IMG/VR virus record: IMGVR_UViG_3300017911_000527
Coordinates: 1 to 25,310 of that record
Source of the DNA: a virus
Taxonomy: Duplodnaviria; Caudoviricetes
Reading direction: 5' to 3' (one strand)
DNA length: 25,310 bases
A program made the translations under genes and the position numbers. The notes below the pieces were generated by a model. It was not told the DNA's origin. It did no database searches and worked only from the letters and a program-made list of their open reading frames with translations. Below are positions 1-25,310 of the stretch, in pieces (positions within the stretch are counted from its first letter, which is position 1; every line of letters begins with the position of its first letter).

Positions 1-96
1 GGTAATGACAGAGACGAAATTGAGTTCAACCTCAAGAAAAACTTAAAAGAGTGGGGCATAGCTCCACGGAAGATTGGCTTACCATCTAACTGGTAG
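1..96 (+). CDS. C-terminal end of a probable tail-associated protein (5' partial)
   Basis: Frame 1 is open from the window edge (GNDRDEIEFNLKKNLKEWGIAPRKIGLPSNW*) and lies upstream of the tail/lysis genes. Confidence 0.5.
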   Translation, partial: GNDRDEIEFNLKKNLKEWGIAPRKIGLPSNW

Positions 97-141
97 TCTA
101 ATTACGGACAAGGATGTCCTCAACTTTAAGAGGATATATAA

Positions 142-699
142 ATGACAAAGGCAAGAGATATTGCTGATAATAACTTAAGCTCATACTTAACAGAATACTC
201 AACACTAAACCCAGCTAAGTTAGACACAACTGGTACAATCCCTTCGGAACTGCTTGCGGATGTTGGGGGTGGTAAGGTGTTACAAGTTATTGAAGGATCG
301 ACTAATGCTGAATCATCTACAGGTACTTCTACATCTCAAGTAGATACCAACTTAACAGCATCAATAACACCAACAAACGAAAACAATAACCTTTTAGTTT
401 TTGTACACCAAGGTCTTACAAAGTTTAACGGTCATACCGCTTCTAAGTGTACAGTTAGACTATTACAAGATGGACTGGAACAGGCTTGTTTTGGTGATAT
501 GATCGGACACAACGATGCTGCTCAAAGGGAATACACACACGTTAGCGGTACGCATTTTGGTGTAGCTGGGACTACCAACCAAATTACCTTTAAGACAACA
601 ATTCAAAGTAGTGATGGTGGTAATTGGGTCGCTGGAGCGCAAGCAACTGGGACACAGCAATCAAAACAATCAATAGTGATATTTGAAATCGCAGCATAA
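142..699 (+). CDS. Tail fibre-related / virion structural protein
   Basis: SD GAGGA upstream; N-terminal MTKARDIA, 'GGGKVLQV' motif and C-terminal 'SIVIFEIAA', as recalled from small tail proteins of marine podophages; T/S/G-rich; precedes the lysis cassette. Confidence 0.6.
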   Translation: MTKARDIADNNLSSYLTEYSTLNPAKLDTTGTIPSELLADVGGGKVLQVIEGSTNAESSTGTSTSQVDTNLTASITPTNENNNLLVFVHQGLTKFNGHTASKCTVRLLQDGLEQACFGDMIGHNDAAQREYTHVSGTHFGVAGTTNQITFKTTIQSSDGGNWVAGAQATGTQQSKQSIVIFEIAA

Positions 700-709
700 A
701 GGATAAACA

Positions 710-931
710 ATGGAAGAACTAAAACCACGAATTGACCGCTTAGAGTGGCGTGTAGATTCACACTCGGAGCAGTTGACTCGACTCAACCAACAGACAGCAG
801 ACCTCAAAGTTGAGCTAAATAATATTAATAAATCGCTCATGCAAATAAAGTGGATTGCTGTAGGTGGGGCTATCGTCCTCGCTGGTCAATCTATGGGACT
901 AGGAAACTTCTTTAAACTTATAGGAGTGTAG
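710..931 (+). CDS. Coiled-coil + C-terminal TM protein (XhlA-like / holin-associated)
   Basis: Heptad-like N-terminus (RIDRLE..LTRLNQQTADLKVELNNI) followed by hydrophobic IKWIAVGGAIVLAG; first gene of the lysis cassette. Confidence 0.55.
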   Translation: MEELKPRIDRLEWRVDSHSEQLTRLNQQTADLKVELNNINKSLMQIKWIAVGGAIVLAGQSMGLGNFFKLIGV

Positions 932-932
932 T

Positions 933-1325
933 ATGTTAGGCGTAACAGACTTGATTGCTGGTATCTTTAAACCAGCAGCTCACCTCATTGATGAATTACA
1001 TACAAGTGAGGACGAGCGTTTAAAAGCAAAAGGGCATCTACTCGATGTTCAAGCTGCTGCAATGCAACGTGTGTTTGACTACGAAACTTCTCGTATCGAA
1101 GGACAACAAAAGATTGTCCAAGCGGAAGCTAAAAGCGAACACTTTATCGTAGCTGCGTGGAGACCTATTACAATGTTAACCTTTCTCGCACTTGCTGTAG
1201 GCGATACCTTCGGGTTCTTCGCTACGCCCCTTCGTGATGAAGCGTGGACGTTACTACAGCTAGGCTTAGGCGGTTACGTAGTAGGACGTAGTGGTGAAAA
1301 GATTGCAAAGGTGATGAAGGGATGA
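933..1325 (+). CDS. Holin (3TM / GTA-type holin-like)
   Basis: 'EAKS..F..AWRP' motif, hydrophobic segments and 'LGLGGYVVGRSGEK' C-terminal motif; ATGA overlap with the endolysin. Confidence 0.75.
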   Translation: MLGVTDLIAGIFKPAAHLIDELHTSEDERLKAKGHLLDVQAAAMQRVFDYETSRIEGQQKIVQAEAKSEHFIVAAWRPITMLTFLALAVGDTFGFFATPLRDEAWTLLQLGLGGYVVGRSGEKIAKVMKG

Positions 1326-1666
1326 AATATTTCAGCTTATACGAATTTAATTGTTCGTTCACAGGCAACAACGAGATGACTGATGAGTTTCTAGAAAAGA
1401 TAGACGCTCTTCGTGAAGCTTGTGGTTTCCCTTTCCACATCACAAGTGGTTATCGAGACCCTGTAGGACATCCTATAGAGGCTAAGAAAACCAGAGCTGG
1501 CACTCATGCACAAGGCATAGCTGCCGATATACAAGTAGTTAACGGAGTACAGAAGTATAAGATCATCGAAGAAGCTATTAAACTTGGCTTCAACGGTATT
1601 GGCGTGGCTGACACGTTCATTCATGTCGATCTTAGAGATTCTCTTCCAGTAGTTTGGAGTTATTAA
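1322..1666 (+). CDS. Endolysin, peptidase M15 family (D-Ala-D-Ala peptidase fold)
   Basis: Motifs YF..EF.C, ITSGYR, H..G.AADI, GIG...FIHVD.R. Confidence 0.9.
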   Translation: MKYFSLYEFNCSFTGNNEMTDEFLEKIDALREACGFPFHITSGYRDPVGHPIEAKKTRAGTHAQGIAADIQVVNGVQKYKIIEEAIKLGFNGIGVADTFIHVDLRDSLPVVWSY

Positions 1667-1872
1667 TGGATAATAAAATATTAGAAGAGTTGCACGAAAG
1701 TGTAGCTAAAGAATTACTAGCAAAAGTAAAGTCAGGTGAAGCAACTGCATCAGAATTGTCGGTTGCAACAAAGTTTCTCAAGGATAACGGAGCAGTAAAC
1801 GAAGTTATTACCGCAGAGTCTCCTATGGCAAACTTATTGGAGGCATTACCGTTTGAGGAGATGTCCCATTGA
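1666..1872 (+). CDS. terS: Terminase small subunit (T7 gp18-like)
   Basis: 'LEELHESVAKELLAKVKSGEATASELSVATKFLKDNG' is a gp18-type signature; start moved to ATG 1666 (TAATG overlap with the endolysin stop). Confidence 0.85.
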   Translation: MDNKILEELHESVAKELLAKVKSGEATASELSVATKFLKDNGAVNEVITAESPMANLLEALPFEEMSH

Positions 1873-2090
1873 GAAACTACAAAAAAGAATACGCAAACTA
1901 CCACAGTAAACCTGAACAAAGAAAAAAGCGCAGCAATAGAAACAAGGCTAGACGTTTAATGATAAAAGCAAAGGGTTCTGCTGCGGTAGCTGGTAAGGAT
2001 GTAGATCATAAGGACAGGAACGCTAATAACAATGCTACTTCAAACTTAAGAATTGCAAGTAGATCACAGAATAGGAGTAGAAATGGCTAA
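1869..2090 (+). CDS. Small HNH endonuclease
   Basis: R.YKKEY..YH N-terminus and DVDHKDRN..NN..SNLR....QNR HNH motif; TTG start overlapping the terS stop. Confidence 0.85.
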   Translation: MRNYKKEYANYHSKPEQRKKRSNRNKARRLMIKAKGSAAVAGKDVDHKDRNANNNATSNLRIASRSQNRSRNG

Positions 2091-2211
2091 ACGAGGATTG
2101 TACGCAAACATTAATGCAAGAAAAAAGAAAGGCATTAGCCGATCTAAAAAGAACTCTACAATATCACCTAAAGCTTACGCTAAATTAAAGATTGGGTTTA
2201 AGAAAAAATGA
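2083..2211 (+). CDS. Small Lys/Arg-rich hypothetical protein (42 aa; not in ORF track)
   Basis: MAKRGLYANINARKKKGISRSKKNSTISPKAYAKLKIGFKKK*; SD AGGAG; ATGA overlap with the next gene. Confidence 0.75.
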   Translation: MAKRGLYANINARKKKGISRSKKNSTISPKAYAKLKIGFKKK

Positions 2212-2447
2212 GTAAGTTTGCAGATTTGAAGATAAATAAACCAAAACGCACCCCCAGCCATCCAACCAAATCTCACATCGTAAAGACCAAAGTAAACGGT
2301 AAGGAAAAGATTATTAGGTTTGGAGAGCAAGGGGCTAAAACTAACCAAAGCGCAGCACAGCGCAAATCTTTTAAAGCCCGACATAGAAAGAACATCGCTA
2401 AAGGTAAATCTTCAGCGGCTTGGTGGGCGAATAAGGTGAAGTGGTGA
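2208..2447 (+). CDS. Conserved basic hypothetical phage protein
   Basis: NKPKRTP.HPTKSH.V...IIRFG.QG....RKSFKARH....SAAWWANKVKW pattern recalled from aquatic phages; overlaps the upstream ORF. Confidence 0.75.
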   Translation: MSKFADLKINKPKRTPSHPTKSHIVKTKVNGKEKIIRFGEQGAKTNQSAAQRKSFKARHRKNIAKGKSSAAWWANKVKW

Positions 2448-2451
2448 CACT

Positions 2452-4122
2452 ATGGAAAAGATACCAGAGCAACTTAAAGACTTCCGCAACTTTATGTTCA
2501 TTGTTTGGAAGCATCTTAACTTGCCTGAGCCAACTCCAGTACAATATGATATTGCAGATTACATACAAAAAGCCCCGAAGAGGGCAATCATTGAAGCATT
2601 TCGTGGTGTAGGTAAGTCCTATATCACAGCAGCTTTTGTCGTTCACCAGCTTCTACTTGATCCACAGAAGAAGTTCATGGTTGTGTCAGCTAGTAAACAG
2701 AGGGCTGACGATTTCTCGACATTCACTCAACGCTTAATTCTAGAACTCCCAATATGTCAACACCTTATAGCAAAAGAAGGACAGAGGTGGAGTAAGATTG
2801 CGTTTGACGTAAGACCCGCACTGGCTAGTGGTAGCCCTTCTGTTAAATCAGTAGGTATCACAGGTCAGTTGACGGGCAGTCGTGCAGATATAATCATTGC
2901 GGATGACATCGAAGTACCTAACAACTCGATGACACAGATGATGAGGGAGAAACTAAGCGAAGCCGTTAAGGAATTTGATGCTGTTCTAAAACCTGACGGT
3001 AAAATACTCTATCTTGGTACGCCCCAATGCGAAATGAGTCTTTATAATACACTCACAGAGCGTGGTTATCAGATGAGAGTCTGGACAGCACGTTACCCTA
3101 CCATAGAAGGCGCAGAAAAGGCGTATGGGAATCGTTTAGCACCTACCCTATGGGATGCTATGCACGAAGCAGAAGAGCCGTTAGACGGCAAACCAGTCGA
3201 TCCTAAGCGATTTACTGATGAGGATTTGCTGGAACGGGAGCTATCTTATGGACGCTCAGGGTTTGCTTTACAGTTTATGTTAGACACAAGCTTATCTGAC
3301 ACCGACAGATACCCACTTAAATTATCTGATTTAATGGTTATGTCGATTGATAAGGATAAAGCACCCGAGAAGCTCATATATGGCGTTTTCAAGGAGGTTA
3401 AAGACCTACCTAATGTGGGGCTAGGGGGTGACAAGTATTACGCCCCAGAATCCATTATAGGAGACTACGTGGACTATGACGGTTCAGTGTTAGTTATTGA
3501 CCCCTCTGGTAGAGGTCAGGATGAAACAGCCTATGCTGTCGTTAAGATGCTTAATGGTTACTTATATGTAGCAGACTGTGGTGGTATAGCTGGCGGTTAT
3601 AGTGAAGCTACACTAACGAAGTTATCTAACTTAGCGAAGGAACATAAGGTTAATGTTGTACTCATTGAGAGTAACTTTGGTGACGGTATGTTCACAGAGC
3701 TGCTTAAACCTATAATAAGAAAGATATATCCTGTAACAATGGAAGAGGTACGTCATAGTAAGCAGAAAGAACTGCGTATCATAGACACCTTAGAGCCTGT
3801 TATGAATCAGCACAAGCTCATCATAGACCCTAAAGTTATCCAAAAGGATTACGATAGCGTACAGCACCATCCCCCTGAGAAAGCTCAGAGGTATATGTTA
3901 ACGTACCAAATGACTCGCATCACTAAGACAAGAGGTGCATTAGCCCATGACGATAGACTAGATGCTCTAGCGATGGGTGTAGCATACTGGGTAGAACAGA
4001 TGGCAGCAGATGCGGATGCTGAGATGAAAGACAGGCAGGAACAGCTACTAATGGATGAGTTAGATAAGTTTGTTAATGGACATAATACAGCAGGAAGAGG
4101 TAGTAGTATGAGGTGGATGTAA
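2452..4122 (+). CDS. terL: Terminase large subunit (T7 gp19-like)
   Basis: Walker A AFRGVGKS, Walker B IIIADD, 'LGTPQ', nuclease DPSGRG.DE, ESNFGDGMF and HDDRLDALA motifs. Confidence 0.97.
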   Translation: MEKIPEQLKDFRNFMFIVWKHLNLPEPTPVQYDIADYIQKAPKRAIIEAFRGVGKSYITAAFVVHQLLLDPQKKFMVVSASKQRADDFSTFTQRLILELPICQHLIAKEGQRWSKIAFDVRPALASGSPSVKSVGITGQLTGSRADIIIADDIEVPNNSMTQMMREKLSEAVKEFDAVLKPDGKILYLGTPQCEMSLYNTLTERGYQMRVWTARYPTIEGAEKAYGNRLAPTLWDAMHEAEEPLDGKPVDPKRFTDEDLLERELSYGRSGFALQFMLDTSLSDTDRYPLKLSDLMVMSIDKDKAPEKLIYGVFKEVKDLPNVGLGGDKYYAPESIIGDYVDYDGSVLVIDPSGRGQDETAYAVVKMLNGYLYVADCGGIAGGYSEATLTKLSNLAKEHKVNVVLIESNFGDGMFTELLKPIIRKIYPVTMEEVRHSKQKELRIIDTLEPVMNQHKLIIDPKVIQKDYDSVQHHPPEKAQRYMLTYQMTRITKTRGALAHDDRLDALAMGVAYWVEQMAADADAEMKDRQEQLLMDELDKFVNGHNTAGRGSSMRWM

Positions 4123-4144
4123 CCCTAGGGTTTCTGCGGGTTTG

Positions 4145-4163
4145 CTCTAACCTTCCCCTATAG
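4145..4163 (+). promoter_or_regulatory. Phage RNAP promoter (right-end, phiOR-like position)
   Basis: CTCTAACCTTCCCCTATAG(GAGA), a 17/19 match to the copies at 13769 and 22098; ends in T7-like CTATA+G; just after terL. Confidence 0.8.
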
Positions 4164-4184
4164 GAGACCCCCGCCCCCTTTGAC

Positions 4185-4200
4185 ATATACTATAGTATAT
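4185..4200. repeat. Perfect 16-bp palindrome ATATACTATAGTATAT
   Basis: Self-complementary; extends as CTTTGA..TCAAAG with a 2-nt bulge. Confidence 0.85.
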
Positions 4201-4256
4201 CAAAGCCTGTCTTGAGGACGGTGAGGGATCACCACCCCCAACCTCCTTATTTAATG

Positions 4257-4317
4257 AATTAAGACCCCCTAGAACTTGCACTGGGATTCGCTACCTTTGT
4301 CTAGGGGTGTCTTAATT
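4257..4317. repeat. Long inverted repeat in the terminal non-coding region
   Basis: AATTAAGACCCCCTAGA (4257-4273) / TCTAGGGGTGTCTTAATT (4300-4317), one bulge, 26-nt loop. Confidence 0.8.
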
Positions 4318-4397
4318 TTGACCAAAAAATCTGAGGTGGTATACGTGAACCCCAGCGTCCGAAAAATCCCCCGTGGCGGGTAGGTGATCGAGCGGGT

Positions 4398-4418
4398 CAG
4401 GACACAAGGCAGGACACA
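4398..4418 (-). repeat. Tandem CAGGACACA repeats (reverse complement of the attP-flanking motif)
   Basis: CAGGACACA at 4398-4406 and 4410-4418; 4398-4408 is the exact reverse complement of 11071-11081. Confidence 0.7.
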
Positions 4419-4553
4419 TTGTGATAGTACTGCCGCCAGCCAGCTGGGATTGCTCAGGATTAAATATCCTATATTGCAGGATTTTGGTGCTGGTCTTGCT
4501 ACTCTCTATTACGTGTATGTGTGTATGTGTCTGTTTATCTATTTTTTTGCTAA

Positions 4554-4618
4554 CGTGACCAAAACGTCACTTTGGGTCACTCGAAGTTTTTGACAATGTG
4601 AAACCTCGCTGGCAATCT
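4554..4618 (+). promoter_or_regulatory. Early sigma70-like promoter 1 with upstream palindromic box
   Basis: CGTGACC-N14-GGTCACTC (4554-4582); TTGACA 4590-4595; 17 bp; TGn-CAATCT 4613-4618; upstream of the first early gene. Confidence 0.7.
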
Positions 4619-4656
4619 GTAAACGAATTTAACGACAACGCCTACGGAGGCACATT

Positions 4657-4953
4657 ATGATTACTACTACTAAACAGATCGCTACTTACCGTATCCTTTC
4701 AGAAGCATTCAATAAGCAGATGGCAATGGACTACATGGAAGAGAGATGCAAGTTTGAAAGTGATGACAACCTAGAAGTACTGAACAAGGCAATGCCTGAG
4801 TACATTGCAGGATGGGTTGTGAACAAGGTCAATGAGATAGTCGAAGAGATGACAGCCGACAACGGCATCAGCGTTAACTGGAGCGTCTACAATGCTGACT
4901 ATCTTAAGGATGCCTTCGGGAGCTGGTACAAACTTGGACGCAAGGAGGCGTAG
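4657..4953 (+). CDS. Early hypothetical protein
   Basis: SD GGAGG; first ORF after promoter 1. Confidence 0.8.
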   Translation: MITTTKQIATYRILSEAFNKQMAMDYMEERCKFESDDNLEVLNKAMPEYIAGWVVNKVNEIVEEMTADNGISVNWSVYNADYLKDAFGSWYKLGRKEA

Positions 4954-4958
4954 TCACC

Positions 4959-5276
4959 ATGAGTATTCTTAAGAAGATCAAACAAGCTAGAGCGGAGTGC
5001 CGTGCTAGTGTTGAAACTTGGAAGGAGTATCCAATATTGAGGTGCGGAGGTTGGGTACTCCGTGCCGAGTACAATGACGATATAGTCGGTGAGTCTTTCG
5101 GCAACGGAGCAGTAACGCTGAAAGAAATAAACGCTTTTAAGGATGATCCAGTATATTCAGAGGCTACTAACTTTTGGATTGAGGGTCAGTATGAAGCTCA
5201 CAGCCACATCAGCCACTACCACGAAGACTTCGATATTAACTATGACGGAGTAGAGTATTGGTCAGTGGATTTGTAG
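4959..5276 (+). CDS. Early hypothetical protein
   Basis: SD AAGGAGG; acidic C-terminal half. Confidence 0.8.
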   Translation: MSILKKIKQARAECRASVETWKEYPILRCGGWVLRAEYNDDIVGESFGNGAVTLKEINAFKDDPVYSEATNFWIEGQYEAHSHISHYHEDFDINYDGVEYWSVDL

Positions 5277-5279
5277 AGG

Positions 5280-5345
5280 CGTGACCAGTTTTGCCATCTT
5301 GGTCACTCAGAGTTATGGATTTTTCTTCCAAGGATGGAATAAGAT
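5280..5345 (+). promoter_or_regulatory. Early sigma70-like promoter 2 with upstream palindromic box
   Basis: CGTGACC-N14-GGTCACTC (5280-5308); weak -35 TGGATT 5316-5321; 18 bp; -10 TAAGAT 5340-5345. Confidence 0.6.
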
Positions 5346-5399
5346 GGCAGTGTTGTTTGTTTACTCAATGTTCTTATTGATTTTTTTGGAGTTACTATC

Positions 5400-5573
5400 G
5401 TGAAAGAAGATATTCATTTGCAGTTAGAATTGCGCGACGATGCTGGTGAGGTTGTCAAAGAGCTTCTAGGTTTTGATGTTGTGTTGCGCGTTGGTGAAGA
5501 TGGCAAGTATAGCCACTTCGAGTTAGTTAACTATGATGACGGTCAAGAGATCGTTGCTGTTGTTGATCTTTAG
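5400..5573 (+). CDS. Small acidic early protein (57 aa; not in ORF track)
   Basis: GTG start after GGAG; MKEDIHLQLELRDDAGEVVKELLGFDVVLRVGEDGKYSHFELVNYDDGQEIVAVVDL*. Confidence 0.75.
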   Translation: MKEDIHLQLELRDDAGEVVKELLGFDVVLRVGEDGKYSHFELVNYDDGQEIVAVVDL

Positions 5574-5579
5574 GAGGTA

Positions 5580-5810
5580 ATGATGGAAGACTTGAAACTT
5601 GATCCAAACAAACCAGTTAAGGTTGTTCAGAAACTGTATGCCAACACTCAATGGGAAGCGAAACAGGTTGCCGTTAAGTTTTGGAACATACCTAAGAAGA
5701 AACAACACTTGATGGCAGTCGAGCCAGCCTACAGTGAGGATGATGTGTTTGAAGGTTGGTTGGTATTCATGAACGGTGTTGAGATGCTGGAGGTGTACTA
5801 TGCTGAGTAA
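5580..5810 (+). CDS. Early hypothetical protein
   Basis: SD AGGAGGT; tightly packed. Confidence 0.75.
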   Translation: MMEDLKLDPNKPVKVVQKLYANTQWEAKQVAVKFWNIPKKKQHLMAVEPAYSEDDVFEGWLVFMNGVEMLEVYYAE

Positions 5811-6012
5811 GAAAGAGCTTTACCAGCTTGACTCAATGTTGAGCTATGACGCTGAGCTGTTCCGTAAGGCATACGCTCAGGCTGACGGGGATGACGTTGA
5901 GGTTGCGCTCACTGCGCTCCTTGGCGGCTTCTTAGATTATGACGGGAGGCGCACTATTCAGGAGTTCGTGGTGCGTCAGCTGAAACTTTTGAGTGAGGAG
6001 GCAGGACAATGA
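5800..6012 (+). CDS. Early hypothetical protein
   Basis: Start moved to ATG 5800 (SD GGAGGT); MLSKKELYQLD... Confidence 0.75.
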   Translation: MLSKKELYQLDSMLSYDAELFRKAYAQADGDDVEVALTALLGGFLDYDGRRTIQEFVVRQLKLLSEEAGQ

Positions 6013-6221
6013 GGTACAAACCTACTGAGTTAAGTGGTGGCAAGTGGGCAGTGAGTGCTGGCAATAGTAACTACTTTGCCGCCTCTGTTGTTGACACTGA
6101 AGAGGAGGCGAAGCGCGAAGCCTACATCTACAGTTACCGTTGGTTGCTGTTCAAGATGGAAGATATGGTTGATGACTACGCTGAAGAGTACGGTGAGAAC
6201 CTGAAGGAGGATGCGCTATGA
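6009..6221 (+). CDS. Early hypothetical protein
   Basis: ATGA overlaps at both ends; SD upstream. Confidence 0.75.
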   Translation: MRYKPTELSGGKWAVSAGNSNYFAASVVDTEEEAKREAYIYSYRWLLFKMEDMVDDYAEEYGENLKEDAL

Positions 6222-6436
6222 TCTACCTAGCGGCTGATGAGTGGGAGGCGAATCAGATGGCAGTAAATCTGCTGGGTTTGCCTCGTGGGTTGCGTAACAA
6301 GATCGAGCTAGTGCCAATCGGGTATGGATACCCTAAGAGTGCTGGGTGGGATGTCTACTACGAGAGTCCTGAACCAGTGTTCAAGATATACAAAAGGAGC
6401 GACAGCCTAGCGTCCATCAAGGTTTACGAGGCGTGA
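6218..6436 (+). CDS. Early hypothetical protein
   Basis: SD AAGGAGG; ATGA overlap. Confidence 0.75.
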   Translation: MIYLAADEWEANQMAVNLLGLPRGLRNKIELVPIGYGYPKSAGWDVYYESPEPVFKIYKRSDSLASIKVYEA

Positions 6437-6496
6437 CCGTTCTTTGAGATTGGGTCACTCTTTGGGGTTGTACGGAGTGACCATTTCTGAGAGAAT
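6432..6496 (+). promoter_or_regulatory. Early sigma70-like promoter 3 with upstream palindromic box
   Basis: CGTGACC-N14-GGTCACTC (6432-6460); TTGTAC 6468-6473; 17 bp; TGn-GAGAAT 6491-6496; extra half-site GAGTGACC at 6475-6482. Confidence 0.65.
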
Positions 6497-6538
6497 GCAA
6501 TTGTTCTTTTGTTTTTATTCATTTTTTTGGAGGTTGTT

Positions 6539-6823
6539 ATGTTTGTTGAGATACGTGGTATTGATGATTTCAAGGAAGCTTTGGGTTACGTAGCTAAGTA
6601 TTACAGCTACGAGGCACTTGAGGAGCTTTACGAGATATACGAAGACCAAGACCCTGACGGTGTGATTGATATGGAAGAGGTTAACGCTCGCTGGGCTGAG
6701 TACAAGAGCGGATACGATGCTGCCCTTGATTATGGCTACGACAACGTCAAGGACTTCATGGCTGGCTACGAGGGTTTTGTCCTTGGTCTTGAGAACGGTA
6801 ACTACCTAGTGGAGATGGTGTAA
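6539..6823 (+). CDS. Highly acidic early protein (possible DNA-mimic type)
   Basis: Start moved to ATG 6539 (SD GGAGGT); 'YSYEALEELYE...WAEY'; strongly D/E-rich. Confidence 0.75.
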   Translation: MFVEIRGIDDFKEALGYVAKYYSYEALEELYEIYEDQDPDGVIDMEEVNARWAEYKSGYDAALDYGYDNVKDFMAGYEGFVLGLENGNYLVEMV

Positions 6824-6963
6824 TGACTAGACCAAGATTTTATGAGCTTTGCGCTCAATATTACTTAGACCCAGCAGTTGCTCTTGAGAATGACGATGTG
6901 GTTAAGGCTTTAGAAAACAGAGACGATGCGGAAGTTGAACGCATCTTATTGGAGGAGTTTTAA
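6823..6963 (+). CDS. Small early protein (46 aa; not in ORF track)
   Basis: TAATG overlap, SD GGAG; MTRPRFYELCAQYYLDPAVALENDDVVKALENRDDAEVERILLEEF*. Confidence 0.75.
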   Translation: MTRPRFYELCAQYYLDPAVALENDDVVKALENRDDAEVERILLEEF

Positions 6964-7290
6964 ATGAACTACGAATTGCAAAACAGAAAAGTGGAGGCGG
7001 AGCGTTTGATGGCGAAGCTTCCTGAGCTTGAGATTGTCTTCTACAGCAACGGTGAGTGGCACGATGGCAAAGCCAAGCCCAAAGCGTGGGTCAACGATGA
7101 CGGTTACTTGATGCTGAGTGCCGAAGATGGTAGCGGGTTCATCGACTACTACAACGAAGCCAGCTACGAGCTTGGTCTTCCTGACGCTGATGACCCTTAC
7201 ATAAACCCTCAGCTGGTCAAGTTCGCTGAGGACAACGGTTACTACTGGGAGTGGGATAGCCCAGCCGCAGTAGTTTTGATGGAGGTTTAG
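6964..7290 (+). CDS. Acidic early hypothetical protein
   Basis: SD GGAGGAG; SAEDG..FIDYY and 'GYYWEW' motifs. Confidence 0.8.
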   Translation: MNYELQNRKVEAERLMAKLPELEIVFYSNGEWHDGKAKPKAWVNDDGYLMLSAEDGSGFIDYYNEASYELGLPDADDPYINPQLVKFAEDNGYYWEWDSPAAVVLMEV

Positions 7291-7291
7291 G

Positions 7292-7492
7292 ATGAAAGAG
7301 TTCTACGCTAAATACCCAAAGTTCGAGCTGGCGTACAAGCTGGCTCGTAAGTTTGCCCAGATCAAGATGAGCCTCAAGGGTTACGTCTCTCAGCAGGAGC
7401 TGGCTGATTTTATTGACTCCCAGCCGATTAGTGAGCATGAGAAGTACGCCCTTGATTATGTAGTTAAACAAAACAAAGTGAAGGTGGTGTGA
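7292..7492 (+). CDS. Early hypothetical protein
   Basis: SD GGAGGT; tightly packed. Confidence 0.75.
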   Translation: MKEFYAKYPKFELAYKLARKFAQIKMSLKGYVSQQELADFIDSQPISEHEKYALDYVVKQNKVKVV

Positions 7493-7493
7493 G

Positions 7494-7667
7494 ATGATTT
7501 GGAAGATTGAAGAAGGTAAGGCGATAGCCACTCAGGAGATGTTCGACAAAGTTCATCCTGACTTCAAAGGCGAGACTGATGGTGTTAGCTACGTGATTAA
7601 CTACGAGCCAATACTTGACGCTACTGTTAGATACCCAGTTAAATTTGTTAAGGAGATTGTCCAATGA
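7494..7667 (+). CDS. Small early protein (57 aa; not in ORF track)
   Basis: MIWKIEEGKAIATQEMFDKVHPDFKGETDGVSYVINYEPILDATVRYPVKFVKEIVQ*; ATGA overlap with the next gene. Confidence 0.7.
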   Translation: MIWKIEEGKAIATQEMFDKVHPDFKGETDGVSYVINYEPILDATVRYPVKFVKEIVQ

Positions 7668-7858
7668 AACAGTTCAAGTTGAAAGAGAATGAGATGTTCT
7701 ACACTCCCAAGGATATGCAGGAGTTCGAGAAGATGATGGGTGAGTACGCAGGGAGTGAGTCAGTAGCCGCATGGACAGCGGCAGGGTGGGCTTGGAATCT
7801 TGCCGCCAAAATAGTTAACGAAAAAGTTGCAGAAGCAGAAGCAAAGGAGTTACAATGA
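7664..7858 (+). CDS. Early hypothetical protein
   Basis: SD AAGGAG. Confidence 0.75.
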   Translation: MKQFKLKENEMFYTPKDMQEFEKMMGEYAGSESVAAWTAAGWAWNLAAKIVNEKVAEAEAKELQ

Positions 7859-7876
7859 TGGCTGAGGAGGATGATG

Positions 7877-8029
7877 ATGGATCAGGAATACTTGGATAGG
7901 GCAGAGCGCATGAAGGACTTGCTCGAAGCTTACATGGATGTTGTTGAGGAAGATTATCAGATGATATTCGGAAACTTACACGAGATACATGAGGAGCTTA
8001 AAGATGAACCAGATTTACAAATCCTATAA
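7877..8029 (+). CDS. Small acidic early protein (50 aa; not in ORF track)
   Basis: SD GAGGAGG; MDQEYLDRAERMKDLLEAYMDVVEEDYQMIFGNLHEIHEELKDEPDLQIL*. Confidence 0.7.
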   Translation: MDQEYLDRAERMKDLLEAYMDVVEEDYQMIFGNLHEIHEELKDEPDLQIL

Positions 8030-8210
8030 AAACGAGGCTGAAGGTTTAAAGGCGGTAATTGCTGAAGGTGTTGGTAGGTTTGATTACCGTGTGATCTTCA
8101 TTGACACTGACGCTGACGGTGTTGTCCACGTTTCATTCAGCAAAACTTTCGAGAAGGCGGAGAAGAAAGCCTTAGAGTTTGTCAACATGGTGGAGTATGC
8201 AGATGCTTAG
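8004..8210 (+). CDS. Early hypothetical protein
   Basis: Start moved to ATG 8004 (SD GAGGAG). Confidence 0.7.
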   Translation: MNQIYKSYKNEAEGLKAVIAEGVGRFDYRVIFIDTDADGVVHVSFSKTFEKAEKKALEFVNMVEYADA

Positions 8211-8433
8211 AGTTTATGTCGATAATTTCAAGAGTGATATTTATTATGAGATTGGGTTAATGGGTGACATTGATATTTATGATTACCCTAGAGCGCGAGA
8301 CCTTCATCAGAAAATACTTGATTACAACCCTGATTACCAAAGAGAGTTTGACATCCACAAAAGAGAGTGGAAGCAAGCGGTGAATGAAGTTTGGATGGAG
8401 CGTATGGACGCTAAGGAGTATTACAATGATTGA
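8203..8433 (+). CDS. Early hypothetical protein
   Basis: Start moved to ATG 8203 (SD GGAG). Confidence 0.7.
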   Translation: MLRVYVDNFKSDIYYEIGLMGDIDIYDYPRARDLHQKILDYNPDYQREFDIHKREWKQAVNEVWMERMDAKEYYND

Positions 8434-8755
8434 AGCTCACAAACATTTAATCAAGTGGGGAATCAGCAGAGGCTACACTATTGAGATTGAGGATGAAGGC
8501 GAAATGGATTACTCAGGGACTGACTACGCCAAAGCAGTGGAGGCGGCAGAAGCAATCGAGACTGGTAATATTTACTTGTGCAAGGATGGTGAGTATGATG
8601 CTGGCTTCAGATATATCCTTCAGTGGGAGCAAAGCCCTGACGAGATTGTCAGTGACTGGGGAATCAACAAGGTCAGTGAGGCGTGGGATGAAGACTACAC
8701 CAGACACTGTAAGAAATATCCAATCAACAAACATTTTTCAAGAAGCAATAACTAA
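8426..8755 (+). CDS. Acidic early hypothetical protein
   Basis: Start moved to ATG 8426 (SD AAGGAG); 'PDEIVSDW' motif. Confidence 0.75.
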   Translation: MIEAHKHLIKWGISRGYTIEIEDEGEMDYSGTDYAKAVEAAEAIETGNIYLCKDGEYDAGFRYILQWEQSPDEIVSDWGINKVSEAWDEDYTRHCKKYPINKHFSRSNN

Positions 8756-8772
8756 CTAGCGAGGTAATATGA

Positions 8773-9075
8773 GTGTTAAATTTAATAGCGAAACTTTCAC
8801 CAGAAAAAGCGGCATCAACAGCATGGTATGCTCAGAAGATAGCTGCGAAATTAGGAGCTAAGGTCAGGTATGACAAGGATTGCAACCGTTACTTTATCAA
8901 GACCAAGCGTAGGCAGTACATCCTATCAGCACGGATGCGTAAGAAGCGTAAGCCTGAGATTGTTTACGGGGAAACTTACAAAGGGTATCATGCTGGCTAT
9001 CTCAGCTTTTACCGTGAGTACAAAGATCAAGACCGTAGTATGTGCGACATCCCAATGAGGTACGGTAATGACTGA
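8773..9075 (+). CDS. Basic hypothetical protein
   Basis: GTG start 7 nt after GAGGT; K/R-rich. Confidence 0.7.
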   Translation: MLNLIAKLSPEKAASTAWYAQKIAAKLGAKVRYDKDCNRYFIKTKRRQYILSARMRKKRKPEIVYGETYKGYHAGYLSFYREYKDQDRSMCDIPMRYGND

Positions 9076-9259
9076 GTTAAGTTTTGATGAGTTCCGTAAG
9101 CAGATGTACATTGACAACGTAGATGAAAGGCTTGCCTATGGTGAGCCTGTTCTACAATACAAAGATTACATCACTGAGTATGATGACTATTTAACTGGCA
9201 AATATTTGGAGATTAAAGGCTATGCTAACAGCGAACCCAGTAGTGAAGGCGGAGTTTGA
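9068..9259 (+). CDS. Hypothetical protein
   Basis: SD GAGGT; 'F..F...MY.DN..ER..YGE' pattern. Confidence 0.75.
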   Translation: MTELSFDEFRKQMYIDNVDERLAYGEPVLQYKDYITEYDDYLTGKYLEIKGYANSEPSSEGGV

Positions 9260-9401
9260 AGATATAACCGTGTTGATACGTAAGGAGAGAGCAAGGTTGT
9301 GGGACTTGGAAGATCAGGGTGTAGACCCTAGCTACCACTGGCTTGATTATCTTGAGTCAGAGAAGGAGCGTGGTGTTGAGCGCATGGTGGTGAACCTATG
9401 A
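9222..9401 (+). CDS. Small hypothetical protein (59 aa; not in ORF track)
   Basis: MLTANPVVKAEFEDITVLIRKERARLWDLEDQGVDPSYHWLDYLESEKERGVERMVVNL*; ATGA overlap with the next gene. Confidence 0.65.
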   Translation: MLTANPVVKAEFEDITVLIRKERARLWDLEDQGVDPSYHWLDYLESEKERGVERMVVNL

Positions 9402-9559
9402 GTGAAGCATCGCACTATGGCAAAGGGGATCGACAGCGTAAAGTCGATAGGAAAAAGTTTGACGATAACTGGGATAGGATATTTGGTAAGAAGAAAAGAG
9501 TATCCACAGAGAATTTGAATCCTGAATCCAAGTCAAGTAAAAAAAGTGATTCAAATTGA
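9398..9559 (+). CDS. Small basic protein, 'GKGD..R..D..KF.DNWDRIF' type (53 aa; not in ORF track)
   Basis: MSEASHYGKGDRQRKVDRKKFDDNWDRIFGKKKR...; motif recalled from aquatic phages. Confidence 0.7.
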   Translation: MSEASHYGKGDRQRKVDRKKFDDNWDRIFGKKKRVSTENLNPESKSSKKSDSN

Positions 9560-9591
9560 ATCGATTTGGCTTGATTAGTAAAACGTTTTAC
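9548..9591. promoter_or_regulatory. Two palindromes upstream of the MarR-int operon (candidate operators)
   Basis: GATTCAA-A-TTGAATC (9548-9562) and perfect GTAAAACGTTTTAC (9578-9591); the latter lies between TTGATT (9571) and TAGATA (9594), 17 bp apart. Confidence 0.5.
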
Positions 9592-9631
9592 CTTAGATAC
9601 GCTACCGAAGAAACTTGACAAAGGAGTTATA

Positions 9632-9784
9632 ATGTTATTTAAGCTAGGTAGATATGAAGTATGTGTAGGTAAATGCCTGTGGGATTGGTACAAACTACCT
9701 CGAATATACTTTAGAAAGGCTGATATGTTCATCAGCTGGTTAGGGGGTTGTATTGTCTGGTCGAGACTTAAAAGAACATCTTAG
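9632..9784 (+). CDS. Small hypothetical protein (50 aa; not in ORF track)
   Basis: SD AAGGAG; MLFKLGRYEVCVGKCLWDWYKLPRIYFRKADMFISWLGGCIVWSRLKRTS*. Confidence 0.6.
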   Translation: MLFKLGRYEVCVGKCLWDWYKLPRIYFRKADMFISWLGGCIVWSRLKRTS

Positions 9785-10064
9785 AATACTAACAGAGTTT
9801 AGAAAGATAGACCCTTGGATGCACATTCAAACGGTCTACGCTTTTGTAACCATTGCTCAAAGAACATTTGTAAACAACGAGGAGTTACGAGTAATGGATG
9901 TAGGAGAGTTGATGGAAACATCCAGTGCTAGTGCAAGTAGAAACTTACGAGTGCTAGTAGATCACGACTTAATTAAACTTTACGAAAATCCAGACAGGCG
10001 TATTGAGAAGTTTGTCGAAGTAACAAAGCTTGGGAGAGCTTTAGCTAGGAGGATAAAATTATGA
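9753..10064 (+). CDS. MarR-like winged-helix transcriptional regulator
   Basis: 'FRKIDP.M..QT..AF..IA', HTH 'VMDVGELMETSSASASRNLRVL' and wing 'NPDRRIEKFVEVTKLGR'; ATGA overlap with the integrase. Confidence 0.85.
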   Translation: MSGRDLKEHLRILTEFRKIDPWMHIQTVYAFVTIAQRTFVNNEELRVMDVGELMETSSASASRNLRVLVDHDLIKLYENPDRRIEKFVEVTKLGRALARRIKL

Positions 10065-11068
10065 GTGTTAAACCTAGAGGTAATGGATGGGAAGCATACG
10101 TAACCTTCAAAGGTAAAAAGTTCAGGCGTACTCTCTCCACTAAGGAAGATGCTACTGTATTGGAGGCAATGTGGCAGAGGGAGATAGCTCAGGGCAAGAT
10201 GCCTACCAAGATGGACGTAGACAAGGAGACAGGTAAAGCGTCAGGCTGGTCGTTACGTCAAGCGATGAACCGTTGCCACGAAAACTACTGGCGCGATAGT
10301 AAAAACGAGTTCCAGATTATTTATATCCAGAACATTATCTGTAAATACTGGGGAGAAGATACTCCAATAAACAGAATCAGCACCAGTGCTGTTTTTAACT
10401 GGATTAGATATATGAAGGAGGATCGTGGTTACGCTCCATCAACGTGTAACAGACACATCTCAGTCCTCAAGCGTTGCTTAGACAATGCTGTTGACGAAGG
10501 CGCATTAACTACAGTACCGAAGTTTAAACGCCAGAGTGAGAAGGGCAGAGAGAGGTTGGAGTTCTTCACCAAGGAGGAAGAGGAATCCATCCTAGCGGAG
10601 TTCAAGCGTATGGGTGAGGACTACCTATATGACTATGCTATCGTGGCTGTAGATACAGGTATGAGAGCCTCAGAGGTACTCAAGATAGACGGTACTTTAC
10701 ACCAGCTACAACAGACCCGTGATGACGGCAGTCCAATCTACGGTGTGTATGTACCAGATAGGAAGAACGGTGAGCCTTTATTGATGCCCGTGACTAAACG
10801 AGTTGAAGAGGTAATCCGTAGACGTAAGAAGTTCAAGACACATATTAGTAACCACCGCTTCGCGTGGGATCAGGTTCGATCAAAGCTAGGTCTTGATAAT
10901 AAATGCTGGCACTCGTGGAGACATACCACGGCTACCAGACTAACAGCGAAGGGCTGGGATACTGCAAATATCATGCGATACATGGGTCACAAAAACATTG
11001 CAACCACATTGAAGTATGCTAAATGGAATACAGATACGTTGGTTGGTGGCTCTAGTTTACTTGAATAA
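10061..11068 (+). CDS. int: Tyrosine integrase
   Basis: N-terminal arm-binding-like region, 'APSTCNRHISVLK', catalytic R (DTGMRASE), K (RKNGE), H..RH (HSWRHT), 'MGHKNIATTLKY'. Confidence 0.95.
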   Translation: MSVKPRGNGWEAYVTFKGKKFRRTLSTKEDATVLEAMWQREIAQGKMPTKMDVDKETGKASGWSLRQAMNRCHENYWRDSKNEFQIIYIQNIICKYWGEDTPINRISTSAVFNWIRYMKEDRGYAPSTCNRHISVLKRCLDNAVDEGALTTVPKFKRQSEKGRERLEFFTKEEEESILAEFKRMGEDYLYDYAIVAVDTGMRASEVLKIDGTLHQLQQTRDDGSPIYGVYVPDRKNGEPLLMPVTKRVEEVIRRRKKFKTHISNHRFAWDQVRSKLGLDNKCWHSWRHTTATRLTAKGWDTANIMRYMGHKNIATTLKYAKWNTDTLVGGSSLLE

Positions 11069-11070
11069 TG

Positions 11071-11317
11071 CTTGTGTCCTGTGTGTCCTAGAGTGTCCCA
11101 AGTGGCGTGTGAGGTGAAGAGAAAATGACAGAATACTTAGAGGAGAGATGGGTGAGTGGCTTAAACCACAGGTTTGCTAATCCATTGAAACCTTATCACG
11201 CCACCGTAACAAGTTTTAATTAAACAAAGGAAGATGAAACACATTCCAAATAATCCTTTGCTCCGCTACCGTAGGAAGTAATGAGCAAAGCCACAGTAAA
11301 GCTAATAAGTGTCCCAA
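11071..11317 (+). mobile_element. attP: attP region with GTGTCC arm-type repeats
   Basis: GTGTCC at 11074, 11083, 11093 and 11309; identical AGTGTCCCAA at 11092-11101 and 11308-11317 on opposite sides of the tRNA-derived core; immediately downstream of int. Confidence 0.75.
11142..11180 (+). other. attP core = 5' half of tRNA-Ser(GCU) (fragment, not a full tRNA)
   Basis: GGAGAGA-TG-GGTGAGTGGCTTAAACC-A-CAGGT-TTGCTAA gives the acceptor 5' strand, D arm, anticodon 5' strand and loop with GCT; the expected ACCTG, variable arm and T arm are absent. Confidence 0.85.
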
Positions 11318-11328
11318 AAGGAGGCAAC

Positions 11329-12111
11329 ATGGCAACATTGGAACAACAAATTGAGTTGGAGTATGAGATGGTTCAGTCAGGTATTGACCGCTACCACCGC
11401 CAGCTAATGGATTTATTGGAAAAGGATTTAGGCTCAAAGACTAAGCATGGTCGAACCATAATCAAAGGTATTCTTGACCCAGTTCAAGCTGCGATTGAGG
11501 ATCATTGTAAGGTAGACCGAAACCACAACAGGGCTACGTCCAAGACACTGCTCAAAGGTATGGACGCTGGTAAGGTTGCGTACCTTGCACTAGTCTGTTT
11601 GATTGACAACCTAGCCAACAATGGGACGCTGTTAAAGGTTGCCCGTAACATAGGTATACAAGTTGAGACGCAGAAGAGGTTGGATACGTGGTTGAAGCAG
11701 GATAAAGAAGTAGCTCAGAATATGATTAAGGAAGCCAACAAGAAGTCAGACAAGGGTTTTCACCATAAGCGTTACGGGCTTGACCACAAGATTAAACACG
11801 ATGGTGTTGACCTACCAGCGTGGACAGCTCAAGAAAGAATTAACGTAGGTATTAAACTGGTAGACCTAATCATATCTGCGACAGGGATTGTAAAGCTTGA
11901 GAAGAAAATACAGAAAAGGAAAACTGTTTACCATGTCGTACCCACGAAGGAGACAGAAGAGTGGATTAAGGCATTTAACGAAACTAACGAGATAGCACTA
12001 CCACGTTACAGCCCGTGTATTATTGAGCCTAAAGACTGGGATGGGTTCTGGGGTGGTGGTTACTATTCTGAACACATAAACAAACTACCGTTCGTGAGGG
12101 TACACGCATGA
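11329..12111 (+). CDS. T7-type RNA polymerase, N-terminal (promoter-binding) part
   Basis: Best start ATG 11329 (SD AAGGAGG; alternative 11281); 'LEQQIELEYEM...G..RY', 'W....RINVGIKLVDLII..TG' and 'PRYSPCIIEPKDW.G..GGGYY.....LPFVRVH' match T7 RNAP up to about residue 301. Confidence 0.9.
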   Translation: MATLEQQIELEYEMVQSGIDRYHRQLMDLLEKDLGSKTKHGRTIIKGILDPVQAAIEDHCKVDRNHNRATSKTLLKGMDAGKVAYLALVCLIDNLANNGTLLKVARNIGIQVETQKRLDTWLKQDKEVAQNMIKEANKKSDKGFHHKRYGLDHKIKHDGVDLPAWTAQERINVGIKLVDLIISATGIVKLEKKIQKRKTVYHVVPTKETEEWIKAFNETNEIALPRYSPCIIEPKDWDGFWGGGYYSEHINKLPFVRVHA

Positions 12112-13766
12112 GACAAGCCGCACAAGATTATGTAAACGCACTACAGCAGTGTGACCTGAGTCTAGAGTACCAGTGTGTTAACGCTCTACAGCGTACACCG
12201 TGGCGTATAAACGAGTTCGTGGTTGATACTCTACGCCAGTGTTGGGATAGCGGTCAGGAGTGGGAGGGATTACCACCACGGGACAACCTGAGCCTACCTA
12301 AGTACCCGTTCAGCAAAGAGCCGCAATACTTAAACGATGAAGAGAAGGCTAAGTTTAAGCAGTTCAAGTCTGACCGTAACAAAATACATTCGCACAACAA
12401 CAAGTCGATGTCGAAGCGTATCCAAGTGGAGCGTACCATCCAGCTTGCAGAGCAGTACAAAGACATTGAGAAAATGTGGTACGTTTGGCAGTTAGACTTC
12501 CGTGGACGCAAGTATCCAGTAGAATCATTCTTGTCTCCACAGAACGCTGACTACAGTAAAGCATTGTTAGAGTTTGCAGAAGGCGTGATAGTATCTAATG
12601 ACGATGATGCTAGGTGGCTGGCTATACACGGGGCGAACGTATTCGGTGTTGATAAGGTAAGTTTGGAAGATCGAGAGATGTGGGCGTACATGAACGTACA
12701 GAACGCTGTTGATGTTTATAACGATCCTTTAACAAACAAATGGTGGCAGGAAGCAGACAAACCTTGGCAAGCACTGGCATGGTGTTATGAGTGGGCGTTA
12801 TACAACAACGCTAGACAGTTCGGTGAGCCTTTCTATACTCACCTACCTTGTGCAAGTGATGGCAGTTGTAACGGACTACAGCACCTATCTGCAATGTTAA
12901 GAGACTTGGAAGGTGGTCGAGCAGTAAACCTCACCCCCAACGAAACACCTCAAGACATTTACACGGATGTAGCGAAGCGAACAGTTGAGTTGTTAGAGAA
13001 GGAAGACACGTTGATGGCTCGACAGTTGTTAGAGATGGGCGTGTGCCGCAAGATATGTAAACGTCCCGTGATGATTGTGCCGTACTCAGGGACACAGCAC
13101 AGTTGCCGTGATTACATACTGGAGGCAATGGAAGAGAAGTGTAAAGGGAATAATCCTTGGAATGATGACTTGTGGAAGCCAGCAACCTACCTAGCTAAGT
13201 TTGTTTGGAAAGCCATCAACGAAGTTATCGTATCAGCACATAAGGTAATGGGATACATCAAGGAGATTGCAAAACTGTACAGTCAGGAAGGCAAGCCGTT
13301 TGAATGGTTAACACCTACAGGTTTACTTGTAAGACAGTCGTATAGTAATACTAAAAAGTTACGGATATGGACGCACCTCAGCGGGTCAGTTGTAAAACTA
13401 AATTATAGACAGCCGCTAGAGAAGACCATTGATGTACGTAAGAGTGTGAGCGGGGCTAGTCCAAACTTTGTACATTCGCTTGATGCCGCAGCTCTTACAC
13501 TAACCGTGGACAAATGTTTGAAGGAAGGAATAACTGACTTCGCTATGGTTCACGACAGTTATGGTACACATTGTACAAATATGCCGAAGCTCAATGAGAA
13601 GCTAAGGGAAGCTTTTGTCGAGATGTATCGTGACAATGATGTACTGCTTAATCTCTACGATAGTGCAGTATCTACACTACAGGAGGATACGGATATACCA
13701 AAACCTCCAGAAAGAGGAAGCTTAGCTATAGAGGAGGTATTGAATAGTGATTACTTTTTTGCATAG
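12108..13766 (+). CDS. T7-type RNA polymerase, catalytic C-terminal part
   Basis: 'VNALQRTPWRIN', DFRGR, motif A DGSCNGLQH, motif B RKICKRPVMIVPYS, PNFVHSLDA, motif C HDSY, terminal DYFFA. Confidence 0.97.
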   Translation: MRQAAQDYVNALQQCDLSLEYQCVNALQRTPWRINEFVVDTLRQCWDSGQEWEGLPPRDNLSLPKYPFSKEPQYLNDEEKAKFKQFKSDRNKIHSHNNKSMSKRIQVERTIQLAEQYKDIEKMWYVWQLDFRGRKYPVESFLSPQNADYSKALLEFAEGVIVSNDDDARWLAIHGANVFGVDKVSLEDREMWAYMNVQNAVDVYNDPLTNKWWQEADKPWQALAWCYEWALYNNARQFGEPFYTHLPCASDGSCNGLQHLSAMLRDLEGGRAVNLTPNETPQDIYTDVAKRTVELLEKEDTLMARQLLEMGVCRKICKRPVMIVPYSGTQHSCRDYILEAMEEKCKGNNPWNDDLWKPATYLAKFVWKAINEVIVSAHKVMGYIKEIAKLYSQEGKPFEWLTPTGLLVRQSYSNTKKLRIWTHLSGSVVKLNYRQPLEKTIDVRKSVSGASPNFVHSLDAAALTLTVDKCLKEGITDFAMVHDSYGTHCTNMPKLNEKLREAFVEMYRDNDVLLNLYDSAVSTLQEDTDIPKPPERGSLAIEEVLNSDYFFA

Positions 13767-13768
13767 TT

Positions 13769-13787
13769 CTCTAACCACCCCCTATAG
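13769..13787 (+). promoter_or_regulatory. Phage RNAP promoter (replication genes)
   Basis: CTCTAACCACCCCCTATAG right after the RNAP stop; identical to 22098-22116. Confidence 0.85.
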
Positions 13788-13817
13788 CAATCCTTAACTA
13801 ACTTAAACAATATAGGA

Positions 13818-14441
13818 ATGAAAAATATGGCGAAAAATTTACTAGTATTAGAAGGTAAGGCAATGTGGGCTAAGGTGTTTGAGCCTGATACAAAGTTCAA
13901 CCCAGCGGGTGACTACAGTATCAATCTACAAATGACTGAAGCTGATGCCGCACCAATGTGTGAGAAATTAGAAGGGATAATTCAAGAGACATTCAACAAG
14001 GCAGTTAAAGAAAAGCCACAGTTGAAAAACACTCTGACCACACAAGATGTTATGCAACCTGTTTACGATAGGGATACTGGAGACCCTACAGGTGATGTTG
14101 AATTTAAGTTTAAACTAAAAGCTAAGATTCAGAAGAAGGACGGTACGTGGTACGAACAAGAACCAGTTGTCTTAGACTCTAAGAAGACACCGCTAAATGG
14201 TGACACTCTTATTGGTAACGGTTCAAGAGTTAAAGTTGCGTTCGAGCCTATTCCCTACATCATGCAATCAACCAAGAAGGTAGGAACATCTTTACGGTTG
14301 AAAGCCATTCAGGTGATTGACTTGGTTGAGTACGGTAACTCAGCCGCAAGCGTGTTTGATGAAGAAGACGGATTTGTTACCCCCTCCGCTAACGAGTCTT
14401 CTGAGTCAGCTGAGGTGTTTGCTGATGCCAGTGACTTCTAG
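13818..14441 (+). CDS. ssb: Single-stranded DNA-binding protein (T7 gp2.5-like)
   Basis: 'WAKVFEPDTKFNPAG.Y', 'IGNGSRVKV', 'LRLKAIQVIDLVEY'; acidic tail ending in F. Confidence 0.92.
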   Translation: MKNMAKNLLVLEGKAMWAKVFEPDTKFNPAGDYSINLQMTEADAAPMCEKLEGIIQETFNKAVKEKPQLKNTLTTQDVMQPVYDRDTGDPTGDVEFKFKLKAKIQKKDGTWYEQEPVVLDSKKTPLNGDTLIGNGSRVKVAFEPIPYIMQSTKKVGTSLRLKAIQVIDLVEYGNSAASVFDEEDGFVTPSANESSESAEVFADASDF

Positions 14442-14802
14442 ATCGACCCTAGAAGAACGAGTTCAGCTCAACCTCAAAAGCCGTGGGGTAGCTTACGAGT
14501 ACGAACCTTGTAAGTTACCTTACACGGTAACAAGGCAGTACACTCCTGATCTAAAGATTGGTGATGTGTACGTAGAGGTTAAGGGATACTTTCGGCAGGA
14601 TGCCCAGCGCAAGATGCGTAACATGAAAGAGCAACACCCAGAGTTGGACATAAGGTTCTTATTCCAACGAGCAAACAGCCCAGTGCAAGGTGCAAAGAAA
14701 CGCAAGGATGGAACAAAGATGACTTGCGGAGAGTGGGCGGATAAACACGGATTCATATATGCGGAGGATGTAATACCAGATGAATGGGTCAACGGAGAGT
14801 GA
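14425..14802 (+). CDS. Endonuclease I / Holliday junction resolvase (T7 gp3-like)
   Basis: RS.LEE, YTPD, VEVKG.F, QHPELDIRFLFQ, W..KHGF motifs; start moved to ATG 14425 (SD GAGGT). Confidence 0.93.
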   Translation: MPVTSRSTLEERVQLNLKSRGVAYEYEPCKLPYTVTRQYTPDLKIGDVYVEVKGYFRQDAQRKMRNMKEQHPELDIRFLFQRANSPVQGAKKRKDGTKMTCGEWADKHGFIYAEDVIPDEWVNGE

Positions 14803-16351
14803 ATTTATTATGCACACTCCATGCAGTAAGTGTGGATCGTCAGATGCAAACAGCTTGTACTCTGATGGTCACACCTACTGTTTTAGCTGTAAGCATTATG
14901 GACAATCCCAAGAGGAGGCGAGGATAGTGGACAACGCTGTTAGTAGTAAAGAATTTAAGACAGGTAATTATCAACCACTAATCAAGAGAAACCTCACTGA
15001 AAGGACTACAAGGTTTTGGGATTATCAAGTTGGCGATGGTGTTCACATTGCTAACTACAAGGACGTTGACGGTAACACTGTAGCTCAGAAGTTAAGATAC
15101 CCTGACAAGACATTCTCAGTCGTGGGTGATTTAAAGAAGGCTACACTTTATGGTCAGAACTTATGGCGTGATGGAGGCAAGCATTTATGTGTAGTTGAAG
15201 GTGAGCTTGATGCTCTATCTATGTCTCAAGCTTTTGATAATAAGTGGGCAGTTGTGTCTGTAAAAACAGGTGCGGCTGGTGCGAAGAAGGACATAGCTAA
15301 ATCGCTAGAGTGGATAGAGAAGTTTGACTCAGTGGTCTTTATGTTTGACAACGACCCAGTAGGCAAAAGTGCTGCTCTTGAATGTGCGGCAATGCTCTCA
15401 CCACGTAAGGCAAAGATAGCCAGCCTTCCACTTAAAGATGCCAGTGATATGATTCAAGCTGGTAGGCAGTCAGAACTGATTGATGCTTTTTGGTCAGCAA
15501 GGGAGTTTGCTCCTGACGGCATTATCAACGGTGAAGACCTATGGGAAGAGGTAAGCACAGAGAAAGAAGTACACACTGTACCCTACCCTTACGAGGGACT
15601 AAACAACAAGATAGGCGGATGTCGTTTAGGTGAGATTGTCACGGTAACAGCAGGGTCAGGCTTGGGTAAGTCACAGCTAACAAGAGAGTTTGCTTACCAC
15701 CTACTCAACGAAGGAGCTACGATAGGTTACGTAGCACTCGAAGAGTCAAGCAAGAGAACTGCACAGGGGCTTATGTCTCTGTACCTAAACAAACTAGTAC
15801 ACCTACAAGACGTACCTACAGAAGAGCTGCGAGAAGCTTTTGACGCTACGCTCGGTACAGGTAGAGTGTTTATGTATGACCACTGGGGATCGACAGAAAG
15901 CGATAACCTATTGGGTAAGATCAGATACCTAGCAAGAGGATGTGGTTGTCAGTACATCATACTGGATCACATTAGTATTGTTGTATCAGGTATCGAAGGG
16001 GGTGACGAGAGACGTATCATTGACAACATGATGACACAGTTACGTTCACTCACAGAAGAGCTAGGCATAGGTTTGATTGTTGTATCGCACCTACGCAGAC
16101 CGAATGGTGACAAAGGTCACGAAGAGGGGATTATGACTTCCCTCTCTCAACTTAGAGGGTCAGCGGCTATCGCACAATTATCAGACATTGTAATAGGCTT
16201 GGAAAGAAATCAGCAGGACGCTGAGAACAGCAACACCACAACCGTTCGTATATTAAAGAACAGGTGGTCAGGTGAGACAGGTGTAGCAGGACAGCTTCAC
16301 TTCAACACTACAACTGGGCGTATGTCGGAAGAGTATGACATACCATTTTAA
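14780..16351 (+). CDS. Primase-helicase (T7 gp4-like)
   Basis: Zn finger C..CGSSD...C..C, TOPRIM EGELDA / FDND, Walker A AGSGLGKS, ILDHISIV, LRGS, KNRWSGETG. Confidence 0.97.
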   Translation: MNGSTESEFIMHTPCSKCGSSDANSLYSDGHTYCFSCKHYGQSQEEARIVDNAVSSKEFKTGNYQPLIKRNLTERTTRFWDYQVGDGVHIANYKDVDGNTVAQKLRYPDKTFSVVGDLKKATLYGQNLWRDGGKHLCVVEGELDALSMSQAFDNKWAVVSVKTGAAGAKKDIAKSLEWIEKFDSVVFMFDNDPVGKSAALECAAMLSPRKAKIASLPLKDASDMIQAGRQSELIDAFWSAREFAPDGIINGEDLWEEVSTEKEVHTVPYPYEGLNNKIGGCRLGEIVTVTAGSGLGKSQLTREFAYHLLNEGATIGYVALEESSKRTAQGLMSLYLNKLVHLQDVPTEELREAFDATLGTGRVFMYDHWGSTESDNLLGKIRYLARGCGCQYIILDHISIVVSGIEGGDERRIIDNMMTQLRSLTEELGIGLIVVSHLRRPNGDKGHEEGIMTSLSQLRGSAAIAQLSDIVIGLERNQQDAENSNTTTVRILKNRWSGETGVAGQLHFNTTTGRMSEEYDIPF

Positions 16352-16372
16352 TCACTCCAGCGAGAGGATTGT

Positions 16373-16612
16373 ATGAAAACAAAGATTCACGTTAATCAAC
16401 ACAATGTAAGATATAACAAGAAGAACCCTGATGGGGAACTTCGTCCACCACTAACTGTTAAAGACTACAAACGAAACAGAAAAGGTTTTGAAGCTGAGAT
16501 CAGAGGAGATGACGGAAAAGTTGTAGCCAGATTTGTCAGCCAACCAACCAACCCACTACCATGTGGAGCAACCGTTTGGGTCGAAACATTTTTGGAGGTG
16601 GAAGTTAAATGA
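16373..16612 (+). CDS. Conserved hypothetical phage protein
   Basis: 'IHVNQH.(I/V)..N.K...P.LTVK' and 'PL.CGA.VW.ET' pattern; ATGA overlap with the DNA polymerase. Confidence 0.8.
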   Translation: MKTKIHVNQHNVRYNKKNPDGELRPPLTVKDYKRNRKGFEAEIRGDDGKVVARFVSQPTNPLPCGATVWVETFLEVEVK

Positions 16613-18321
16613 TTATCTTTGATATAGAGACTGATGGTTTACTAGACGATGTAACTAAGGTTCATTGTATTGTAACCCAATGTACGAGAACTGGCGTTCA
16701 ATGGGAGTTCTTTGGTGATACACTAAAAGAAGGCATCCAGCTACTGAAAGAAAGTCCTGAGATTGGTGGACACAATGTGATCTGCTACGACATACCAGTG
16801 TTAGAAAAGTTGTATGGGCTTGACTACCAAGGCGAAGTGTTCGACACCTTAGTAGCTTCACGCTTAATCTATCCCAATATGAAAGAGAAAGACTTATTAA
16901 AGAGAACAGTCGATAACAGGCTGATTGGATCACACTCTCTAAAGGCTTGGGGTCAACGGCTGAATTACAACAAAGGTGAGTACGGTGAGCAGGAAGATGC
17001 TTGGACAGAGTTCAACCCTGAGATGTTAAAATACTGCGCTCAGGATGTAGCATTAAATGTTAAGTTATATGAACTAATACAACGCAAGTGTTATCCAGAA
17101 GAACCTATGCGACTTGAACACGATATGGCAAGGCTATTGTTCCAACAGGAGCGTGTAGGTTTCCCGTTTGATGTTGAAGCCGCACAGAAACTTTACACGC
17201 AGTTGTCTGCACGTAAACAGGAAATTGAAACCGAACTAGTCAATACACTAGAGCCGACAATAATTGAGCTAAAGACGAAAACAAAAACCATTCCATTCAA
17301 CCCTGCCTCACGACAGCAGATTGCTGACAGGCTAATGAAGAAGGGCTGGAAGCCAAAAGAGTTTACACCATCAGGTGAGCCAAAAGTTGACGAAAAAATT
17401 TTAGCGGGAATTGATATGCCCGAAGCTAGGCTTTTGACTGAGTTCTTAATGTTAAACAAAAGATTAGGACAATTAGGAAATGGTAAACAAGCATGGCTCA
17501 AGCTTGAAAAGGAAGGGCGAATACATGGGCGCGTTAATCACATGGGGGCTGTTACTTCTCGTTGCACACATAGTGATCCTAATGTCGCTCAAGTCCCAAG
17601 TGGAACAGCCGCCTTTGGGAAGGAATGCCGCCAGTTATTTCGTGCGCCACAGGGTTACTCCTTGCTGGGGGCTGACGCAAGTGGTTTAGAACTGCGATGC
17701 TTAAGTCATTATATGTACAGATATGATGGCGGTAAGTACGCTAAGGAAATATTAGAAGGTGATATACACACAGCAAACCAAGAAGCTGCGGGGTTACAAA
17801 CGCGACCCCAAGCTAAGACGTTTATATATGGATTCCTCTACGGAGCGGGCAACGAAAAAATCGGAGAGATCATTGGCAAGGGCGCGAAAGAAGGCGGACA
17901 AATTAAAAAACGATTCCTTGCTAGAACACCAGCATTAAAGAAACTCACCGATGCCATAAAGTTACGTCTTGAACAACAGCATGGAGAGAAGTTTATCAAA
18001 GGATTAGACGGAAGGCTTATACCTATACGCCACCCCCATGCCGCTCTAAATACATTACTTCAATCAGCAGGAGCTATTGTCTGTAAACATTGGTACAGAA
18101 CTATTGAGCGAATGATAAGAGATAAAGGCTACACTACAGAAGAAGTTGCGATAGTGGCGTTTGTCCATGATGAAGTGCAAATCATAGTGAAGGAAGGCTT
18201 GGAGGATACCATTGGTGAAATCACTAAAGAAGCAATTAAAGAGACAGAACAACACTACAATTTCAAATGTCCTCTCGACTCAGAGTTCGATGTCGGCAGA
18301 AGTTGGGCGGAAACTCACTAA
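16609..18321 (+). CDS. DNA polymerase, family A (T7 gp5-like)
   Basis: Exo DIETDG, GHN...YD, YC.QDV; pol DASGLELR, KTFIYGFLYGAG, VHDEVQ. Confidence 0.97.
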   Translation: MIIFDIETDGLLDDVTKVHCIVTQCTRTGVQWEFFGDTLKEGIQLLKESPEIGGHNVICYDIPVLEKLYGLDYQGEVFDTLVASRLIYPNMKEKDLLKRTVDNRLIGSHSLKAWGQRLNYNKGEYGEQEDAWTEFNPEMLKYCAQDVALNVKLYELIQRKCYPEEPMRLEHDMARLLFQQERVGFPFDVEAAQKLYTQLSARKQEIETELVNTLEPTIIELKTKTKTIPFNPASRQQIADRLMKKGWKPKEFTPSGEPKVDEKILAGIDMPEARLLTEFLMLNKRLGQLGNGKQAWLKLEKEGRIHGRVNHMGAVTSRCTHSDPNVAQVPSGTAAFGKECRQLFRAPQGYSLLGADASGLELRCLSHYMYRYDGGKYAKEILEGDIHTANQEAAGLQTRPQAKTFIYGFLYGAGNEKIGEIIGKGAKEGGQIKKRFLARTPALKKLTDAIKLRLEQQHGEKFIKGLDGRLIPIRHPHAALNTLLQSAGAIVCKHWYRTIERMIRDKGYTTEEVAIVAFVHDEVQIIVKEGLEDTIGEITKEAIKETEQHYNFKCPLDSEFDVGRSWAETH

Positions 18322-18592
18322 CCCAAACAGGCTAGGAGATGTTGCTGAGTATTATGCGATTACGTGGTTATGGGATGAGGGCTTCGAGGTGTTTTACAAT
18401 GCTGGTTCAACAGGAGCTATTGATCTTATTGGAGTCAAAGAAGGTGAGGTCTACTTGTTTGATGTAAAGATGAACAAAGGTACAGGAAGCTACGCAAGCT
18501 CCCGCACCCCGCTTCAAAAGAAGTTAGGAGTACAGTTCCTGCTGTTTGATCCAATCACACGTAAACTTAGATTACAGAAACATAGGACGTAA
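18290..18592 (+). CDS. PD-(D/E)XK nuclease-like protein
   Basis: 'GDVAEYYA..WL...G.EVF', 'IDLI', 'DVK' motifs; start moved to ATG 18290. Confidence 0.7.
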   Translation: MSAEVGRKLTNPNRLGDVAEYYAITWLWDEGFEVFYNAGSTGAIDLIGVKEGEVYLFDVKMNKGTGSYASSRTPLQKKLGVQFLLFDPITRKLRLQKHRT

Positions 18593-18594
18593 TA

Positions 18595-18759
18595 ATGGAA
18601 ATGACATTACTTAACATGATCTTCGTATTTAGCTTCGCATTCGTAAGCATTGCGCTGGGGATAAAGTGGATCGGTGAGATAATTCTTCAAGTAGTTTTAG
18701 CTAGACAAGGCTTGATGATTTCTCGTGACATATTGGAGAAAGAAGATGAAGAAGACTAG
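18595..18759 (+). CDS. Small membrane protein (54 aa; not in ORF track)
   Basis: MEMTLLNMIFVFSFAFVSIALGIKWIGEIILQVVLARQGLMISRDILEKEDEED*; fills the gap between flanking genes. Confidence 0.65.
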   Translation: MEMTLLNMIFVFSFAFVSIALGIKWIGEIILQVVLARQGLMISRDILEKEDEED

Positions 18760-19471
18760 AACCTTATTGGTAGATGGTGATATAGTTGCATACAAAGCAG
18801 CTACCATTGCTGAGACACCCATTGATTGGGGTGGAGGTGTGTGGACATTACACGCCCATGAGAAAGATGTCATAGGCTCTATGGAAGAGTTTATGGTAAA
18901 GATAATTGAAGAGTCAGGATGTAACAAAGTCGTTACTTGTCTCTCAGGTGACAACCTGTATCGTAAAGATGTAGCTCCTTATTACAAAGCTAATCGTAAA
19001 GGTACACGCAAGCCTATGCTTCTAAATTTTGCCAAAAAATATTTAGCGGATAATTACAATGGCAAAGTTGAAGATAGGCTGGAAGCTGATGACCTGTTAG
19101 GAATCATGGGCAGTGCTGATAAGAACACGGTGATATGGTCTTCTGATAAAGACTTACTTACCATACCAGCCTACCACCTAATCGAAGGTAAGGTTGTTGA
19201 GGTAGACAAGGAAGAAGCTGACTTTAATTTCCTATATCAAACTTTAGTTGGTGACTCGACAGATAACTACAAAGGTTGTCCGACAGTTGGAGCTAAGAAG
19301 GCAGAGAAGCTTCTGCTAGATAAAGGTGCTACGTGGAACACTGTAGTTGATGCTTATGCGTCTCAAGGTTTAGGTGAAGAAGTAGCAATAGAAAATGCAA
19401 GACTAGCACGTATCTTACGTGACGGGGAATATAACTTTAAAACTAAGGAGGTAACATTATGGGAAGCATAA
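18746..19471 (+). CDS. 5'-3' exonuclease (T7 gp6-like)
   Basis: LLVDGD, YKANR, LEADD, SDKD, GDSTDNYKGCP motifs; start ATG 18746 (SD GGAG). Confidence 0.95.
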   Translation: MKKTRTLLVDGDIVAYKAATIAETPIDWGGGVWTLHAHEKDVIGSMEEFMVKIIEESGCNKVVTCLSGDNLYRKDVAPYYKANRKGTRKPMLLNFAKKYLADNYNGKVEDRLEADDLLGIMGSADKNTVIWSSDKDLLTIPAYHLIEGKVVEVDKEEADFNFLYQTLVGDSTDNYKGCPTVGAKKAEKLLLDKGATWNTVVDAYASQGLGEEVAIENARLARILRDGEYNFKTKEVTLWEA

Positions 19472-19767
19472 ACGATGCGACACCAGAAGAGTGGGACAAG
19501 GCTTGTCACAAAGCGTTGGAAAAAGAAACTGATCCTATCAATAGTCCCGAACATTACAACGCTGGTAAGATAGAAACAATCGACTACATCGTGGACGTTC
19601 TCGGTGAGTTTGATGCTATATCCTACTGCCACGGTAACGTGATTAAGTACACCAGCACCAGATTATGGAACAAGGGTAAACCGATACAGGATGCAAAGAA
19701 GGCAGTCTGGTATCTAAACAAAATGATTGAACTAATGGAACAAACAGAAGGAGAGAACTGGGGATGA
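19459..19767 (+). CDS. DUF3310 (SaV-like) domain protein
   Basis: 'DPINSPEHY..G.IETIDYI', 'GNVIKY..R...KG...D.KKA.WYL'. Confidence 0.85.
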   Translation: MGSINDATPEEWDKACHKALEKETDPINSPEHYNAGKIETIDYIVDVLGEFDAISYCHGNVIKYTSTRLWNKGKPIQDAKKAVWYLNKMIELMEQTEGENWG

Positions 19768-20132
19768 AACACGTATTAGGTGGTGCTTCTTACGAGCAAA
19801 TTACAGGAATGTTTGAGGGCTTTGATTGGTATCAGAGTAAATGTTCAGAGACTGTTGTCTTTGATGAAGATGTAGCAGTAGAGTATTTAACACTTGGACT
19901 AGCGTCAGAGGCAGGAGAGGTCGCTGGTAAGCTGAAAAAGAAAATGAGAGATGGTGAACCGTATGACTTCAAAGATCAAATGGCTTCTGAGTTGGGAGAT
20001 GTATTCTGGTATCTTGCTGTTCTTACTGATAGAATGGGACTTAACCTTAGCGATATTGCATTCAATAACTTAAACAAACTATACAAGCGTAAGATAAACG
20101 ATACGCTCAAAGGTTCAGGAGATGACCGCTAA
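19764..20132 (+). CDS. mazG: MazG-like nucleoside triphosphate pyrophosphohydrolase
   Basis: 'LGLASEAGEVAGK.KK..RD', 'ELGDVFWYLA', 'N..KL..R....GSGD.R'. Confidence 0.88.
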   Translation: MKHVLGGASYEQITGMFEGFDWYQSKCSETVVFDEDVAVEYLTLGLASEAGEVAGKLKKKMRDGEPYDFKDQMASELGDVFWYLAVLTDRMGLNLSDIAFNNLNKLYKRKINDTLKGSGDDR

Positions 20133-22012
20133 TGGACTCATATCAACAATACATACATAAATCCCGTTACGCTAGGTGGCGTGAAGAAGATGGGCGTAGA
20201 GAGACTTGGAAAGAAACAGTAAAGCGTTATGTAAACTTTTGGGTAGAGCGTGGACAGTTAGAACCTAGCATGGCTAACGAACTATACCATGCCATCTACA
20301 ACCAAGAAGTAATGCCTTCCATGCGTTGTCTAATGACAGCGGGTGAAGCATTAAAGAGAGATAACATGGCTGGGTTTAACTGTAGTTATATAGCAGTGGA
20401 CAACCCTAGAGTATTCGATGAAATACTTTACGTACTAATGTGTGGTACAGGCGTAGGGTTCTCTGTAGAGAGACAGTCAGTGGCTAAACTACCAACGATA
20501 AGCGAGGACTTTTATGAAACAGAAACTACAATCCATGTACAAGATAGTAAAATTGGCTGGGCTAAAGCTTTCCGTGAGCTGGTCTCTCTTTTGTATTCGG
20601 GTCAAATTCCTTCTTGGGATGTATCGAAACTCCGACCAAAAGGGGCAAGACTTAAAACCTTTGGAGGGCGTAGTAGCGGTGCTGATCCCTTGGTTGCCCT
20701 TTTTAATTTTACTGTGGCTACTTTCAAGAATGCAGCTGGACGCAAGTTAACGAGTATTGAATGCCATGACATCGTTTGTAAAATTGCTGAGATTGTCGTT
20801 GTGGGTGGCGTTCGTAGGTCTGCCCTTATTAGTCTTTCTAATTTATCTGATGACCGTATGCGTCACGCTAAGTCTGGTAACTGGTGGGACACTCAAGGTC
20901 AAAGAGCGTTGGCTAACAACTCTGCTGTCTACGCAGAGAAGCCAGACTACGAAACCTTCCTCGAAGAGTGGGTAGCCTTATATAAATCTAAAGCTGGTGA
21001 GCGTGGTATCTTCTCACGCACCGCATCAAAGAAACAGGCAGAAGCTAACGGAAGGCGTGATAGTAGTTACGACTTTGGAACTAATCCATGTAGTGAGATC
21101 ATTCTACGATCTGCACAAGTTTGTAACCTATCTGAAATAGTGGTTAGGTCTGATGACACAGTAGAGACACTAGAGCGTAAGACAAGACTAGCTACAATAC
21201 TGGGTACACTACAGTCATCACTTACTGACTTTAGATATGTCCGTTCAGTATGGAAGAACAACACAGAAGAAGAGTGTCTACTTGGTGTAAGCATGACGGG
21301 CATCATGGATCACAAACTGCTTTCGGGTAAAGGTAACTTAACAACACTAAAAGAAACCTTAGAGAAGCTTAAGAAGGTTGCGGTACAAACTAATAAACAA
21401 TGGGCGGCTGAGTTAGGTATCAATCAATCGACAGCCATCACTTGTGTTAAACCTTCAGGTACAGTGTCTCAGTTAGTAGACAGTGCCAGCGGCATCCATG
21501 CTAGGTTCTCACCTTACTATATAAGACGAGTGCGTAGCGATGGTAAAGACCCTATCTCTGCATTCCTAAAGAGTGAAGGCGTGTCTTGGGAGAAGGATGT
21601 AATGAACGGAGAGAACTATGTCTTTGAGTTCCCTGTTAAAGCTCCTAAAGGTGCTACTTGTGTAGAAGAGCTGGACGTACAACAACAGCTAGACTTGTGG
21701 GAGATTTACCAAGACCACTGGTGTGAGCATAAACCAAGCGTTACCATCTACTACTCTGACGATGAGTTCTTAGCCGCAGGGCAGTGGCTATGGGATAGGT
21801 TAGACAAATGCTCAGGCATTAGCTTCCTACCTCGTACTGACCATGTATATGCTCAAGCACCATACGAAGCAGTTGACAAAGAAACTTACGAGAAACTAAA
21901 ACGAGAAACCCCAACTGATATAGATTGGGATAGGCTGGGAGAATATGAAAAAGAGGACACCACTACTGGAACTCAGGAGTTGGCTTGCTCGTCAGGTTCA
22001 TGCGAAATATAG
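20132..22012 (+). CDS. nrdJ: Class II (adenosylcobalamin-dependent) ribonucleotide reductase
   Basis: PSMR, FNCSY, GTGVGFS, VVGGVRRSALI, GTNPCSEI, TCVKPSGT, C-terminal C...CEI redox pair; no nrdB adjacent. Confidence 0.92.
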   Translation: MDSYQQYIHKSRYARWREEDGRRETWKETVKRYVNFWVERGQLEPSMANELYHAIYNQEVMPSMRCLMTAGEALKRDNMAGFNCSYIAVDNPRVFDEILYVLMCGTGVGFSVERQSVAKLPTISEDFYETETTIHVQDSKIGWAKAFRELVSLLYSGQIPSWDVSKLRPKGARLKTFGGRSSGADPLVALFNFTVATFKNAAGRKLTSIECHDIVCKIAEIVVVGGVRRSALISLSNLSDDRMRHAKSGNWWDTQGQRALANNSAVYAEKPDYETFLEEWVALYKSKAGERGIFSRTASKKQAEANGRRDSSYDFGTNPCSEIILRSAQVCNLSEIVVRSDDTVETLERKTRLATILGTLQSSLTDFRYVRSVWKNNTEEECLLGVSMTGIMDHKLLSGKGNLTTLKETLEKLKKVAVQTNKQWAAELGINQSTAITCVKPSGTVSQLVDSASGIHARFSPYYIRRVRSDGKDPISAFLKSEGVSWEKDVMNGENYVFEFPVKAPKGATCVEELDVQQQLDLWEIYQDHWCEHKPSVTIYYSDDEFLAAGQWLWDRLDKCSGISFLPRTDHVYAQAPYEAVDKETYEKLKRETPTDIDWDRLGEYEKEDTTTGTQELACSSGSCEI

Positions 22013-22085
22013 AACTTGGATAACGGTGTTGGAGGTAGTAACGTGCCTCCACATCATCGCCAACGTCTGGCTACACCTCCCGTAA
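21945..22085 (+). CDS. Small hydrophobic protein overlapping the nrdJ 3' end (46 aa; not in ORF track)
   Basis: MKKRTPLLELRSWLARQVHAKYRTWITVLEVVTCLHIIANVWLHLP*; stops just before the late promoter; SD spacing is short. Confidence 0.45.
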   Translation: MKKRTPLLELRSWLARQVHAKYRTWITVLEVVTCLHIIANVWLHLP

Positions 22086-22097
22086 ATACTGGGCTGG

Positions 22098-22116
22098 CTC
22101 TAACCACCCCCTATAG
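22098..22116 (+). promoter_or_regulatory. Phage RNAP promoter (late/structural genes)
   Basis: CTCTAACCACCCCCTATAG(AGAG) at the start of the structural module. Confidence 0.85.
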
Positions 22117-22126
22117 AGAGTAACAA

Positions 22127-22306
22127 ATGAAAAATAAAGTATTCATTAGTAAAGAATTAATAGAACATTTGAAGAAATTGTTTCCAAATAAGTTGCCCAT
22201 GAAAAGGGGGATGTCGGAAACGGACATAGCTTTTCTTCAAGGACAACAATCTGTCATCCAACGTATGGAAATTATATTAGAGGATGACCAACCAGAAGAG
22301 ATTTAA
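22127..22306 (+). CDS. Small conserved protein preceding the head module (59 aa; not in ORF track)
   Basis: MKNKVFISKELIEHLKKLFPNKLP...FLQGQQSVIQRM...; 'L...FP..LP...GQ.SV' pattern at this position in T7-like phages. Confidence 0.75.
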   Translation: MKNKVFISKELIEHLKKLFPNKLPMKRGMSETDIAFLQGQQSVIQRMEIILEDDQPEEI

Positions 22307-22308
22307 TT

Positions 22309-22527
22309 ATGTGTATGTTTAAAACACCAAAGGTGACACAAAAACCAACAGTAGCACCACCCCCACCACCAGAGAAAGCACCAGCAGAACTAGAGAACGC
22401 TGTTGACAGCAATGCTACAGGTCTCCAGAAGAAGAAAAGAGGTGCTAAATCTGTACTTGGTCGTGGCAGCTCAGGAGCGCAATACAAAGGTGCTGCTAGT
22501 GGCTCTGGTCTAACAATCAAAAAATAG
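22309..22527 (+). CDS. Virion/tail assembly protein (T7 gp6.7/gp7.3-like)
   Basis: MC.. start, poly-Pro, KKKRG.K and SG..I C-terminus; directly before the portal. Confidence 0.65.
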   Translation: MCMFKTPKVTQKPTVAPPPPPEKAPAELENAVDSNATGLQKKKRGAKSVLGRGSSGAQYKGAASGSGLTIKK

Positions 22528-22537
22528 GACTTAAAGT

Positions 22538-24088
22538 ATGAACGATCAATCTTTAGCCAAACAATATGAAAACATGGCAGCAGATCGTGACGCTTTTCTC
22601 TCCAGAGCTAGGTCTTGCGCTGAGTTAACAATACCTACACTTATGCCACCTGATGGACATAACGGGTCTACTCAGTACAACACACCTTTCCAATCAGTAG
22701 GTGCTAGAGGCGTAAACAACTTAGCATCAAAACTACTGATGACTCTTCTCCCTCCCAACCAAGCATTCTTCCGTCTAACTATTGATGACTATGATTTAGT
22801 CGAGTTAGGAGGAGATGCGCGTGGTAAGGCAGAAGAAGCGTTAGCTCGTATAGAGAGATCAGCAACACAGGTTATCGAATCAAAAGCTATTCGAGTACCG
22901 ACATTTGAAGCTTTAAAACAACTTATCGTAAGCGGTAACGCCTTGGTACATTTACCCCCTAAAGGCGGTATGAAAGTCTTTAGACTTGATCGTTATGTAG
23001 CAAACCGTGATTCAATGGGTAATGTAGTAAAAATCATTACCAAGGAAACTATATCCTACGAAGCATTACCTAAAGATGTTATGGAAGTCTTACTTGAAAA
23101 CCCTGAGTACCAAGTAGATACCAACAAGAAAGAGTGCGATATTTACACTTGTGTTAAACGAGTTGGTAATAAATACGAAGTACATCAGGAAGTACATGAC
23201 ATTGTTATTCCTTCATCTACAGGCTCTTATTCACAAGAGAAACTGCCTTGGATGGCTTTACGTTTTATTGCTGTCGATGGTAATGACTATGGTCGTTCTT
23301 TCTGTGAAGAAATTGTAGGCGATTTAAAATCACTAGAAGCTTTAACAAGAGCCATCGTGGAAGGTAGTGCCGCATCTTCTAAATTACTATTCATGGTTAG
23401 ACCTAACGGTACGACAAAGATGCGTAGTATTGCAGATGCACCTAACGGTGGTATTGTATCAGGCGATGCTAACGATGTTACCACATTACAAGCTAATAAA
23501 TTTAATGACTTCCGAGTCGCACAAGAGACAATGCAGAAAATAACTGAGCGTTTGTCTTTTGCTTTCCTCCTTAACAGTTCAGTCCAACGACAAGCTGAAC
23601 GTGTAACAGCTGAAGAAGTTCGTTACATGGCACAAGAGTTAGAGACCGCACTAGGTGGCATCTACTCAGTGTTATCTCAAGAGTTCCAAGTGCCTCTTGT
23701 CAACCTCCTCCTAGCTAAAATGCAGAAGGAAGGAAAGATGCCTAAGTTCCCTAAAGATACATTGAAGCCACAGATCGTAACTGGTTTGGAGGCTCTAGGT
23801 CGTGGACAAGACTTAAACAAACTTTCTACATTCTTACAATACTTACAACCTTTAGGTCAGGAAGTGATTGCACAAGAACTAAACATTGATGATTACATAG
23901 ATCGTTTAGGTGCATCCCTTGGTATTGACACGCAAGGTCTTGTGAAGTCTGAAGAACAGAAAGCACAGGAACAAGAAGCAGCTATACAAGCCCAACAACA
24001 ACAACAAATGATGGCGATGGCTGAGAAAGGTGTAGCTCCAGCAGTTAAAGGTATGGTTGATGCGGCTCAACAACCAATGGAAGAGTAA
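22538..24088 (+). CDS. Portal / head-tail connector (T7 gp8-like)
   Basis: QSVGARGVNNLASKL, YGRS..EE..GDL.SLE.L, AERVTAEEVR, TGLEALGRGQDL motifs. Confidence 0.97.
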   Translation: MNDQSLAKQYENMAADRDAFLSRARSCAELTIPTLMPPDGHNGSTQYNTPFQSVGARGVNNLASKLLMTLLPPNQAFFRLTIDDYDLVELGGDARGKAEEALARIERSATQVIESKAIRVPTFEALKQLIVSGNALVHLPPKGGMKVFRLDRYVANRDSMGNVVKIITKETISYEALPKDVMEVLLENPEYQVDTNKKECDIYTCVKRVGNKYEVHQEVHDIVIPSSTGSYSQEKLPWMALRFIAVDGNDYGRSFCEEIVGDLKSLEALTRAIVEGSAASSKLLFMVRPNGTTKMRSIADAPNGGIVSGDANDVTTLQANKFNDFRVAQETMQKITERLSFAFLLNSSVQRQAERVTAEEVRYMAQELETALGGIYSVLSQEFQVPLVNLLLAKMQKEGKMPKFPKDTLKPQIVTGLEALGRGQDLNKLSTFLQYLQPLGQEVIAQELNIDDYIDRLGASLGIDTQGLVKSEEQKAQEQEAAIQAQQQQQMMAMAEKGVAPAVKGMVDAAQQPMEE

Positions 24089-24105
24089 TTTAAAAAGAGA
24101 CTATT

Positions 24106-24897
24106 ATGACAGACAATATTAATACACATGAAGAACAAACAGAATCACAAGAACACGTTGAAGCAATGATCCAAAAAGGCGAAGAGTTAGAGGCGCGTAA
24201 CAACCCTAATCAAGAGGAGCGTCCTGATTGGTTGCCTGAAAAATTTAAGAACGTGGAACAGATGGCTGAAGCATACAGTCATCTAGAAAAGAAATTAGGC
24301 TCTGGTGAAAGTGAAGCGGAAGCACCTACTGAGGAAGCACCACAACAAGAAGCTCCTGAAGTAGACGCGACTGCAAGCGATGTTAAACAAGCAGTAGAAA
24401 ACGCTGGTGTTAACTTCGACTCACTACAGGCAGAGTATGATGAAAATGGGCAACTGTCTGAAGATGCTTACAACAAGTTATCGGAAGCGGGTTTCCCACA
24501 AGATTTGGTAAATAGTTGGATTGCGGGACAAGAAGCCCTAGCAAAAGATTACCAAACATCTGTCTACAATATTGTAGGTGGAGAACAAGCTTACAGCGAG
24601 ATGGTTAACTGGGCTGGCGAAAACTTATCTGAAAGTGAAGTAGCTGCCTACGACAGAGCTGTGAGTTCAGGAGACATTGAGATGGTCAAACTGGCTGTGT
24701 CAGGATTACAAACAAAGTATCAAGCTAATGAGGGTACAGACCCTTCTTTAATAGAAGGACAATCCAGTAACTCGTCAGGCGGTGTTTATAGCTCTTGGTC
24801 AGAAGTGACCTCAGCTATGAGAGACCCTCGATACAAGAGTGATCCAGCATACCGTCAGTCTGTTACGAACAAACTTGCTCGTAGCAACGTACAATAG
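24106..24897 (+). CDS. Capsid scaffolding protein (T7 gp9-like)
   Basis: RPDWLPEKF, GGEQAY..M..WA, AM.DPRY..DPAYR..V..KL motifs; acidic. Confidence 0.93.
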   Translation: MTDNINTHEEQTESQEHVEAMIQKGEELEARNNPNQEERPDWLPEKFKNVEQMAEAYSHLEKKLGSGESEAEAPTEEAPQQEAPEVDATASDVKQAVENAGVNFDSLQAEYDENGQLSEDAYNKLSEAGFPQDLVNSWIAGQEALAKDYQTSVYNIVGGEQAYSEMVNWAGENLSESEVAAYDRAVSSGDIEMVKLAVSGLQTKYQANEGTDPSLIEGQSSNSSGGVYSSWSEVTSAMRDPRYKSDPAYRQSVTNKLARSNVQ

Positions 24898-24907
24898 TCT
24901 CTTTTAT

Positions 24908-24929
24908 GCCCTCTTCGGGGGGCTTTTTT
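24908..24929 (+). terminator. Intrinsic terminator after the scaffold gene
   Basis: GCCCTC-TTCG-GGGGGC stem with C(UUCG)G loop, followed by T6. Confidence 0.85.
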
Positions 24930-25054
24930 ATAAGTAACGAAACACAGAATTAATTACCTTTGACCCCTGCGGGGACAATCTAAGCGGAAAGATTAAGTGT
25001 TAAGTGACTAAACATTAAACATTCATTTAAACATTTAACAAAAGGTAAATTATT

Positions 25055-25310
25055 ATGGCATGGAACAACGGAACAGAAACAGGAAGTGTATCCCGACTAG
25101 GTTCGGTTAACAACACTATTACTGGTGACGCTGGTAAATCTAGCAGAGAACTCTTTCTCAAGCAGTTTGCTGGTGAAGTATTAACATCATTTGAAGAGCG
25201 CAACATTGCAATGCCTCTACACAGAGTACGCACTATCTCTAATGGTAAGTCGGCTCAATTCCCTAGCATTGGTACTGCATCAGCAGAATACCACAAAGCT
25301 GGTGACACCA
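25055..25310 (+). CDS. Major capsid protein (T7 gp10-like), 3' partial
   Basis: MAWNNG...RELFLKQFAGEVLTSFEERNIAMPLHRVRTISNGKSAQFPSIG; SD AAGGT; open to the window end. Confidence 0.95.
   Translation, partial: MAWNNGTETGSVSRLGSVNNTITGDAGKSSRELFLKQFAGEVLTSFEERNIAMPLHRVRTISNGKSAQFPSIGTASAEYHKAGDT

What the first reader, a model, noticed from the sequence alone, without database searches (positions are those of the whole stretch)
11329..13766. Apparently naturally split T7-type RNA polymerase: two coupled genes broken at the T7 ~301 position
Seen: the RNAP is encoded by 11329-12111 (260 aa, ends ...GGGYYSEHINKLPFVRVHA*) and 12108-13766 (552 aa, all catalytic motifs intact). The join is a clean ATGA overlap with an SD-like GAGG (12096-12099) 8 nt before the second ATG. 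There is no homopolymer or slippery run at the join, and many genes in this window use the same coupling style. By eye, 'LPFVRVHA' aligns to T7 'LALVRTHS', so the break falls after about S301 with essentially no residues lost. Established: T7 RNAP is one chain, and its N-terminal domain binds promoter and refolds at promoter escape. From memory, engineered bisection of T7 RNAP tolerates a split near 301-302. N4 RNAPII is a natural two-chain T7-family enzyme, but it is split further downstream. Inference: this is a two-subunit phage RNAP with a separable, sigma-like promoter-binding subunit. It could be a control point in a temperate phage and a candidate orthogonal two-part polymerase.
Basis: partly seen in the sequence, partly recalled or inferred. 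Interest (0 to 1): 0.92.

Follow-up and report, generated by a model that had tools for sequence, protein, structure and literature searches.

The report
Naturally two-piece T7-type RNA polymerase
An uncultured marine T7-like phage encodes its RNA polymerase as two overlapping, conserved genes cut exactly where engineers found T7 polymerase can be split; the two proteins are predicted to assemble into one enzyme, and the same kind of split was already noted briefly in print for related ocean phages.

Summary
[quoted passage not shown] ORF2 (12108-13766, 552 aa) is the thumb/palm/fingers body with all catalytic motifs. They overlap in ATGA, and the break falls at T7 residue 300/301.

It is not an error. 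56 of 56 related viral contigs that hold the junction are split the same way. Contigs of four public runs show no indel. Both genes are under strong purifying selection (median dN/dS 0.036 and 0.048). No slippery site exists, and some relatives carry a spacer or an extra gene between the halves.

A two-chain fold scores 0.86 against 0.01 for controls. That pass may reflect likeness to solved T7 RNAP.

The break coincides with the 301-302 seam of Segall-Shapiro et al. 2014.

It is not new as a kind. Chen et al. 2019 noted "fragmented" RNAP genes in HTVC019P group III pelagiphages. I show here that HTVC025P and uvMED S30-C28 are cut at the same seam. This scan had also found the same arrangement on other DNA.

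The "sigma-like" and "control point" readings are untested, and the specificity loop lies in ORF2. The finding is a new member of a known but uncharacterised kind.

The parts
11329..12111 (+). ORF1: N-terminal-domain subunit of the RNA polymerase (260 aa, equivalent to T7 RNAP about 34-301)
   Evidence: Pfam RPOL_N E 2e-15. It aligns to T7 RNAP 34-300. The start at 11329 is shared by 31 of 31 distinct relatives' ORF1. Median dN/dS is 0.036 in 17 pairs.
11320..11324 (+). Shine-Dalgarno-like GGAGG, 4 nt before the ORF1 ATG
   Evidence: Read directly from the sequence.
12096..12099 (+). Shine-Dalgarno-like GAGG inside ORF1 (codons GTG AGG), 8 nt before the ORF2 ATG
   Evidence: Read from the sequence. 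GTGAGGGT or GTGAGGAT is kept in most relatives, and AAGG or AGGG in the more distant ones. AGG makes up 15% of Arg codons in 16 window genes. Its function as a ribosome-binding site is inferred.
12108..12111 (+). ATGA stop/start overlap joining the two genes (ORF2 in the -1 frame)
   Evidence: Among related loci, 54 have ATGA, 1 has GTGA and 1 has a 19-nt spacer, 56 in all. Contigs of 4 runs show no indel.
12108..13766 (+). ORF2: catalytic subunit (552 aa; thumb, palm and fingers; equivalent to T7 RNAP about 302-883)
   Evidence: Pfam RNA_pol E 4e-107. It aligns to T7 316-883. D130-R134 (DxxGR), D251, K318, Y326 and H482-D483 are invariant in 23 homologues. Median dN/dS is 0.048.
13769..13787 (+). 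Phage-promoter-like motif CTCTAACCACCCCCTATAG just after the RNAP genes
   Evidence: The 15-nt core has 3 matches in the window against 0.34 expected by chance; alignment. An equivalent element follows ORF2 in relatives and varies by lineage. Its function is inferred.
4145..4163 (+). Second copy of the promoter-like motif (2 mismatches), after the terminase gene
22098..22116 (+). Third copy of the promoter-like motif (exact), before the portal gene
10061..11068 (+). Context: tyrosine integrase directly upstream, preceded by a small regulator gene at 9753-10064
   Evidence: PHROG integrase 5.6e-38 and regulator 4e-9. The order regulator, integrase, RNAP, SSB, endonuclease is the same as in HTVC019P-type pelagiphages.

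Best explanation
The phage's T7-type RNA polymerase is encoded as two conserved, overlapping genes, and their products (a 260-aa N-terminal-domain subunit and a 552-aa catalytic subunit) are predicted to be made by coupled translation and to assemble non-covalently into one active enzyme. Shown: two separate reading frames cut at the equivalent of T7 residue 300/301; the cut is conserved across a large uncultured marine clade; both genes are under purifying selection; all catalytic motifs are in ORF2. Inferred: a ribosome finishing ORF1 at TGA restarts at the overlapping ATG, helped by the GAGG 8 nt upstream, which would give roughly equal amounts of both chains. Inferred: the last ~34 residues of ORF1 (227-260) dock on the first ~32 residues of ORF2 and on ORF2 113-142, the segment around DxxGR. 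By homology (recalled) this part of T7 RNAP stays rigid during the initiation-to-elongation change, so the complex would behave like a nicked T7 RNAP. Inferred: it transcribes from the CTCTAACCACCCCCTATAG-type promoters found three times in the window.
For: Homology and cut position.

Conservation of the split. 56 of 56 loci with an analysable junction are split, out of 63 related IMG/VR loci. ORF2 identity ranges from 62 to 88% and ORF1 identity from 53 to 87%. The best 120 homologues of ORF2 (56-99% identity) are all 393-559 aa with PF00940 only, and none is fused although lengths up to 966 aa were eligible. At least 15 of the 30 representatives of 300 aa or less in the 50%-identity library end at the same seam.

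Not an assembly error. Contigs of 4 of 4 runs from 4 studies show an identical junction and no indel; one may be the window's own source.

Both halves are functional genes. Median dN/dS is 0.036 for ORF1 and 0.048 for ORF2 in 17 pairs with unsaturated dS.

No fusion by frameshift. A canonical X_XXY_YYZ site occurs in 0 of 57 junctions. Relatives exist with a 19-nt spacer in another frame (L033), a 70-aa ORF between the halves (L071), or about 500 bp with two small ORFs (HTVC025P).

A cultured phage with the same cut exists: HTVC025P is an isolate.

Engineered T7 RNAP tolerates bisection at 301-302.

Two-chain fold. The score is 0.86 with best control 0.01. That mark was reached by 116 of 157 solved complexes and 2 of 215 mismatched pairs. 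The runs agree in at least 60% of contacts and the partner pLDDT is at least 71. The interface is ORF1 227-260 with ORF2 5-32 and 113-142. A like structure (single-chain T7 RNAP) is solved, so this pass shows likeness and may come from memory.

Promoter-like motifs.
Against: There is no experimental or expression evidence. Assembly, stoichiometry and activity are all inferred. The fold's pass may only reflect memory of T7 RNAP structures. The GAGG overlaps a conserved Val-Arg of the protein, so selection for a ribosome-binding site cannot be separated from selection on the protein. Two fused proteins (P0008, 790 aa; P0013, 808 aa) sit inside the window's clade, so the single-chain form is also viable there. 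Each of these two is a singleton on one contig.
Confidence: 0.85

Rival explanations
1. The N-terminal subunit is a truly separable, sigma-like initiation factor. On this reading it binds the catalytic subunit for promoter recognition and is released, exchanged or separately regulated after promoter escape, which would give a temperate phage a control point.
For: The two chains are separate polypeptides. In T7 the N-terminal domain carries promoter-binding elements and refolds at promoter escape (recalled). Some lineages have inserted extra small genes between the halves, which could uncouple their expression. An integrase sits upstream.
Against: The halves are tightly coupled by ATGA in 54 of 56 relatives, which favours equimolar co-synthesis over separate control. 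The predicted interface uses the ORF1 tail equivalent to the part of T7 RNAP that stays fixed (T7 part recalled). In T7 the N-terminal domain forms the RNA exit path in elongation (recalled). By homology to T7 (recalled), the specificity loop lies in ORF2. No second N-terminal-domain gene was seen in the window.
Confidence: 0.1
2. A single full-length chain is made by programmed -1 ribosomal frameshifting or another recoding event at the junction.
For: ORF2 is in the -1 frame of ORF1, and its frame is open for 12 codons before the ATG.
Against: No slippery heptamer occurs in 0 of 57 junctions, and the open window is only 1-26 codons. The sequence there varies freely among relatives. ORF2 always keeps its own start codon. 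L033, L071 and HTVC025P have spacers or whole genes between the halves.
Confidence: 0.03
3. The split is a sequencing or assembly artefact, or a recently broken, decaying gene.
For: None beyond the bare fact of a stop codon inside a gene that is normally single.
Against: Searches show conservation and no indel. One search gives dN/dS of about 0.04 on both halves. Chen et al. 2019 report that no unsplit reads mapped in their phage.
Confidence: 0.01

Closest known systems
Fragmented RNA polymerase genes of HTVC019Pvirus group III pelagiphages and uv-Fonsiphage-EPL (Chen et al. 2019, mSystems, PMC6811365; passages and section 7 read). Examples are Pelagibacter phage HTVC025P (MH598799) and uvMED S30-C28 (AP013543).
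   Same: A T7-like marine podovirus with an integrase upstream. The RNAP is encoded as an N-terminal-domain gene plus a catalytic gene of about 555 aa. The cut falls at the same place, T7 300/301.
   Different: ORF1 is only 23% identical to HTVC025P gp09, and ORF2 is 37% identical to gp12. The group III N-parts are longer (325-329 aa). HTVC025P has about 500 bp and two small ORFs between the halves, and S30-C28 has a 29-nt overlap, whereas the window has ATGA. The quick tree puts group III in another clade, but a tree holding both together is not rejected (p-AU 0.617). The paper gives two sentences and maps no cut site or mechanism.
Engineered split T7 RNA polymerase, seam 301-302 (Segall-Shapiro et al. 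2014, Mol Syst Biol, PMC4299498; sections 5-6 and supplements searched)
   Same: The break position is the same to within one residue. Both have two chains made from separate start codons.
   Different: The engineered version is a laboratory construct of T7 itself, and the 301-302 seam was not developed further in the sections read. The version here is natural, old and conserved.
Coliphage N4 RNAPII (gp15 269 aa + gp16 404 aa), the known natural heterodimeric T7-family polymerase (Lenneman and Rothman-Denes 2015, PMC4496689; passages read)
   Same: [quoted passage not shown]
   Different: N4 gp15 holds a truncated N-terminus plus the thumb and DX2GR, so the cut lies after DX2GR. Here DxxGR (D130-R134) is in the large subunit and the N-terminal domain is full length. 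The genome type here is T7-like, not N4-like.
Single-chain T7-like RNAPs of related isolates (pelagiphages HTVC119P, HTVC200P and HTVC022P, 814 aa; HTVC011P, 880 aa; Vibrio phage 1.204.O, 808 aa)
   Same: The gene neighbourhood and domain order are the same.
   Different: These are one continuous gene. Identity to the window's halves is at most 31% for ORF1 and at most 40% for ORF2.

Membership tests
T7-like single-subunit RNA polymerase family | N-terminal domain (Pfam PF14700) followed by the polymerase domain (PF00940) | tested here: met
   PF14700 is found in ORF1 (57 bits, cut-off 30.1) and PF00940 in ORF2 (359 bits, cut-off 22).
T7-like single-subunit RNA polymerase family | Catalytic motifs T/DxxGR, A (Asp), B (Lys, Tyr) and C (His-Asp) | tested here: met
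   ORF2 D130-R134, D251, K318, Y326 and H482-D483 align to T7 D421-R425, D537, K631, Y639 and H811-D812 (T7 residue numbers partly recalled). They are invariant in 23 homologues.
T7-like single-subunit RNA polymerase family | One polypeptide chain | tested here: not met
   There are two ORFs with a stop/start overlap. This is conserved in 56 of 56 relatives.
N4 RNAPII-type heterodimer | The small subunit carries the thumb and DX2GR, and the cut lies between DX2GR and motif A | tested here: not met
   DxxGR lies in ORF2, and the cut is at T7 300/301, before the thumb.
N4 RNAPII-type heterodimer | Truncated N-terminal domain and an N4-like genome with a virion RNAP | tested here: not met
   ORF1 covers T7 34-300. 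The window has a T7-like gene order and no giant vRNAP, but the record is only about 60% complete.
Fragmented RNAP of HTVC019P group III pelagiphages (Chen et al. 2019) | RNAP encoded as two genes cut between the N-terminal domain and the catalytic body | tested here: met
   The last N-part residue aligns to T7 300 (HTVC025P, S30-C28) and 301 (window).
Fragmented RNAP of HTVC019P group III pelagiphages (Chen et al. 2019) | Phylogenetic membership in group III | tested here: inconclusive
   The quick N-terminal-domain tree places group III (100*) outside the window's 18-row clade (99*). The AU test does not reject one joint clade (p 0.617, constrained lnL 8.4 higher). Core-gene phylogeny was not done.
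Engineered split T7 RNAP at seam 301-302 | Break after residue 301 or 302 of T7 numbering | tested here: met
Engineered split T7 RNAP at seam 301-302 | The two fragments reconstitute promoter-dependent transcription | not testable with these tools
   Only a predicted complex is available.

The most novel reading that the evidence does not exclude
The T7 300/301 seam is nature's preferred breakpoint in this polymerase family, used and reversed repeatedly. In split lineages the free N-terminal-domain protein has become a dissociable or exchangeable initiation factor, and its supply relative to the catalytic subunit gates the lysis-lysogeny decision or the switch between gene classes. Small genes inserted between the halves in some lineages would act as modulators.
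Probability: 0.08. Interest if true: 0.8.

Novelty: new member of a known kind. Interest (0 to 1): 0.42.

Why it matters
T7 RNAP is the textbook single-subunit polymerase and a workhorse of biotechnology. A large, abundant group of ocean phages makes it from two chains. The break is at the very residue that transposon bisection mapping found tolerant in the laboratory. That agreement independently supports the seam. It also offers ready-made two-part polymerase and promoter pairs that have diverged from one another; whether they are orthogonal is untested. Finally, it gives a natural system for asking whether the N-terminal domain must stay covalently tied to the body during the initiation-to-elongation refolding. 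The fact of the split is already in print and in GenBank annotation, and this scan has met it before. What remains open is the biochemistry, not the existence.

Tried and rejected
- Megablast of the locus against 50,697 phage records gave no match.
- The scan's earlier findings by place (relatives) returned nothing.
With P0012 it found no confirmed relative.
- RNA evidence: no RNA holder was listed among the 24 runs.
- The promoter and terminator scan of 10900-14000 found nothing above shuffles, and no signal between the halves.
- No tRNA was found in the window.
- Pfam on the ORFs inserted between halves in L071 and HTVC025P gave nothing above cut-off. One match to DUF5098 scored 19 bits against a cut-off of 27.
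- dN/dS of the window against relatives failed because dS was saturated. Closer pairs were used instead.
- Independent origin of the window clade and group III: the quick tree suggests it, but the AU test does not support rejecting one origin. I make no claim either way.
- Literature searches for a described natural split at this seam found no mapping of the cut or biochemistry. Only Chen et al. 2019 mentions it. The Zhao et al. 2018 preprint on HTVC025P (10.1101/410191, passages read) does not mention the split.
- PMC11475235 and PMC13733069 (passages read) were not relevant.
- Figure 1c and the figshare tables of Chen et al. were not seen, so I do not know exactly which genomes they marked.
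Full report
**What is in the sequence.** The window is a 25,310-base IMG/VR virus record, linear and about 60% complete.
- The ORF2 ATG (12108-12110) overlaps the ORF1 TGA (12109-12111) as ATGA.
- GAGG lies at 12096-12099, 8 nt before the ATG.
- ORF2 is in the -1 frame of ORF1, and its frame is open for only 12 codons upstream.
- Pfam finds RPOL_N in ORF1 (E 2e-15) and RNA_pol in ORF2 (E 4e-107).
- Against PDB sequences, ORF1 residues 5-259 align to T7 RNAP 34-300. ORF2 aligns to T7 316-883, with the envelope starting at 303.
- A joint alignment with T7 puts the last ORF1 residue at T7 301. ORF2 carries about five extra linker residues, so nothing is lost.
- DxxGR (D130-R134), D251, K318, Y326 and H482-D483 of ORF2 align to the T7 catalytic motifs. 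They are invariant in 23 homologues.

**Context.** PHROG hits give this gene order:
- holin, endolysin and large terminase;
- a run of small early ORFs;
- a regulator (9753-10064) and a tyrosine integrase (10061-11068);
- the two RNAP genes;
- a gp2.5-like SSB, endonuclease I, primase/helicase, DNA polymerase, exonuclease, MazG and ribonucleotide reductase;
- portal, scaffold and major capsid protein.

The order regulator, integrase, RNAP, SSB, endonuclease is that of HTVC019P-type pelagiphages, whose RNAPs are single 814-aa genes. No isolated phage is close. Identity is at most 31% for ORF1 and at most 40% for ORF2, and there is no megablast match.

**The split is real and old.** A scan of IMG/VR with ORF2 returned 63 loci at 62-88% identity.
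- In one search all 57 loci that reach the junction show a stop/start junction.
- In the formal table, 56 loci were analysable and 7 were not. Six of the seven start inside ORF2. For the seventh, L062, the best ORF2 match was broken.
- Of the 56, 54 have ATGA, one has GTGA (L023), and one (L033) has a small duplication that leaves a 19-nt spacer and a different frame relation.
- The ORF1 tails vary (VHA, VWA, VWT, VWS, IHA, VHT, VHGL), with many silent changes around the junction.
- The 31 distinct ORF1 proteins all begin at the ATG equivalent to 11329.
- In the 5.8-billion-protein collection, the best 120 relatives of ORF2 (56-99% identity) are 393-559 aa with PF00940 alone. None is fused, although proteins up to 966 aa were eligible.
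- Twenty public runs from 10 studies hold the stretch. Contigs of four runs from four studies cover 11900-12400 with no indel, at depths of 6-16. One of them may be the window's own source.

**Both halves are under selection.** Twenty-five loci were compared pairwise. Seventeen pairs had equal lengths and dS between 0.05 and 1.5 in both genes. Their median dN/dS was 0.036 for ORF1 and 0.048 for ORF2. Comparisons with the window itself were saturated in dS.

**A fused product is unlikely.** No X_XXY_YYZ heptamer lies in the 1-26 codons where a -1 shift could join the frames, in 0 of 57 junctions. Other lineages have physically separated the two genes:
- L033 has a 19-nt spacer.
- L071, in the lineage of protein P0007, has a 70-aa ORF inserted between the halves with TAATG overlaps on both sides. 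Its relatives L072 and L073 have a TGATG overlap.
- Pelagibacter phage HTVC025P has about 500 bp with two small ORFs between gp09 (329 aa) and gp12 (558 aa).

**How wide the split is.** A full HMMER search with ORF1 against 1.84 billion cluster representatives found 1,304 proteins at E of 0.001 or less.
- Among the best 150, 30 are 300 aa or shorter, and at least 15 of these end at the same seam (VRVH-, VRAH, MRVY, VRYR, IRRG, IKKY, VKGY and similar).
- These gene calls come from Tara, JGI, ENA and Logan. Where a source flags completeness, they are marked 'complete' and lie inside contigs of up to 51 kb.
- A quick N-terminal-domain tree of 83 rows places the 13 stand-alone N-terminal-domain representatives of 255-281 aa, 12 of which clearly end at the seam, in one clade of 15 (SH-aLRT 98). 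That clade also holds two fused proteins, P0008 (790 aa) and P0013 (808 aa). Each of these two is a singleton on one contig.
- A second tree of 62 rows adds T7, pelagiphages and Vibrio phage 1.204.O. It gives an 18-row clade (99) with 16 split and 2 fused rows.
- The same tree puts pelagiphage group III (HTVC025P split, uvMED S30-C28 split, HTVC011P fused) in a separate clade (100). At least five changes of state are needed on that tree.
- A tree that holds the two clades together is not worse: its lnL is 8.4 higher and p-AU is 0.617. The number of origins is therefore open.
- Whichever is true, split and fused forms are interleaved, so the state has changed more than once.

**The same seam everywhere, including in the laboratory.** In the joint alignment, the N-parts of the window, L040, L059, L071, L072, HTVC025P and uvMED S30-C28 all end at T7 residue 300 or 301. 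Segall-Shapiro et al. 2014 mapped 36 tolerated bisection points of T7 RNAP into five seams. The legend of their Supplementary Figure S3 lists these as 67-74, 160-206, 301-302, 564-607 and 763-770, and their Figure 2B data sheet has clones at 301 and 302. The natural cut coincides with the narrowest seam.

**Assembly.** A two-chain fold with alignments of 23 and 27 rows scored 0.86 (median of three runs) against 0.01 for the best of three controls.
- That mark was reached by 116 of 157 solved complexes and 2 of 215 mismatched pairs.
- The runs agree in at least 60% of contacts, and the partner pLDDT is at least 71.
- Confident contacts join ORF1 227-260 (plus residues 1-2 and 85) to ORF2 5-32, 113-142 and 406-418.
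- Single-chain T7 RNAP is solved, so this pass shows likeness and may come from memory. It does not show binding.
- The ORF1 tail is also the best-conserved part of ORF1: P225, P229, P234, W237 and G243 are invariant in 27 sequences.
- By recall (Yin and Steitz 2002; Tahirov et al. 2002; not read here), T7 residues from about 267 onward stay fixed while residues 1-266 refold at promoter escape. If so, the cut leaves about 35 rigid residues on the N-terminal chain as an anchor.

**Promoters.** The motif CTCTAACCACCCCCTATAG occurs at 13769-13787 and 22098-22116, and with two mismatches at 4145-4163. That is three matches of the 15-nt core against 0.34 expected by chance. An equivalent element follows ORF2 in relatives and differs by lineage. 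TATAG lies within 70 nt in 26 of 29 loci, though in 4 of these it lies about 45 nt downstream. In those 4, and in 3 others, the element at the homologous place reads CATAAG, CATAGG or GTTAAG. This fits a working phage polymerase that co-evolves with its promoters, but that is an inference.

**What is known.**
- Chen et al. [quoted passage not shown] They add that no unsplit reads mapped and that the interruption is not recent. They map no cut site and give no mechanism. Their Figure 1c and figshare tables were not seen.
- GenBank annotates two RNAP CDS in MH598799 and AP013543.
- N4 RNAPII is a different split. gp15 holds a truncated N-terminus, the thumb and DX2GR. gp16 holds palm, fingers and motifs A-C.
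- My other literature searches found no description of this seam or of the enzyme's biochemistry.
- Earlier notes of this scan describe the same arrangement on other DNA. One of them led me to Chen et al., which I then read.

**Verdict.** The enzyme is most likely (0.85) a heterodimeric T7-type RNAP made by coupled translation. The sigma-like and regulatory readings remain speculation. It is a new member, from an uncultured lineage with tight ATGA coupling, of a kind already noted in print but never characterised.

Noticed in passing
L071:2204-2416 (viral contig, lineage of protein P0007): A 70-aa ORF sits exactly between the two RNAP halves, with TAATG overlaps at both ends. The related contigs L072 and L073 lack it and have a TGATG overlap. 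It has no Pfam match.
   Followed up: partly
L033:590-635: A duplication of about 20 nt at the RNAP junction leaves a 19-nt spacer and a different frame relation between the halves. It may be a real variant or an assembly quirk.
   Followed up: no
L070:4766-5166 (Pelagibacter phage HTVC025P): Two small hypothetical genes (48 and 85 aa) lie between the two RNAP genes of this cultured phage. Neither has a Pfam match above cut-off.
   Followed up: partly
window 4145-4163, 13769-13787, 22098-22116: There are three copies of a 19-nt T7-promoter-like motif ending in CTATAG at module boundaries. The copy after the RNAP gene is positionally conserved in relatives, with lineage-specific sequence.
   Followed up: partly
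protein P0259 (489 aa, 80% identical to ORF2): NCBI nr names a close relative 'hypothetical protein [Porticoccaceae bacterium]'. This is a possible hint at the host (marine Gammaproteobacteria) or a binning artefact. The window's relatives come from seawater metagenomes, and one holder run is labelled freshwater.
   Followed up: no
proteins P0008 (790 aa) and P0013 (808 aa): Two continuous RNAPs sit inside the otherwise split clade. Each is known from a single contig. They are either re-fusions or indel errors.
   Followed up: partly
window 11069-11328: This is a 260-nt non-coding gap between the integrase and ORF1. In HTVC019P-type pelagiphages attP lies at this position (Zhao et al. 2018 preprint). 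No tRNA gene was found anywhere in the window.
   Followed up: partly
L062:2711-4316: The ORF2 match in this contig is broken into pieces, which may reflect a frameshift or an assembly error inside the catalytic gene. Its junction with ORF1 is still ATGA.
   Followed up: no
window 1-4122 versus 22538-25310: Lysis and terminase genes open the record, and portal, scaffold and capsid genes close it. The record is therefore a permuted or partial genome lacking the tail module.
   Followed up: no
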